A stretch of 64,000 nt of DNA from an uncultured Alphaproteobacteria bacterium (GTDB taxonomy: Bacteria; Pseudomonadota; Alphaproteobacteria; MPNO01; UBA2964): contig OX638326.1 in the NCBI GenBank assembly GCA_951812775.1, positions 4,015,897 to 4,079,896 on the forward strand, in the 5' to 3' direction. Each line of letters begins with the position of its first letter. Position 1 is the first letter of the stretch. The position numbers were made by a program, and so were the translations under genes. Positions 1-64,000 of this stretch are shown one piece after another. Under the pieces are notes generated by a model, which saw only the letters and a list, made by a program, of their open reading frames with translations, was not told the DNA's origin and did not search any database.

Positions 1-1058
1 TCCCGACCGAGCAGCAGCACCGCTTTTTCCGCTTCGCCGAGTGTGTAGTTATGTGTGCAGAGTTTTCCGAGGTCCTGCCATTTGTCAGTTAAGATTTCGA
101 CAGCACGCGCTGTGTCCTCCCAGTCGGATGAAAGGACACCGAGCATTGAGATTTCGTTGAACAGCAATTTGTCGCTGTAGAAATTATTGAGCGCATTGTG
201 GGTTTTAACACCGGCGACCACGAGGGTTCCGCCTTTCTTGAGCATTTCAACGCCCTGGATCAGGGGCTCGGTCGATCCCATGGAAACATCCAGAACGATA
301 TCGGCTTTGCGCCCGGCGGTTAGCTCATGCACTCTTTCAACCGGATATTCTTCCTGAACATTGATTGTTGCATCCGCCCCGAGTTCTTTCGCAATTTCGA
401 GTCTGTATTCATCGGCACCGGTACCGGTGACAATTATTTGTCCGGCGCCCATTTCCTTGGCGACCAATGTTGCCAGCAGGCCACGTTGGCCTGGTCCCTC
501 AATGACGATGGTCTGGCCTTCGCGCAAATTGGGGCGGGCCCAGGCCCATCGTACTGCATTTGAGAGCGGGTTATTCAGGCTCATGATGTCGGTCGGAATA
601 TGGTCGGGAATTTTATGCATCCGTGACTTCGGGTGGAGGTAGAGATGTGATGCATATCCGCCCCAGAGATGCGGCTCATTGTCGAATCCCATTCGCAGCC
701 CATAACCCATATTGGCGTCGCAGAAGATTGGCCGCCCATCATGACAGGCGAGACATTCGCCACAGGGGATAGAGGTTTCGACGACAACACGATCACCTTC
801 TTTTACATTCCATTTTTTTGCGGCATTCGATCCAACTTTATCGATCCAGCCAAAAATTTCGTGCCCCGGTGTAATGGGTAACGTGCCGTGAGGAGTGCCT
901 ATGAAGTGTCCGTCATACTGTTCGTAATCGGTACCGCAGAGACCGGCGGCCTCTATTCGGAGAATTCCTTCGTCAGGGCCAATGTTGGGGATTGGAACCT
1001 CACGGGTTTCAAATTTGCGTTTCTCAACAAGTACAGCGGCATAGGCAGTCTCAGTCAT
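1..1058 (-). CDS. Zinc-binding (MDR family) alcohol dehydrogenase, 3' end runs off the window
   Basis: Absent from the ORF track because it has no stop in the window. Manual translation from ATG at 1058: MTETAYAAVL...GLCGTD...PGHE...CGECLAC...C...GPGQRG, giving catalytic and structural Zn ligands and a Rossmann motif, open to base 1. Confidence 0.85.
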   Translation of the reverse strand, partial: MTETAYAAVLVEKRKFETREVPIPNIGPDEGILRIEAAGLCGTDYEQYDGHFIGTPHGTLPITPGHEIFGWIDKVGSNAAKKWNVKEGDRVVVETSIPCGECLACHDGRPIFCDANMGYGLRMGFDNEPHLWGGYASHLYLHPKSRMHKIPDHIPTDIMSLNNPLSNAVRWAWARPNLREGQTIVIEGPGQRGLLATLVAKEMGAGQIIVTGTGADEYRLEIAKELGADATINVQEEYPVERVHELTAGRKADIVLDVSMGSTEPLIQGVEMLKKGGTLVVAGVKTHNALNNFYSDKLLFNEISMLGVLSSDWEDTARAVEILTDKWQDLGKLCTHNYTLGEAEKAVLLLGR

Positions 1059-1061
1059 AAA

Positions 1062-1892
1062 TTAGCTCCGTCCCCCGACAGCAATTTTGTCTGCCGTGGA
1101 ATTTGTGAATTTTGCGCGGGTATCTTCCATGAACTTTATGCAATCCGGATCGTAGTCGTGCTTGGGCTCCGGGTCGATCCCCCAGTTATTACCAATGTTT
1201 TCGCCCCTGAGCAGCATCGCCGTGGCGCCCTCGAAGCGCGTTTCCTTTACGTGAGGAGCAACGTAGTGGATCGAAAAACCGACGCGTGGATGATTTGCGT
1301 TGTTGGGGCCGGAACCATGAACAACGCTTTCGTGATGCAGGATGACTTGACCGGCATTAACTTCGGCGAAGACTGCCTCGTCTTCCGGAACGTCGACGAC
1401 TGTTTGACCTTGTTGGACCAGATTGTGTTCATGCATTTTAATTTCGTGGACAGCAGGTGGGCCTTTGTGCGTGCCTGGAATGTACTGAACACAGCCTGAT
1501 TCGACTGTTGAATCATTGAAGGCGAGCCAAGCGGTGACAGTTTCTGCTGGTTCTAGACCGTAATAAAAGCTGTCCGTGTGCCAGGAAACAAATCGCGGGT
1601 CATTGGCTTTCTTGGTAAAGAATGATGCTCCCCAGCAAAGGATATTGGGGCCGAGGATATCCTCGACGGCGTCCAAAAGTTTCTCGTTTTTCACGACGTC
1701 GCACAGCCAGGGAAACGGGAGGTGTGCTTTAATACGAAATTTGACCTGGGGCTCGTGACCAAGTTTCTCCTCCATGGCAGCAAATTTGTCGTGCAACACG
1801 GCGGCCTCTTCACGGCTGTAGGCGTCAACGGGAAATAGAAATCCGTTTCGATCAAACTCCTGAACCTGCTGCTCTGTAAGCACTTTTGGCAT
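1062..1892 (-). CDS. Phytanoyl-CoA dioxygenase (PhyH) family Fe(II)/2OG oxygenase
   Basis: WHTD (HxD) motif, distal HGS and R; N-terminal LTEQQVQEFDRNGF typical of PhyH. Confidence 0.85.
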   Translation of the reverse strand: MPKVLTEQQVQEFDRNGFLFPVDAYSREEAAVLHDKFAAMEEKLGHEPQVKFRIKAHLPFPWLCDVVKNEKLLDAVEDILGPNILCWGASFFTKKANDPRFVSWHTDSFYYGLEPAETVTAWLAFNDSTVESGCVQYIPGTHKGPPAVHEIKMHEHNLVQQGQTVVDVPEDEAVFAEVNAGQVILHHESVVHGSGPNNANHPRVGFSIHYVAPHVKETRFEGATAMLLRGENIGNNWGIDPEPKHDYDPDCIKFMEDTRAKFTNSTADKIAVGGRS

Positions 1893-2010
1893 CTACGCCT
1901 CCTTGTCTCTGTGTTCTTTTTCTTATTTTGACTTGAATTAGGGCGAATACCAATAGGTCGATCGTCAGCTAACAAAACAGGCTATAATGGTTTCAACAAA
2001 GGAGATTGAA

Positions 2011-2454
2011 ATGACAGATAAAAAGGCGCGTGCCCTCGGTATCAACCATATCGTCCTTGAAGTCGGTGATCTCGACGAAGCACTCGAGTTTTATGGTACG
2101 TTGTTCGATTTCAGCCTGCGCGGCAGAAATGAACATAATGCCTTCATTGATCTTGGCGATCAGTTTATTCAGTTGCGCCTAGGCCGCACGCAAGAGGCGG
2201 ATGGCGCACGGCATTTCGGCTTTGTTGTCGACGACCGGGAACCCGTAAAACAGGCTTTGGAGGAAATGGGCGTCGAAATGCTCGAGCGGGGTATGAACTT
2301 TCGTGACCCCTGGGGTAATCGCGTCGAGATTGTCCCTTATGATGATATTCAGTTTACCAAGGCACCAAACATATTGCGGGGTATGGGGTTAGAGGGGCTT
2401 GAGAAAACGCCTGACGCCGTCGAGGAGCTTAAAAAAAAGAATATGGCGCCTTAG
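2011..2454 (+). CDS. VOC (glyoxalase/extradiol dioxygenase) family protein
   Basis: GINHIVLEV...HFGF...DPWGNRVE; GGAG SD before ATG 2011. Confidence 0.85.
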   Translation: MTDKKARALGINHIVLEVGDLDEALEFYGTLFDFSLRGRNEHNAFIDLGDQFIQLRLGRTQEADGARHFGFVVDDREPVKQALEEMGVEMLERGMNFRDPWGNRVEIVPYDDIQFTKAPNILRGMGLEGLEKTPDAVEELKKKNMAP

Positions 2455-2548
2455 TCCGGGTGGTTGGTAACGAAACCGTTATTGGCAGTTCGGTAGACGA
2501 GCTGCATATTGGAAATAAGAAAGCAGGCGGGGCAAAGGAGACAGGATC

Positions 2549-4090
2549 ATGGATAACATGAGCATGGAAAAGACATTCGACTTTATCCAAACCGCAAATG
2601 ACGTCCTGATTTCACTCGTCGTATTCGTGATTGGCGTCGGAATCGTTGTGGTTGCGGTTCTATATGTCATCGATGTCACGCAAACCAAACAGGCCGTGCG
2701 CCGCAACTTTCCTGTCGTTGGACGGTTCCGCTATTTGTTCGAACATATGGGCGAGTTCTTCCGTCAGTATTTCTTTGCGATGGATCGTGAGGAAATGCCG
2801 TTCAATCGTGCGCAGCGGTCATGGGTTTATCGTGCGGCAAAGAATGTCAGCACGCAGCTCGCTTTCGGGTCGACCCGCGATATTACCCCAGCAGGAACAA
2901 TTTTTTTTGTGAATTGTCCATTTCCGACATTGGAGGTTGATGCCGCAGACCCGGGTGAAGTGACGGTAGGGCCTTATTGCGAAAAGCCTTACACGACGAG
3001 TTCATTCTTTAATGTTTCCGGCATGAGTTACGGCGCCATTTCCGAACCAGCTGTAAGAGCTCTTTCCAACGGTGCTAAAGCGGCAGGCAGTTGGATGAAT
3101 ACCGGTGAAGGTGGACTATCACCGTTTCACCTCGAAGGTGGATGCGACATTGTTTTTCAGTTGGGTACCGCGAAATACGGCGTGCGTGATATGGATGGTA
3201 GTCTCTCTGATGAGAAACTTCAGCAAGTAGCCGCACACGAGCAGGTGCGGATGTTCGAGATCAAGCTGAGCCAGGGCGCTAAACCGGGCAAGGGCGGGAT
3301 TCTTCCCGGCGGTAAAGTGACAGCAGAAATTGCTGCCATCCGTGGCATACCGCAGGGACAGGATTCGATTAGTCCCAACCGTCACCCAGACATCAACAAT
3401 GTCGATGATATGCTCGATATGATTGAACGCATCCGAAAAGTGACGGGCAAACCGGTCGGCATAAAATGTGTTATCGGCGCCTATGGCTGGCTCGACGGAT
3501 TGTTCGATGCTGTCACCGCCCGCGGCATTGAAAGTGCTCCCGACTTTATCACCGTTGATTCTGGAGATGGTGGAACAGGTGCGGCACCCATGGCTCTGCT
3601 CGATTATGTTGGCCTGCCGGTTAGGGAAAGCCTGCCGATGGTTGTAGATACGCTGACGCGGCACGGTCTCAAAGAACGGGTGAAAGTAATCTCGTCTGGA
3701 AAGTTGGTTACACCGGAAGAAGTCGCCTGGGCATTGTCATGCGGCGCAGATTTTGTCGTATCCGCCCGCGGTTTCATGTTTGCGCTCGGCTGCATTCAGG
3801 CACTGCAATGTGACAAGAATACCTGCCCGACGGGGATCACGACACATAACAGGCGTTTACAACAGGGTCTTGACCCCACCGACAAAGCCGAGCGTGTGAA
3901 GAATTACATCAAGACCATGCGGAAAGAGGTTGGCATTATCGCTCATTCTTGCGGCGTCAAAGAAGCGAGGCATTTGCGCCGATATCACTGTCGTGTCGTG
4001 ATGGCAGACGGAAAATCGAAAGCGCTTGATGAAATTTTCCCCGAACATCGGACGCCTGGCGCCAAATCAGAAGATGACGCAGCCGCTTGA
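2549..4090 (+). CDS. FMN-binding glutamate synthase family protein
   Basis: MSYGA, NTGEGG, EIKLSQGAKPGKGG, GCIQALQCDKNTCPTG [3Fe-4S] motif; N-terminal TM helix. Confidence 0.9.
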   Translation: MDNMSMEKTFDFIQTANDVLISLVVFVIGVGIVVVAVLYVIDVTQTKQAVRRNFPVVGRFRYLFEHMGEFFRQYFFAMDREEMPFNRAQRSWVYRAAKNVSTQLAFGSTRDITPAGTIFFVNCPFPTLEVDAADPGEVTVGPYCEKPYTTSSFFNVSGMSYGAISEPAVRALSNGAKAAGSWMNTGEGGLSPFHLEGGCDIVFQLGTAKYGVRDMDGSLSDEKLQQVAAHEQVRMFEIKLSQGAKPGKGGILPGGKVTAEIAAIRGIPQGQDSISPNRHPDINNVDDMLDMIERIRKVTGKPVGIKCVIGAYGWLDGLFDAVTARGIESAPDFITVDSGDGGTGAAPMALLDYVGLPVRESLPMVVDTLTRHGLKERVKVISSGKLVTPEEVAWALSCGADFVVSARGFMFALGCIQALQCDKNTCPTGITTHNRRLQQGLDPTDKAERVKNYIKTMRKEVGIIAHSCGVKEARHLRRYHCRVVMADGKSKALDEIFPEHRTPGAKSEDDAAA

Positions 4091-4157
4091 GGACTGGCGT
4101 CGGATCACCTAATCGATCATTATTGGCCATCGATAAAGCGTTTACACAGGTGACTGT

Positions 4158-4677
4158 ATGTCCGGTTTTAAAAGCGACGCCTTCAAAGGCGTCGATACCA
4201 TTAATTATGAGCCTCCTCGGCGCGTCGCCACGACAGGAATCCTTCATTTTACAATTGGGGTAACCGATCTCGAAGTATCTCGAAGATTTTACGAAGACGT
4301 GGTGGGCTGCACCTATTGGCGACAGAACGACACGACGGTCTTTATGAATGCGGGGGACGACTATTTTGTCCTCTCGCGTACAGGATATCATCAGCCGCCC
4401 AATAAACCCGGAGATTCCCTGATCCATCACGCCTTTATGGTTGAGAGTGCGGATTTTGGCAGCGATGTCTCATCTTGAAGATCAGGGGGTAGAGGTTCTG
4501 CTTTATGAGGATACCGGACATCGTAGTTTCTCGGGCAGACACGCCTATTTTCATGATCCGGACGGTAACGGTATCGAGATCATTGATTTTGAAGGTGTTG
4601 GCGATACTTCGGCGGAGCCTTATCAGGGCCGCAAACGCCGATTGCCAAAATCACATTTGCCATCGGTAGACGGATAA
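4158..4677 (+). pseudogene. VOC family protein, frameshifted near 4455
   Basis: N-half (ILHFTIGV...HHAF) and C-half (YFHDPDGNGIE) lie in different frames. Confidence 0.75.
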
Positions 4678-4686
4678 AGGTTTGCC

Positions 4687-5877
4687 ATGGAAGGTAGTAC
4701 AATGTCTGCCAAGGAATTATCGCATGAGGAGGTTGTTGGTCGCGCCACCGACTTGGTTCCTTTTTTGCGAGAGAAGGCCGCCGAAACCGAACAAAACCGA
4801 TCAATGTTGCCGGAGGTTTTTGACCGGTTAAACAATCAAGGTCTGTTTGGAATTACATTAGCACCCGGCCTCGGGGGGCTGGGGATGGGGTTGCCGACCC
4901 ATCTTGAAGCCGTGATGGAAACCGCCCGCGGTTGTGGCTCGACCGCGTGGCTCCATAGCCTGATCGGGAATCAAAATTATCTTGTCGGCTGGTACCCACC
5001 GGCTGCGCAGGAAGAAGTTCGTGCCGCTGGAGGCAGTTTGTTCACCTGTTTGGTTATGGGGGCAACGATCACAGCTGATCGAGCAAATGGCGGTGTTCGA
5101 CTGACCGGGAGCTGGCCATATGTGTCTGGCGTAGATCAGGCGAACTGGTTGATGTTAAGTGCGCATGACCCTGATGAACCGAAACGGAATCTCACCTGTC
5201 TGGTGCCTAAATCGGCGGTGTCGGTAACAGATGATTGGTACTGCCTTGGCATGAAGGGGACCGGCAGTAAAACAGTGTCTCTCGACGATGAATTTGTGCC
5301 TGATCATCGCGTTCTGTGTTTCCGCGAGGCGGAACAGAACGGTATCCCTGGATCAGCGGTAAATGACGGTCTCCTCTACAAGACAAGTCCAAATTCGACC
5401 GTATTTTCTTTTGTCGTTGCGTCCCCGGCGGTCGGTTTGGCTGCCGCCGCAATTGAAGACTATCGAGGACGCCTGAAAAGTCGGACGAATGCAAGAATGC
5501 CATCCGCACAATCAGAATGGGCGTCATCGCAGGAGCGGCTTGGCCGGGCTCAAACACAGTGCGCTATCGCAAAAGCCACAGTCCTCGATTGCGCCCACGC
5601 GTTAATGGAACAGCTTGAACAGGGGCAACGCATTTCGGTTGAATATCGGGTTCGCTATCGTATGAAGATGGTCGAAATCGTCCGTCTCTGCAGTGAGCTT
5701 GTTTACGATTTGTTTTGCGATGCCGGTACGGGCGTTATGATGGAAGGTAACGAATTACAACGGGCCTTTCGGGATATTCACGTTTTGCGGAGTCATTTTG
5801 TGATTTTACCGGAATTTGCAGCGGTGAATGCTGGCCGGATCCAACTCGACCTGGATCCTACGGGACCGTTTGTTTAG
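4687..5877 (+). CDS. Acyl-CoA dehydrogenase-fold flavin-dependent monooxygenase (HsaA/C2-like)
   Basis: ARGCGSTAW, W.YVSGVD, DDW..LGMKGTGS, LQRAFRDIH. Confidence 0.85.
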   Translation: MEGSTMSAKELSHEEVVGRATDLVPFLREKAAETEQNRSMLPEVFDRLNNQGLFGITLAPGLGGLGMGLPTHLEAVMETARGCGSTAWLHSLIGNQNYLVGWYPPAAQEEVRAAGGSLFTCLVMGATITADRANGGVRLTGSWPYVSGVDQANWLMLSAHDPDEPKRNLTCLVPKSAVSVTDDWYCLGMKGTGSKTVSLDDEFVPDHRVLCFREAEQNGIPGSAVNDGLLYKTSPNSTVFSFVVASPAVGLAAAAIEDYRGRLKSRTNARMPSAQSEWASSQERLGRAQTQCAIAKATVLDCAHALMEQLEQGQRISVEYRVRYRMKMVEIVRLCSELVYDLFCDAGTGVMMEGNELQRAFRDIHVLRSHFVILPEFAAVNAGRIQLDLDPTGPFV

Positions 5878-5892
5878 TGAGGAGGACGCCAG

Positions 5893-6402
5893 GTGGTTGA
5901 TGAAGATTTCGAATTAATTGCTGCAGAACTGGTACCGTCACGAAAAGCGGAGTTCATGGAAGCTCTGGCGGAGTGTTCTTCAATAATTCGGGATGGATTT
6001 GAATTATGGAATGGACTTCGCGGTGACCACGTCATTCCAAGGCGTCGAGATTTTGATCCCTTTGATGCCCGGGCGTTGATGCCGCATATTGTGCTATTGG
6101 ATGTTCAGGCAGAACCCCGTGATTTTCGGTACCGGGTTATAGGCACGTGTGTGTCAGAACATTTTACGAAGAACTGGACTGGGCATTGGATGTCCGAGAT
6201 TGATCACCAGAAGCCACCGAGCAGGGTATGGGATACATGTCATCGTGTCGCTACGAACCGCTATCCAATTTTGGGAAAAGTACCCTATGTTGGACCGAAT
6301 TCGGAATTTATCTTTAGCGAGGATTTGATCTTGCCGCTGGTCAATGGGCAGGATGAGGTTGTGAATCTTCTCGTTTTCCTTTCCTATATTCGCAAAGAAT
6401 AA
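5893..6402 (+). CDS. Standalone PAS-domain (PAS_5-like) protein
   Basis: W..LRG...PRRRDFDP...LMPHIVLLDV...FRYRVIGT...LILPL pattern. Confidence 0.7.
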   Translation: MVDEDFELIAAELVPSRKAEFMEALAECSSIIRDGFELWNGLRGDHVIPRRRDFDPFDARALMPHIVLLDVQAEPRDFRYRVIGTCVSEHFTKNWTGHWMSEIDHQKPPSRVWDTCHRVATNRYPILGKVPYVGPNSEFIFSEDLILPLVNGQDEVVNLLVFLSYIRKE

Positions 6403-6440
6403 CGAGTGGCTTCGTCTAGACGTTAAAGAGTGGATTGATC

Positions 6441-7655
6441 ATGCCTGATGCGGCTGAACGCACAGATGTTTCCCGCGAAGAATTAGCGGAAAGGGCACGT
6501 GCCCTTGTGCCTGTTTTACGGGAGCGGGCGCCGTCGGCCGAGCAAGACCGGCGTGTGCCTGATGTGACACACAAGGAATTTGTAGAAGCTGGATTTTACA
6601 AAATGTTTCAGCCGCGGCGTTACGGCGGCTACGAAATGAGCTGGGACTGCATTCTTGATGTTGCGTCGGAACTTGGGCGAGGCTGCGGGTCGAGCTGCTG
6701 GGTATTTACCAATCTTACCGGCCAGAGCTGGATCAATGGCATGAAGTGCGAGCAAGCACAGGATGACGTTTGGAAAAACGATCCAGATGCCGTTATCGCT
6801 TCGTCCTTTCCGGGGAAAGGCGCCACGGTAAAGGTAGTTGAGGGTGGCTGGGTTGCCGATGGTATGTGGGGATTTTCCAGCGGTATCGATTTTGCCGATT
6901 GGAGCAATGTGCAGTTATTTGTTCCACAGGAAAATGGCCCTCCGCAGCATCAGTTCGCACTGGTCCCAAAAACCGACTTCGCAGAAATGGTGGATGACTG
7001 GAATCCGAGTGGCCTGGCAGCCACTGGCAGCCGTTCCTTTGTTCTGAAGGATGTATTTATTCCCGAGCATCGTGCGATTGCTGCCGGAGAGGTGCAGGGT
7101 GGTGCGACGCCAGGCAGCGATGTAAATCCCAACCCGCTCTATAAAATTCCGCTTTTTGCGATGGGTACCAAACAATTTGCATCGACCGCGCTTGGCATCG
7201 CGCTTGGTGCCCTGGATGCAATGTGGACCGATCTCTCGACCCGGAAATCGGTTGGCGGGATTAAGTTAAGCGAGCAAGGGACTGTGCAGGCGCGAGTTGC
7301 TGAAGCAAGTGCAGAAATAGAAGCGGCGCGAGCGCTAATGCTGGAAGATTTTCGGGAGAGTAATCTGGTAGCTGCCAGTGGTGAACCACCTACTCAGGAA
7401 CAGCGGGCCCGTTGGCGCCGCAACAACGCATTTGCGGGGAAGCTTTGTGTGCAAGCGGTTGAACGACTGTTTCCGTTGGCCGGAGGACGGGGCCTTGGTT
7501 TTGACAGCCCGTATCAGCGCGCCGTCAGGGACGTTCATGCCGCTACTTCACAGAACAGCATGGCCTGGGATGTCGCTGCAATTATGTATGCCCAGCATCG
7601 GTTTGGCGCGGTAATTTCTGACCCATGCTATTTTCCAGACGCCAAAAAGGATTGA
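6441..7655 (+). CDS. Acyl-CoA dehydrogenase-fold flavin-dependent monooxygenase (HsaA-like)
   Basis: QPRRYGGYE, GRGCGSSCW, FSSGID, DDW..SGLAATGS, QRAVRDVHA. Confidence 0.85.
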   Translation: MPDAAERTDVSREELAERARALVPVLRERAPSAEQDRRVPDVTHKEFVEAGFYKMFQPRRYGGYEMSWDCILDVASELGRGCGSSCWVFTNLTGQSWINGMKCEQAQDDVWKNDPDAVIASSFPGKGATVKVVEGGWVADGMWGFSSGIDFADWSNVQLFVPQENGPPQHQFALVPKTDFAEMVDDWNPSGLAATGSRSFVLKDVFIPEHRAIAAGEVQGGATPGSDVNPNPLYKIPLFAMGTKQFASTALGIALGALDAMWTDLSTRKSVGGIKLSEQGTVQARVAEASAEIEAARALMLEDFRESNLVAASGEPPTQEQRARWRRNNAFAGKLCVQAVERLFPLAGGRGLGFDSPYQRAVRDVHAATSQNSMAWDVAAIMYAQHRFGAVISDPCYFPDAKKD

Positions 7656-7693
7656 TCGGCTATAATCCGGCTAACGAATTTTAGGAGAACGTA

Positions 7694-8173
7694 ATGGCTA
7701 AGCTAAGACACATCGCGATGTCGGTGGATGACCCGGAGAAAACGGCAGATTTTTATTGCGAAGCCTTTGATATGGAACGGGTCGGGACGACTGACTCGCC
7801 GCTTGCCAAGGGGTGTTACGTTTCTGATGGTGTAATCACCGTCGCGCTTTTGAAATACAAGTCGGATCACTGGGCAGGCTATGTCGATGGGGAAGACGAG
7901 CGCGGTAAAGATTATGTCGGGCTTCACCATATCGGCTTTTGGGTCGATGACGCGGAAGAAGCAGAGAAAAAGATCGAAAAAGCTGGCGGTAAGTATTTTA
8001 TGGGTCGACCCGACCAAAAAGCGCCGACGACATTCTATGAAATAAAATATCGTGATCCTAATGGCGTGATTTTTGATGTAACCCATTTAGGGTGGGGTGG
8101 CGCGACCAAAGATGTTGTTCCAGCGCAGGGAACCCCCCAACCTCCAAGCCGAGGTCACCCAAAAGACAACTGA
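7694..8173 (+). CDS. VOC family protein
   Basis: LRHIAM...GLHHIGF...DPNGVIFD. Confidence 0.85.
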   Translation: MAKLRHIAMSVDDPEKTADFYCEAFDMERVGTTDSPLAKGCYVSDGVITVALLKYKSDHWAGYVDGEDERGKDYVGLHHIGFWVDDAEEAEKKIEKAGGKYFMGRPDQKAPTTFYEIKYRDPNGVIFDVTHLGWGGATKDVVPAQGTPQPPSRGHPKDN

Positions 8174-10081
8174 TTAACTCGCCGCGGCGGTTTCAGCGGT
8201 TTCGAGTTCTTCCTGGAGTTCAAGCCAGGCTTCTTCGGCATCGGCCAGGGCTTTTGCAGCATATCCTGCTTCAACTTGAAGTGACTTGAGCGTCTCGTTG
8301 TCGCCCTTTTCGTATAGTTCAGGGTCGGCAAGGGCGGTTTGCAGTCTCTCAGTCTCAGTCGTTAGTTTGGTTACTTTGTCTTCGGCGCGTTTGACACGTT
8401 TGCGCAGGGGGGCAAGCTCGTTGCGTTTTTCGGCTGCCAACCGGCGTTGTTCTTTCTTGGATATCTCAGGTGCCACGGGCGCCGTCGGCTCATTCGTTTT
8501 TCCTGGCTTCTCGCTGTTCTTCGGCGGTTTTGTCAGAAGTTTCCGATAATCATCGAGATCGCCTTCGTAAGGCGCGACGGTACCCTGATCGACAAGCCAC
8601 AACCGATCAGCGGTCAATTCAATGACATGCGGGTCATGACTGACAATCACCACAGCACCTTCAAACGCATTGATGGCCTGAACAAGTGCTTCACGGGCAA
8701 CAACGTCGAGATGGTTAGTTGGTTCATCCAGTAGCAGGATGTGCGGGTCATCGCAGCTCATCATGGCGAAGAGAAGTCGGGCTTTTTCACCACCCGACAG
8801 ATCACCTGTTCTGGTGTCGGCGCGTTCCTGCGAAAAGCCAAAACGGCCGAGGTGGCTGCGGAGTTTTACCTCCAGATCCTTGGGGCGTTTCCGAGACAGT
8901 TCAATTAATGGCGTGGCACTAAAATCAAGTTCATCAGTTTGGTGCTGTGCAAAATATCCGACGCGTAGCTTTTTTGACCGAACAACATGACCTGACATCG
9001 CTTCAAGGCGACCAGCGAGCAATTTTATCAGGGTCGATTTGCCATTGCCATTGGCGCCAAGCAAGGCAACCCGATCATCAAGATCGAGTCGGAAAGAGAC
9101 TTTATTAAGGACGGCTGTGCCGTCATATCCAATCGAAGCGTTGTCGATACTGTACAGCGGCGGTGCGAGGGGTTTCGGGTCGGGAAATGTAAAGGCGACC
9201 GAGCCATCTTCAGTCCGTTCTGGCAGAGGTTCCATGCGTTCCAGCATCTTGAGGCGGGATTGCGCCTGACGGGCCTTGGTTGCTTTGTAACGGAAGCGGT
9301 CGACAAACTTCTGGATATGCGCCCGTTGTGCTTCTTGGCGGGCGCACTCTGAAGCGATGCGTTCAAGCTGGGCACGAAACCCCACCTCAAACCGATCATA
9401 GCCGCCGGTATAGAGTTTGAGCCGCGTATCATCCAGATGAAGGATCTGGTTCACCACCCGGTTCAATAAGCCGCGATCATGGCTGACGATGAGAATCGTC
9501 CCTTGATAGCGCTTAAGATATTCTTCCAGCCAAAGACAGGCTTCGAGATCGAGATGGTTCGTCGGCTCATCTAGCAGCAATAGGTCCGGCTGGGTGAAAA
9601 GTAACCCCGCAAGGGCAACGCGCATTCGCCAGCCGCCTGAAAACTCATCGCAGGGGCGCTGCATTTCAGCTTCGGAGAATCCTAACCCCGCGAGAATACG
9701 GGCCGCACGAGATTGAGCACGGTGAGCCTCTTTCTCATGCAGCCGTGTGTGAATCTCGGCGATGCGATCTGGATCTGTCGCGGTTTCCGCTTCCTGATTG
9801 AGTTTGACCAGCTCCCGGTCGGCAGACATTACAGTGTCGACGAGATTTTGGGTGCCGCTTGGCGCTTCCTGACGGGTAATGCCGATCCGCCAGCGTTTTG
9901 GATAGTCGATGACCCCGGTATCAGGAATGATTGACCCCGTGATCATGTTGAGAAGGGTGGTCTTTCCAGCACCATTGCGCCCAACGAACCCCACGCGGTG
10001 GCCTTCATTGATAGCCGCATCAGCGTTATTAAACAGGGTCCGGGGGCCGATCCGGTATGTCAGCCCTTCAATGCGCAACAT
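8174..10081 (-). CDS. ABC-F family ATP-binding protein
   Basis: Two ABC cassettes (GRNGAGKTT, FSGGW, LLLDEPTNHLD; GANGNGKST, LSGGE), no TM domain, C-terminal coiled coil. Confidence 0.93.
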   Translation of the reverse strand: MLRIEGLTYRIGPRTLFNNADAAINEGHRVGFVGRNGAGKTTLLNMITGSIIPDTGVIDYPKRWRIGITRQEAPSGTQNLVDTVMSADRELVKLNQEAETATDPDRIAEIHTRLHEKEAHRAQSRAARILAGLGFSEAEMQRPCDEFSGGWRMRVALAGLLFTQPDLLLLDEPTNHLDLEACLWLEEYLKRYQGTILIVSHDRGLLNRVVNQILHLDDTRLKLYTGGYDRFEVGFRAQLERIASECARQEAQRAHIQKFVDRFRYKATKARQAQSRLKMLERMEPLPERTEDGSVAFTFPDPKPLAPPLYSIDNASIGYDGTAVLNKVSFRLDLDDRVALLGANGNGKSTLIKLLAGRLEAMSGHVVRSKKLRVGYFAQHQTDELDFSATPLIELSRKRPKDLEVKLRSHLGRFGFSQERADTRTGDLSGGEKARLLFAMMSCDDPHILLLDEPTNHLDVVAREALVQAINAFEGAVVIVSHDPHVIELTADRLWLVDQGTVAPYEGDLDDYRKLLTKPPKNSEKPGKTNEPTAPVAPEISKKEQRRLAAEKRNELAPLRKRVKRAEDKVTKLTTETERLQTALADPELYEKGDNETLKSLQVEAGYAAKALADAEEAWLELQEELETAETAAAS

Positions 10082-10111
10082 GGGGTGTCGTCTTCCGTGG
10101 AGACTGGTCGC

Positions 10112-10360
10112 TTATTCTTCCGGCGGCAGGATTTCGACAGTGCAGATATCAGCGGTCAGGTGTCCACGCCCGATATCCTCAAGATGAAGACGTTTTTGTT
10201 CGTTAGACAAGGCCTGTCCCAATCCTTGAGTCATCATGAGAACGATCGAACGATCCGCCATATCAAGCCAATAGCTGCGTCGTGCCAACTTGCCATCAGC
10301 ATCGCGCGCAAACGGGTTGTTGGGGTCCTGTCCCATATCTGGTTCGTAGAATTTGGCCAT
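10112..10360 (-). CDS. Small hypothetical protein
   Basis: ORF MAKFYEPDMGQDPNNPFARD... preceded by GAG; fills the intergenic space, co-oriented with the ABC-F gene. Confidence 0.6.
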   Translation of the reverse strand: MAKFYEPDMGQDPNNPFARDADGKLARRSYWLDMADRSIVLMMTQGLGQALSNEQKRLHLEDIGRGHLTADICTVEILPPEE

Positions 10361-10488
10361 GATCTCTATTCGTTCAATTAGGTGGAGCGCTAAATTGCCC
10401 AGCTTTTCCGGCAATCGCAAGGGCACAATTTTGCAACAAGCCGGATTTACGTTAGCTTGCGCAAAATTCATTTGTGAAAGGATCGATT

Positions 10489-11370
10489 ATGCATTGGGCA
10501 GACAGACGCGAACGGTTTAGGGCCCTTATTGAAGGTGAGCGGTGTGTCCACCCGGGGTCGGTTTTTGATCCAATTTCCGCGCGTATCGCTGAAGAGTTGG
10601 GCTTTGAAGTCGGCATGTTCGCAGGGTCGGTTGCGTCGCAGGCTGTTCTTGGTTCCCCTGATCTCATTGTTCTTAGCTTGTCAGAATTTGCGGAGCAGGC
10701 CTATCGGATTTGCCGGGCCGGCAATCTTTCTCTTCTGGTCGATGCGGATCATGGGTACGGCAATGCGCTGAACGTCAGACGGACGGTTGAAGAGCTTGAG
10801 ACAGCAGGCGTGGCGGCGCTCACGATTGAAGATACCGAACTGCCGCAGAGTTACGGGACGGTTGGTGGGACCAGGCTGATCCCGATTGAGGAAGGCGTTG
10901 GCAAGATGAAGGCTGCGCTCGACGGGCGTCAGGACCCAAGCCTTGTTGTAGCCGGACGCACCAGCGCTATGGGAATTACAGGACCAGAGGACACTGTGGC
11001 CCGCATAAAAGCATACGAAGCGGTTGGCGTAGATGCCGTATTCCTGTCCGGCGTCACCAATACTGAGCAACTTGCGGCGGTCTCCGATGCAGTGAATATT
11101 CCCATTTTTCTCGGTGGGGCAGCATCAGCCCTCGATGATCTGGACTCTCTTAGTGCGGCAGGTGTGCGTATTTGTTTACAGGGGCACCAGCCTTTCCAGG
11201 CTGCAGTCAAAGCAACCTATGACACGCTCAAAGCCCTGCGGGATGGAACGCCCCCCTCGGAAATCGACACAATCGCGCCAAAGGATATGATGAAACGCCT
11301 GACCCGCGAAGATGATCATCGCCAGTGGATGCAAGACTGGCTCGGGGGCGAGCTAGCGGAACGGGATTAA
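10489..11370 (+). CDS. Isocitrate lyase/PEP mutase family protein (oxaloacetate decarboxylase-like)
   Basis: VDADHGYGNALNV, TIED, GRTSA motifs. Confidence 0.85.
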   Translation: MHWADRRERFRALIEGERCVHPGSVFDPISARIAEELGFEVGMFAGSVASQAVLGSPDLIVLSLSEFAEQAYRICRAGNLSLLVDADHGYGNALNVRRTVEELETAGVAALTIEDTELPQSYGTVGGTRLIPIEEGVGKMKAALDGRQDPSLVVAGRTSAMGITGPEDTVARIKAYEAVGVDAVFLSGVTNTEQLAAVSDAVNIPIFLGGAASALDDLDSLSAAGVRICLQGHQPFQAAVKATYDTLKALRDGTPPSEIDTIAPKDMMKRLTREDDHRQWMQDWLGGELAERD

Positions 11371-11969
11371 GAATCCCGTAGCTGTTTTCGCCACTTCCAC
11401 CATGTAAGCAATGCGAAGGCGGGCGCGCCTACGGCAGCACCGACGACGAAAGGCATTTGCCAGCCTAGCCAGACGATGGGAGCAAACAAGTAGAGCACAT
11501 CGTCAAAATCAAAGCCCCAAATGCCGGGATAGGCTTTGTCTCCGGTATCGCTATTCATCTGATCGATCTTTTCGGCATAGATTTCAGCAGCGAATACGCC
11601 TGCTGTTCCCATTGCGCCCATCAATATGATCCTGTTTCCGAAATAGCCGTCGCGCAGTCCGATACCGGCCCCAATGAAAAACAAAGACGTCACAGTGATA
11701 TCGCAAAACATGTCATAGCGATGGCCTCCCGGCGTGATCTTGCCCGTCAGCCGTGCCAGTTCACCATCCGCACGATCCATGAACGCAGAGAACAGCCACA
11801 ACCAGCCACCCCATATCTCCCACTGCCGATCGCCAACGGCGAAAGCAGCGCATGCGGCAACGCCGGTTATTAGCCTCACCGTTGTCAGGTGGTTGGGCGT
11901 GACCGGCGTATTGGCAAGTGGCGCAATACAGACTTTTGCGATTTTGTGAGTCCAGGAATCGCCAACCAT
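11367..11969 (-). CDS. CDP-alcohol phosphatidyltransferase family protein
   Basis: TPNHLT; DRADGELAR...G..YD..CD signature. Confidence 0.88.
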   Translation of the reverse strand: MVGDSWTHKIAKVCIAPLANTPVTPNHLTTVRLITGVAACAAFAVGDRQWEIWGGWLWLFSAFMDRADGELARLTGKITPGGHRYDMFCDITVTSLFFIGAGIGLRDGYFGNRIILMGAMGTAGVFAAEIYAEKIDQMNSDTGDKAYPGIWGFDFDDVLYLFAPIVWLGWQMPFVVGAAVGAPAFALLTWWKWRKQLRDS

Positions 11970-12778
11970 TAGATGTCCTTAAATGTCGATAGGGTGATGT
12001 CCGAATTTTCAACAGCTGCTCTGACGTCCGGCGAGATCAGCGCTTTGAATTCCTGTTTGAATTTAAAGTCGGCGGCGGCGGGATCTATATTCTGCCATTG
12101 TCCGGTCGCCGGGTGAGAAAAGATTTCCGTAACGCCTTCTGGCAATGCCGATAGCGCTGAAAGAAGTCGAGTTTGATCTAGCGTGCCCGTCTCGGTGATT
12201 CCGACAATCTGGTCGTTATAGCGAATGCCCGCACGTCGTAAGCGCCAACGCATGAGGGCGATCCACGGCGATAATAAAATCGCTCCTAGCGTTCTGTCTT
12301 TCTCTGCCGGTAGCCTGATCGCTGTGACAGCAAATTCCTTTGCGCATTCGAGAATAATGCTCAACACGGTTGGGTGAAGATGCATATGGTTGTGGGCATT
12401 TACGTGATCTAATGGCAGACCCGTCTCCCGAAAAGCCATAAATTGAGCGTGAATTTCCGCTCGGAGTTGTTTGCGGGCTTTCGGCGAAAAGAAATACCGG
12501 AAACCCGCTCGAACCAAGTTACTGTCAAACAAACCTTGTGGTGCGATCACTGAAAGTTGGTCAGCGGGGAGTATGGTATTGCCGCGCACGACGACGATGT
12601 GAAGCCCGACACCAAGTTTGGGTAGCTGTTTTGCTCTGGAAACAGCATCTTGTACTTCAGGCTCGCCTACCATCAGGCAGGTCGTTGTCAGAATACCGTT
12701 AGTGTGAGCTGCTTCGATCGCTTCGTTTACCGGAATCGATATGCCGAAATCATCGCCAGTGACGATTAAGCGTTTCAG
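11969..12778 (-). CDS. hpnK: Hopanoid biosynthesis-associated protein HpnK (ChbG/YdjC deacetylase)
   Basis: Frame extends upstream of the tracked ORF to CTG AAA CGC (LKRLIVTGDDFG), overlapping the hpnJ TGA; GLH and DHVNAHNHMH motifs. Confidence 0.85.
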   Translation of the reverse strand: MKRLIVTGDDFGISIPVNEAIEAAHTNGILTTTCLMVGEPEVQDAVSRAKQLPKLGVGLHIVVVRGNTILPADQLSVIAPQGLFDSNLVRAGFRYFFSPKARKQLRAEIHAQFMAFRETGLPLDHVNAHNHMHLHPTVLSIILECAKEFAVTAIRLPAEKDRTLGAILLSPWIALMRWRLRRAGIRYNDQIVGITETGTLDQTRLLSALSALPEGVTEIFSHPATGQWQNIDPAAADFKFKQEFKALISPDVRAAVENSDITLSTFKDI

Positions 12779-14219
12779 ACTGCGTTCTCCCGGCCCCAGA
12801 GGAAGCCGAAGAACTCGACGCCTTCTCGGGCCTGGCGTTTCATAACATTCCAGTCTTTACACATGTCAAAAAACAATGACGCCATCTTTCGCGGTCGAAA
12901 ATAAAAACGTTTGTAGAAGACATCCACCGCTTCAAAAATCTCTTCCTTACTGAGATGTTCATAGTGCAACACACTGTTCTGAACACCGTTCTCGGCAACA
13001 AGTTCATTTCCCTCTTCAGCAACGAGCCAGCCATTCTCGGTCGCCTGTTTATACAGGAAAGTGCCCGGGTAAGCTGCGGGCAGCGAGACCTAAATAGTTT
13101 TAGGATCAATCTCCTGCGCGTACTGGATGGTTTCTTCAATGATGTCACGCGTTTCGCCGGGTAGTCCTACGATAAAGGTGCCGTGAATCAGAATGCCTAA
13201 TTCATGACAGTCGCGCGTAAATTGCTTGGCCTTGGTAACCAAAATTCCTTTTTTGATATTGTTGAGGACTTTCTGGTTGCCGGATTCGTAACCTACAAGA
13301 AGGAGCCGTAATCCGTTCTCCTTCATAATTTTAAGGGTCTCATAAGGCACGTTTGCCTTAGCGTTGCAGGACCAGGTAACGCCAAGCTTCCTAAGTTCTT
13401 TAGCGAGTGCTTCAACGTTCTCGCGGTTGTCGGTTAGCGTGTCATCATCAAAAAAGAACTCTTTGATTTCCGGGAAATTGTCACGCGCGTATTTAATTTC
13501 GGCGGCGACATTCTCGATTGATCTGGTCCGATAGTTGTGGCCGGCAATTGTCTGAGGCCACAGACAAAACGTACAACGGGATTTGGAGCCACGCCCTGTA
13601 TGCAGCCACGCCCTGTATAAAGAGACATATAGGGGTGCAGCATATAGCCGTTATAATAATCGCTGGTGACGAGGTGTTCTTTGTAAATCGGAGTCACCCA
13701 GGGCAGGGAGTCCATATCTTCGATGAGTGGGCGCTTTCCCGTAAAATGCGGTTTGCCGTCTTTGAGGATGGTAATACCGAGAACTTCTTCCAGAGGCTTA
13801 CCTTCAGCGATCTCCTGGATCGTAAAGTCAAATTCGTTGTCGCAAACAAAATCAATGGCAGGTGATGCTACGATTGAGGCTTCATTGTTGATGGCAACAT
13901 GGGCACCACAAAACCCGATTAGAAGACCGGGGTTTTGTTCTTTGAAGAGTTCGGCAACCTTGGTGTCATTGGCGAAGGACGGTGTAGAGGTATAAAGGAC
14001 CAGAAACTTGTAGTCCTTCGCATCCTTTAAAACGTCGTCGACGGACAGACCACGCGCCGGGGCATCGACCAATTTACTATCGGGCACCAGGGCCGCAAGC
14101 TGCGCCAGCCATGTGGGGTACCAGAAAGACTTTACTTCCCGCTTGCATTGATACCTTGAACCCGCACCACCATCATATCCGTCATAGGTTGGTGGGCTCA
14201 AAAAGAGAGTCTTCTTCAT
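12775..14219 (-). pseudogene. hpnJ: Hopanoid radical SAM protein HpnJ, disrupted
   Basis: MKKTLFLSPPTYDGYDGGAGSRY...; a 17-bp duplication at 13585-13618 breaks GRGC-KSRCTFC; in-frame TAG at 13090-13092; further frameshift near 13000. Confidence 0.88.
13585..13618. repeat. 17-bp tandem duplication in hpnJ
   Basis: GGAGCCACGCCCTGTAT followed by GCAGCCACGCCCTGTAT. Confidence 0.9.
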
Positions 14220-14255
14220 TCTATATTCCGTATCCCCTGAAACTATATTCTCAGC

Positions 14256-15363
14256 CTATTTGGCAACCTTCAATCGATTGTCGGCCAAGACAACAAATTC
14301 CCGCTCCCGCCACAGAACTTTCGTTCCGCAAAAACTATAAATTCGTACCGCGAATGATAGCATGTCCCTAACAGGAATCAGCCACGCGCCACAGGACTTA
14401 CCATTCGTAAGCCCACGGCACACTGCATAATGTAAGAACGTCCGCATCCCAAGCGCTATGGCGATTGGCAATAGCGATATAGCGACGGTCGCCCCTAAAG
14501 TGAAGCCGCGTAACCGCCGGGCTGGACAGAGCGAATTGTTCGGGCCCAACGGATTTCGTGGAAAAAGACTCCTTTGAGGTTTTCTTCCAGAATGACATTC
14601 TCGACAATATACGGCACTAACGCGACGTCGTAGCCTTGTTCGACAACGAATTTACCGAGCATGTAATCATCTGCGAGAAAGTCAGCCAGGGCCGGAAAGC
14701 CACCAAATTTGTTCAGTACTGTGCGGCGGACTGCCATCGTTGCGCCGAAGCAGAAGGTCAGCTTGCCAAACATAGTCGGGATGAGGGCAGAAACCAGTCA
14801 TTGACGAACATCGCTCCTGGACGGGAGGCCAAACCTTTGGCTGCCGTTCCGGAGTACAGGCAAGTGCTCGCACCGACCTTGCTATTGGCAAATGGAGCGG
14901 TCACCCGCTTTAAATAATCTGGACTGACCCGCATATCGCTATCGGAAATCACAAATATCTCGTGTTTCGCAATTTTAGCCATATTGGCCAGGTTACTAAT
15001 CTTTTAGTTCGAACCGATTATCTGATCGTCAACAACAAGCGAAATGTCTCTGTCTGGAAATTCATGGATAACAGATTCTACGACAGGAATCGCTGGATCA
15101 TTTTTATCCCGAACCCCAAAAATCACTTGATGTTCAGGGTAATCCTGGCGGCAGAACGAACATAAACTTTCAGCGAGTTCGTGCTCCATGCCACATATAG
15201 GTTTCAAAACGGTCACAGGAAGGTTGTTTGACGCTGGTACAGTGCGTCGTGTCTGATGACGGAATACCAGAACGCGGCCAATCGCCATGATCATGTATCC
15301 CATGGAGAACACGAATAGCGACAGCGCGATACCAGACAGAATTGTAGGTATGGTGAACACCAA
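14256..15363 (-). pseudogene. hpnI: Bacteriohopanetetrol glucosamine glycosyltransferase HpnI (GT2), disrupted
   Basis: VLKPICG, QDYP, GSN*KISNL (TAA at 15004-15006), SDSD, FGATMA, LADDY, RWARTIR spread over several frames. Confidence 0.85.
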
Positions 15364-15452
15364 ACCTGTAACCTCAACCTTCCGTATTAACGCGGGCGCT
15401 ATGTCTAGCGTGTAACCACCGCTTAGACAATCTTTCTGCGGCGTTTCTGTGA

Positions 15453-16475
15453 CTAACTGTTCTCATTTGATCCAGTCTGCATATTCCGCGATTCGCTGGA
15501 ACGCCGCCGACGCAGCAGCGCTTTTCCTTCGGCATGTTGCCAAAATACTAACCCGGGAACGTCAATAAGAAACTCGCGAATTCGGATGGCTAAAGATACA
15601 GCAATGGCGACATCGGGCGTCATGCCGATAAGGCCGCCCAACAAACACCACAAAGGCACCTTCCTGAACGCCATAGCTGTTTGGCACAACAAAGGCGGCA
15701 TCGCTTAGCGTCGAGCTCAGGCTTTTAAGCATAAGGGCTTCCAGGACGCCAATGGGAAACCCCAGAAGCCATGCGGCCAACCAGACTTCTCCTGTTTGCA
15801 AAATGAGGGCACCAAACCGCCATGCTGTCGCCGCGAACAGGGGCCCCTTTGCCGGTAAACCTGTAGAACAATGTCGTCGATTTCTTCTGCGGTATCGATC
15901 TGGTTATTTAGGAATTCAGCCTTCGTGACTTTATGCGCCGATTTTACGGCAATCCCGAAAATTCCGGCCTTCTGAACGACCAAAAATCCTGCGACACCCG
16001 CACCAAGCAAGGCAAGGCCTACTATTCCGGCAGCTACCAACTCGTTATCGAGTGCCATCGTGGACAGCAAGATGACCCCCAGCACGCCCCAAAAGATGAG
16101 CGTAATCACCTGGACGGTTTTGTCGACAATGGTTGAAGCGCTGGCGTGGCGGGCATCGGTTCCCCAAAGCGTAACGACCCGAGCTTTCACGACTTCACCA
16201 CAGATTGAGGCGACAGGAAGCAGCGTATTAACCGCGCGTCCCATCCATTGCGCATAAAAAGCCTGCCAAAAGCTTGGGCGTTGGTCTTCCAGAAACAGCA
16301 AATGCCAGCATCGGGCATTCATAAGAACGGTCGGAAACCAGATTGCCGGCACGAGAAGAAGCATCCCGCCCGAAGCGGCAAGAAGCCCCCAAATCTCTCC
16401 CAATCCTTGCCAGGCAATTAAACCTGTCAGGATGGCAAGGCCAATTACCAGGCCAATGTATGACGCGATTTTCAT
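15453..16475 (-). pseudogene. HpnL/lysylphosphatidylglycerol-synthase TM (flippase-like) protein, frameshifted
   Basis: Hydrophobic protein with AVNTLLP..GEVVK and FVVP..GVQEG motifs split over three frames; directly upstream of hpnI. Confidence 0.75.
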
Positions 16476-16633
16476 AGAGTACTGATTTGATTTCTCCGAC
16501 CTTGTGGTTTTAAGCGGCATAAGCGGCGTTGGCCAGAATCTTGTGAGTAAGGGATGCCAATAACCTTGCGTCGTATATTATGCTCAATTAGACAGAGCGG
16601 GAATCCGAGTGTGGTTCGGCGAGCATTGCCCAG

Positions 16634-17341
16634 ATGACAAATTCAGAAACGACTCCTGAAAACAGGCCAGCCCTGACTAAACCGGAACAGTTATTTCCGT
16701 TGGTTCGGCAATTTTCCTATCGTCTGACGAAACTTCTGATCTTGCGGCCTTTGACGCCAAACCATGTGACGGCGATGTCCCTGTTGTCTGGTCTGGCGGC
16801 GGCATGGTTTTTTGCCCAGGGGATCTATCAGACTGGCGTAATCGGCGGCGCGCTGTTCGTTCTTGGATATACCTTCGACAATTGTGACGGTGAGATCGCG
16901 CGTCTCAAGAACTTGTCATCTGAATTCGGGGCAAAATTCGATGATGTCGTGGATTGGCTGGTAGATAGCGTATTTTTTACAGCACTCGGCTACGGCACCT
17001 GGGTCGCAACCGATAACATTATCTGGTTGTGGTGCGGCGTTGCAGCGACCGCGGGCGCGACAATCGATTATGTCGTCGATCTGTTTTACTACGCCCGAAA
17101 AGAGGCGGAAGAAGACGCTCAAACGCGAGAAGAGCAGGCGGTCGTACAGAAAAAGCCAGAGAACATCATTGATTGGTTGATCTTGATATTCCACAAGTTC
17201 AGTGGTGCCGATTTCTGCATGGTCGTGTTCGTGCTGGCTGTGTTTGATATCCTTTGGCTATTGCTTCCGGCGGCAGCAATTGGCGCTCAAGCCTATTGGA
17301 TCACAGACCTGTTCAAACGTGCTCGGGGCTGGCGGATTTAG
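16634..17341 (+). CDS. CDP-alcohol phosphatidyltransferase family protein
   Basis: TPNHVT; DNCDGEIAR...G..FD..VD. Confidence 0.88.
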   Translation: MTNSETTPENRPALTKPEQLFPLVRQFSYRLTKLLILRPLTPNHVTAMSLLSGLAAAWFFAQGIYQTGVIGGALFVLGYTFDNCDGEIARLKNLSSEFGAKFDDVVDWLVDSVFFTALGYGTWVATDNIIWLWCGVAATAGATIDYVVDLFYYARKEAEEDAQTREEQAVVQKKPENIIDWLILIFHKFSGADFCMVVFVLAVFDILWLLLPAAAIGAQAYWITDLFKRARGWRI

Positions 17342-17352
17342 GCTGATCGAGA

Positions 17353-18834
17353 TTACAGCTTGACGCAGACGTTGCTCATCTCGGTATAAAATTCCATCGA
17401 GTACGTACCGCCTTCGCGCCCGATCCCTGACTGCTTTGATCCACCAAAGGGTGTCCTGAGATCGCGCAGGAACCAGCTATTGATCCAGCAAATACCAACT
17501 TCCATCTGGGGTCCCACGCGATGAGCGCGGGGGAGATCTTCTGTCCAGATAGAGCAGGCGAGACCGTATGATGTGTCGTTCGCCATCGCGACGGCTTCTT
17601 CTTCCGTATCGAAAGGCGTGATATGGCAGCAGGGACCAAAGATTTCTTCCTGAACCACCGCGGAGTCTTCCGGCAGACCGGTCCAGATGGTTGGCTCGAT
17701 CCAGGCGCCGTCGCTCATGCCGTTCATTTCTGGCACGCCACCACCTGTAACAACGGTCGCGCCTTCTTCAGCCGCTTTATTGTAGTAGCTCAGGACTTTT
17801 TCCTGATGCTCTTTGCTGATCAGGGGGCCGAGCGACGTTGAGTCATCTTCAGGCGCACCGCAAACCAGCCCTTCTGCGCCTTCTTTGAGACGGCTAACGA
17901 ACTCTTCAAAGATAGGACGCTCAACATAGACACGCTCAGTGCCGAGGCAAACCTGTCCGCAATTGGCAAAGGCTGAGCGCATCGTACCTTCGATGGCTTT
18001 ATCCATATCGCAATCGGCGAAGACAATGGCCGGGTTCTTGCCACCGAGTTCGAAAGATACATCGCGTACGCCGATAGCGGCGTTTTGCAAGATGGCCTCG
18101 CCTGTGCGCGTTTCACCGGTAAAGGTGATGGCATCAACGTCAGGATGTTTGGTCAAAAATTCTCCGGTGGAGCCTGGTCCCATACCTTGGACGACGTTGT
18201 AGACGCCCGGCGGTACGCCGACATCATTCATAACTTCGCCAAGCAGGGCGGCCGTGGAGGGTGTTTCCTCTGATGGCTTAACAACAACTGTATTGCCACA
18301 GGCGAGGGCAGGGCCCGCTTTCCATGTCATCAAAAGCAAAGGCAGGTTCCACGGGCAAATGATCCCGATGACACCCTTGGGTTTGGTAACCGTATAGTTC
18401 AGGGCACCAGTGCCATCCGGTGTCGGCATCCGGAAGCATTCATCATGATGGTTTTTCATCATATCCGCGAAGACTTCGAAGTTTGCTGCACCACGCGGAA
18501 TATCGAGATGAGAGGTGAGGCTGACCGGCTTGCCGGTATCAGCGACTTCAGCGTCGAGGAAATCATCAAAACGCGCCTGAATACCGCCAACAATCGCTGT
18601 GACGAGCTTCAACCGCTCCGGCAATGGCATTGTGCCCCAAGGCCCCTTAAGCGCGGCTTTGGCAACCCGAACTGCATCATCGACATCGGCTTCGCTTGCT
18701 TCATGAACTATTGATAGAAGAGAACCGTTTACAGGGCTGATATTATTGAATGTTTTTCCTGAACTCCCCGTCCGATATTCGCCGTTAATGAAGTTCATCG
18801 CTTGATGATTGTCAGACTTGTCTGGCGTTGCCAC
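17353..18834 (-). CDS. dmpC: 2-hydroxymuconic semialdehyde dehydrogenase (DmpC/XylG-like)
   Basis: DIPRGAANF, PWNLPLLLMTWK, FELGGKN, GQVCLG, WFLRDLRTPFGG. Confidence 0.88.
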   Translation of the reverse strand: MATPDKSDNHQAMNFINGEYRTGSSGKTFNNISPVNGSLLSIVHEASEADVDDAVRVAKAALKGPWGTMPLPERLKLVTAIVGGIQARFDDFLDAEVADTGKPVSLTSHLDIPRGAANFEVFADMMKNHHDECFRMPTPDGTGALNYTVTKPKGVIGIICPWNLPLLLMTWKAGPALACGNTVVVKPSEETPSTAALLGEVMNDVGVPPGVYNVVQGMGPGSTGEFLTKHPDVDAITFTGETRTGEAILQNAAIGVRDVSFELGGKNPAIVFADCDMDKAIEGTMRSAFANCGQVCLGTERVYVERPIFEEFVSRLKEGAEGLVCGAPEDDSTSLGPLISKEHQEKVLSYYNKAAEEGATVVTGGGVPEMNGMSDGAWIEPTIWTGLPEDSAVVQEEIFGPCCHITPFDTEEEAVAMANDTSYGLACSIWTEDLPRAHRVGPQMEVGICWINSWFLRDLRTPFGGSKQSGIGREGGTYSMEFYTEMSNVCVKL

Positions 18835-18891
18835 TCTATCTCTCCATCGTGAATTTAGGTGTTCGCAACATGTGCAAAATGCGTGGTAAAA

Positions 18892-19074
18892 TCAACTCGC
18901 TTCGACAAAATAGGCGCCTTCGTCGTCGCGCTTTAAAATATCTATCTCGCGTAACTCTCCCCAGGCACGCAGGAACTCCGGCCAGGGCACATCCATATGG
19001 TCATCGACCACGTCGTGAAACTGCTGCGCTTCCGCTTCCAATGCAGTCTTAATCTTTGTTGCCAGCGGGCTCAT
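18892..19074 (-). CDS. Small hypothetical protein coupled to the UbiD gene
   Basis: 60 aa; ATGA overlap with the UbiD stop, GGAGG upstream. Confidence 0.65.
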   Translation of the reverse strand: MSPLATKIKTALEAEAQQFHDVVDDHMDVPWPEFLRAWGELREIDILKRDDEGAYFVEAS

Positions 19075-20426
19075 TCGAAATCCTCCAGCTTGATACGGTC
19101 TCGGCCGTAATTCTTGATCCGGCGGTAGAGAATGGGCGGTACCCCTTCAGGGATCGTCGCATCAATCCCGAGTTTCGCAGTCGTCGGCAGACCGCCTTTG
19201 CCGAGTTCCCAGGATTTAACACTGGGGTCGATATGTTTGGCACGGGCGCCTTTCAGGATCACCGCGTCTTCATCGGCCTGCACCCGGAAGGCAATTGCCC
19301 AATCCAGCTCATCGGGATCATGGATATCGATATCTTCGTCGGTGACGACGACATATTTAACTTCGGCCACCGAGAGCAGGGCTGCCACAGCGTTTTTGCC
19401 CTCACCGGGGCGCTTTTTGATTGAGGCGATTAGCGCCCAATAGCCGCAACCGCCAACAGGTGCCCGGATATCGACCGGTTGTACGCTGGCAACGCGCAAT
19501 GCCTGCAATCCAGCGGCCTCGGTAACCGGTGCGGCGAGCCAGTCATTCTCCCACGGCATTTGCAGCATATAAAAAATCGGATTTTTGCGATGGGTGATGC
19601 ATTTGATGCGGAAGATCGGGTTCCATTTCACATCGCCGGAAATCTGACTGAATTCACCGAACGGGCCTTCATCGGCCGTCCAGCCAATCGGCAACAGCTC
19701 ACCCTCCAGCACCAGCTCGGCATCCGCGGGGACTTCAAGGTCCAACGTCTTGCATTTGACCATTTCCAGCGCTTCACCGCGCAGCCCGCCAGCCAGCGCC
19801 AGCTCATTCGTATCAATTGGTGCTTTATAGGACGCGGCCAGCATATCCAACGGATGAACCCCGACCGCAATGGCGATCGGCAAAGGCTCACCTTTGTCGA
19901 GGGCCCGCTGGTAGTAAAATCGCATGTCGGAGGGCGAAACCAGATCAATCCCGGTTTCCTTGGGTGTCCGATACATTAAGCGGTAACAGCCAACATTGCT
20001 GCCATGCTCGGGGTCTTTCGAGACGGCAAACGTCCCGGAGATATAGGCGCCACCGTCAAACAAATGCATCAGGGGCAGGGGAATGGTCGTCAGGTCGACA
20101 TCATCGCCCTCCATCACGACTTCCTGACATGGCGCGCTATCGACCAATACGGGATCAATCGGTTTGCTGGATTTCTCTTCGAATTCAAACGCAATGCGGT
20201 TTTCCGTGCAGCCCATCGCGATACCGAGCCGTTTGCGCGTCGACACCAGCGCCGTTGCCACCCGCCAGTCGGGATAGCCCTCAATATTCTCAAACATCGT
20301 GGCTTGGTCGGATTGCTCACCGAGGGCCGACAATTGGCGGCAATCGACCGGTTTGGTGATGCGCTTTAGCTCGCCTGCCTTGTCGAGATCGTCCAGAAAA
20401 CTCCGAAACCCAATATCGGCCATCAA
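19071..20426 (-). CDS. UbiD family (prFMN-dependent) decarboxylase
   Basis: NVGCYR, EGPFGEF, VVTDEDIDIHD, WAIAFR, KLGIDAT. Confidence 0.92.
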   Translation of the reverse strand: MMADIGFRSFLDDLDKAGELKRITKPVDCRQLSALGEQSDQATMFENIEGYPDWRVATALVSTRKRLGIAMGCTENRIAFEFEEKSSKPIDPVLVDSAPCQEVVMEGDDVDLTTIPLPLMHLFDGGAYISGTFAVSKDPEHGSNVGCYRLMYRTPKETGIDLVSPSDMRFYYQRALDKGEPLPIAIAVGVHPLDMLAASYKAPIDTNELALAGGLRGEALEMVKCKTLDLEVPADAELVLEGELLPIGWTADEGPFGEFSQISGDVKWNPIFRIKCITHRKNPIFYMLQMPWENDWLAAPVTEAAGLQALRVASVQPVDIRAPVGGCGYWALIASIKKRPGEGKNAVAALLSVAEVKYVVVTDEDIDIHDPDELDWAIAFRVQADEDAVILKGARAKHIDPSVKSWELGKGGLPTTAKLGIDATIPEGVPPILYRRIKNYGRDRIKLEDFE

Positions 20427-20537
20427 TTTTCTCCGCTGAATGCAGCGATCAAACTATCGTAGAGGTCTCATTGGAGTCTAGCGGGGGAGCCCGAAAATCC
20501 CTATCTTAGCAGGACCGAATTACCAGAGAGGTACGCT

Positions 20538-21188
20538 ATGTGGTTTTCGCCGCGAAAATTGGAAATTCCATCCGCAGAGGATGCCTTGCCCGGGCGTGAT
20601 ACGGCTCTGAAAGTGTCCGACAAGCATTTTGCCAATGGAAACCCTTTAAAACCGCCCTTTCCGGATGGCATGGAACAGATTGTGTTCGCCCTCGGCTGTT
20701 TCTGGGGTGCTGAGCGGATTTTCTGGCAAACGCCGGGGGTCTATACGACAGCGGTGGGATATATCGCGGGACATACCAAAAACCCGACTTATGAAGAGGT
20801 CTGCTCGGGTCGAACCGGCCATACGGAAGCTGTTCTGGTGGTTTATGATCCCAAGGAAGTCAGTCTTGATGCTTTGCTCAAGGTATTTTGGGAAGGCCAT
20901 GACCCAACGCAGGGAATGCGTCAGGGCAACGATGTCGGGACGCAATATCGCTCCGGCATTTACACCTATTCAGAGGCGCAAAGAGAAACGGTGCTTGCTT
21001 CTTACGAGAAATTTGGTGAAGCGTTGGCGGCGGCTGGCCATACCGGTATCACGTCTCAGGTCATCGAGGCACCGGAGTTTTATTATGCCGAGGATTATCA
21101 CCAGCAATATCTCGCCAAAAACCCTGCTGGCTATTGCGGGTTGGGTGGCACCGGTGTGACTTGTCCGATGCCAGCGGCGGCGGAATAG
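20538..21188 (+). CDS. msrA: Peptide-methionine (S)-S-oxide reductase
   Basis: [25 protein letters not shown]. Confidence 0.96.
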
Positions 21189-21194
21189 GGTTTT

Positions 21195-21938
21195 TCAGCT
21201 GGCCACGGCCTGCAGGATCAGCTTGATCCACATGACAACAATGATGGCGATGACCAGACGGTTGAACCATTTGGCGCTGATATAGGGCGTCGTCCACATC
21301 CCAAACTGGGTAAACAGAACCGTTGGAATGATGGCCCAGAGCCCTTGAATGATACGTTTCTCGGTATAGAGTCCCAGCCCACCGACGGCAAAAACGTGGG
21401 TGCCGGAAATCGCCAGAAACATCAGCGATGCGGCAAAGACATAGGTTTTGCTATGGAGCCGATAGGAGTGAATCCAGGTCGCGATGACGGGGCCGGCAAT
21501 TCCAGTTGCGCCCTGACAGGCACCACCGACAAAGGCAAGAATTGGTGCACCGCGACGGGCGGCTTCCCCTTTGAGCTGAGAATCAGGCTTGAGGGCGAGA
21601 ACGACCAAATACAGGCCCAGCCAGATGATGATCAGCCACAGCAGAGCGTTGTCGGTCAGCGCAGCCAGGACAAAGGCACCGGAAGCCGTCCCGACAGCGG
21701 CACAGATGAGCGAAATATTGAGATGTGGTACATCGCTGGTCATTTTACGGTATCGCCAGCAAATCCAGATATTACTGGCTGCCACCGGGATCGTCAGAAC
21801 GACAATCGCATGCTCGGCACCAATAAAGGCAGCAAGGGTCGGTACGGCAATCGTTGGCAATCCAATACCAACGGCACCCTTGAAATAAGACCCGACCGCG
21901 ATGGCGGTCAGGACGATGGCCAGTTCTTCGAAACCCAT
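21195..21938 (-). CDS. Sulfite exporter TauE/SafE family membrane protein
   Basis: Hydrophobic; KGAVGIG and GATGIAGP repeats. Confidence 0.8.
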   Translation of the reverse strand: MGFEELAIVLTAIAVGSYFKGAVGIGLPTIAVPTLAAFIGAEHAIVVLTIPVAASNIWICWRYRKMTSDVPHLNISLICAAVGTASGAFVLAALTDNALLWLIIIWLGLYLVVLALKPDSQLKGEAARRGAPILAFVGGACQGATGIAGPVIATWIHSYRLHSKTYVFAASLMFLAISGTHVFAVGGLGLYTEKRIIQGLWAIIPTVLFTQFGMWTTPYISAKWFNRLVIAIIVVMWIKLILQAVAS

Positions 21939-22025
21939 AATGAGAATTAATTGTTGTTGATGCGGGGCGTCGTGAACTCGACGACATAGCCTGCCCGGCT
22001 GCTTCAAGCAACCGCGGTGCGGTTT

Positions 22026-23048
22026 CTATTTAGCAAAGATGATGGAACGAAGGCGGGCCTTGTTGCCAGTGCTGATTGTTTTGACAGCGTCCGTAACAAT
22101 CTTCTGAACCTGGATACCGGACGAGGGCAGGAGGCGCAGCCGCTGTTTTCGGATGTCGCCTATAAACTGTTTATCTTTGACCATTTTGCCGAAAGCGGAT
22201 CGCAAAACTTTGAGCGCGCCCTTTGGCGATCGGGGTGGCAGCAAGAGGCTGTACCCAATTGCTCCTGGCGTTGAGACCAGTTTTACCAGCGTATGATCCT
22301 GCTTGTGGGTGATTTCATGCAGCATCGGCAGTTTTTTGAGCAAGGGGTCGCGATTATATCCCACCTGGACCAGCGGGATCGCAAATTTTCCGGTCTTTTT
22401 GAACCAGTGTGGCACGATGGTATTCCAGGTCAGCCAGTCAAACGCCGCCCCGACATGGGAGTTCTTTTCCATTTCACTGATCGTTTTGCGGGCGGTTTTG
22501 AATTCGGCGACAAGCCTAATGTCGGTTTTGACGATATCCCGCATGAGCTTGGGAATGATGTAAGACATTGATCCCCGGTTGGTGTAGCCAATGGCCAGCC
22601 TTTGCCCGCGGATATCCTTGGCCGTTTTAAACTTGGTGTCCGCTCGAAGGGCAAACACTCTGTTTGCGGCACTGACGGACCCAATCCAAAGGAAATCGCC
22701 GGGGTTATATTTGACCGCCTTGGGCCACAAAGCCTGAGACAAAACCAGGGTATCTGGTGGTACCAGGATATTCAGCCCGTTTCTCGGCATCGCGTTATAA
22801 GCAAAGTTTGTCGCCTTAATGCCCCCAGCGCCGACGATAGACTGCACGGTAATTTTTGGCTTGCCGGGGATAAAACGATAGAGATGACGCGCGATCATAC
22901 GCGAATATTTTTCGCTCGCGCTGCCGATATTACCGGTGTTTACAAGCTTGATGTGCTGCGTTTTACCCTTGGCAGCATTAAAGCCGCCAGCGCCCAAGCT
23001 AACGGCAATTATAGCTGTCATCAGACATGTTTTATTTAACATAACCAT
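22026..23048 (-). CDS. Bug/TctC tripartite tricarboxylate transporter substrate-binding protein (divergent)
   Basis: Signal peptide; RHL...IPGKP.I.VQ..GAGG..ATN..Y; LRSAF.KMV.D..F. Confidence 0.75.
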   Translation of the reverse strand: MVMLNKTCLMTAIIAVSLGAGGFNAAKGKTQHIKLVNTGNIGSASEKYSRMIARHLYRFIPGKPKITVQSIVGAGGIKATNFAYNAMPRNGLNILVPPDTLVLSQALWPKAVKYNPGDFLWIGSVSAANRVFALRADTKFKTAKDIRGQRLAIGYTNRGSMSYIIPKLMRDIVKTDIRLVAEFKTARKTISEMEKNSHVGAAFDWLTWNTIVPHWFKKTGKFAIPLVQVGYNRDPLLKKLPMLHEITHKQDHTLVKLVSTPGAIGYSLLLPPRSPKGALKVLRSAFGKMVKDKQFIGDIRKQRLRLLPSSGIQVQKIVTDAVKTISTGNKARLRSIIFAK

Positions 23049-23210
23049 CGGGCGCTGTTCGGCATTCCATTTTCTGCAAGCTAGCGGGTTTCACAACATT
23101 GCTGCAAGCGGCAAAAAAGAGGCATTCCGCCTACCTTGTTAGAATATGGGGGCACTGATACCTTTTTTCATCGGAAAACTCTAAATCTCGTTAAAAAGAG
23201 GTTTTATAGC

Positions 23211-24506
23211 GTGCCAGCCAACTACGAACTCTTCACCGCAGAAGAAAACGAAATTTTGACCCGCACCGGGGCAGGGACGCCGATGGGCAAGCTGTTGCGG
23301 CGTTTCTGGCTACCGGCCGTACAATCTGACGAGATTCCCGACGCGGGCGGGGATCAACTTCGCCTGAAATTGATGGGTGAGGATTTGATCGTGTTTCGGG
23401 CCAGCGATGATCGTGTCGGTGTTCTCGATCAATTTTGTCCTCATCGGCGGTCCAATCTGTTTTTCGCCAGAAATGAAGATTGCGGCCTGCGCTGCGCCTA
23501 TCACGGCTGGAAGTTCGACCTTGAGGGGAACGTGGTCGATATTCCGTCCGAACCTGATTTCGAACAATGGCAAGATAAACCCCGCATAAAAGCCTATCCG
23601 GCAGTTGAAGCCGGCGGCATTGTCTGGACCTATATGGGCCCACCCGACAAAAAGCCTGCGCCACCGGAATATGAATATTGTCTGGCGCCGGATGCGCATC
23701 GGTTCGCCACACGGCGCTGGGAGGAATGCAACTGGCTGCAAGGTCTGGAGGGCGGTATCGACCCGGTGCATGTTCCCTTTTTGCACAAATATGAACTCAG
23801 TACCGACCCGCTCCATAAAGGCACCACAGGGGCAGACCTGACCTCGGCGACCGACATCTTTTATGACAGCGTTGATCAGCCATACGGCACCAACGTGATT
23901 GCCCGGCGGGACGCAGGTGATGACAGCTATTACTGGCGCATCGGTCAGTGGATATTGCCGTGTTTTACAATCGCACCGCCCTATGGCGATTTTGCGATGG
24001 GTTCAAATGCCTGGGTGCCACGGGATGATGAGAGTTTCTGGCGCTGGATCATTAGCTGTCATCCGACCCGGCCGCTGTCCAACACGGAACGCTCCGCGAT
24101 GGCGGAAGGGAAAGGCACGCATGTAAAGCTCGGCCCAGACCTCCGCGCGGAAGCAAACCGGGACAATGATTATTTTATTGATCGTGAAGGTCAGCGGGCC
24201 GAAAAAACATTCAATGGCGTCTATACGGTGGGCCTGCAGGACAAGGCGATGCAGGAAAGTCAGGGCGAGATACACCAGCGCCAGCACGAATATCTCATGA
24301 ATAGCGATAAATCGATCATCATGATGCGGCGTCGGTTATTGGATGCGGTTGCCGCGAATGAGCGTGGTGAAGATCCGCCGGGCCTGACGGCGAAGGATCA
24401 GCGCATCCGGGCAGCGTCACTGGTTGAACCCAAGGAAGTTTCATACGAAGAGCTGAGCAAAGATATCCTGAGGACGCGCGAAGGCGTCCCGGTGACATCA
24501 ATCTAA
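23211..24506 (+). CDS. Rieske aromatic oxygenase, phthalate 4,5-dioxygenase/LigXa-like
   Basis: CPH...CAYHGW Rieske motif; EGGIDPVHVPFLH mononuclear Fe site; GTPMG.LLRRFW. Confidence 0.88.
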   Translation: MPANYELFTAEENEILTRTGAGTPMGKLLRRFWLPAVQSDEIPDAGGDQLRLKLMGEDLIVFRASDDRVGVLDQFCPHRRSNLFFARNEDCGLRCAYHGWKFDLEGNVVDIPSEPDFEQWQDKPRIKAYPAVEAGGIVWTYMGPPDKKPAPPEYEYCLAPDAHRFATRRWEECNWLQGLEGGIDPVHVPFLHKYELSTDPLHKGTTGADLTSATDIFYDSVDQPYGTNVIARRDAGDDSYYWRIGQWILPCFTIAPPYGDFAMGSNAWVPRDDESFWRWIISCHPTRPLSNTERSAMAEGKGTHVKLGPDLRAEANRDNDYFIDREGQRAEKTFNGVYTVGLQDKAMQESQGEIHQRQHEYLMNSDKSIIMMRRRLLDAVAANERGEDPPGLTAKDQRIRAASLVEPKEVSYEELSKDILRTREGVPVTSI

Positions 24507-24536
24507 GAACAAAAATCTGCAGGAAGGCAAAATTCC

Positions 24537-25616
24537 ATGACACTCATTCTGTCGAACGAAGACATTGAACAGGTCCTGACAATGGAGGACCTCGTGCCGG
24601 TGCTCGAAGAGGCCTATATCGAACTCGTCGAAGGGCGTGGCGGTAATCGTCGTCGCTCCGATATCGTGACACCAACGACCCTCCGCGATGATGGTCTCTA
24701 TGCCTTGAAGTCGATGGATGGTGTTATCCCAAAACTCGGCGTTGGGGCAATTCGGCTCAACTCCGACATTCTGACATTTCCGACGACGGGAAATGAAATG
24801 CGGCGTGTAAAAGTACCAGCCGCACCCAACAATCGCTATGTCGGACTCGTGTTGCTGTTCAGTACGCATACTGGCGAACCGCTGATGATTTGCCCTGACG
24901 GGGTGATGCAGCGGATGCGGGTCGGGGCAACCAACGGCATTGCCGCCAAATATATGGCACGCGAAGATGCCGATACGCTGGCAGTGTTAGGGTCCGGCTG
25001 GCAGGCGGGTGCCGCTGTTTTGGCGCATGATGCTGTTCGTGACCTCAAGGACATTTGCGTTTACAGCCCGAACCCGGAGAACAGAAAAGCATTCGCCGCC
25101 GAGATGGAAGAGGCACTTGAGAAGGAAGTGAGGATTTGCGAAACAGGTGAAGAAGCCTGTAAGGGCGCGCAGATGGTCGCCTGTGCGACCAACGCCGTCA
25201 TGCCGGTGTTTTTCCATGACTGGTTAGAGCCCGGCATGCATATCGGCACGGTTCGCCCCGGCGCGACAGAAGTCGAGAAAGCGGCCTGGCCTGATATCGA
25301 ACTCTTTGTTCTTCTGGATCACGATGACAATGCGGAAATGATCTATACCCACGGCGTTCTGGTGGGAGAGGACAAGGTAGGTTCCTACGGTGTAGAACAA
25401 GATGAATGGCACAATAATCTGCCGTCGCTTCCGCAGGTCATCAATGGTGATCGGGAAGGCCGCACCAATGACGAGCAGTGCTCCTGTTTCCTGAACAATC
25501 TCGGGATGGGATATCAGTTCGCCGCGACCGGCTATGTCGTCTACAACAAGGCCAAAGAGCTGGGCCTTGGTACAGAATTACCGACAGACATGTTTACCGA
25601 AACGGTGCATCCCTAA
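24537..25616 (+). CDS. Ornithine cyclodeaminase/mu-crystallin family protein
   Basis: TGEPL, RVGAT, GSGWQA, CATN, PGMH, GMGYQ. Confidence 0.85.
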   Translation: MTLILSNEDIEQVLTMEDLVPVLEEAYIELVEGRGGNRRRSDIVTPTTLRDDGLYALKSMDGVIPKLGVGAIRLNSDILTFPTTGNEMRRVKVPAAPNNRYVGLVLLFSTHTGEPLMICPDGVMQRMRVGATNGIAAKYMAREDADTLAVLGSGWQAGAAVLAHDAVRDLKDICVYSPNPENRKAFAAEMEEALEKEVRICETGEEACKGAQMVACATNAVMPVFFHDWLEPGMHIGTVRPGATEVEKAAWPDIELFVLLDHDDNAEMIYTHGVLVGEDKVGSYGVEQDEWHNNLPSLPQVINGDREGRTNDEQCSCFLNNLGMGYQFAATGYVVYNKAKELGLGTELPTDMFTETVHP

Positions 25617-25819
25617 TTTGGTTACCACTCGACCGGGTTTCACTAAAACCCTGGGTCGGATTCGTATGGTTGTTTTTACTTTTCGATTCTAATTCTTCTA
25701 CTAATATTTATTTTAATATTGTAAAAAGAACAAAAAAAGAACATATAGAAAGGATTATTATAGAAAGGATTATTAAGGTGGCTTTGAGCTGGTTGTGCGT
25801 TGGGATGGAGGTGCCTTGA

Positions 25820-26261
25820 GTGAAGAAAATCACCAGTTTTATTAAAGTTATTTTGGTCGCGGGTATTAGTGCGGCGCTTACTGTTTGGTTGATTTTGGGT
25901 GGCGAAATTATTGGGCCTTCAAGGAATTTGAACGAGCTTAAGTTGGATTTTTCCTATTCGGATTTTCTTTCTACTACCCTTACTGCGCTTGGCTTGATTT
26001 TGGCCGCCCTTGCAATTGGAATTGGAATTATCGCATTCCGGACAATTAGCGATATAAGGCAAAGAAGCTCGGCAAATTGCCGAGGAAACTGTTGCGAAAG
26101 AAGTTGAAAACCGTTTGCCAACCGCAATCGACGACGCTGTAGAAAAGGCGAGTATGGAAGGAATTCTGGATGAAGCTCTTGAGAAAGCGGTGATGCAGTT
26201 ATCTCGCGGTGGTGCAGGTATGAATACGGAATTGCAAGACGAGGAGGATAATGATGGCTAG
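25820..26261 (+). pseudogene. Two-TM membrane protein with helical C-terminal tail, frameshifted near 26060
   Basis: Two hydrophobic helices; a second frame continues KEARQIAEETVAKEVENRL...EDNDG* with its stop overlapping the next start. Confidence 0.65.
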
Positions 26262-26766
26262 TCAGGAAATGGAACGTATCTGCGGGCGTGACAGGCGTGT
26301 TATCGACAGGTACTTGAAGGACAAGCTGGTATTGCTGGGCAAACTCGCGGCAGAGCTTGGGATAAGCGTCAAAATATCAGCGTTGGACCGGGGGAAGTCA
26401 GGTAAGATCGAATGTAAGGATGGTGCTTACACGATCAAAATAAATCGGTACGAAACCCGCGAACGCCAGAGGTTTACGCTTGCACATGAAATAGCTCATT
26501 TTCTTCTTCACCGGGATAAATTTGTCACCGATGATTATGGTGAGATTTATGACAATGTTCTTTATCGATCAGGCCAACCGGAAGAAATTGAACATGAAGT
26601 CAACCGGCTTGCTGCGGATTTAATTATGCCCATTGACCCTGTTCATTCCGATGTGGAAGAGGCAGGAGTTCCTGTCAGTGATGAGGTAATCGAGCGCCTG
26701 GCTCGAGAGTGGTGTGTGTCTAAGGCGGCTATGGAAATAAGGCTATCCTCCTATATGGCAGCATAA
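26251..26766 (+). CDS. ImmA/IrrE family metallo-endopeptidase (no HTH)
   Basis: RQRFTLAHEIAH (HExxH), E.EVN.LAADLIMP, VS..AMEIRL. Confidence 0.9.
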   Translation: MMASQEMERICGRDRRVIDRYLKDKLVLLGKLAAELGISVKISALDRGKSGKIECKDGAYTIKINRYETRERQRFTLAHEIAHFLLHRDKFVTDDYGEIYDNVLYRSGQPEEIEHEVNRLAADLIMPIDPVHSDVEEAGVPVSDEVIERLAREWCVSKAAMEIRLSSYMAA

Positions 26767-26782
26767 AATAAAAGGGACTAAT

Positions 26783-27658
26783 ATGCCACCCAAGATCGGG
26801 GACTACATCCCAACTCTTGTAATTAGGCCAAGCGAGATGAATGGCTTGGAGTATCTACCTGGGGTTTCAAAAGACAGGATGACTCCTGTTATCAGGATGA
26901 CTCCTGTTATCAGGATGACTCCTGTTATATTGCTAGCACCCTGGACAAACGCGCTCTCACTTGAAAAGGCGATGGAAAGAGTTGAAAAGGCATTTCTACA
27001 TCGAAAATTCTTTCTCGATATTGATAAAGATTACGATCCTACGAATTTGGAAAGTCCTGCCCAAGCGGAATGGCTAGAAATAAGAAATCCAGTAAATCAA
27101 TTTCAGTCTTGGCGAAATTTTTGGATTAAATATCCGTCAGTTTTACCTTGTCTCCAGCTAGAAAAGCTTAATGATAAAGAAATTCGAGACGAGATCGAGG
27201 AGGTTCAGCAACAAGGACGCGAGTTCTGTCTCCGAATCGAACTCGACAAACAGCCAGGAAATATACAAGCGGCAATAAACCAACTTGTTGACTTAGGGAC
27301 AGTAGATTTTACAGTTGTGATAGAAGGGGGTGGACTCTAAATCCTCTTAATTTGTACGCTGGAGCGTATGGTTACATTACAGAAACGCTAGCGGTACTTG
27401 ATGGACGAATTCCTATCGTTGTCTCTTGTACATCGATGCCAAAAGGGTTCCAAAATGTAGAAGGTCTGGTGGAGAACAAGTTTTCTAATCACGAACTCCT
27501 AGACCAAATTAAAAGAAACTCAAATAAAGAAACAATTTTATATGGTGATTGGGGTAGTACGAGACCTCGAGAAAGGCCAGACGGATTTCGCCAAGCACCG
27601 CTTCCAAGAATTGATTATCCAAAAGATGACGCCTGGCACTTCGCGCGTAGTAAAAAAA
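26783..27658 (+). pseudogene. Beta-family protein, 5' part (frameshift at G-run near 27330, then IS-interrupted)
   Basis: YIPTL..RPSE..GL, SCTSMP, YGDWGS, PRIDYP..WHFAR resemble the Beta_protein family; 18-bp triplication (RMTPVI x3). Confidence 0.65.
26875..26928. repeat. 18-bp tandem triplication
   Basis: CAGGATGACTCCTGTTAT x3. Confidence 0.95.
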
Positions 27659-27700
27659 GGGAATTATATAGTTAATTAACCTTGCGGTTTATCTGCAAAT

Positions 27701-27835
27701 CTTGGGGCGGAAAGGAGGTGATGCCAGATGCCTAACATACCAAAACCAGCCATGACAAAATGGTTGTAAGGATGGAAATCGTCTTCTCCCCAAGGTGTTC
27801 GTAGCACTTGGGGAGAAGGTAGGTTATTTTTAACC
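27701..27835 (+). other. Candidate small RNA/mini-ORF: extended SD, 13-codon ORF, strong hairpin
   Basis: GAAAGGAGGTGAT at 27710-27722; ATG 27728 to TAA 27769 (MPNIPKPAMTKWL); stem CTTCTCCCCAA/TTGGGGAGAAG at 27783-27818. Confidence 0.5.
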
Positions 27836-27847
27836 ATAGATCAAGGG

Positions 27848-28471
27848 TTATGGTTCGACACCTAGCAACACGAGGGGCACAGCGGGCACGCCACGGCCCT
27901 GCCGGATGACATTGAGCAAGTCACGCTCATAATACGGGACACCGCTCGACATTTGCGATTCAAGGGTTTTCATCGGCAGGACTTCTATCCCTACATCGAG
28001 GATATCCGAGACGTAAAAGCTCAAGTGTTTAACGAACAGGTCATGCGCGACGAACGCATACTTTCCGAACTGAACTTCGACCGCGACACGATCCTTCACG
28101 AAATCGGTCTGATTGTAGGACATAATCGGCTTGCGGCCCGTCGCCGCTATGGCTGACTTCTGCTCAGCCTCGCTTTGCCCCTGAATCGAGCGTAGCAAAC
28201 TCTCATCCTCCGTTACCCAAAACGTGTTCCGGCGTTCTTCCCAACCCTTTGCTTCCAGGCCAGACTTAAATGCTGCATTCATATCGACAGGGCTATAGAG
28301 CGTTCTGCCCTTTCGCGTCTTTTCTGTCGACACTTTTGTCCGGCAGGCTTCAGCATCGACTTGAGCATCGACTTGAGCAATGACGCCCAATAGTTCCGCC
28401 CAGAGCTCGGAGTGGTGAACAAGCAGATATTCCTCACCATTTAAATGGGAATATCTGGCTTTCACCCGCAT
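27848..28471 (-). CDS. BglII/BstYI family type II restriction endonuclease
   Basis: QTDFVKDRVAVEVQFG (D...ExQ variant of the PD-(D/E)xK active site), DVGIEVLP, PLVLLG. Confidence 0.88.
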   Translation of the reverse strand: MRVKARYSHLNGEEYLLVHHSELWAELLGVIAQVDAQVDAEACRTKVSTEKTRKGRTLYSPVDMNAAFKSGLEAKGWEERRNTFWVTEDESLLRSIQGQSEAEQKSAIAATGRKPIMSYNQTDFVKDRVAVEVQFGKYAFVAHDLFVKHLSFYVSDILDVGIEVLPMKTLESQMSSGVPYYERDLLNVIRQGRGVPAVPLVLLGVEP

Positions 28472-29391
28472 TAATGACCACCGTTCGGCAGAACCGGGTT
28501 ATAAACCGGTTTTCCCATGGGGCGGGTGCGCAGTGCCCCGCTACGCCACGCGGCAACGCGCTGCTGCGCCAGTTCGACATATTCAGGAACAATATCGCAA
28601 CCGTAAGCGTCGCGCCCATGCATCAATGCAGCGATAACCGCAGAACCCACTCCCATATATGGGTCAAGAACCACGTCGTTTTCATCGGTCATCGAGAGAA
28701 CCAGTCTCTCAACCAATTCAACCGGAAATTGGCAGGGGTGGATTGTCTTTTCTGGATGGTTATTCTTGACGTTCGGGAACTCCCAGACATCGGACGGGTT
28801 CTTACCCTTCGGGTTGCCGGACAGTTTGCCGGTATTCGGCCCTTTGAAATGTTTTTTGCCTGGATATTTTGATGGAACGCGGATCGGGTCCAAGTGCCAC
28901 GTGTAATCGTCCGCACGTGTCCACCAATTGATTGTCTCATATCGGCCTGACAGCCGCCGTGTACAGTGCAAGCCGTGCCCGAAATGCCAGATAATCCGAT
29001 TCCGCATTTTCAGGCCGCATCTTTGGAAGATTGGGTATGTGAGGATATCCAACGGCATTATCTCGCCGTTCTGCACGAAGTTTCCGACCTGCCAGCAAAT
29101 GGACCCCTTTGGATGCAGAACGCGCACACATTCCTCGATAACGTGCTTTTGCGCCTCCAAATAGCTGTCCAAGGACGATTTGGCTTCGTAGTCTTTCCCC
29201 AAATTGTAAGGAGGTGACGTAACAATCAGTTTGCACTGCCCATCCGGGATCGAGCGCAAAAATTTCAAATTATCAAGACAGGCCAGCACAGGAACGCGAT
29301 TATCGTAGGAGCGAACGACCGGCCTTGGGAACAGTGAACGAGCAAGGGCAGCGGGATCATTGATGACAGGGGGAATTACGGCGTTATTCAT
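28471..29391 (-). CDS. Site-specific amino DNA methyltransferase, beta class (probably N4-mC)
   Basis: TSPPY (motif IV) precedes HPCQFP and LDPYMGVGS (motif I). Confidence 0.92.
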   Translation of the reverse strand: MNNAVIPPVINDPAALARSLFPRPVVRSYDNRVPVLACLDNLKFLRSIPDGQCKLIVTSPPYNLGKDYEAKSSLDSYLEAQKHVIEECVRVLHPKGSICWQVGNFVQNGEIMPLDILTYPIFQRCGLKMRNRIIWHFGHGLHCTRRLSGRYETINWWTRADDYTWHLDPIRVPSKYPGKKHFKGPNTGKLSGNPKGKNPSDVWEFPNVKNNHPEKTIHPCQFPVELVERLVLSMTDENDVVLDPYMGVGSAVIAALMHGRDAYGCDIVPEYVELAQQRVAAWRSGALRTRPMGKPVYNPVLPNGGH

Positions 29392-30344
29392 CGTGCTTCC
29401 CCCACAATCAGATCGCGATACATGAGCCGTTTGCCGATCATCCCCCCAACGATATCGCGCATTTGATCGATGGTATGCCGGTCGCGGATATTGTGACGGC
29501 CTGCGAACTCATTAACATATCGATCAAGGTGCTTTGGGCTGATATTATGGAACGTCCCTTTGTGCGCTCGCTTAAGCATCGCCCAGAAACTTTCGATTCC
29601 ATTCGTATGGGCTTGACCGCGCACATATTCGCCAACTGAGTGATTGACAGCTTCATGATCACGTCGCACACTTTTATAGCCCGCAGCATCGTCCGTGTAG
29701 ACCTTTGCGGTCAAATCGCTCACACTTTCAGTGAACCTTCGTAACGTCGCGCCATCGGTGTTCTTTACTGATCGCGCCGTCACGCGGTTGGTTGTGCGGT
29801 CCTTTGCGCCGATAACGGCGGTCTTGCCAACCGGTCCGCGCCCGCTCAGATGTTTGCGTTTCGCCTTTGGCATATTCTTGCGCTTACCGCCCATGTAGGT
29901 TTCGTCGATCTCGACGGGACCGACGAATAATCCTTGTTCGCTAGCAAACGCTTCGCGGAGCCGATGCGCCATAAACCAAGCCGATTTCTGGGTGATTTTT
30001 AAATCGCGATGAAGTTTCATGCTCGAAACACCTTGCAGGCTCGTCGCATTCAAATAAATCGCGAATGCCCACTTACGGAGAGGTATCTTGGATTGTTCCA
30101 TGACCGAACCGTGACGTACTGAAAAGAACTTACGGCAATCACGGCATCTATAAGGGAGAGGCTTGCGATTTGCCTTCGGTGCCGTGTTGCGGCTTCCGCA
30201 TTTTGGGCAAAGCCGGTCTTCCGGCGTAGGCCATCGCACATCCTCAAACCAATCTTCCGCTGATGTTTCACAGGGGAACATCTCTGCCAACTCAATCAAG
30301 CTGATACCTTCGCGGTGATGTTTACCAGGTGCGTTGTTTGCCAT
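29388..30344 (-). CDS. IS1595-family (ISXO2-like) DDE transposase
   Basis: CPKC...CRDC zinc ribbon, HTH (SSMKLHRDL..TQKSAWFM), EIDETY, YTD, HTNGIESFW, YVNEF. Confidence 0.95.
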   Translation of the reverse strand: MANNAPGKHHREGISLIELAEMFPCETSAEDWFEDVRWPTPEDRLCPKCGSRNTAPKANRKPLPYRCRDCRKFFSVRHGSVMEQSKIPLRKWAFAIYLNATSLQGVSSMKLHRDLKITQKSAWFMAHRLREAFASEQGLFVGPVEIDETYMGGKRKNMPKAKRKHLSGRGPVGKTAVIGAKDRTTNRVTARSVKNTDGATLRRFTESVSDLTAKVYTDDAAGYKSVRRDHEAVNHSVGEYVRGQAHTNGIESFWAMLKRAHKGTFHNISPKHLDRYVNEFAGRHNIRDRHTIDQMRDIVGGMIGKRLMYRDLIVGEAR

Positions 30345-30406
30345 ATCATTCTCCTATGTCCCATACATTAGGACAATACGCCTGGTTAGTCAAGTATATA
30401 ATTCAC

Positions 30407-30647
30407 TAAAAAAAAGACTTGGGGATACAAGGAAGCTGCTAAGGAGGTGGTTGATAGCGATGCTTGGGATGGTACCCTTGGAATTTGGGGGGAGGAAATG
30501 ATTCAGGAGACGGCTATCAATCCATCATTTGCCATTGATACTGCGCAAAAAAATGTAGCTGCGCGAGTAAACATACACCTTCATCGACAAGCTTTTTATG
30601 GCGACAATATTCGTGGAATTGATTTGGATGAAGACTGGGTTGACTAG
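30407..30647 (+). pseudogene. Beta-family protein, 3' part beyond the IS
   Basis: Removing the IS and one target copy gives in-frame ...WHFARSKKKTWGYKEAAKEVVDSDAW...RVNIHLHRQ...DWVD*. Confidence 0.8.
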
Positions 30648-30693
30648 AAATTGTTATGGCTTGCGGCTTCCGCACTGTCTTTTTTACAAACCC

Positions 30694-31125
30694 CTAGACG
30701 TCATCTACAGACACAAGCGCCTCCTTCAATATCGCGCGTATTTCATCCGGCATATCTGTTGATTTTCGAGCTTCGAGGTCGAAGAAAACTTCAACCGCAT
30801 CCTGGGTTGCGATAAGCGTTCCGGTTTCGGCATTTGTCATGCGTTGCGTGTAAGTCAGGCTCTTATTGCCGAGCCGCGTGAACCCGCTTTTGACGATAAG
30901 CAGTTCACCGGCGTTTGCCTCGTGGACAAAATCGTTTGTCGTGCGCGCGACAACCACGCCAACACCGTGTTTCTTCATCGCGGCATGGGCGCCGTCAATC
31001 ATGTTCCATATATGGAAACCAGCATCGTCAAAGAAATGCCCATAGTAACGAACGTTCATGTGGCCGATGTGATCGCAATACCAGGTATGAACAACGGCCC
31101 GATGGGTTTCCATCCAGTCGGCCAT
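30694..31125 (-). CDS. Acyl-CoA thioesterase (4HBT/YbgC hot-dog fold)
   Basis: CDHIGHMNVRYY..FDDA; GNKS. Confidence 0.85.
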   Translation of the reverse strand: MADWMETHRAVVHTWYCDHIGHMNVRYYGHFFDDAGFHIWNMIDGAHAAMKKHGVGVVVARTTNDFVHEANAGELLIVKSGFTRLGNKSLTYTQRMTNAETGTLIATQDAVEVFFDLEARKSTDMPDEIRAILKEALVSVDDV

Positions 31126-31205
31126 AATCAATTCTCCATCAGTTTGTTTGTTGGCTCAGCATAGGACGGTGTGACATTCGATGGAATGCCGCTAACATTG
31201 GCGTC

Positions 31206-32183
31206 ATGAAAGCGGCAGTTATTGAACAGCAGGGCGGTGTAGAAAATATCGTCTATCGCGATTGGGAAGACCCGGAGCCGGGCCCGGACGATGTCGTCGT
31301 TCGCGTAAAAGCCTGCGGGCTAAACCATCTAGATATTTTTGTCCGGCGCGGGATGCCTGGATTTCCTGTGCCCATGCCGTTTATCTCCGGTGGCGATATT
31401 GCCGGCGACATCTGTGCGTTGGGCGGTAATGTCTCTGACTGGTCAGTGGGAGATCGGGTGACCCTTAATCCTGATACGCATGAAGGGATGATTGGCGAGC
31501 AATTAATCGGCGGGTTGGCGGAGATGGTACGTGTGCCGGCGCAGAATCTGGTCGCCCTGCCGGACAACCTTTCCTATGAGCAGGGGGCAGCCTTGCCCAT
31601 CAATTACGGGACAGCTCACCGGATGCTGTTTCATCGCGGACGACTGGCAGCAGGGGAAACAATGCTGGTGCTGGGCGCCAGTGGCGGCGTTGGGGTTGCC
31701 TGTTTGCAGTATGGCAAAATGGTCGGGGCAACTGTCATTGCCGCAGCCGGGTCAGCGGAAAAATGTGAGAAGCTGGATGAACTCGGGGCGGATCACACGA
31801 TCAACTATGCCGACGAAGATTTCAGCGCTGCGACCTGGAAACTATCCGGGAAGAAAGGTGTCGATGTTGTCGTCAACTTTACAGGTGGCGATACCTGGGT
31901 GCCGTGTCTAAGGACGGCGAAGCCTGGCGGACGAATCTTAACCTGCGGGGCGACAGCGGGGCATTCGCCCGAAACTGATCTACGCTATATCTGGGTCCGT
32001 GAACTGGATGTGCTTGGGTCGAATAGCTATAGCCAGGAAGATGTCGCGAGTTCCGTTGCCTACGCCGCCGAAGGAAAAATAGCGCCGGTTATAAGCCATG
32101 TTTTGCCGCTGGAGAAAACTGGTGAGGCGGAAATCCTGATGGAAGACCGAAACTTCTTTGGCAAAATTATTGTCTGCCCCTAG
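31206..32183 (+). CDS. MDR family NADPH:quinone oxidoreductase-like dehydrogenase
   Basis: GLNHLD, GASGGVG, GRILTCGAT, GKIIV. Confidence 0.88.
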   Translation: MKAAVIEQQGGVENIVYRDWEDPEPGPDDVVVRVKACGLNHLDIFVRRGMPGFPVPMPFISGGDIAGDICALGGNVSDWSVGDRVTLNPDTHEGMIGEQLIGGLAEMVRVPAQNLVALPDNLSYEQGAALPINYGTAHRMLFHRGRLAAGETMLVLGASGGVGVACLQYGKMVGATVIAAAGSAEKCEKLDELGADHTINYADEDFSAATWKLSGKKGVDVVVNFTGGDTWVPCLRTAKPGGRILTCGATAGHSPETDLRYIWVRELDVLGSNSYSQEDVASSVAYAAEGKIAPVISHVLPLEKTGEAEILMEDRNFFGKIIVCP

Positions 32184-33736
32184 GACATTTCTGCAGCAAT
32201 CGTGTCTTCAATAATTTTACGGGCAGCGGGGCGGTCGACCTTGCCCGTGCCGCCAACCGGGAGCGCATCGACGATTATGACTCGTCGCGGATGTGCATAA
32301 GCCGCGCCATGTTCCAACGTAAAAGCTTTAATAGAGTCTTCATCGCTGGTTGAATCCGGACGGATGGTGACAAGCGCGGCAGGCGCGAGACCTTTGACGT
32401 CATGTTCAATTGGCATAACGACGGCATCTATGATGTCGGGATGCTGGACCAGAAGAAGCTCGACTTCCTTGGGGTAGATGTTTTCACCGCCACAGGAAAA
32501 TTGATCATCAATGCGCCCCATAAAGAAGTAGAACCCGTCATCATCTTTGCGAAAGATGTCTCCGGTATGGAGCCAGCCGTCCGTCAGGCGTTCTTCGTTT
32601 AGGTCCGGACGGTTGTTATAGCCGGACAGCACGGCGGGTGACTTTACCCAGAACTCGCCATGGCGATCATTCTCCTGGCCGTTCTCATCGACCATTTTGA
32701 CATCGACTTCAGGAGCAGGGACGCCACAACTACCGCGGGGAACCTCTCGACCATCGAGAGGGCTGCGCAACGGGCCGCCACCTTCAGTGAGTCCGTAGGC
32801 TTCCTCGACATCTGCGCCAAAGGCTTTTTCGACAGCATTCAACAATTCGGCTCCAACCACCGCTGACCCCATTTCAAGACATTCCAGTTTTGGAAACTTT
32901 AAGGTGCCGAGAAGTTCTTCTTCTGCCAGCATCATGCGATACATGGCCGGGACTCCGCCGGTATCCGTACAGCTATAATCAGCGAGTGCCTGCAGCATCA
33001 TACGCGGTTCAAAGCGGGGTAATATCACTGCAGACGCTCCGGCGTAGAGCTTGGGCTTGATGGAAACCCGCATTGCGTTTTTATGAAAGAGAGGTCCGGC
33101 AACCAAAGTACGGTCTGTCGGTTTGCAGGGCCAGTATTGTTGGGCAGTCCTGATCCCCCACAACATACCTTCGTGCGTCAGGAGCACGCCTTTGGAGCGA
33201 CCGGTTGAGCCGGATGTATAGGGAAGGAACGCGATTTGATCCGTTTCTACGGCAATTGGCGTGAACGCTTTTTCATCCGCATTGGCGATCGCCTTATCGT
33301 AGTCACACCAGCCAGGTGGCGTAGGGTGGACGGCAATTAAAGTGTTGAGCGCTTGTTGTTCGACGATGTCGACGATCTGCGGGTGGCAGTCGGGTTCAAC
33401 AATGGCGCCAGAACATCCGGCATCTTTTATAATAAATTCAATTGTATCTGCACCGAGCTTAATATTAAGCGGTATGGGAATAATCCCGGCGCGCATAGCG
33501 CCAAAGAAAACTTCAATAAATTCAGAACGATTACCCATCGCGAGGAGTAGTCGGTCCCCCGGCTTCATCCCAAGGGTCGTTAGGATCGTCGCCACGGTCT
33601 CCATTCGGTGATTCAATTCACCGTGCGTGATGAGATGATCTGGCATCCGTGATAAATCGATTATTGCTGTTTTATCGGGGTACGCGATTGCCGCCGCGCG
33701 ATTGAAGTAGCCCAGGTTTTTGTCGCGAATATCCAT
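32180..33736 (-). CDS. Class I adenylate-forming enzyme (acyl-CoA ligase)
   Basis: YTSGSTGRSKG, YGLTE, TGD, GGENIYP, GKVDR. Confidence 0.9.
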   Translation of the reverse strand: MDIRDKNLGYFNRAAAIAYPDKTAIIDLSRMPDHLITHGELNHRMETVATILTTLGMKPGDRLLLAMGNRSEFIEVFFGAMRAGIIPIPLNIKLGADTIEFIIKDAGCSGAIVEPDCHPQIVDIVEQQALNTLIAVHPTPPGWCDYDKAIANADEKAFTPIAVETDQIAFLPYTSGSTGRSKGVLLTHEGMLWGIRTAQQYWPCKPTDRTLVAGPLFHKNAMRVSIKPKLYAGASAVILPRFEPRMMLQALADYSCTDTGGVPAMYRMMLAEEELLGTLKFPKLECLEMGSAVVGAELLNAVEKAFGADVEEAYGLTEGGGPLRSPLDGREVPRGSCGVPAPEVDVKMVDENGQENDRHGEFWVKSPAVLSGYNNRPDLNEERLTDGWLHTGDIFRKDDDGFYFFMGRIDDQFSCGGENIYPKEVELLLVQHPDIIDAVVMPIEHDVKGLAPAALVTIRPDSTSDEDSIKAFTLEHGAAYAHPRRVIIVDALPVGGTGKVDRPAARKIIEDTIAAEMS

Positions 33737-33891
33737 GGTGTTAGACCTTAGAGCCAAGAATTCGTAGTGCAAAGGGTAAGGCATTCCTGTAATGCGTGTC
33801 ACAGATGTATGGGTCGCACGTTAAGCGGGTTTTAATTGTTGCGCGAGTACAACGTTACATTAGTAAAACGGATTTTCTCGTGAGTTGTATC

Positions 33892-36800
33892 ATGCTTTCA
33901 GAAGGTACCAAACAGATTAAGGAGAAGTCGTGGTGGCAGCCCTCGGATGGTCGCATCGGCTCCGCGCTGTTCGCCATTCTTCTGTTTTGTCTCACAACGC
34001 TGTATTTCAGCCTTAATCAAGCAGAAAAGTATTTGTTTCGTTCAGAAGCCAGTGAAGTTGGGTCGACCGTTGTTGTGAACCTCCTGACCGGACTTCCCAA
34101 GCTTGACAGTATACTCAAAGATCGCGATCCCCGCGAAGCGGAAATCAAAAAGATTGAGGAAATTATCGGTATCACCGGGGTGGAAGGGCTCAGGTTAATC
34201 GACCCGCAGGGGTCAGTCGTCTTTGAGCCGATTGATCTTCCCATTTCCGGGCAAAAAGACAGCAAGGTGTATGCCCAGGAAATTAATCGAAGAGAAGTTC
34301 TCGTAAATATTTCCCACGGCTTGATCCAGAACGCGGTCATCGGCACAGCGCTGGTGCCGGTTTATGACAATGGTTCTGTGGCCGGCGGGGCGGAAATCTT
34401 TTTGAATATGACGCGCCGCCATAAAGAACTGCAAATGGTCATGACCGTTGCCTTTGTTGGGGTTGGCTCTTTCCTGATCCTGATAGCCCTGGCGATTGGA
34501 ACTGTTTTTCGTCGTCACTCTCAAGCACATAGAAATTTTGTTGCGGCTTTACGTGAAGGTGAGGAGCGCTATCGGAAACTTATCGAGTACTCTCCCGACG
34601 CTATTCGTGTCATCGTCGATGAGAAGATTGCTTTTGTGAATCCTGCGGCCGTTGAGCTGTTCGGTGCCAGTGATGAAAGCGACCTGATCGGTATGGAAGG
34701 AAAGTCGTTTGTTCCCAAAAGTTTGGAAGACGACCAGAACGCTCCCCGAAACCTGGTAAGGCGACAGACCGCGACAGATAAGGCGATGCCTTGGACCGAA
34801 ACGCAGCGAGAGAGACTCGACGGTTCAGTTATCGATGTCGAGGCGTGCGCCCTTCGTTTTAGTTGGGACGGCAAACCCGCGCGGTTGGCTATGGCGCGGG
34901 ATATCGGCGAGCGCAAACGCGCTGAAAGGGCCCTCGCGGATATCTCGAAACATAATGAATTGCTGCTGGCCTCTGTTGCAGAGGGAATTTTCGGGCTCGA
35001 CCTGAATGGCTGTATTACCTTTGCCAACCCGGCGGCAGGAAGATTGTTGGGGTAGGACCTGGCAAATATTATTAGCAAAAAATTCAAAGATGTTGATCCG
35101 ATTCTAGCTCACAGTTCTGATGAGACAGACTCTCCAATTTTACGGGTGCTACGCACCGGCGAAGAGCTTCAGATTCCCAGTGAAACGATGTGGCATTCCA
35201 ACGGCACGTCCTTTCCTGCGGCCTACAATGTAAGGCCAATTCGTCACGAAGACGGTAGCATTGAAGGTGCAGTTGTGACGTTTCGGGACATCTCAAAACG
35301 AAAAAAGGATGAAGAAAACCTCCGTCAAAGCGAGGCCAGGGTATCATTGGCGCGTCAACAGCTGCTTGATGCTATTGAAGCAATTAATGACGGATTCGCT
35401 CTTTATGACTCTGAAGACCGTTTCGTCCTCGCAAATTCAACCTATCGGGAGATGTATCCGAGATCCGCGCATTTGATGGCACCTGGCACCAGGTTTGAAG
35501 AAGTTCTTCGGTTTGGAACCGACAATGGTGAAAACCTTGCTGTGCAGGCGGATCCAGCAATGCGCGACAAGAAAATTGCGTCGGTGTTGGAAATTCATTG
35601 TAATCCGGGTCATATCCTTGAACGTTATTTGAGTGATGGGCGTTGGATAAGAATGGCGGCTCATCGCACGAGCGATGGCGGGGTGGTTAGCACTCGTACT
35701 GATATCACGGACCTGAAACTGCGAGAGGCTGAGCTGGAGAAAGACACGGCGATAACCGAACTGCTTAACAGCGTCGCTGTGAATGCCAATCAATCGTTGA
35801 CGTTCAGAGAGGCATTACAAAAAACGGTCAGGGATATTTGCGAAGCGATCAATTGGCCGTTGGGACATGTTTTAGTGTCGTCAGCGAGTGGTGATGGAAC
35901 CTATGAATCATCGCGTATCTGGCATTTTGACGATCCTGAAGAATTGGCTGATTTCCGAAATTGGATGGAGACGGTCAGCCTCAATAGCAGTTCCGGGTTG
36001 ATTGGACTTTCGAAACAAAGACGTACGCCGATATGGGCCAAGAACGTGCATTTGCCGACGTCACCAATCCATATGCCACAGGCGGCAGGGAAGGGTATCC
36101 TGACTGCCTTCGCGGTTCCAATTCTTGTGCAGGATGAAGTTGTCGCCATCGTCAGTGCGATGACGCGGGAGGACAAGGAGCAAGACGAAAACCTCTTAAA
36201 AGCATTGTCACAGGTTGGGCGCGTGCTCGAACGACAGGAAGCCAATGAAGCTCTAAAACAGGCCACAGCGGAAGCGGAAACCGCAGCTCTGCATGCAGAA
36301 GCCGCTTCTATAAAGGCCGAGGAAGCGAGCGCTGCAAAAAGCGAATTCCTCGCGACCATGAGCCACGAGATACGAACGCCTCTCAATGCTGTCCTCGGTA
36401 TAGCCGGTATTCTGATGGAGTCGGAACTCGATGAAGAGCAGCGAATGCAAGCCAGGACCATCAAAGTCGTTGGTGAGGCTTTGCTTGATGTTATCAATGA
36501 TGTTCTGGATTATTCAAAGATTGAAGTGGGGCGTCTTGATCTCGAAATTGTGGATTTCGAAGTCCTGGGTCTGGTTGGTACGGTAAAAACGGTTTGGGAC
36601 CCTCAGGTTTCCGGAAAGGGCCTGGAACTTTCAATCAACGTTGCGCCCGATGTCGCGCCGGTCGTCAGGGGTGACCCCACTCGCTTGCGACAAATTGTTT
36701 TCAATCTTGTCGGGAATGCTTTGAAATTTACAGAAGCCGGTTCGATCAAGGTCAATATCGCTCAGGCAACATTGCCTGATCGGTTGTTGGAGCTTCAATT

Positions 36801-37610
36801 TGAGGTAGTGGATACTGGAATCGGAATTCCACACGATAAGCTAGGTTTATTGTTTGAGAAGTTCACGCAAGCTGATGGATCAACGACCAGAAAATATGGT
36901 GGGACTGGACTTGGCTTGGCCATTTCGTAACAGCTAGTCACATTGATGAATGGCGAAATAGGAGTCGAAAGCACGGTTGGTGCCGGAACGAGATTCTATT
37001 TTACCGTAAGATGTGAAGTAGGTGACGCCCAAAACGTGACAGGCTTGGATAGTGAGATACCCAATAGTTCCACGTTACCGTTGGAAACGGATCATAAACT
37101 CAAAATTTTGGTCGCAGAAGACAACGCTGTAAATCAGTTGGTTATTCGGACCATGTTGGAAAAGGCAGGCCATGAATTAGAGGTTGTTGAAAATGGTGCC
37201 CTTGCCTTGGAAGCCGTTCAAGCAACCTCCTATGACCTGGTGCTTATGGATGTGAATATGCCGGAGATGGATGGCATTACGGCTACGAAACATATTCGCG
37301 CTTTGAAAGGTCCAGCCCGCGAGATTCCCATTGTCGCCTTAACAGCAAATGCGCTGAATGGTGATCGCGAACGTATGCTGGATGCTGGCATGTCGGACTA
37401 TGTTGCGAAACCTATTGAGCCAGCCAGGCTCGCTGCTGCAATGGCACGGCAATGTGACATCGATGCTCAGTTGGACAGTGTCGTGAGTAACGAGGATTCG
37501 GAACCCCAGGAACTCACAGAGGACCAATTGAAAGCGTTTGATGATCTAAGCGTTTGATGATCTAAGCGTTTGATGATCTAAACGACTCCCTCGACAAATT
37601 ATTGAATTAA
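33892..37610 (+). pseudogene. Hybrid PAS/GAF sensor histidine kinase-receiver, disrupted
   Basis: One frame broken by TAG (35053-35055) and TAA (36928-36930, GLAIS*QLV); MSHEIRTP H-box, REC domain MDVNMP; 16-bp triplication near the end. Confidence 0.85.
37533..37580. repeat. 16-bp tandem triplication
   Basis: AGCGTTTGATGATCTA x3. Confidence 0.95.
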
Positions 37611-37634
37611 GCCTCACGTGTTACGGAGATAGCT

Positions 37635-38090
37635 ATGCAGAATATGTTAAAAGCAAAGGTCGCAGCGAATAAGGTTTCGTAAGCAGACCTCGTCCGAAGA
37701 CTCGAAGAGGCAGATGCAAACATCGCAGCCGCGGCGGATGGTTTCGAAGAGTGGGCTTTGGCCGATATCGTTTCGGCCACTCAAAAGATCGACAATGAGA
37801 AAATGGAAATAAAGAAGAAGATTCGAGAGGTATTTCGGGTTGTTCATGACATTAAGGGGCAAGGGTCTACATTCGGATATCCAAGCGTTACCGAAATAGC
37901 GTCAATCCTGTGTGACTTTATGCGGGAAGGGAAAGTCTCGATGTCGCCCAAGCAGGCTCAAGTCATCAAACTCCATTTAGGCGCCCTTCGACTGGTTCTT
38001 GATCAAAAATTAAAGGGCGAAAGCGAAGCCGCAAAAAATCTCGTCAAGAAGCTCTCGGTCACAGCGGCAACAGTACCACCTTTGCGCTAA
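37635..38090 (+). pseudogene. Hpt-domain phosphotransfer protein with premature stop
   Basis: HDIKGQGSTFGYP; ATG 37635 after GGAG, in-frame TAA at 37680-37682. Confidence 0.75.
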
Positions 38091-38318
38091 ACATTTCCGG
38101 ATAAGTTTCTACCTTCCAGAGGTTAAGGCGGCTGTAAAACTCTCCGGTGAAGCGGATTGATTCTATCATCGCTTCGACAACAATTTCGCCTTCCGTATGC
38201 AGCCAATTCCAATAAAGACTACGATCGCAAAATATAGGCATTCGCGGTTTTGCGCGGATTTTGGTAACTGTGTATCTTCGACGATTTAGACGTCGGGACG
38301 GTGAGGCTGTAGGAGAGT

Positions 38319-39104
38319 GTGATGAGCAACCCTGTTAAAGCGTTGCTGGCGACCGATCAAACCGCATTGTGTTTGTGTATTCGCATGGCTCGTACGGTTG
38401 ATGTTGGTGCTATAGCTGCTGCTGCAGGCTTTAACGCCTTATATGTGGATATGGAACATAGTCCGATATCTGCAGACGAGACATCAGCGATTTGTATGTC
38501 AGCCCCCGGGTTTGGGGTGATCCCGTTTGTTCGTGTCCCTCAGGATGATCTCGGTCTTGCCTCCAGGCTTCTCGATGGCGGCGCTTACGGCATTATCTTT
38601 CCGCATGTAGAAACCGAAGAGCAAGCGCGGAAGGTCGCCGGAGCCTGTCTGTTTCCGCCGCGCGGATACCGTTCGGCTGTTGGGTCCACTATTCATCTTG
38701 GGTTTGAAGGACTGTCCCAAAGTGAAGCCGGTTTGCGCCTGGATGAGCTTACAACTACGACCGTCATGATCGAAACTGAGCTGGGCGTTAAGAACGCCAG
38801 TGCAATTGCCGCAGTCGATGGCGTTGATATGGTCATGGTCGGTACGGCAGATCTCTCTGCGACAATGGGTAAGGCAGGCGCTTTGGATAGCGCTGAGATT
38901 ATCAAAGCGTGTGAAAAGGTGGCGGCAGCTTGTCACGAGCACGGAAAGACATTTGCTCTGGGCGGGGTTAGAAATAATCCACAGTTGGCGGCAGATTATG
39001 CCGCAATGGGCGCCCGGTTTATTATCGCCGGCATGGATGCGGCATATATGCAGCAATCAGCAGAAGCGGATGTGATGGCAATTCGGAAAGCGATAAAGGG
39101 TTAA
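38319..39104 (+). CDS. HpcH/HpaI aldolase family protein
   Basis: DMEHS, VRVP, LDGGA, MIET, GTADL. Confidence 0.88.
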   Translation: MMSNPVKALLATDQTALCLCIRMARTVDVGAIAAAAGFNALYVDMEHSPISADETSAICMSAPGFGVIPFVRVPQDDLGLASRLLDGGAYGIIFPHVETEEQARKVAGACLFPPRGYRSAVGSTIHLGFEGLSQSEAGLRLDELTTTTVMIETELGVKNASAIAAVDGVDMVMVGTADLSATMGKAGALDSAEIIKACEKVAAACHEHGKTFALGGVRNNPQLAADYAAMGARFIIAGMDAAYMQQSAEADVMAIRKAIKG

Positions 39105-40010
39105 TTAGCCCGGTAATTGAAACCAGTCGGGCTGGGTGGCCTGAAGTGGTATCTCGTCGGCGATGAGGTTGCTCTCGCCAGCCGCAACTTGTTCAATTGC
39201 TTCAAGGCGGATCATCGCTAGTCCTGAATTAGGACCAACGGAAAAAACCTGTCCCGTGGTTTTGTTCTGATCAAGCACATCTGCGCCGGCTTCGGGAGAA
39301 CCATCTTCAAAATGAATTGGGACAAGACGTTTTTTTACGAGATTTCGAATTTTCATCCGTGTTGTTACTTCCTGTCCGACATAACAACCCTTATCGAATG
39401 AGATCGCGTTGAGTTCGTCAAAACCCATTTCCAATGGAAATGCCTGTTTTAAAACTTCGCCATCGTTGCCATCTGGAACACCAACCGAATGTTGTAAAAA
39501 TTTGTAATTTTCCAAAGGTTGCTCCGCCAATTCTGTTTTCTCTTCGAACTCAGCTGAGGATGCAGCCGGTATAATTGCTCTTATCCCCAATTCAGCTAGC
39601 CTTGGATCAATGAAAACGATGCCGCCACCGAACAGGTTTGCTTTGCCGGGTATGGCGTCCAATCCAAATTCATTCAGATCGTCATGATTAACAATCGACA
39701 AAACCCTGTGCTGCTCGCTTTGATCATCAATTTCGACGTCAGCCCGCAGGCGATACATTTTCAATCGTTTAGTGAGCTCCGCTGTTTGGGAGATCGGGCA
39801 GTCTATTAAATATCTGTCTTTGGCTTTTGTGACAAAGAAGTCGTGCAGGTATTTTCCCTGCGGTGTCAGAATGGCGGCATATATGGCTTTAGTGCTTGAG
39901 ACTTTCTCCATATCGTTCGTGACGATTCCCTGCAGGAAAGCCAAACTGTCGGCGCCAGATACCGAAAGAATTGCTCTGTCGGTTAGAGGTGTGTAATGAG
40001 CGTCATTCAT
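39105..40010 (-). CDS. ygfZ: Folate-binding Fe-S cluster repair protein YgfZ
   Basis: FLQGIVTND, LTPQGK, KGCYVGQE. Confidence 0.93.
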   Translation of the reverse strand: MNDAHYTPLTDRAILSVSGADSLAFLQGIVTNDMEKVSSTKAIYAAILTPQGKYLHDFFVTKAKDRYLIDCPISQTAELTKRLKMYRLRADVEIDDQSEQHRVLSIVNHDDLNEFGLDAIPGKANLFGGGIVFIDPRLAELGIRAIIPAASSAEFEEKTELAEQPLENYKFLQHSVGVPDGNDGEVLKQAFPLEMGFDELNAISFDKGCYVGQEVTTRMKIRNLVKKRLVPIHFEDGSPEAGADVLDQNKTTGQVFSVGPNSGLAMIRLEAIEQVAAGESNLIADEIPLQATQPDWFQLPG

Positions 40011-40171
40011 CTTCGTATGTACCTTGGGCTGATTAGAAGCCTTTTAAAGGGTTTTCTCATTTCCAATGGTGGTGTCAGCACGATTGATTAGCAAGTGTCG
40101 ATGGCAAGAAACAGGACATCTTACAGCAGGAACAGAGATTTGTCGTCGTTGATAAGAAACCCGGCTAGATT

Positions 40172-41143
40172 ATGAAAATCCTATTCGTAACTTCAACGCG
40201 GATTGGTGACGCAGTCCTTTCCACCTGTTTATTGAAGCATCTCGTCGATTCATATCCTCAGGCTTCCATTACCGTTGCCTGTGGTCCTTTGCCTGCCTCG
40301 TTGTTTGAAGCTGTGCCTGGGGTCGCGCGGGTAATACCGTTACGGAAACAGCCATTTGCCGGTCATTGGATGTTATTGTGGTCAAAAGTGATGGGGACGT
40401 CTTGGGATATCGTCGTCGACTTGCGCGCATCAGCGCTGGCATGGACATTGCGGGCGCGACAAAGAAAAACATTAAAAACTAGTGATAAAGGGGACAGTGT
40501 CCATCGCGTCGAAGAGCTCAGTAGATTTTTTGATCTACCGTCGCCTGCTGATCCAAAGCTGTGGTTGTCGGAAACTGCAGAGCGTAGAGCAGCGTCTATT
40601 TTTCCGGAAAATACACCTGTTATTGGATTGGGTGTCACGGCCAACTGGTTACCGAAAATCTGGCCGGCGCAGAACTTTGTTGATTTGGCGGAGCGGTTAA
40701 CCAGCTCGGCTGGCAAATTCGCTTCTGCTCAGATTGCGGTATTTGGGGCGAAAGAAGAGCGCGCGCTTGCACAACCGGTTCTTGATGGGCTTCCCACAAA
40801 CCATTGCATCGATTTAGTGGGGCAAAGTGAACTTCCAACTATTGCCGCCTGCTTGGCAAGATGCGCAATTTTTATCGGTAATGATTCAGGCCTTATGCAT
40901 ATGGCCGCGGCGGTTAAGACACCAACGGTAGGCCTGTTCGGGCCTAGCCCCGCACTCCGATATGCTCCGTGGGGCGCACATTGTGTCGCAGTGGAATCTT
41001 CTGAGAGTTATACGTATCTGGTTAATGCGCCCAATTTTGATCACCGGGCGACCGAAAACCTGATGGCGGGACTGTCAGTTGACGCTGTCGAACAAGCCGC
41101 TCTTGGTCTGTGCGCGAGAATTGCGGAGACCAGCAATGGCTGA
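40172..41143 (+). CDS. Glycosyltransferase family 9 (heptosyltransferase-like)
   Basis: RIGDAVL, GNDSGLMHMAAA, GLFGP. Confidence 0.9.
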   Translation: MKILFVTSTRIGDAVLSTCLLKHLVDSYPQASITVACGPLPASLFEAVPGVARVIPLRKQPFAGHWMLLWSKVMGTSWDIVVDLRASALAWTLRARQRKTLKTSDKGDSVHRVEELSRFFDLPSPADPKLWLSETAERRAASIFPENTPVIGLGVTANWLPKIWPAQNFVDLAERLTSSAGKFASAQIAVFGAKEERALAQPVLDGLPTNHCIDLVGQSELPTIAACLARCAIFIGNDSGLMHMAAAVKTPTVGLFGPSPALRYAPWGAHCVAVESSESYTYLVNAPNFDHRATENLMAGLSVDAVEQAALGLCARIAETSNG

Positions 41144-42170
41144 CATCGTTATGGCTGATGATGGTATTGCTTTCGATGGCAACTCGCTCGAACGGGGTCC
41201 ACTTGGCGGTGCTGAAACAGCTTTTATGTCGTTGGCCGTTGCGTTTGCGGGGCGCGGCCATAACGTCATGGTCAGAAATAAGTGCGTCTCGGCGATGGAA
41301 AGAGATCGCGTTTCCTGGGCACCGCTGGAGGGCAATATTCCCGAGGATTGTGATCTCTATATTGCCAATCGGAGCGACAAACTCCTGCTACTGGCCCGAC
41401 AGGCGAAGCAGGCCGTCTTTTGGATACACAATCCGGCAAATTATTTGCTGAAATTTCGTTATCTTTCAAAATTGTGGCTCCGCCGCCCGCCAATTGTTTT
41501 TTCTGGCGCTTATCATGCCAACAGCTATCCGAAATGGGCACCGGATGGCGGACGCGAAATCATTCCCTACGGTATTTCCGAAGAATTTCGGACGACCTCA
41601 CAACAAGATCGAATTCCGCCGCCGCGGGCTGTATTCACATCGAACCCGCAACGTGGCCTGTCCTGGCTGCTTGATGTTTGGCGTGATCATATTCATCCTG
41701 CAATGCCCGCAGCGGAACTTCACGTGTATTCAGGTGCCGCGACTTATGGTTCGCATGGCGCTTCGCGCGCGGCGCAGATGCAACCTATTTTGGACAAGGC
41801 AATTTCTCTTCGGTCTTCCAACGTGATTCTTCATGATCCGGTGCCCAAAAAGGCTCTGGTTGATGTACTCGCTCAATCGAGAGTGCTGTTATATCGGGGG
41901 GATCCGGGGGAGACGTTTTGTCTTGCGGTTGGTGAAGCGCAGGCCGCCGGGATACCTGCTGTTGTGCAGGATATAGGCTGCGTCGCGGAAAGGGTGGAGC
42001 ATGGTCGAACAGGGTTCGTCGAAAATAGCGATACTGGTTTTGCTCAGGCATCACTCAAACTGCTAGAAGATGATGCGTTGTGGAGAAGGCAAAACACCAC
42101 AGCATTGGAAACACAAAGGCAATGGAGTTGGGATGATGCAGCCGCGTCATTTGAGAGGTTGATACCTTGA
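41136..42170 (+). CDS. Glycosyltransferase family 4
   Basis: GGAE; ETFCLAVGEAQAAG (EX7E). Confidence 0.85.
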   Translation: MADIVMADDGIAFDGNSLERGPLGGAETAFMSLAVAFAGRGHNVMVRNKCVSAMERDRVSWAPLEGNIPEDCDLYIANRSDKLLLLARQAKQAVFWIHNPANYLLKFRYLSKLWLRRPPIVFSGAYHANSYPKWAPDGGREIIPYGISEEFRTTSQQDRIPPPRAVFTSNPQRGLSWLLDVWRDHIHPAMPAAELHVYSGAATYGSHGASRAAQMQPILDKAISLRSSNVILHDPVPKKALVDVLAQSRVLLYRGDPGETFCLAVGEAQAAGIPAVVQDIGCVAERVEHGRTGFVENSDTGFAQASLKLLEDDALWRRQNTTALETQRQWSWDDAAASFERLIP

Positions 42171-43210
42171 TGCGTGTCTTGCATCTCATGGCCGGCGCAG
42201 ATGTAGGCGGCGCTGAAACCTTCTTCGAACGCCTTATTGTCGCATTGCAAAAAACGGCGATTGACCAAAGGCTTGTTATTCGACCATCGCCTGATAGAGA
42301 AACGCTGTTAAAAGAAGCGGCGGTCGAGTTTTCGACGGCGCCATTCGGTGGCTGGCTCGATTTCGCAACCCCGCGAATACTAAAGCAGGAAATCGGGTTG
42401 TTCAGTCCGGATATTGTTGTCAGCTGGATGAACAGACCAACGCGCTTTGTTCCGCAACAAACGGAGAAAGATAGAAAACAGTTTATCCATGTCGGGACCC
42501 CACGCGGGTATTACACGCCCAAATATTATAAAAATTGTCGGCACCTGATTGTAACGACGAAAGATCTGGCAAAATTTTATTATAATCATGGCAGAGCTGC
42601 TGAGCAGATATCCGTCATACCCAATTTTGCACCTGATAGCCGTGGGGAACCGGTTGCACGGGCACAATATGATACGCCGGCAAAGGCACCTCTACTGCTT
42701 GCCCTTGGTCGTCTCCACAAGAACAAAGGGTTCGATGTACTCCTGAAGGCGATGCTCGATTTGCCGGATCATTATTTATGGCTTGGTGGGGCAGGGCCAC
42801 TGGAACAGGAATTAAAAGGGCTGGCCTTTACCCTTGGTGTTGCTGAACGGGTACGCTTCTTGGGGTGGGTAGATGATCCTGCGCCGCTGTATGCCGCCGC
42901 CGACATTTTTATGTGTTCTTCGCGACACGAACCGTTTGGCAATATAATTATTGAGGCATGGCTGAATGCCACACCGGTTATCGCAGCGGCAAGCGAGGGC
43001 CCGGTGTCTTTGATAGAAGATGGCGAAACCGGTTTTATCGTTCCCAACGAGGATGCCGCAGCGCTTTCTGCTGGTGTTAGAAAACTGCGTGGCGATCCAG
43101 CATTGATGGCGCGGCTTGCAGACAATGGACGGAGGAGATACGAAGACGCCTTTACGGAGGAACAGGTCGTCGGCCAGTATCTTGATCTGTTTGAAAGGCT
43201 TTCTGGCTGA
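42167..43210 (+). CDS. Glycosyltransferase family 4
   Basis: GGAE, GRLHKNKG, EPFGNIIIEAW. Confidence 0.88.
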   Translation: MMRVLHLMAGADVGGAETFFERLIVALQKTAIDQRLVIRPSPDRETLLKEAAVEFSTAPFGGWLDFATPRILKQEIGLFSPDIVVSWMNRPTRFVPQQTEKDRKQFIHVGTPRGYYTPKYYKNCRHLIVTTKDLAKFYYNHGRAAEQISVIPNFAPDSRGEPVARAQYDTPAKAPLLLALGRLHKNKGFDVLLKAMLDLPDHYLWLGGAGPLEQELKGLAFTLGVAERVRFLGWVDDPAPLYAAADIFMCSSRHEPFGNIIIEAWLNATPVIAAASEGPVSLIEDGETGFIVPNEDAAALSAGVRKLRGDPALMARLADNGRRRYEDAFTEEQVVGQYLDLFERLSG

Positions 43211-44970
43211 TGTGCGGTATCAACGGCATCATGACGGCGTCTGGCGCACTACCGGATCGCAGCACCATCACCGCAATGCAAAACGCCCTGACACATCGCG
43301 GGCCCGATGGAGAAGGGCTGCATTTTGAAGGTAATGTCGGGATGGCTCATCGCCGTCTCGCCATCATCGATCTTGAAACAGGCGATCAACCCCTCAGTCT
43401 CGAAAACGGCACCACGCTGATCGCCAATGCCGAAATCTACAATTACCTTGAGCTAAAGGACGAGCTGAAAGAGACGCGTTTTTCGACCGCCTCAGACTGC
43501 GAGGTGCCGCTTCATTTGTACGCTAAGCATGGTGAAAACTATGCCGAACATTTGCGGGGAATGTATGCGATAGCGATACATGATCCCGAGCGCCGCCGTC
43601 TGGTTCTGTCGCGGGATCCGTTTGGTATCAAGCAGCTATACTATACCGAAGGACCCTTTGGATTTGCTTTCGCTTCCGAACCGCAGACGCTCCTGGCATC
43701 CGGGTTGGTGTCAGCAGATATTCGTCGCAATGCGGCCGAAGAACTGCTTCAGCTTCAATTCACAACCGGCCAGGAAACCGTTCTTTCAAATATCTTTCGT
43801 GTCCTGCCGGGGGAAACCATCATTGTTGAAGCGGGCCGCCTTGTGCAGCGGTTTCGGCGTTCAGCTCTGCCGGATGGGCCACCGGAAGATGTCGATGAAA
43901 CGGAGGCGCTTCAGCGCGTTGAAGGGGCCTTGTTGAATAGTGTGGATGTGCATCAGCGCAGCGATGTTCCCTATGGCATGTTCCTGTCAGGCGGAATCGA
44001 CTCATCGGCAGTGTTGGCTATGATGGCCCGATTGAATGATCAACCCGTCAAGGCATTTACGGTCGGATTTTCAGATACGGCGGCGGCAGATGAACGTTCT
44101 GACGCTGCGGCCATCGCGCAGGCCCTAGGTGCTGAACATATTGAGGTTGATTTTACGGAACAGGATTTCTGGTCGACAGTCCCGATGGTAACCCGCGCCA
44201 TGGATGACCCGGTCGCGGACTATGCAGAACTGCCGACCTATAAGTTGGCGGCGACGGCAGGCCAGGATCTAAAAGTCATTCTGTGCGGCGAAGGCGGCGA
44301 TGAGTTGTTCGGCGGTTATGGCCGTTATCGGTCAGCTATCCGGCCATGGTGGTGCCATCGCCGGGCGATGCGGTCGCGTGGCGCGCTCGATGGCATGCAT
44401 ATTCTCCGTGAGGATTCGAGGGACTGGCGTAGCGGGGTTGCGGCGAGCGAGACCGTTGCGGCCTCATCCGGCCGCAGCCACCTGCAAACCGCTCAGGCAA
44501 CAGATTGCGCCGACTGGCTGCCACATGATCTGCTGATCAAGCTTGATAGATGTCTCATGGCGCATGGGGTGGAAGGGCGCACACCCATGCTGGATCCCGC
44601 TATTGCCGAAGCGGTTTTCCGCCTGCCGGATTCCCTGAAGATCAAGGGTCGGACCGGTAAATGGATTTTACGAAAATGGCTTGCCGATATCGTGCCTGAG
44701 GCCCAACCGTTTTCCCGTAAACGTGGTTTCACCGTGCCGGTCGGGGAATGGATCATTCGCAAAGGGGATGTTCTGGGGCCATTGGTAGCCCGTCAGGCCG
44801 GGATCACCGAGCTCTGTCAGCCGGATCGCGTCGAAGCCATTTTCAAGAGTACCCGCCGGCGCGCCGGATTTGCCGCATGGGTCCTCCTGTTTTATGCCAT
44901 TTGGCATCGCCAGCATGTCGAAGGATTTACCGGCGAAGGTGACGTATTTGCTGTTCTGGGCAACGGATAA
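43210..44970 (+). CDS. asnB: Asparagine synthase (glutamine-hydrolysing) family amidotransferase
   Basis: MCGI, HRGPD, RLAIID, LSGGIDS, GEGGDELFGGY; in a glycosyltransferase operon, so glycan amidation is likely. Confidence 0.9.
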   Translation: MCGINGIMTASGALPDRSTITAMQNALTHRGPDGEGLHFEGNVGMAHRRLAIIDLETGDQPLSLENGTTLIANAEIYNYLELKDELKETRFSTASDCEVPLHLYAKHGENYAEHLRGMYAIAIHDPERRRLVLSRDPFGIKQLYYTEGPFGFAFASEPQTLLASGLVSADIRRNAAEELLQLQFTTGQETVLSNIFRVLPGETIIVEAGRLVQRFRRSALPDGPPEDVDETEALQRVEGALLNSVDVHQRSDVPYGMFLSGGIDSSAVLAMMARLNDQPVKAFTVGFSDTAAADERSDAAAIAQALGAEHIEVDFTEQDFWSTVPMVTRAMDDPVADYAELPTYKLAATAGQDLKVILCGEGGDELFGGYGRYRSAIRPWWCHRRAMRSRGALDGMHILREDSRDWRSGVAASETVAASSGRSHLQTAQATDCADWLPHDLLIKLDRCLMAHGVEGRTPMLDPAIAEAVFRLPDSLKIKGRTGKWILRKWLADIVPEAQPFSRKRGFTVPVGEWIIRKGDVLGPLVARQAGITELCQPDRVEAIFKSTRRRAGFAAWVLLFYAIWHRQHVEGFTGEGDVFAVLGNG

Positions 44971-45051
44971 ATCGATCAAACATTAACAGAGCCTTTACGC
45001 TGAACTGCTGCTATTTACGACTTGTTGCAGTATTCGTAGTGAGGGCCGGTT

Positions 45052-45321
45052 ATGGCCGAGTTTAGAAGTTCCCGTGTGATCGTTCCGGCGTTGGTCGCCG
45101 TATCTGTTCTGATTTCTGCCTGTTCCAACCCGTATCTTGAGAGATTGCGGGCCGAGTTTGGCTGGACCGAAGGCCGTATGACCGAGGATGGTTGGCTAAA
45201 AAGCCGCGAGATCCCGCCGGATGCAATCTATTGCTATAAAACCATGGCGAAGCCCAACTGCTTTAAGACCCCCAAACCGGGTCAGGAGCACCGGCTGGTC
45301 AGCGAATACGAAAACGCCTAA
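45052..45321 (+). CDS. Small putative lipoprotein
   Basis: Lipobox-like ISAC; YCYKT...C motif. Confidence 0.55.
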   Translation: MAEFRSSRVIVPALVAVSVLISACSNPYLERLRAEFGWTEGRMTEDGWLKSREIPPDAIYCYKTMAKPNCFKTPKPGQEHRLVSEYENA

Positions 45322-45371
45322 AAGCCGCAGTAAGCCGCAGATAAATTAAAGAACCTGATGAACGCGCAGAT

Positions 45372-45611
45372 TTAGGCGGCGCGTTGCTCGCTCTTGAGCG
45401 TCATCAGTTTTGCCGCCGCGGCATGGATGAAATCTATGTTCTGTCGTTTCTCAACACTGCCAGACCCACCCTGGCTCGTCAGAACAATTTCGAGGGTTTG
45501 ATACAGCCCGCTGGCGGCATCAACATTACCCTGAGAACACGCCATATCGAAGGCATCGACAATATGATCACTGAGTCTGCGCTTATATTCACGAGCTGGG
45601 TTCTCTGTCAT
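45372..45611 (-). CDS. Small hypothetical protein
   Basis: RRLSDHI..AF..AC motif resembles small alphaproteobacterial proteins (recalled, not searched). Confidence 0.55.
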   Translation of the reverse strand: MTENPAREYKRRLSDHIVDAFDMACSQGNVDAASGLYQTLEIVLTSQGGSGSVEKRQNIDFIHAAAAKLMTLKSEQRAA

Positions 45612-45785
45612 GGCATCGCCTAATCGTCAGTTAACGTTGCTGTCATCCTGACAGAAATTGGCTAAGCAATCGTGAAGAGGCGCGACGGAAAAAGAGCCGT
45701 TAATCTTTCCGTTTACCACCCTGATATTTGTGTCAATATAACCGCAAAATTCGGCAGCATCGGTCAAATCACACGGGAGCGGAAG

Positions 45786-46313
45786 ATGTCAGAATTACCG
45801 AAAATGAGTTTTGGCCATCTCGGGATAAATGTCATCGATATCGACAAGATGGCGGATTTCTACACCAAAGTTATGGGCTTCAAGATCACGGATCGCGGGC
45901 AGGGCGGCAAGGCTGAGCTGGTGTTCCTGAGTCGTAATCCCGAAGAACATCATCAGATCGTTATGGCCAACACCCGCAAGGAAGGCGAGCCCTCTACGAT
46001 CAACCAGATTTCTTTCAAGGTGAATGACTTCTCCGAAGTGCGTCAGGCCTATGACCATGCGGTCGCCGCCGGGTGTGAGGGCATCGAACCGGTAGATCAT
46101 GGCTCTGCCCTGTCGGTGTATTTCCGCGATCCGGAAGACAACCGGCTTGAGGTTTATATGGCGACGCCATGGTATATCGCGCAGCCGCATCGTCAGTTGA
46201 TCGATTTCGACAAAACGGATGAGGAAGTGTGGAAGGCGTGTGAGGAAAAATGCCTCGCCGATCCGACCTATCAGCCGATGGATGAGTGGAAGGCCGAATT
46301 CGCCGCTTCCTGA
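45786..46313 (+). CDS. VOC family protein
   Basis: GHLGI, HHQ, HG..SVYFRDPEDNRLE. Confidence 0.85.
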   Translation: MSELPKMSFGHLGINVIDIDKMADFYTKVMGFKITDRGQGGKAELVFLSRNPEEHHQIVMANTRKEGEPSTINQISFKVNDFSEVRQAYDHAVAAGCEGIEPVDHGSALSVYFRDPEDNRLEVYMATPWYIAQPHRQLIDFDKTDEEVWKACEEKCLADPTYQPMDEWKAEFAAS

Positions 46314-47359
46314 TATTCCGCCACAATCTGCTCAATCAGTTCGGCCGCCGGTAGACCCCGGCTGAGTGCTGCTGCCTGTCCGCACCACATCGACATGAAA
46401 TCTGTATCATCGACCTTGCCAGCGGCCGCCCGCAGGCTGCCGGTCAACGTGTTCTGAAGCGGGAAGGGCAGCACCGGCGCCCCTGAGGACTCCATTTCTG
46501 TGATAAAGCGGTTGCGCAACCCCCGCGCCGGACGGCCAGAGAATGTTCTGGTCATGACCGTGTTGTCGCCCTCGACATTCAGCAAAGCTTGCTGAAAAGA
46601 TGGATGCACGTCGGCTTCCGGGCAGGTGAGAAAGGCGGTGCCCATCTGTACCCCACAGGCACCGAGTGCCAGGGCGGCAGCAAGCCCGCGACCATCCATG
46701 ATGCCACCCGCCGCAATGATCGGGGTCGAGACGGCATTGGTCAGCTGGGTGATCTGACTCATCGTGCCGGTCATCGAGTCCTGCCAGTCACCGATCCAGG
46801 TCGTGCGATGGCCACCGGCCTCCGAGCCCTGCGCGATAATGAAATCAATCCCGGCAGCTTCGGCCTCCAGCGCCTCGGCGACCGAGGTAGCTGACGCGGC
46901 GGTGATAATGCCGGCATCCTTGATCTCGGCGATAACCGGTTGAGAGCCATGCCCGAGATGGAAGGAGCTCAGCTTAATGCCGCCCTCAATAACCGCTTCG
47001 ACCTGCTCCTCAATATCGGGCATGACATTGCTGACACTGTCCGGCGGGGTGACACCAAACTGCGCAAAATACTCGGCAATGGCCGCAGTCGCGGCGGCGA
47101 TTTCAGCCTCGGTAACCAGCGGGTCTTCCGGGACAAACAGGTTGATGCCAAAGCCTTTATTGGTCCGACTCTGCAGCTCCCCCACCATATCGCGGATCGC
47201 AGCACCATTGAGATAAGCCGCGCCAAACTGCCCAAACGCCCCCGCATCGGAGACCGCGCTCACCAGCTCAGGCGTCGTCGGCCCGCCCGCCATCGGGGCG
47301 AGCAGGATCGGAATGTCGATGCCGAGGGCATCGGTGAGGGCGGTGGAGAAAGAGGTCAT
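46271..47359 (-). CDS. Nitronate monooxygenase family protein
   Basis: APMAGG, QGSEAGGHR, AAGGIMDG, QMGTAF, SGRPARG. Confidence 0.9.
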   Translation of the reverse strand: MTSFSTALTDALGIDIPILLAPMAGGPTTPELVSAVSDAGAFGQFGAAYLNGAAIRDMVGELQSRTNKGFGINLFVPEDPLVTEAEIAAATAAIAEYFAQFGVTPPDSVSNVMPDIEEQVEAVIEGGIKLSSFHLGHGSQPVIAEIKDAGIITAASATSVAEALEAEAAGIDFIIAQGSEAGGHRTTWIGDWQDSMTGTMSQITQLTNAVSTPIIAAGGIMDGRGLAAALALGACGVQMGTAFLTCPEADVHPSFQQALLNVEGDNTVMTRTFSGRPARGLRNRFITEMESSGAPVLPFPLQNTLTGSLRAAAGKVDDTDFMSMWCGQAAALSRGLPAAELIEQIVAEYQEAANSAFHSSIG

Positions 47360-47520
47360 GTGGTGAAGAGTAGGTCAGTACCTGTTCAATGAAAATGGAG
47401 GAATGACCAATAAGTTAAAATCAAATTTTGTACTTGGATTTTAGGACTCTTCTTTTACGCCTGGTATTCTCAATTTCAATAAAAAACCGGGACAGAAATA
47501 AACTCTTGAATTTCCAATGA

Positions 47521-48474
47521 TCATCCGTTGGGTAGTGAGAGAGTTTTGCCCTCTTCATATTTGTACGACTTTTTTCCAAAAACGATATTCTGTTTTCGAA
47601 CCCAATTCTTGCGATCACCTTTTATTCTTATCTTGTAACCGATTGCTTTCTTTTCGAATTTTGGTTGCCATACCCATGTGTCATTACCCTGATATTCAAA
47701 ACTTCCCCAGAAAATATCGGCACCAACATATCCTGTAGTACCCGCAGGACGGGTAAACGTAGCCAGTCTAATAAATTGAACACTTTCTTCCGATAAGTTC
47801 TTCCAAAAGGCACTCCAGTGATAAAAACTGTAATTGTATATATTGTTTATAAATCCTTTATCCCTGTATTCATTCCATTTTATTCTTCTTAAGTTTATTT
47901 TTTTTATTAAAATATCTTTGTAATTAAAATTTTTGTCTTTCTTTTTGAAAGCTGAAACTTCGATAAAAGATGGATCGTCTATATCATCGGTCAATACTAT
48001 TGCAGGTGGCCGGTAGTATGATTGTTTTTCGTAATACTTTGAGTGACAAACTCGACCTACTGGATCGATAACGACCCAGCGTTTTTCACCTATTTTGTGC
48101 TGAACGATTGCAGAGGCATCTTGCTGCCATCGCGTGGACATAAATCCATCACAGCCGCTGCCTGTACAAATTTCATCTTTTGTGCACCAGACGTCTCTAC
48201 TCAGATTGACCGATTTTCCTTCGACCTCAGCCTCAACCATCACGCGAACCGGATACCAACCCACCAGCCCCTTGCCGAAATCAAACAAAGTGAAAAGTTT
48301 GAAAATACAAAATATGCCAAGACCAAGCACCATTCCACCGAGCCAGGGGCTGAGAAATGGACGGGTTTCAGGAGGACGCCGACAGAAGATAATATTAATC
48401 GTCAAGCCATAAATTATCCGCAAAGCGATGAGGCTCGGGATAACGTAAAATATGGTGATGATTAAAAGAGACAT
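47521..48474 (-). CDS. AT-rich hypothetical membrane protein
   Basis: ATG 48474, two N-terminal TM helices; visibly lower GC than the flanks; C-terminus possibly frameshifted into 47421-47618. Confidence 0.5.
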   Translation of the reverse strand: MSLLIITIFYVIPSLIALRIIYGLTINIIFCRRPPETRPFLSPWLGGMVLGLGIFCIFKLFTLFDFGKGLVGWYPVRVMVEAEVEGKSVNLSRDVWCTKDEICTGSGCDGFMSTRWQQDASAIVQHKIGEKRWVVIDPVGRVCHSKYYEKQSYYRPPAIVLTDDIDDPSFIEVSAFKKKDKNFNYKDILIKKINLRRIKWNEYRDKGFINNIYNYSFYHWSAFWKNLSEESVQFIRLATFTRPAGTTGYVGADIFWGSFEYQGNDTWVWQPKFEKKAIGYKIRIKGDRKNWVRKQNIVFGKKSYKYEEGKTLSLPNG

Positions 48475-48475
48475 T

Positions 48476-48967
48476 CTAAATCTCCTCCAACAAGCCCTGC
48501 CGCCTGTGCCAATCTTCAATGCCTTCATCGGGGTATTGATCGAACTGCTTGTCACCGTCCGGGACCTCTACCCAGTCGACCTTGTGTTCCATCATCATGT
48601 GGCGGATTTCGGAGGGTTTGGGCAGCGGTGTGTCGATGGCGGAGGCGAAGGGGTAGAACCACTGGCCGTGCTTTTCGTTGTAGTTCCACAGCATGGTGCC
48701 GCAATGGCCACAGAAGCTGCGACGGGAAAAGCCGAGACCGTCTTCGTCATAGACGTCGCGGTCGTTTTGCCGGAACGATAGACCTTGATGTGCTCCTCGC
48801 CCTTGATCTTTCTGGTGTCGGTTTCCGCCATGATGTTAATGGCATAGCTGCCACCGCCATCGAGCTTGCGGCACACCGAGCAGTAGCATTTGTTGAACGG
48901 GTAGGGGGGTGCGGGACTCGCAGCTGAACTTTACTTTGCCGCAATGGCAGGAGCCTTTGAGATGCAT
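48476..48967 (-). pseudogene. GFA/CENP-V family protein, frameshifted
   Basis: MHLKGSCHCG, CYCSVCRK, FC..CG..LW, HWHR-like tail (EDWHRR) over several frames. Confidence 0.78.
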
Positions 48968-49099
48968 GATGATTCTCCATAGTGGCTGGTTGGTACCATT
49001 GTGGCAGATGAATTTGCGCCGTCCAGCAGGGACGTTAACCAGTTCTTTACCAAATTAAAGTTTTCATGAAGACTGGGATCGCGCAGCTATTGGTACGCA

Positions 49100-51526
49100 T
49101 TGGGGAGAACCTGCGGCAAGCAGGTAGGGGAGGAAGCGTTGCCGTCAGTCATTCGGCAGAAATTCAGGCTGATAGCCATTTCAGTATTGGTTTCGGTGTT
49201 GCAGCTCGTGACAGGGGCAGCGCATGCCATCGATCTGCCCGGTGGCACCTTGTTGCCCGGTTTTATTAGCAGATCGTCAAGGCGAAAACGTCCTTTCGAA
49301 TAGTAAATGGCAGTCGCGTATTTCCAGCGCGCGCGGATTGTCAGGCCTCAAAAGTATGCTGTTTGATGAGGAAAAAAACCGGCAGGCCCTGCAGGAGCTT
49401 TAAATAGCGGCGGCGGCCCAGGAAAGCGCGCAACGCGACATCGCGATTATTGACGGCAAGGGTCACAAGGCGTGGTGTCAGCTTTCTGTGAGCCCCATCG
49501 AGGGGGCGGAACCGATGAGTCTGTGGTCGTTGACCGACTCAGAAGTTCGAAATGCCGTAGATGCCGCCATCAGCAGCGAGCAGGCGCTCCTGACCGAGTT
49601 TCTCAATGAATTCCCGATCGGGTATTTCTCGGTCGATGCGGACGGAGCCTTTGTGCAGGTGAACGAGACGGCTGCGGAGTGGCTCGCAACGACACCTGAT
49701 GAGATGATCAATGGCGACAGGCGTTTGCAGACCTATTTTGCCGCGGATCCTCCCAAGCAAAATGCCCCGTGGAGCGTCCTGTCCTCCTCAGACGCGGTGG
49801 GGTGTGGAAATCTGACTCTGGTCGGTGAAGACGGGCGCCGGTTTGAGACATTTGCGGCGCAGACTGTGGTTATCGATGGCACGCATTTACGAACGCGGAC
49901 TCTGATCAGGGATCTCACCGGCGAGCAGGACCTGACGGCCGCCCTGCGATCTGCAGAGGACCGGTTCCAGCGCCTGTTTGACGCAGCGCCTGTTGGTATA
50001 GCGCTGCTCGACACCAAAAGGGTTGTGACGGACTGTTCTGCAGTTTTTGCGGATATGGCGGGCAAGACAGAAGCCGAGGTTGAACATAGTGATCTCTGGA
50101 TCTGTGCGACCGTCGATGATCGTGACCGGCTGCGGCAATGGGTCACCAATGCGATGAAATCCGACGAAATCGTGCCCTTGCAAATTACACTTGATGGGCC
50201 GGATGCCATGGTCGCCGCCTTCTTCGGCCGACGCTATAACGCGGATGACGGTAGTCCTGGCGGACTGGTTGTGCATGCCTTTGACCAGACCGAACAGCGC
50301 AGCCTTGAAGAGCAGTTTATTCAGTCCCAGAAGATGGATATTGTGGGGCAACTCGCGGGCGGTGTTGCGCATGATTTTAATAATTTGCTGACCGCGATGA
50401 TCGGGTTCTGTGATTTGTTGCTGCAACGCCATTCTCCGAAGGACCAATCCTTTGCCGATATCATGCAGATCAAGCAGAACGGCAATCGCGCGGCCAATCT
50501 GGTACGGCAGCTGCTCGCCTTCTCGCGCCAGCAAACGCTGCAGCCACGGGTGTTGAACATTACGGATGTGCTGGCCGAGCTGTCGCATCTACTGCGGCGG
50601 TTGATCGGTGCTGATATTGAACTTGAGATGGTCCATGGTCGTGATCTCTGGCCGGTAAAGGTCGATGAAAGCCAGATGGAACAGGTGATTATCAATCTGG
50701 TGGTGAATGCCCGTGATGTCGTGGCAGCGGGTGGCAAGGTTTCCATCCAGACCCGAAATATGTCCCGCGCCGCAAGTGTTGAAGCGCGTCATCAGTCATT
50801 ACCCAATGGCGATTATGTTGTTCTCGAAGTCGCGGATACCGGCACCGGTATTCCAAAGGAAATTGTCGACAAGATTTTTGAGCCATTCTTTACGACCAAG
50901 GAGGTTGGGTTGGGGACCGGACTCGGGCTGTCGACGGTATACGGCATTATCCGCCAGACCGGCGGGCATATATTCGTCGATTCCGAAGTCGGGGAAGGGA
51001 CCTGCTTCACGATCTATCTGCCGCAGCACATCGCTACAGCAGAGGATGCAGTGGTCGAAGGCGTTGAGGAAGAACAGGCGCCGCCACCGCAACAGGATCT
51101 CACCGGCGCGGGCACGGTGATGCTGGTCGAAGATGAAGATGCGGTGCGCATGTTTGGCGCGCGCTCTCTCCGCAATGAAGATGAAGATGCGGTGCGCATG
51201 TTTGGCGCGCGCTCTCTCCGCAATAAGGGGTATAGCGTTGTAGAAGCCGGTAATGGCGAAGAAGCCCTCGAATTGTTACAGCAAGAGGGCGACAATATTG
51301 ATGTGCTGGTCACCGGCGTGGTGATGCCGGGGCTGGATGATCCGGCCATGATCCGGAAGGTACGGGAAACGCATGCTGCTATGAAGGTCGTGTTCATTTC
51401 CGGCTATATCGAAGACTCGTTCCGCCAACGGCTTGATGTCGCTGAGGATATCCATTTTTGCCCAAACCCTTTACCCTCCAGCAGCTCGCCAGCAAGGTGA
51501 AGGAAATTATGGCGGAGGAAGTCTGA
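49100..51526 (+). pseudogene. cckA: Cell-cycle hybrid histidine kinase CckA, degraded
   Basis: QSQKM..VGQLAGGVAHDFNN, upstream of recA; eroded 5' end, 48-bp duplication in REC, phosphoacceptor D changed to G (VTGVVMP), frameshift at HF/LPKPF. Confidence 0.82.
51129..51224. repeat. 48-bp tandem duplication in cckA
   Basis: Encodes EDEDAVRMFGARSLRN twice; exact DNA copy. Confidence 0.95.
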
Positions 51527-51528
51527 CC

Positions 51529-52150
51529 GTGGCGATTAGGAGCAAATGGTCGGTGGCGTTCTTGGTCACCGCTATTTTTTCGATCTCAGCCATCAGTCTG
51601 GCCGCCGATGATTTTAAGGCCTGGGAAAATGCTTATGACAAAGATGGCGGCGCTATATTCCGGTCGCTTTGTGGAATGGCGGAGCGTGGGATGGCCATCA
51701 TGTGATTACGCTTCCAACAGTTGATCTGACTTTTGGTCGCCGCGACCATAAGAGAATTGTCGGGCCAAAGCCGTGGACCCACGAAGCCTCTGGTACGAAA
51801 TATCGTATCTATGAACGCCACAACCGCAGCAAGGTTCAGTACTTTGCGGTTAATCGAAAAAAGATGGTTTGGGCCGAGTTTATGACAATCGCTATGCCCG
51901 CTATTGTCCCGACGAGGTGAAGTTTCCGCTGGGCTGGTGGACGCAGGGCGAAAAACGGGTTTAAGACATCGATTGCGAGGGCCGCAAACGTCACATCGAA
52001 GTAACCATCACCAAGCTCAACTTTACCTATGATGGTGTTCCGCATTCGCTGGAATTTCACTGGAAACTCGGCGATGGGTCGAAACGGGGTGGCAACAATA
52101 TTTATACCTACAGCCCCGGCAAAGGGTTGGTGGACGTCACCCAGAATTAG
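51529..52150 (+). pseudogene. Secreted hypothetical protein, multiple frameshifts
   Basis: Signal peptide ending SLAAD; fragments in several frames ending YTYSPGKGLVDVTQN*. Confidence 0.55.
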
Positions 52151-52210
52151 CCGCATTAGCCCTATTCTCTATCGGGTTACCAGTTATGGTAAATTCGTCA
52201 TTTCGGACGT

Positions 52211-52298
52211 GAACATATTTAGAACGAAAACACCTAAAACATTGTTTTAATTATTTAAAAAAATTTTCTTTGCAATGAGAACAAAACATGTACATAGT
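52211..52298 (+). promoter_or_regulatory. recA promoter with two alphaproteobacterial LexA boxes
   Basis: GAAC-N7-GAAC (52211-52225); GAAC-N7-GTAC (52279-52293) lying between TTGCAA (52270) and CATAGT (52293), spaced 17 bp. Confidence 0.85.
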
Positions 52299-52357
52299 CT
52301 CTTCTACAACGACGTTACGTTGAACGAATCTGATGGCTGTGAAATAAGGAGAGAGTG

Positions 52358-53452
52358 ATGGCGAACCCGGCTTTGAAGCTTGTAGAAAAGGACGGCATGG
52401 ACAAATCAAAAGCGCTTGATGCTGCGCTTCAGCAGATCGAACGGTCCTACGGCAAAGGCTCTATCATGAAGCTTGGTGAAGGCCAGGTGGTAGAAACCGA
52501 AGCCGTATCGACAGGCTCTCTCGGGCTGGATATCGGGCTTGGTATTGGCGGTTTGCCAAAAGGCCGGGTGATTGAAATCTACGGGCCTGAATCTTCGGGT
52601 AAAACAACCCTAGCCCTTCACTGTGTTGCGGAGGCGCAAAAGAGTGGCGGTCAGTGTGCATTTATTGATGCTGAACATGCGCTTGATCCTGTCTACGCCC
52701 AAAAGCTTGGCGTGGAACTCGATGATCTGCTGATCTCACAGCCCGATGCTGGTGAACAGGCATTGGAGATTGCCGATACGCTGGTCCGGTCCGGCGCGAT
52801 CGATGTCATCGTCATCGATTCCGTCGCCGCACTGGTGCCGAAGGCCGAGCTTGAGGGTGAAATGGGTGATGCCCATGTCGGTCTGCAAGCCCGCCTGATG
52901 AGCCAGGCATTACGTAAACTGACGGGCTCAATCTCGCGCTCACAATGCATTATCATCTTCATCAACCAGATTCGTATGAAAATCGGTGTCATGTTCGGCA
53001 ATCCGGAAACCACATCCGGTGGTAATGCGCTGAAATTCTATTCTTCGGTTCGTCTCGATATCAGACGTATCGGTGCCATCAAGGATCGTGAGGAGATTGT
53101 TGGCAATCAGACCCGCGTTAAAGTGGTCAAGAACAAGGTGGCCCCTCCCTTCAAGATTATCGAATTCGATATCATGTATGGCGAAGGCATTTCCAAGATG
53201 GGCGAGTTGATCGATCTTGGTGTCAAAGCGGGTATTGTCGAAAAATCCGGCGCCTGGTTCTCTTATGACAGCCAGCGGATCGGACAGGGACGAGAGAATT
53301 CCAAACAGTTCCTGCGTGACAATCCTGAAATGGCGGATGAAATCGAGCGCAAGATTCGCGAAAGCGCCGGTCTCATCGCCGAAGCCGCGTTGAAGGAAGC
53401 GCCTGCATCGGAAACGGCTGACGACGTCGAAGAAGCCGAAGAGCAGCTTTAA
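52358..53452 (+). CDS. recA: Recombinase RecA
   Basis: [33 protein letters not shown]. Confidence 0.99.
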
Positions 53453-53493
53453 ACCTTTTAAAGAACCCCCTGATCCTCCCCCGGATCAAAACC

Positions 53494-53539
53494 GGGGCGC
53501 GGCGAGGCAATGCATTTCCTTTCCGCGCCCCTTTTCTTT
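53494..53539 (+). terminator. Probable intrinsic terminator after recA
   Basis: GGGGCGCGG...CCGCGCCCC followed by TTTTCTTT. Confidence 0.65.
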
Positions 53540-53664
53540 ATCCAGCAAATAGGGACAATCCGCACTAATGGATGCGGTCGTGCCTTGTTCTGGACAGGGT
53601 GTGATCGCGTCGTTAATACTCTCGCGGTTCAGCGCTGTTTAGCGTAGTTAGGGGTTGCAGTACG

Positions 53665-56313
53665 ATGACAACGACCAATGAAGTCAGAACGGCATTTCTC
53701 GATTATTTCGGGAAGAATGGGCATGAAATTGTGTCCTCATCGCCATTGGTTCCCCATAACGATCCAACATTACTGTTTACTAACGCCGGGATGGTTCAAT
53801 TCAAGAACGTATTTACCGGACTTGAATCCCGAGACTACGTAACCGCGACAACCTCCCAGAAATGCGTACGCGCTGGTGGCAAACACAATGATCTTGAGAA
53901 CGTTGGGTATACCGCCCGCCATCACACGTTTTTTGAGATGCTGGGAAATTTTTCATTTGGCGATTATTTCAAGGAACGTGCCGTTGAGTTGGCGTGGAAC
54001 CTGATCACCGGCGATTTTGCAATCGACAAGAACCGTTTGCTGGTCACGGTGTATCACGATGACAATGATGCGTTTGATCTGTGGAAAAAAATCGCCGGGT
54101 TACCCGATGACCGCATTATCAGGATTGCCACCAGCGATAACTTCTGGGCAATGGGCGAAACCGGTCCTTGCGGTCCCTGTTCGGAAATTTTCTATGATCA
54201 TGGTGACCACATTCCCGGCGGCCCGCCGGGCAGTCCTGACGAGGATGGCGACCGGTTTATCGAGATTTGGAATCTGGTCTTTATGCAGTACGAGCAGGTT
54301 GCGGCGGATGACCGTCAAAACCTGCCGAAACCCAGTATTGATACGGGCATGGGTTTGGAGCGGATTTCTGCGTTACTTCAGGGATCCCATGACAATTATG
54401 ACACGGACACATTCCGTGCCTTGATAGAAGCGTCGGCGGAGGCGGCTAAAGTAGACCCGTATGGTCCTCACAATGTTTCAAACAGGGTTATCGCGGATCA
54501 TTTGCGCGCAAGTTCGTTCTTAATCGCAGATGGTGTGCTGCCCTCAAATGAAGGGCGGGGGTATGTGCTCCGCCGCATTATGCGCCGTGGTATGCGTCAC
54601 GCCCATATGATGGGGGCACAGGACCCTCTTATGTACAAGCTGGTCCCGGCGCTTATTGCAAAGATGGGTATCGCCTATCCGGAACTCACAAAAGCGGAGT
54701 CTCTTATCACAGAGACCCTGGAACTTGAAGAGACACGGTTTAAACAAACCTTGGAGCGCGGTCTCAAACTTCTGACCGAAGAAACCGACCAACTTGGTGA
54801 TCAGGAAGCTTTGCCCGGGGAGATCGCATTTCGTCTATATGATACCTTCGGATTCCCGCTGGATTTAACCCAGGATGTGCTGCGTGGGCAGGGACGTGCC
54901 GTTGATACCGACGGCTTCGATGTCGCAATGCAAAAACAGCGAGACGACGCCCGGAAGGCCTGGACCGGATCAGGTGAGGCAGCAGACGAGTCCGTATGGT
55001 TTGACATACGAGAAGAGTCCGGCGCGACGGAATTTTTGGGATATTCGGCCGAAAACAGCGAAGGTCAGGTTCTGGCGATTGTGAAGGATGGTGCACGCGT
55101 TGAAATGGCAGAATCCGGTGACGACATCGCCATCGTCGTAAACCAGACTCCCTTTTATGCGGAATCTGGTGGTCAAATGGGGGACGTTGGTACGCTGGTA
55201 AGTGATGGTGGTAGCACCGTGGCGGTATCTGACACTCAGAAGAAGGTAGGTGATCTTCACGTTCATCTCGGAACATTGTCTGATGGGGCAATGAAGGTTG
55301 GCGACGTCGTTGAATTGCGCGTTGAGCCGGATCGCCGAGCTGGTCTCCGCGGACATCATTCAGCCACGCACTTGTTACATGCCGCATTGCGAGATCGGTT
55401 GGGGGATCACGTTACGCAAAAGGGTTCACTGGTTGCGCCTGATCGCTTGCGCTTCGATATCAGCCATCCCAAGGCCGTAGGCGCTGAGGATATTGCTGAC
55501 GTCACCGCAAATGTTAATCGACAAATTCAGACGAATAGCGAAGTCGTTACGCGGTTGATGACACCTGATGAAGCTATCGAAACCGGTGCCATGGCTCTGT
55601 TTGGAGAAAAATACGGCGAAGAAGTCCGGGTTGTAACTATGGGTGTTCGCGGTAATTCGCCCTATTCGGTTGAGCTTTGTGGCGGCACCCATGTCAGCCG
55701 GACCGGTGATATTGGCCCGTTTCGTATCGTATCCGAGAGTGCCGTTGCCGCCGGTGTGCGGCGCATCGAGGCGGTGACCGGTCAGGCCGCTTTGGCACAG
55801 ATGGCGGAAACAGAATCCCAAATGCAGGAAATTGCTGCTTTGTTAAACGTGTCTTCCGGCCAGGTCGCGGATCGTGTTTCTGCATTGCTCGAAGAGCGCA
55901 AAAAGCTTGAAAACGACCTTTCCGACGCACGCCGTAAACTCGCCACCGGTGGTGGAAATTCGGGTGACGGTGACTCAGGTGTAAAGGAGGTCGCTGGTAT
56001 TTCCTTTGTCGGACGGGTTCTGGAAGGAATTCCAGCGCGCGATCTCAAATCATTTGCGGACGATCTCAAGAAGCAGATTGGCACGGGGGTCGTAGCTATT
56101 TGCGGGACAGATGATTGTAAAGCTTCTCTCGTCGTCGGTGTGACAAATGACATCACTGATCGATTCGATGCCGTATCGCTGGTGCGGGTGGGCTCTGCCG
56201 CATTGGGTGGAAAAGGCGGCGGCGGCCGACCCGATATGGCGCAAGCGGGCGGTCCAGATGCCAGCAATGCCCAGAAAGCTCTCGAAGAGATAGAAGCGGC
56301 GATTGCCGGCTAA
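53665..56313 (+). CDS. alaS: Alanine--tRNA ligase
   Basis: [53 protein letters not shown]. Confidence 0.99.
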
Positions 56314-56329
56314 TTACCCAACCGCTGTA

Positions 56330-56911
56330 TCATAGACGGGCAAGGTCAGTATTGACTGGGTTTTGCCGTATCCGTTCGAGTGTCGGTAATACTTCATCCG
56401 GGCTGTCGACCAGCTCGTAAAGGTCCCGCGTTGGCGGCGCTGCAAATCCTTCCTCAATTGTATTTGCAATGAGGTCATCGAGTTTTTGCCAGTATTTCTG
56501 AATATTCAGGATGACAATCGGCTTATCGTGCATGCCAAGCTGTTTCCAGGTAATTACCTCAAGCGCCTCTTCCAAGGTTCCGACACCTCCTGGGAGGACA
56601 ACAATCCCGTCAGCCAGATCGAACATTCGGCGTTTCCGCTCATGCATACTGCTTACAACTTCCAGATTGGTCAGTTTTTGATGACCAAGCTCCCGATCCT
56701 TTAAATAATCCGGGATAACGCCCGTTACGTCGCCATCTGATTCCAGGACGTTGTCGGCTATGATTCCCATAAGGCCGGATCCGCCCCCACCGTAAATAAG
56801 TTGAATTTGGTTGTTTCCGAAACTTCGTCCTAATTCAGCTGCAGCCTCAAGAAACGCTGGATTGTGACCCGAAGATGCCCCGCAAAATACGCAGATTGCC
56901 TGAATACTCAT
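56330..56911 (-). CDS. LOG family (TIGR00730) nucleotide phosphoribohydrolase
   Basis: YGGG..GLMG, MHERK, PGGVGTLEE. Confidence 0.92.
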   Translation of the reverse strand: MSIQAICVFCGASSGHNPAFLEAAAELGRSFGNNQIQLIYGGGGSGLMGIIADNVLESDGDVTGVIPDYLKDRELGHQKLTNLEVVSSMHERKRRMFDLADGIVVLPGGVGTLEEALEVITWKQLGMHDKPIVILNIQKYWQKLDDLIANTIEEGFAAPPTRDLYELVDSPDEVLPTLERIRQNPVNTDLARL

Positions 56912-57061
56912 GAAAATTTTACATCCCAAATCCAATATTGACAGATGATAAAACGATTTGAAAGGGTTGCAAGATTTGCTTTCAAATGTTGAGATAGGGC
57001 ATTGGTAGCGTCGGTATAGGCGCGCAATTCAAAAAATGCTGTTCTATTTGGGGAGAAGGTT

Positions 57062-57529
57062 ATGAGATCTTTTATCAAGCTATTTTTAGTGGCGGCGGTT
57101 AGCTTGGGCGTGTTGGCCGGTTGTGTTGCAGAAGATAAAAAACCAAAACCTACGATGTCGCAAGCGACCAAAGTTAAAGTGGCGATGATGAAGGAGCTGT
57201 GCACGCACTCAGGTGCAATTGACAGATACCTTAAGGGCCACAAGAACCCGAAACGGCAAGCGAGACTCGGTACGCCGGCTGATATGGAACTTCGTGCCGT
57301 TGCCATGCAGGGCCTTGCAAAACGCCTTAAATATGGTTCGGTAGCATTCTATGCCGGACAGCTTGAAGAAGCCGGTGCAAGCGGTAGTAAGAGCGCTGTT
57401 AAAGAGGCATTTGGTCCGGTAGCAGGTGGTATCTCAGGCGCCATTGCGCTTGATCGTGGTCGCAAGACCTACGGAAAATGCTCCTGCAAAAAATTCAAAT
57501 TCAAATGCAAGGCTCCTAAGAAAAAGTAG
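57062..57529 (+). CDS. Exported protein, degenerate cytochrome c'-like, no intact CxxCH
   Basis: Signal peptide/lipobox LAGC, helical body, tail KCSCKKFK...KAPKKK; directly upstream of a diheme cytochrome c. Confidence 0.45.
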   Translation: MRSFIKLFLVAAVSLGVLAGCVAEDKKPKPTMSQATKVKVAMMKELCTHSGAIDRYLKGHKNPKRQARLGTPADMELRAVAMQGLAKRLKYGSVAFYAGQLEEAGASGSKSAVKEAFGPVAGGISGAIALDRGRKTYGKCSCKKFKFKCKAPKKK

Positions 57530-57575
57530 GAGTTTGCGACAGATTAAATCCTGATCCGTAAAAGGGTCGGGAGAG

Positions 57576-57608
57576 AGGGCGCCACCATTTAGGTGGCGCC
57601 CTTTTTTT
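57576..57608 (+). terminator. Intrinsic terminator
   Basis: AGGGCGCCACC-ATTTA-GGTGGCGCCCT followed by a T run. Confidence 0.85.
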
Positions 57609-57732
57609 ATGTATTAGAAAAACCACCAATTCATTTGGATGTGAATAAAGTGCCCATATAGCGTGTTATATGTTTAGCGCGCTTTGGCATGCTCGCCTCG
57701 TGGTATGAACTCTTTTTGGGGGATGGTTCGAT

Positions 57733-58605
57733 ATGAAGACCTTATTTGGTCCATTTGCAGTGATAGGCGCTCTTTTTTGTCTTGGAACGTCTATAACCGT
57801 TGCGCAGGAAAAGAAAATGTCGCGCGGCGAGGTTCTTCTTTCGGCGGGTGGTTGTGGCAATTGTCATACCGATGTGAAGAATAAAGGCCCGTTCCTCGCG
57901 GGTGGCCGAAAGTTAGAGACACCTTTTGGCGCTTTTTACGCGCCTAACATCACCAAGGATAAAAAACACGGTATCGGTAATTGGTCGGACACGGATTTTC
58001 TTCAGGCTGTTCGAAAAGGTGTCTCGCCCGACGGCAGCCATTACTTTCCCGTTTTCCCCTACCCAGCCTACACCTTCATGACCGACTCTGATCTCAAGGC
58101 CATTAAGGATTATATCTTCACGCTGCCGGCCGTTTCAAAACCGAATAAGCCGCATGGCGTTTCGTTTCCGTTTAATGTCCGCTTTGGCCAATTTTTCTGG
58201 AAGTTGTTGTATTTCTCGGAAGGCCCCTACAAGGCAGATACGACCAAATCAAAAGAATGGAATCGCGGGGCCTATCTTTCGCGTGCCGTCGTACATTGCG
58301 GTGAATGCCATACACCCCGGACAATACTCGGCGGAATAAAAGACGGTTTCTGGTATGCCGGTACACCCGAAGGAGAAGGACCCGAAGGGGAGGGTGCACC
58401 GAACATTACGCCGCATGTTGAAAACGGTATCGGTAAATGGTCTGAAGAAGAAATTGTCAATTACCTGGAATCAGGTGAGGACCCGACCGGAGATTATGCC
58501 GGTTCGTTAATGGCGGAAGTTATTGAGAATGGGACGGCAAAGCTTTCCGCATCGGATCGCAAGGCAATTGCGGTATATCTGAAATCTCTAAAACCATTGC
58601 CATAA
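57733..58605 (+). CDS. Diheme cytochrome c
   Basis: CGNCH and CGECH; TPFG..YAPNIT; FPYPAY. Confidence 0.9.
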   Translation: MKTLFGPFAVIGALFCLGTSITVAQEKKMSRGEVLLSAGGCGNCHTDVKNKGPFLAGGRKLETPFGAFYAPNITKDKKHGIGNWSDTDFLQAVRKGVSPDGSHYFPVFPYPAYTFMTDSDLKAIKDYIFTLPAVSKPNKPHGVSFPFNVRFGQFFWKLLYFSEGPYKADTTKSKEWNRGAYLSRAVVHCGECHTPRTILGGIKDGFWYAGTPEGEGPEGEGAPNITPHVENGIGKWSEEEIVNYLESGEDPTGDYAGSLMAEVIENGTAKLSASDRKAIAVYLKSLKPLP

Positions 58606-58691
58606 TCTCCCGCGTTGTACCGACGCAGCTTGGGCGTTAACCTGCGTTATGTTGAAGGCTGCGTTACGATAATTATCGGGAGATAAAGCCT

Positions 58692-59780
58692 GTGAATCGC
58701 GCATATTTATTCGGTGGCGTTGGAGCTGCAATTCTTATAGTTGCGTTGGCCCTGACGCAATTTTTGGAAAATGAGACGACACCTCAGCCGACGAAGAAAG
58801 CTTCGAATTCGGCGACCGTGCCCGCAGTTTCAAAAGAGCAAACGAAACCTGTTAATCGGACTGGTTCGACGACGGTCAAAGCCAAGTCGAAACCGGCACC
58901 TCCGTCAAAAACAGGGACTCCTGTCAAACCGAGCTTTGATGTCGTGCGCGTAAATCCTCAGGGCGATGCGGTCATCGCAGGGCGCGCATCGCCCAATTCC
59001 GAAGTCACTGTGAAAACAGGTGAAAAAATTGTTGGAACGGTTAAATCAGATGCTCGCGGTGAATGGAGCTTGATTCCGAAAAAGCCTTTGCAGTCGGGTA
59101 ACCGGGAACTCACATTGTCATCGAAACCAGGCAAAGGAGCGGAGGCTACTTCAGACAAAAAAGTTGTCCTTGTTGTTTCTGCGCGACGGAAAAATAACGC
59201 TGCACAAAAATCAACTAAGCCGAATGGCGCCCTTGCTGTTCTGGTCCCGGAAAAGGGAAAAGGGCCCAGTGTCGTTATTCAAAAGTCAGGAGTGCGTCAG
59301 GCACGCAGCAGTACCCAAAACGCGGAACAAACTGATCCACTATCTATAGATACCATAGATTATGATGCTCGCGGGAAGGTCACTGTCGGCGATAAAGCGG
59401 ACAAAAACGCCCAATTACATCTCTATAGTGATAATAAGTTAGTGGGCACAACGGCTGCAAATTCCAGGGGGCAGTGGTTTGTGTCGCCCAAGGACAGGTT
59501 ACCACCCGGTCTCTATTCCCTCCGCGCTGACCATGTGGGCGAAAAGGATAAAGTCATTACAAGAGTTGAAACACGATTTGCCAGATCAGCTCCGTTGAAG
59601 GAAGTACCAGCGAAGGGCGTTGTTCTTGTTAAGACGGGAAATAGTCTGTGGCGAATTGCGCGGGAGGCCTATGGCGCCGGGACACAGTATACCGTTATCT
59701 ATGAAGCTAACCGGGATCAAATTCGCGACCCTGATCTTATCTACCCGGGACAGGTTTTCTTTGTCCCCGTACAACGATAG
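58692..59780 (+). CDS. LysM peptidoglycan-binding protein with Ig-like domains
   Basis: PSFDVVRV, VIAGRA, GNSLWRIA...IYEANRDQIRDPDLIYPGQ. Confidence 0.88.
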   Translation: MNRAYLFGGVGAAILIVALALTQFLENETTPQPTKKASNSATVPAVSKEQTKPVNRTGSTTVKAKSKPAPPSKTGTPVKPSFDVVRVNPQGDAVIAGRASPNSEVTVKTGEKIVGTVKSDARGEWSLIPKKPLQSGNRELTLSSKPGKGAEATSDKKVVLVVSARRKNNAAQKSTKPNGALAVLVPEKGKGPSVVIQKSGVRQARSSTQNAEQTDPLSIDTIDYDARGKVTVGDKADKNAQLHLYSDNKLVGTTAANSRGQWFVSPKDRLPPGLYSLRADHVGEKDKVITRVETRFARSAPLKEVPAKGVVLVKTGNSLWRIAREAYGAGTQYTVIYEANRDQIRDPDLIYPGQVFFVPVQR

Positions 59781-60075
59781 ACTGGCTCCGGTCCAGGGAT
59801 ATGTCTGCGTATGGAATTTGAGCACTTGCATCGACAATTCTGCTGAACTGTCGACGAATTTCTCTAGATTCCACTGAATAAGGCAGTTCGCCCAGACGCG
59901 CTAAAACAACCATCTGGGCGCCGCCCTCTGGTGACCGTCGAATCGCCGAGTCAAAAATGGTCTCGAAACTCTCAAACCGGAACGTCGCCGGAATGGGCAT
60001 ACAATGGGATGACAACAGCATCGGGTTGCTATCACCTGCAACTTCATCATTAATATTCTGGACTGCGTCGGCCAT
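59737..60075 (-). CDS. Hypothetical protein, possibly 3'-truncated
   Basis: Plausible globular ORF that runs into the convergent LysM gene. Confidence 0.4.
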   Translation of the reverse strand: MADAVQNINDEVAGDSNPMLLSSHCMPIPATFRFESFETIFDSAIRRSPEGGAQMVVLARLGELPYSVESREIRRQFSRIVDASAQIPYADISLDRSQSIVVRGQRKPVPGR

Positions 60076-60185
60076 CGGTCGGATGCTTGCTCACGGAAAT
60101 TAGACAGATATTCTGCTATAGGAACTTCCTAATTGTCGTCGCTTAAGATACCGTTAAGTGCCGCAGTATTAGTGATTTTTTGTGT

Positions 60186-61754
60186 TTAGTTTGTCTCGGC
60201 CCACAGTTTTTTCAGATCATCGCGTAAAACCTTTCCGCGGTCTGATTTAGGAAGGTCATCGACCAGATATACATTCTTTGGCGATTTAAATTCCGGCAAC
60301 GATTGACCGCAGTGCGCCAAAATATCTTCGCTGGAGATGTTTTCGCCCGGTTTCGCAACAATGTAACATACGACCTCTTCCCCATAGATTTTGTCTGGAA
60401 TCCCGACCGCTGCGGCTTCCCGAATCTGGGGGTGTTTCATCAAGACATTATCGATCTCAAGTGGTGCTATATTGACGCCACCACGGATAATGAGATCTTT
60501 CGTCCTTCCGGTTACGCGGACGAAACCTTCATCATCAAGGATGGCAAGATCGCCGGTTCTCATGCGAACGTCTTTTTGGTCTTCCCATTCGCCTTCCGGA
60601 GAAATTGTCGCGATGCATGTTTGTGGGCCACCAATTGTAACCTCGCCCTCTGTACCGGGCGGGCAGCCGTCTTCAGCGGAATCAACGATCAGGAATTCCT
60701 GATGTTTAGCTGGTGGGCCAACAGTCCCCATCTGACGTTTATAGTGGCGGTTGCCGCATATCCATCCAGCTTCTGACATGCCATATAGCTGGAGAAGCGT
60801 AACGCCATACATTTCTTCAAACTGTTTCCATTGTTCGGGAGACAAAGGCGCCGTTGAACAGGTCATTAATCTCAGAGACGGGATCTCGTCGGCAGTTTCA
60901 CCGGTTGGTTCGTTGAGGAGCATGTTTACGACCGTCGGAACGCCAGCGGAGAAAGTCAGTTCATGTTTCTTGATCCACTCAAAGAACCGGCTCCGCGAAA
61001 ATCGTGGGGCCATATACATCGACAAGCCGGTCTCAATCCACGGCATCAAGCTGAGAACTTGAGCGGAATTCCACCCGAACGAACGATATTCCAGGGTACG
61101 GTCCTCGGCGGTTAAACCGAGAAAATCAATGGTATTCAAGCCATTGAGCCAATACGCCATGTGATCGTAAACCACGCATTTGGGCCGTGATGTTGTTCCT
61201 GAGGTACAGAAAATACAGGATATATCGTCTGGCCCGTTTTCTGTTTCCACCGCGATCTGCTTATCAGTTGCGGCTACCGCAGCAAAAAATTCCGACCTAT
61301 CAGACTCCATGCTGCCTTCATCTACCCATCGGTCGAACCGCATAACGTCGCCGCCGACACCGTTTGTTAGCGCATCACCATCCAAATTTGTATGCCAGAG
61401 CGTTAGTTTCGGCTCGATTGATTGAAGTAATTCCGTGATATGTGCGGCGTTAATTTCAACGTTCAAAGGACATACGACGGCTCCGAGGCGCCAAATACCC
61501 ATCCAGATGATCATTTTATCGAGGCTTTCATCGGCCAGGAGACCAATTCTGTCTCCCTTTTTGATTCCACGAGAAACCAGATGACGGGCGATCTGATCGG
61601 CGCTATCCGCGAGCTTTCCCCAATTTATAGAACGATTCTGTTCCAGATCATAAAGCGCTATTTTGTCGGGGTGTTGTTGGCGATACTTCTCCAGGATGCC
61701 GCGAATCGAAGAAAAGGGGATGGCCAGCTCAGGCTGGTTAAATTGATGCGCCAC
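60186..61754 (-). CDS. Class I adenylate-forming enzyme (acyl-CoA ligase)
   Basis: CTSGTTSRPK, YGMSE, TGD, GRTKDLIIRGG, GKVLR. Confidence 0.9.
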   Translation of the reverse strand: MAHQFNQPELAIPFSSIRGILEKYRQQHPDKIALYDLEQNRSINWGKLADSADQIARHLVSRGIKKGDRIGLLADESLDKMIIWMGIWRLGAVVCPLNVEINAAHITELLQSIEPKLTLWHTNLDGDALTNGVGGDVMRFDRWVDEGSMESDRSEFFAAVAATDKQIAVETENGPDDISCIFCTSGTTSRPKCVVYDHMAYWLNGLNTIDFLGLTAEDRTLEYRSFGWNSAQVLSLMPWIETGLSMYMAPRFSRSRFFEWIKKHELTFSAGVPTVVNMLLNEPTGETADEIPSLRLMTCSTAPLSPEQWKQFEEMYGVTLLQLYGMSEAGWICGNRHYKRQMGTVGPPAKHQEFLIVDSAEDGCPPGTEGEVTIGGPQTCIATISPEGEWEDQKDVRMRTGDLAILDDEGFVRVTGRTKDLIIRGGVNIAPLEIDNVLMKHPQIREAAAVGIPDKIYGEEVVCYIVAKPGENISSEDILAHCGQSLPEFKSPKNVYLVDDLPKSDRGKVLRDDLKKLWAETN

Positions 61755-62172
61755 AGGTGCCTCGGATTAAAAATTTAGGGGTGCATTGTTTTCAGCTAGG
61801 GGCGGCTCGTCAAGGGGGAGGCGTCGATGGGCCGTGAATGCTTCAGCTGATTCGATTTACAGGAGGCCAAATTACTGGTCATCCTTCCGTTGAATTCGGC
61901 TTTGGGGTTAAGAGGGGGGGGAGGGGCGTATTGCCGTTGAAGTAAGACGTTAAATAGTTGCACTCGCTGATTTCTAAGTCACGGAAGCAAACGTTTGTAA
62001 AAGCATTTCAGGCTCGAAAATGTCACAGGAATGTGGTAGGAAGGCACGTGTCAGTAACGAAGTTTCTGTAGGGGGCATTTCTACGGGCGTTCTTGCGTGC
62101 GCGGAGTGAGAAAATAGTAAGAAAGTTGTTGGATGCTTTTTGTGGAACAAAATGAAACAACGGAGTTTGAGG

Positions 62173-62268
62173 CTGTCGGAATTTTTGACAGTTCGAGGGT
62201 AACTACCTCCCTGTTTTCCCATTTTGGTCTTTAAAACAAAGAGTTAAGGTAACTGGCATATTTCTTGC
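62173..62268 (+). promoter_or_regulatory. Sigma54 promoter with upstream TGT-N11-ACA enhancer (PEP-CTERM/PrsR-type)
   Basis: CTGTCGGAATTTTTGACAG at 62173-62191; TGGCATATTTCTTGC (-24/-12) at 62254-62268. Confidence 0.75.
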
Positions 62269-62310
62269 TTAAATAAGGCTTAGGTAAAGTTTTAAAGTTA
62301 GGTTTTTAAT

Positions 62311-63241
62311 ATGGCTTTCGGAATAACAGCGCAGAAAAGAGTATCTGCTCGCCAGCGCCCTGCTTGGGGCGTGATGGCAGCGGCTGTTTCTGCATTGTTG
62401 GTTTTAAGTCCGAACGCCAACGCCTAGGGAAATCAATTTTGACGAAAGTCATCTTGCGTCCACGCCATCGGTATATGGCGAGCCCCAAGGTTTGATCATC
62501 GACGATGAATACGCGACGCCTGGAAATATCACCGGCGACTCGTCTCTTACAGCTACCTTTACGGGACGGTGGAAAGACGGTAGCTCTAATGACATTAACG
62601 GATGGTGTCGTCCGCTTGTTCTGTTTGATTCCGATAACCCAACTGGTGGTGATGGCGATCTAGGCGCACCTTTCACACATGTCACGACAGGGCAGGTTAA
62701 AAATCCCGGCAATATCCTGATTGTTCACGAGCAATATAGCTCGTGCCGGAATTCGTCAGGCGCTTCGGTAGTTGGTTATACCAATACCAATGGCTGGACC
62801 CAGAATGCAGTGTCTTGTGATGATCCCGATGACAATGCATCGGGTGGACGGTTCGAAATTTCATTTAACTTTCATTTAACAAGGACATCACGTAACAAGG
62901 ACATCACGCTGTCGAGTATCGATTTCTTCGATATTGAAGGCGCTGAGACAACCAACGATAACGAAATCAAGTTGTTTGACGCCAATGGCAACCAGATCAT
63001 GGACAATGCCTTCTGCACGCCAGATACGGGCGGCGACAATAAATGGGCCGCCGTTGATTTCGGTGATATTAGCGGTATTCGTCGGATTGAGATCGGTTGT
63101 AAAGGGTCTTGTGCCATCGGCGATATCAAAGGCGTAAATGATACACCGCCAGTACTACCTGAGCCTGCCGGAGCCGGTTTCCTTCTTGCAGGACTTGGTT
63201 GGGTTATGATGATGCGTCGCCGCAAAGCTGCTACTGCCTGA
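62311..63241 (+). pseudogene. PEP-CTERM sorting-domain protein, broken right after the signal peptide
   Basis: ATG 62311 signal peptide ...SPNANA then TAG at 62425; body continues in another frame to LPEPAGAGFLLAGLGWVMMMRRRK. Confidence 0.8.
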
Positions 63242-63336
63242 TGGTTCTCAGGCCTCAAGCAAACAGGTATTGGTTGGCTGTGTATACAGCTTTTTTATGT
63301 CCGATATCATCGCAGGGTAAACGGCAATAACGAGCG

Positions 63337-63919
63337 TTAGCTTCCGCCTAACTCATTCAACAGTTGCCGGGCGTCATCGCGCTCCTTAAAAGTATCATTT
63401 GTCTTTAGGATGCCCTCTAACTCACGCCTTGCCTGTTGTGCTCGTCCCAATCGGCTTAGCGCGACAGCGATGTGATAACGGACACCATGTGCTTTTGCTG
63501 CGCGGGCGCTTGCGTCCCTAAGGAAAGGTAGACCCTTTGCTGCCTCTCCCCGTTTAACCAGCAGCCAACCATAGGTATCAAGTACAGGTGGAAGGGTAGG
63601 AGCGAGTTCGTAGGCTTTCTTGACGGTTTGAAAAGCCCGCGCATCGCCAATTTTATCGTAAAGGAGTGCCAGGTTATTCAGCATCCCAATATCTTTGGGA
63701 TATTTTTTTACATAGGTTTCATGCCTGAGCGCTTCCCTAAAACTCTCCTCAGATCTGCGCTTTTGTCTCAGAGCCAAATAGACGCAGCGCATCCTCATAG
63801 AACTCAAAGCTCTTACTGCCCCCGGTTTTCGCGAGGCCATGCTGTGAGGCCATCGCAAAGATGAAAAGGACTAAACAGGTTGCGACAAAAGTTATGTATT
63901 TAGGCAGCCAGGTTCTCAT
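63337..63919 (-). pseudogene. prsT: PrsT-like PEP-CTERM system TPR protein, internally deleted
   Basis: Signal peptide plus FYEDAL start joined out of frame to C-terminal TPRs (LNNLA..., DTYGW, YHIAVAL). Confidence 0.6.
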
Positions 63920-64000
63920 TTTTCGGATCAAAATTTCCTGAATCGATCACGTCATATAGTGTCTCACATCCATACTAAGTGTATCCAGATATAAATGGGA

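What the first reader, a model, noticed from the sequence alone, without database searches (positions are those of the whole stretch)
27651..30414. IS1595-family transposon carrying a complete restriction-modification system inside its own IRs
Seen: one 2,748-bp element bounded by 23-bp imperfect IRs (19/23) and flanked by an 8-bp TAAAAAAA duplication. It holds transposase, beta-class SPPY methyltransferase and BglII/BstYI-type endonuclease, all open and translationally coupled (ATGA overlap at 29388-29391, TAATG at 28471). A TTGACT lies inside the upstream IR. Known: IS1595 members make 8-bp target duplications and some carry passenger genes (tIS); type II RM pairs act as addiction modules and anti-phage systems. 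Inference: this is a minimal self-mobile defence/addiction unit, with RM expression driven through the transposase operon.
Basis: partly seen in the sequence, partly recalled or inferred. Interest (0 to 1): 0.85.

Follow-up and report, generated by a model that had tools for sequence, protein, structure and literature searches.

The report
Self-moving insertion sequence carrying restriction-modification genes
A 2.7-kb jumping gene carries, inside its own end repeats, a full DNA-cutting and DNA-marking (restriction-modification) pair, and has copied itself to at least four places in this bacterial chromosome.

Summary
Window 27659-30406 is a 2,748-bp IS1595-family element with 23-nt imperfect IRs (19/23) and an 8-bp TAAAAAAA duplication. 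It splits a Beta_protein gene.

It encodes transposase, PF01555 methyltransferase and a BstYI orthologue (E 3e-80), with 4-nt and 1-nt gene overlaps.

The whole unit is mobile. The genome holds four 100%-identical full copies with the same boundaries in different contexts, one broken copy and one solo end. No internal IR follows the transposase.

The same three-gene element occurs in two other genera. There all three genes are 70-84% identical in protein while synonymous sites are saturated.

All four RGATCY hexamers rank 2, 4, 9 and 10 of 4,096 for under-representation in this genome.

The pattern is wider. 42 of 48 IR-bounded relatives carry cargo, and 18 of the 34 examined carry RM-type genes. 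Four further IS1595 elements in this genome carry type IIG, type III, MTase-HNH or partial methyltransferase cargo.

Passenger-carrying IS1595 elements (tIS) and transposon-like RM units with 8-bp duplications are already published. I therefore call this a new member of a known kind.

RM activity, the promoter and current transposition are untested.

The parts
27651..27658 (.). Left 8-bp target-site duplication, TAAAAAAA
   Evidence: It is identical to 30407-30414.
27659..27681 (.). Distal terminal inverted repeat, GGGAATTATATAGTTAATTAACC
   Evidence: It matches the other end at 19 of 23 positions. Here TTGACT is replaced by TTAATT.
27711..27769 (+). Conserved Shine-Dalgarno block AAAGGAGG(TGATGC) followed by a 13-codon micro-ORF (27728-27769). 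It reads inward, convergent with the endonuclease gene. Function unknown.
   Evidence: Alignment A1 and the print-out. The block and an ORF of 13-19 codons ending just before the hairpin are shared by the window, L027 and L029-31/L052. I read the micro-ORFs by eye from those outputs.
27782..27818 (.). Stable hairpin between the endonuclease stop and the micro-ORF. On the + strand it is followed by a T-rich run. It is probably a bidirectional terminator or insulator (inference).
   Evidence: free energy -30.0 kcal/mol on + and -25.6 kcal/mol on -, z-scores -4.6 and -5.7, 0 of 200 shuffles as stable. The terminator scan did not call it.
27848..28471 (-). Type II restriction endonuclease, BstYI orthologue (207 aa). 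Predicted site RGATCY.
   Evidence: PF09195 at 1.7e-32. BstYI structure 1sdo at E 3.1e-80 over the full length, with the FVKDRVA(I/V)EVQFGKY stretch conserved.
28471..29391 (-). Beta-class N4/N6 DNA methyltransferase (306 aa) with an SPPY motif
   Evidence: PF01555 at 5.8e-51. The nearest solved structure is M.RsrI at E 2.5e-30, with SPPY where RsrI has DPPY. NCBIfam hits are all below their cut-offs.
29388..30344 (-). IS1595-family DDE transposase with an N-terminal zinc ribbon (318 aa)
   Evidence: PF12762 at 5e-38 and PF12760 at 25.3 bits against a 25.4 cut-off. NF033547 at 1.4e-52. The precomputed domains PF12760 and PF12762 are listed for P0001.
30384..30406 (.). Transposase-proximal terminal inverted repeat. 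It holds TTGACT (reverse complement of 30388-30393). Its tip is ..TTCAC in this copy and ..TTCCC in two other full copies.
30407..30414 (.). Right 8-bp target-site duplication, TAAAAAAA
26783..27658 (+). 5' part of the interrupted Beta_protein (PF14350) gene. It is itself split by a frame change near 27340.
   Evidence: profile positions 1-149 (ORF 26783-27340) and 195-278 (ORF 27352-27675).
30415..30647 (+). 3' part of the interrupted Beta_protein gene
   Evidence: profile positions 294-341. By my reading, the frame is continuous with 27352-27658 once the element and one TSD copy are removed.

Best explanation
Window 27659-30406 is an autonomous transporter insertion sequence (tIS) of the IS1595 family. 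Between its two terminal IRs it carries a transposase followed by a complete type II restriction-modification pair, in the order methyltransferase then BstYI-like endonuclease.

Shown:
- The whole 2.75-kb unit, RM included, has been inserted at several chromosomal sites with 8-bp AT-rich target duplications.
- Its copies have since served as substrates for recombination that exchanged their flanks.
- The three-gene unit has been kept together under purifying selection in at least three bacterial lineages.

Inferred:
- The DDE transposase binds the GGGAATTATATA termini and moves everything between them.
- The three genes are read as one operon from a promoter in or near the transposase-proximal IR. 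The ATGA and TAATG overlaps couple translation in the order transposase, methyltransferase, endonuclease, so methylation capacity is made before or together with cutting capacity.
- The endonuclease cuts unmethylated RGATCY. The SPPY methyltransferase protects the host's sites, probably as N4-methylcytosine.
- The RM benefits the element through defence of the host and a penalty for losing all copies. The IS gives the RM intragenomic and horizontal mobility.
For: Copies in the genome.
- Four 100%-identical copies of 2,745-2,747 of the 2,747 query bases lie at C1:4043556, 3612526, 1513971 and 1035487.
- A fifth copy lacks its first 479 bp and is interrupted by another IS.
- An 81-bp solo end is also present.

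Target duplications.
- TAAAAAAA flanks the window copy on both sides.
- TTAAAATT flanks copy 4 on both sides.
- AATGCAAT is shared by the left of copy 3 and the right of copy 5.
- TATGGATT is shared by the right of copy 3 and the left of copy 2.
- No internal IR was found.

Host gene. Removing the element and one TSD copy restores the Beta_protein reading frame.

Relatives with the same cargo.
- The same transposase-M-R unit is in L027 and in L029, L030, L031 and L052. Protein identities are transposase 70-73%, M 79-82%, R 73-84%.
- dN is 0.11-0.24. dS is 4.09 in one comparison and too saturated to compute in the other five.
- These six transposases form one clade with SH-aLRT 98 (quick tree).

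RM function.
- The endonuclease is a BstYI orthologue at E 3e-80.
- AGATCT, GGATCC, AGATCC and GGATCT rank 2, 4, 9 and 10 of 4,096 hexamers for under-representation (O/E 0.54-0.68).
- None of the 12 GATC sites in the element is RGATCY.

Family habit.
- Of 48 IR-bounded relatives, 34 have perfect 8-bp TSDs and 42 carry at least 497 bp of cargo.
- TSD bases are 80% A or T.
Against: - No expression, methylation or restriction data exist. No RNA holder was listed.
- The consensus scan found no sigma-70-type promoter using the TTGACT in the IR. An internal promoter is not excluded.
- NCBIfam's best methyltransferase hits are adenine-specific families, all below cut-off. The modified base is therefore open.
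- The window copy and copy 2 have a changed tip (..TTCAC against ..TTCCC), which might impair further transposition of these two.
- No empty-site allele was found. The Beta_protein gene was in 0 of 40 relatives. The left flank of copy 4 was in 0 of 11 same-genus genomes.
- Other palindromes are also depleted, for example CGATCG at 0.50. Part of the RGATCY signal may therefore be general or older than this element.
- With four copies, loss of a single copy carries no post-segregational penalty.
Confidence: 0.88

Rival explanations
1. The unit is a real tIS, but the RM cargo is no longer a working restriction system. Either the endonuclease is silent or attenuated, or only the methyltransferase acts, and the genes are carried as neutral hitch-hikers.
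For: There are no functional data. No dedicated promoter or C-protein was found. Four endonuclease gene copies could be costly if fully active. Several relatives carry fragmented methyltransferase genes, namely L036, L102, L065 and L109.
Against: All three ORFs are intact in four copies. The BstYI catalytic stretch is conserved. dN is far below the saturated dS for M and R across three lineages. RGATCY is depleted, including the two non-palindromic forms.
Confidence: 0.12
2. The RM pair lies outside the true mobile unit. The outer IR would be a chance match, and the copies would have arisen by segmental duplication or recombination rather than transposition of the whole unit.
For: Three copies have non-matching flanks. 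The same M-R pair exists without any IS1595 transposase on a Sphingobium plasmid.
Against: Two copies have perfect 8-bp TSDs at exactly the IR tips. The unmatched flanks pair up across copies as split TSDs, as recombination between copies would produce. No internal IR exists. 34 of 48 relatives show the same IR-plus-TSD architecture around their cargo.
Confidence: 0.02
3. The element is a mobile unit but is now immobile or moved only in trans. The identical copies would reflect one past burst, and the changed tip (..TTCAC) or low transposase expression would prevent further autonomous movement.
For: The tip variant occurs in two of the four full copies. The genome holds many other IS1595 transposases at 39-59% identity. 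No insertion polymorphism was seen in the laid contigs.
Against: 100% identity over 2.7 kb in four copies argues for very recent movement. The transposase ORF is intact. The ..TTCAC variant itself sits at two different sites, so it has moved at least once.
Confidence: 0.1

Closest known systems
Transporter IS (tIS) of the IS1595 family (Siguier, Gagnevin and Chandler 2009, Res Microbiol 160:232; the ISNwi1 / 'ISNwi1+' subgroup)
   Same: - A single IS1595-type DDE transposase, short terminal IRs, an 8-bp target duplication, and passenger genes between the transposase gene and the distal IR.
- The ISsaga paper (passages) and the TnCentral preprint (passage) define tIS. The latter says tIS are restricted to the IS1595 and IS66 families.
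- The ends GGGAATTAT fit the ISNwi1 end consensus 'ggnnatTAT', and the length fits the 1.75-4.75-kb passenger-bearing forms. Both figures are as I recall them from ISfinder tables, not from any call.
   Different: - I could not read the 2009 paper: it is not held. I therefore cannot say whether a complete R+M pair is among its listed passengers.
[quoted passage not shown]
- Added here: four identical copies in one genome, co-divergence of transposase, M and R across genera, and RM as the most frequent identifiable cargo.
Transposon-like RM units of Furuta, Abe and Kobayashi 2010 (NAR 38:2428; passages read)
   Same: RM genes bounded by imperfect inverted repeats and inserted with 8-bp target duplications. 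Their N. gonorrhoeae unit has a 26-bp IR and an 8-bp TSD. It holds a type IIG RM homologue, an S-subunit homologue and a gene with a transposase motif. That is the same layout as L108 in this genome.
   Different: Their units were single-copy. The transposase-like gene was judged a likely inactivated derivative, or was absent as in X. oryzae, and the authors left open what moved them. Here the transposase is intact, the family is identified, and multiple identical copies show movement of the whole unit.
BstYI restriction-modification system (solved structures 1sdo, 1vrr, 2p0j)
   Same: The endonuclease aligns over its full length with BstYI (E 3.1e-80). The predicted recognition site is RGATCY.
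   Different: The genomic vehicle differs. The specificity of this enzyme and the base modified by its methyltransferase are untested.
The same M-R gene pair on Sphingobium sp. CAP-1 plasmid p2 (NZ_CP046255.1)
   Same: About 67% nucleotide identity over M and R, in the same order and with overlapping genes. The record annotates them as site-specific DNA-methyltransferase and BglII/BstYI family endonuclease.
   Different: There is no IS1595 transposase and there are no IRs. The pair sits next to a recombinase-family gene. This shows that the RM module exists independently and was captured by the IS.
Tn7-like transposons with defence cargo (Benler et al. 2021, mBio; search listing and abstract start only)
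   Same: A transposon lineage whose cargo is rich in defence systems.
   Different: Tn7-like elements are large and multi-gene, with several transposition proteins and site-specific targeting. This element is a minimal one-transposase IS.

Membership tests
IS1595 family insertion sequence | Transposase with the ISXO2-like / IS1595 DDE domain | tested here: met
   PF12762 at 5.2e-38, 130.9 bits against a cut-off of 27. NF033547 at 178.7 bits against a cut-off of 75.
IS1595 family insertion sequence | N-terminal zinc-ribbon domain | tested here: met
   PF12760 at E 1.5e-5, 25.3 bits against a 25.4 cut-off, which is borderline. The precomputed Pfam list for the same protein, P0001, includes PF12760. 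CPKC...CRDC is visible in the translation.
IS1595 family insertion sequence | Terminal inverted repeats and an 8-bp target-site duplication | tested here: met
   The IRs match at 19 of 23 positions (20 of 23 in copies with the ..TTCCC tip). 8-bp TSDs flank the window copy and copy 4, and split TSDs are shared among copies 2, 3 and 5.
ISNwi1 subgroup of IS1595 (definition recalled, not from a call) | Ends of the form ggnnatTAT. Passenger-bearing forms of about 1.75-4.75 kb. | tested here: inconclusive
   The ends GGGAATTAT and the 2,748-bp length fit, and 48 relatives share GGG(A/G)ATTATATAC-type ends. The subgroup definition is from memory. No source named the subgroup: the names are only 'IS1595 family transposase'.
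Transporter IS (tIS) | Genes unrelated to transposition lie inside the IRs of a single IS and move with it | tested here: met
   M and R lie between the transposase gene and the distal IR. All four copies include them.
Composite (compound) transposon | Cargo flanked by two complete IS copies | tested here: not met
   There is one transposase gene per unit, and only 23-nt IRs at the ends.
Type II restriction-modification system, BstYI-like | An endonuclease homologous to BstYI with the catalytic stretch, plus an adjacent DNA methyltransferase | tested here: met
   1sdo at E 3.1e-80 over the full length. PF01555 at 5.8e-51 for the adjacent gene.
Type II restriction-modification system, BstYI-like | Both enzymes act on the same site (RGATCY): cleavage of unmodified DNA and protection by methylation | not testable with these tools
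   Indirect support only. The four RGATCY hexamers rank 2, 4, 9 and 10 of 4,096 for depletion. The element holds 0 RGATCY among its 12 GATC sites.
C-protein-controlled RM system | A small helix-turn-helix controller gene with the RM genes | tested here: not met
   There is no further ORF with a Pfam family. The 53-aa ORF 27676-27837 has none.

The most novel reading that the evidence does not exclude
IS1595-family transporter ISs with GGGAATTATATAC-type ends may form a specialised shuttle for restriction-modification systems that crosses phyla.

- RM of several architectures is their commonest identifiable cargo: type II M+R, MTase-HNH fusions, type IIG with or without an S subunit, and type III.
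- Closely related transposases carry different RM modules.
- One genome, this one, can hold at least five different RM-type-bearing tISs.
- Their amplification both multiplies RM dosage and seeds large inversions.
- The BstYI-type lineage has also kept a convergent micro-gene at its distal end (strong SD, 13-19 codons, hairpin). This may take the regulatory place of a C-protein or antisense RNA.
Probability: 0.4. Interest if true: 0.7.

Novelty: new member of a known kind. Interest (0 to 1): 0.55.

Why it matters
How RM systems move has been argued mostly from context such as plasmids, phages, flanking repeats and long target duplications. This case is clean. A one-transposase IS carries a complete type II RM inside its IRs and is caught in the act, with four identical copies, intact or exchanged 8-bp duplications, and a disrupted host gene.

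It also shows that the association is old: transposase, M and R co-diverge across genera.

It is not a one-off either. Many related ISs, including four more in the same genome, carry other RM architectures.

For genome biology, RM genes can then be multi-copy repeats that drive inversions.

For annotation, 'IS1595 family transposase' next to an RM pair should be checked for shared IRs.

For defence-system surveys, small tISs are a vehicle that island-based methods would miss.

Tried and rejected
- Empty-site alleles. The Beta_protein N-terminal part was found in 0 of 40 relatives. The left flank of copy 4 was found in 0 of 11 same-genus genomes. No empty site could be shown. These are samples, several of them incomplete, so this is not evidence of absence.
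- Near-identical elements elsewhere. There were none among 40 relatives: 6 of 40 had only partial 64-72% matches. There were none in plasmids: 6 records, none covering 80%. The phage collection was not searched.
- Sequencing runs. Two holders from one study were listed, and no RNA holder. Laid contigs showed no joint across the element. Contig depth over the element was about five times that of the flanks in X1, but the tool warns that such depth is not a copy number. A 26-nt loose end from X2 was not present in G000 at up to 3 mismatches, so it says nothing about polymorphism in this strain.
- Promoter scan. No site used the IR's TTGACT, and three hits against a mean of 3.9 in shuffles is not enrichment.
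- Rfam. No family at E up to 1.
- PADLOC on 20 cargo ORFs that had no Pfam family. 17 still had no hit. L089 turned out to be a type II M+R pair, and L101 gave a weak methyltransferase fragment.
- Literature. Six searches found no paper in the held library that describes an IS1595-family element with a complete RM pair as passenger. The key 2009 paper and the ISfinder reviews are not held, and supplements are closed. 'Not found in print' therefore applies only to these searches.
- The careful tree did not finish, so the quick IQ-TREE result is used.
- I considered whether the shared TAAAAAAA at the window copy and at the right end of copy 2 means one event. I rejected this because the sequence beyond the 8-mer differs, being a Beta_protein gene in one case and a terminator T-run in the other. 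An unrelated element, L055, also sits in TAAAAAAA. A-tract preference is the simpler reading, but the coincidence with the shared ..TTCAC tip is not fully explained.

Full report
OBSERVATION.
The element runs from 27659 to 30406, which is 2,748 bp.
- It is bounded by GGGAATTATATAGTTAATTAACC and, at the other end, the reverse complement of GTGAATTATATACTTGACTAACC. These match at 19 of 23 positions.
- It is flanked by TAAAAAAA at 27651-27658 and 30407-30414.
- In one search this IR pair is the longest inverted repeat in 27400-30700.
- Three open minus-strand genes fill it: transposase 29388-30344, methyltransferase 28471-29391 and endonuclease 27848-28471. They overlap by 4 nt (ATGA) and 1 nt (TAATG).
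- Pfam gives PF12762 plus PF12760 for the transposase, PF01555 for the methyltransferase and PF09195 for the endonuclease. NCBIfam gives the IS1595 transposase model at 178.7 bits against a cut-off of 75.
- The element is about 50-55% G+C and sits in a 42-47% G+C stretch.
- It interrupts a Beta_protein (PF14350) gene. The flanking ORFs match profile positions 195-278 and 294-341. By my reading, removing the element and one TSD copy puts them in one frame.

THE WHOLE UNIT IS THE MOBILE UNIT.
- A search of the window's own 4.15-Mb single-contig genome found four copies at 100% identity over 2,745-2,747 of 2,747 bases. It also found a fifth copy covering element bases 480-2745 and an 81-bp solo transposase-proximal end.
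- The fifth copy is interrupted by a 1,249-bp IS that has more than 20 copies in the genome.
- The flanks differ from the first base outside the IR tips, so these are not parts of larger duplications.
- Copy 4 has its own perfect TSD, TTAAAATT.
- The other flanks pair up across copies. AATGCAAT lies left of copy 3 and right of copy 5. TATGGATT lies right of copy 3 and left of copy 2.
- Homologous recombination between inverted copies exchanges exactly one flank per event. This three-way permutation therefore needs at least two such events. That is an inference from the TSD pairing.
- A genome-wide search with both 22-nt ends at up to 4 mismatches hit only element termini, one 94%-similar related IS end and one other terminus-like site. 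Nothing lay inside the element.

RELATIVES.
- Among 40 genomes of the same genus, family and order, none has this element. Six have partial matches at 64-72%.
- A scan of species-representative genomes with the transposase gave 574 confirmed relatives, of which 80 were kept. They are 52-75% identical and nearly all lie in MAG records from many phyla.
- The two closest lineages carry the same cargo in the same order. They are L027 (a Boseongicola MAG, where the 2,810-bp contig is essentially the element) and L029, L030, L031 and L052 (four copies in one Parasphingorhabdus MAG).
- Protein identities to the window are transposase 70-73%, M 79-82% and R 73-84%. dN is 0.11-0.24. dS was 4.09 in one of the six comparisons and too saturated to compute in the other five.
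- On a quick IQ-TREE of 50 transposases these six form one clade with SH-aLRT 98. The careful search did not finish.
- The 4-nt transposase/M overlap and the 1-nt M/R overlap are kept in L027 and L030.
- The three genes have therefore travelled together, under purifying selection, for a long time.
- The M-R pair also exists without any IS1595 transposase. It occurs on a Sphingobium plasmid (about 67% nucleotide identity). It also occurs in two same-order genomes, where the DNA match covers only R and M. I checked the neighbouring ORFs only in one of these, L017. It is a module that was captured.

THE RM PAIR.
- The endonuclease aligns end to end with BstYI (1sdo, E 3.1e-80), including the FVKDRVA(I/V)EVQFGKY stretch. 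BglII itself matches only at E 0.21.
- BstYI cuts RGATCY. That fact is established knowledge that I recall, not a result of a call.
- The methyltransferase is nearest to M.RsrI among solved structures (E 2.5e-30) and has SPPY where RsrI has DPPY. SPPY is, as I recall, typical of N4-cytosine enzymes. NCBIfam gives only sub-threshold adenine-methylase hits, so the modified base is open.
- With an order-4 Markov expectation, AGATCT, GGATCC, AGATCC and GGATCT have O/E of 0.54, 0.61, 0.68 and 0.68. They rank 2, 4, 9 and 10 of 4,096 hexamers.
- The depletion of the two non-palindromic forms is what a degenerate RGATCY enzyme predicts. Other palindromes are also low, however (CGATCG at 0.50).
- The element has 12 GATC sites, none of them RGATCY. 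About three would be expected if the flanking bases were random, and the probability of none is roughly 0.03 by my arithmetic.

REGULATORY ANATOMY (MOSTLY INFERENCE).
- TTGACT lies in the transposase-proximal IR, but the consensus scan does not call a promoter there.
- TTGAC occurs in the proximal 45 nt of 21 of 48 related elements and in the distal 45 nt of 11 of 48.
- In this element the distal IR reads TTAATT at that place.
- Downstream of the endonuclease stop lies a 17-bp-stem hairpin at 27782-27818. Its z-scores are -4.6 and -5.7, and 0 of 200 shuffles fold as well.
- Between the hairpin and the distal IR the three BstYI-type lineages share a block that reads AAAGGAGGTGA(T/C)GC on the plus strand. 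An ORF of 13-19 codons follows and stops just before the hairpin and a T-rich run. In the window it is 27728-27769, MPNIPKPAMTKWL. In L027 it ends ..PAAMTRWA (I translated these by eye).
- In the print-out this block appears only in those six elements.
- It may be a small convergent gene or, on the other strand, an anti-SD-like 3' UTR. Its function is unknown.
- Rfam has no match.

WIDER PATTERN.
- An IR/TSD scan of the 80 loci found 48 elements with GGG(A/G)ATTATATAC-type ends. 34 of them have perfect 8-bp TSDs. Lengths run from 1,119 to 4,466 bp.
- Six are bare ISs of 1.1-1.26 kb. 42 carry at least 497 bp beyond the transposase gene.
- TSD bases are 80% A or T, least constrained at positions 4-5 (n = 38).
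- I examined the cargo of 34 of the 42. For 28 I ran Pfam on 40 of their largest ORFs, with PADLOC on the unexplained ones. For the other 6 I used tblastn or clustering. Eight elements with small ORFs were not examined.
- RM-type genes were found in 18 of the 34:
  - The BstYI-type pair in four (L029, L030, L031, L052).
  - N6_N4 MTase-HNH fusions in L037, L065 and L068.
  - N6_N4 MTase with T5orf172 in L028.
  - EcoRI-type MTase with GmrSD_N-HNH in L042.
  - C5 MTase with HNH in L047.
  - Type IIG-like proteins in L064 and L082.
  - N6_Mtase with an S subunit in L077.
  - A type II M+R pair in L089.
  - A lone N6_N4 MTase in L091.
  - MTase fragments in L036 and L102.
  - GmrSD_C in L058.
- Other cargo includes a proteasome-like protein plus a 143-aa protein (L093, L106), an SDH-type protease (L055), and many proteins without any family.
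- Closely related transposases carry different cargo: L058 and L065, L064 and L102, L055 and L097.
- In the window's own genome, other IS1595-type elements are also RM-type carriers:
  - L108: 4,888 bp, TSD TTTTAAAA, type IIG-like protein plus S subunit.
  - L109: 5,469 bp, TSD matching at 7 of 8, split N6_N4 Mod plus an 844-aa ResIII protein, that is type III.
  - L110: about 4.35 kb, MTase-HNH plus a PIN protein.
  - L111: 2,543 bp, TSD AAACATTA, partial MTase.

COMPARISON WITH WHAT IS KNOWN.
- tISs are a defined category. [quoted passage not shown] - Furuta et al. 2010 described RM genes bounded by imperfect IRs with 8-bp TSDs. One is an N. gonorrhoeae unit with a type IIG homologue, an S homologue and a transposase-motif gene. 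They did not know what moved these units. They cite the IS1595 paper among reports of RM or M genes flanked by ISs (passages).
- The window element is therefore a new and unusually clear member of a known kind.
- What I did not find in six literature searches is any of the following:
  - A description of a complete RM pair inside an autonomous IS1595 element.
  - Its multi-copy state.
  - RM as the predominant identifiable cargo of this IS group.
- The 2009 paper, ISfinder and REBASE could not be consulted.

VERDICT.
- Movement of the whole unit is shown by sequence. RM activity, operon transcription and current transposition are inferred.
- Interest is moderate at 0.55. The broader 'RM shuttle' reading is plausible and worth a systematic census.

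Noticed in passing
window 25500-30650, with ORFs 26251-26766, 26783-27340 and 27352-27675: The insertion target lies in a low-G+C stretch (0.36-0.47). It holds an ImmA/IrrE-type peptidase (PF06114) followed by a Beta_protein (PF14350) gene. Apart from the IS insertion, that gene also changes frame near 27340, so it was or is a pseudogene.
   Followed up: partly
G000:C1:2388028-2389276 (inside copy 5; loci L005/L006): A 1,249-bp IS with a 383-aa transposase-like ORF, not family-checked, is present in more than 20 near-identical copies in the genome. It interrupts the fifth copy of the element. It is flanked there by a 38-bp duplication of element bases 2497-2534, which is unusually long for a TSD.
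   Followed up: partly
L108, L109, L110, L111 (G000:C1:2307442-2312329, 1115991-1121459, about 3393015-3397365, 1498778-1501320): Four further IS1595-type transporter ISs in the same genome carry other RM-type cargo. These are type IIG plus S subunit, type III Mod (split) plus Res, MTase-HNH plus PIN, and a partial N6_N4 methyltransferase.
   Followed up: partly
window 27711-27818; L027, L029-L031, L052 distal ends: A conserved strong Shine-Dalgarno block, a 13-19-codon ORF and a hairpin with a T-run lie convergent with the endonuclease gene. The arrangement is specific to the BstYI-type elements. On the operon strand the block resembles the anti-SD end of 16S rRNA (..CACCTCCTTT..).
   Followed up: partly
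L029, L030, L031, L052 (Parasphingorhabdus MAG): The four copies differ in length (2,721-2,958 bp). A roughly 15-24-nt unit (..ATGGCGATCAGGGGC..) is tandemly expanded inside the loop of the post-endonuclease hairpin. Their transposase reading frame appears split, into a 278-codon ORF plus a 72-aa ORF. This could be a real frameshift or a long-read assembly error.
   Followed up: no
G000 copies at C1:4046302 and 3612526; L055: Two independent insertions of the ..TTCAC tip variant both lie in TAAAAAAA, one in a gene and one in a terminator T-run. An unrelated family member in an Acidobacteriota MAG (L055) has the same TSD. This points to an A-tract hot-spot but is not fully explained.
   Followed up: partly
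whole genome G000: CGATCG is the most under-represented hexamer (O/E 0.50), and CTATAG, CTCGAG and GCCGGC are also low. TTGACA/TGTCAA (0.65) is among the ten most depleted hexamers, which is curious for the -35 consensus.
   Followed up: no
L027-L106 record titles: Nearly all of the 80 closest transposase loci are MAG records spanning Pseudomonadota, Chloroflexota, Acidobacteriota, Gemmatimonadota, Rhodothermota, Myxococcota, Binatota, Nitrospira and one Thaumarchaeota bin. One title reads 'Candidatus Poriferihabitans', and several bin names look to me (recollection only) like marine-sponge metagenome bins. A shared habitat might explain the cross-phylum spread.
   Followed up: no
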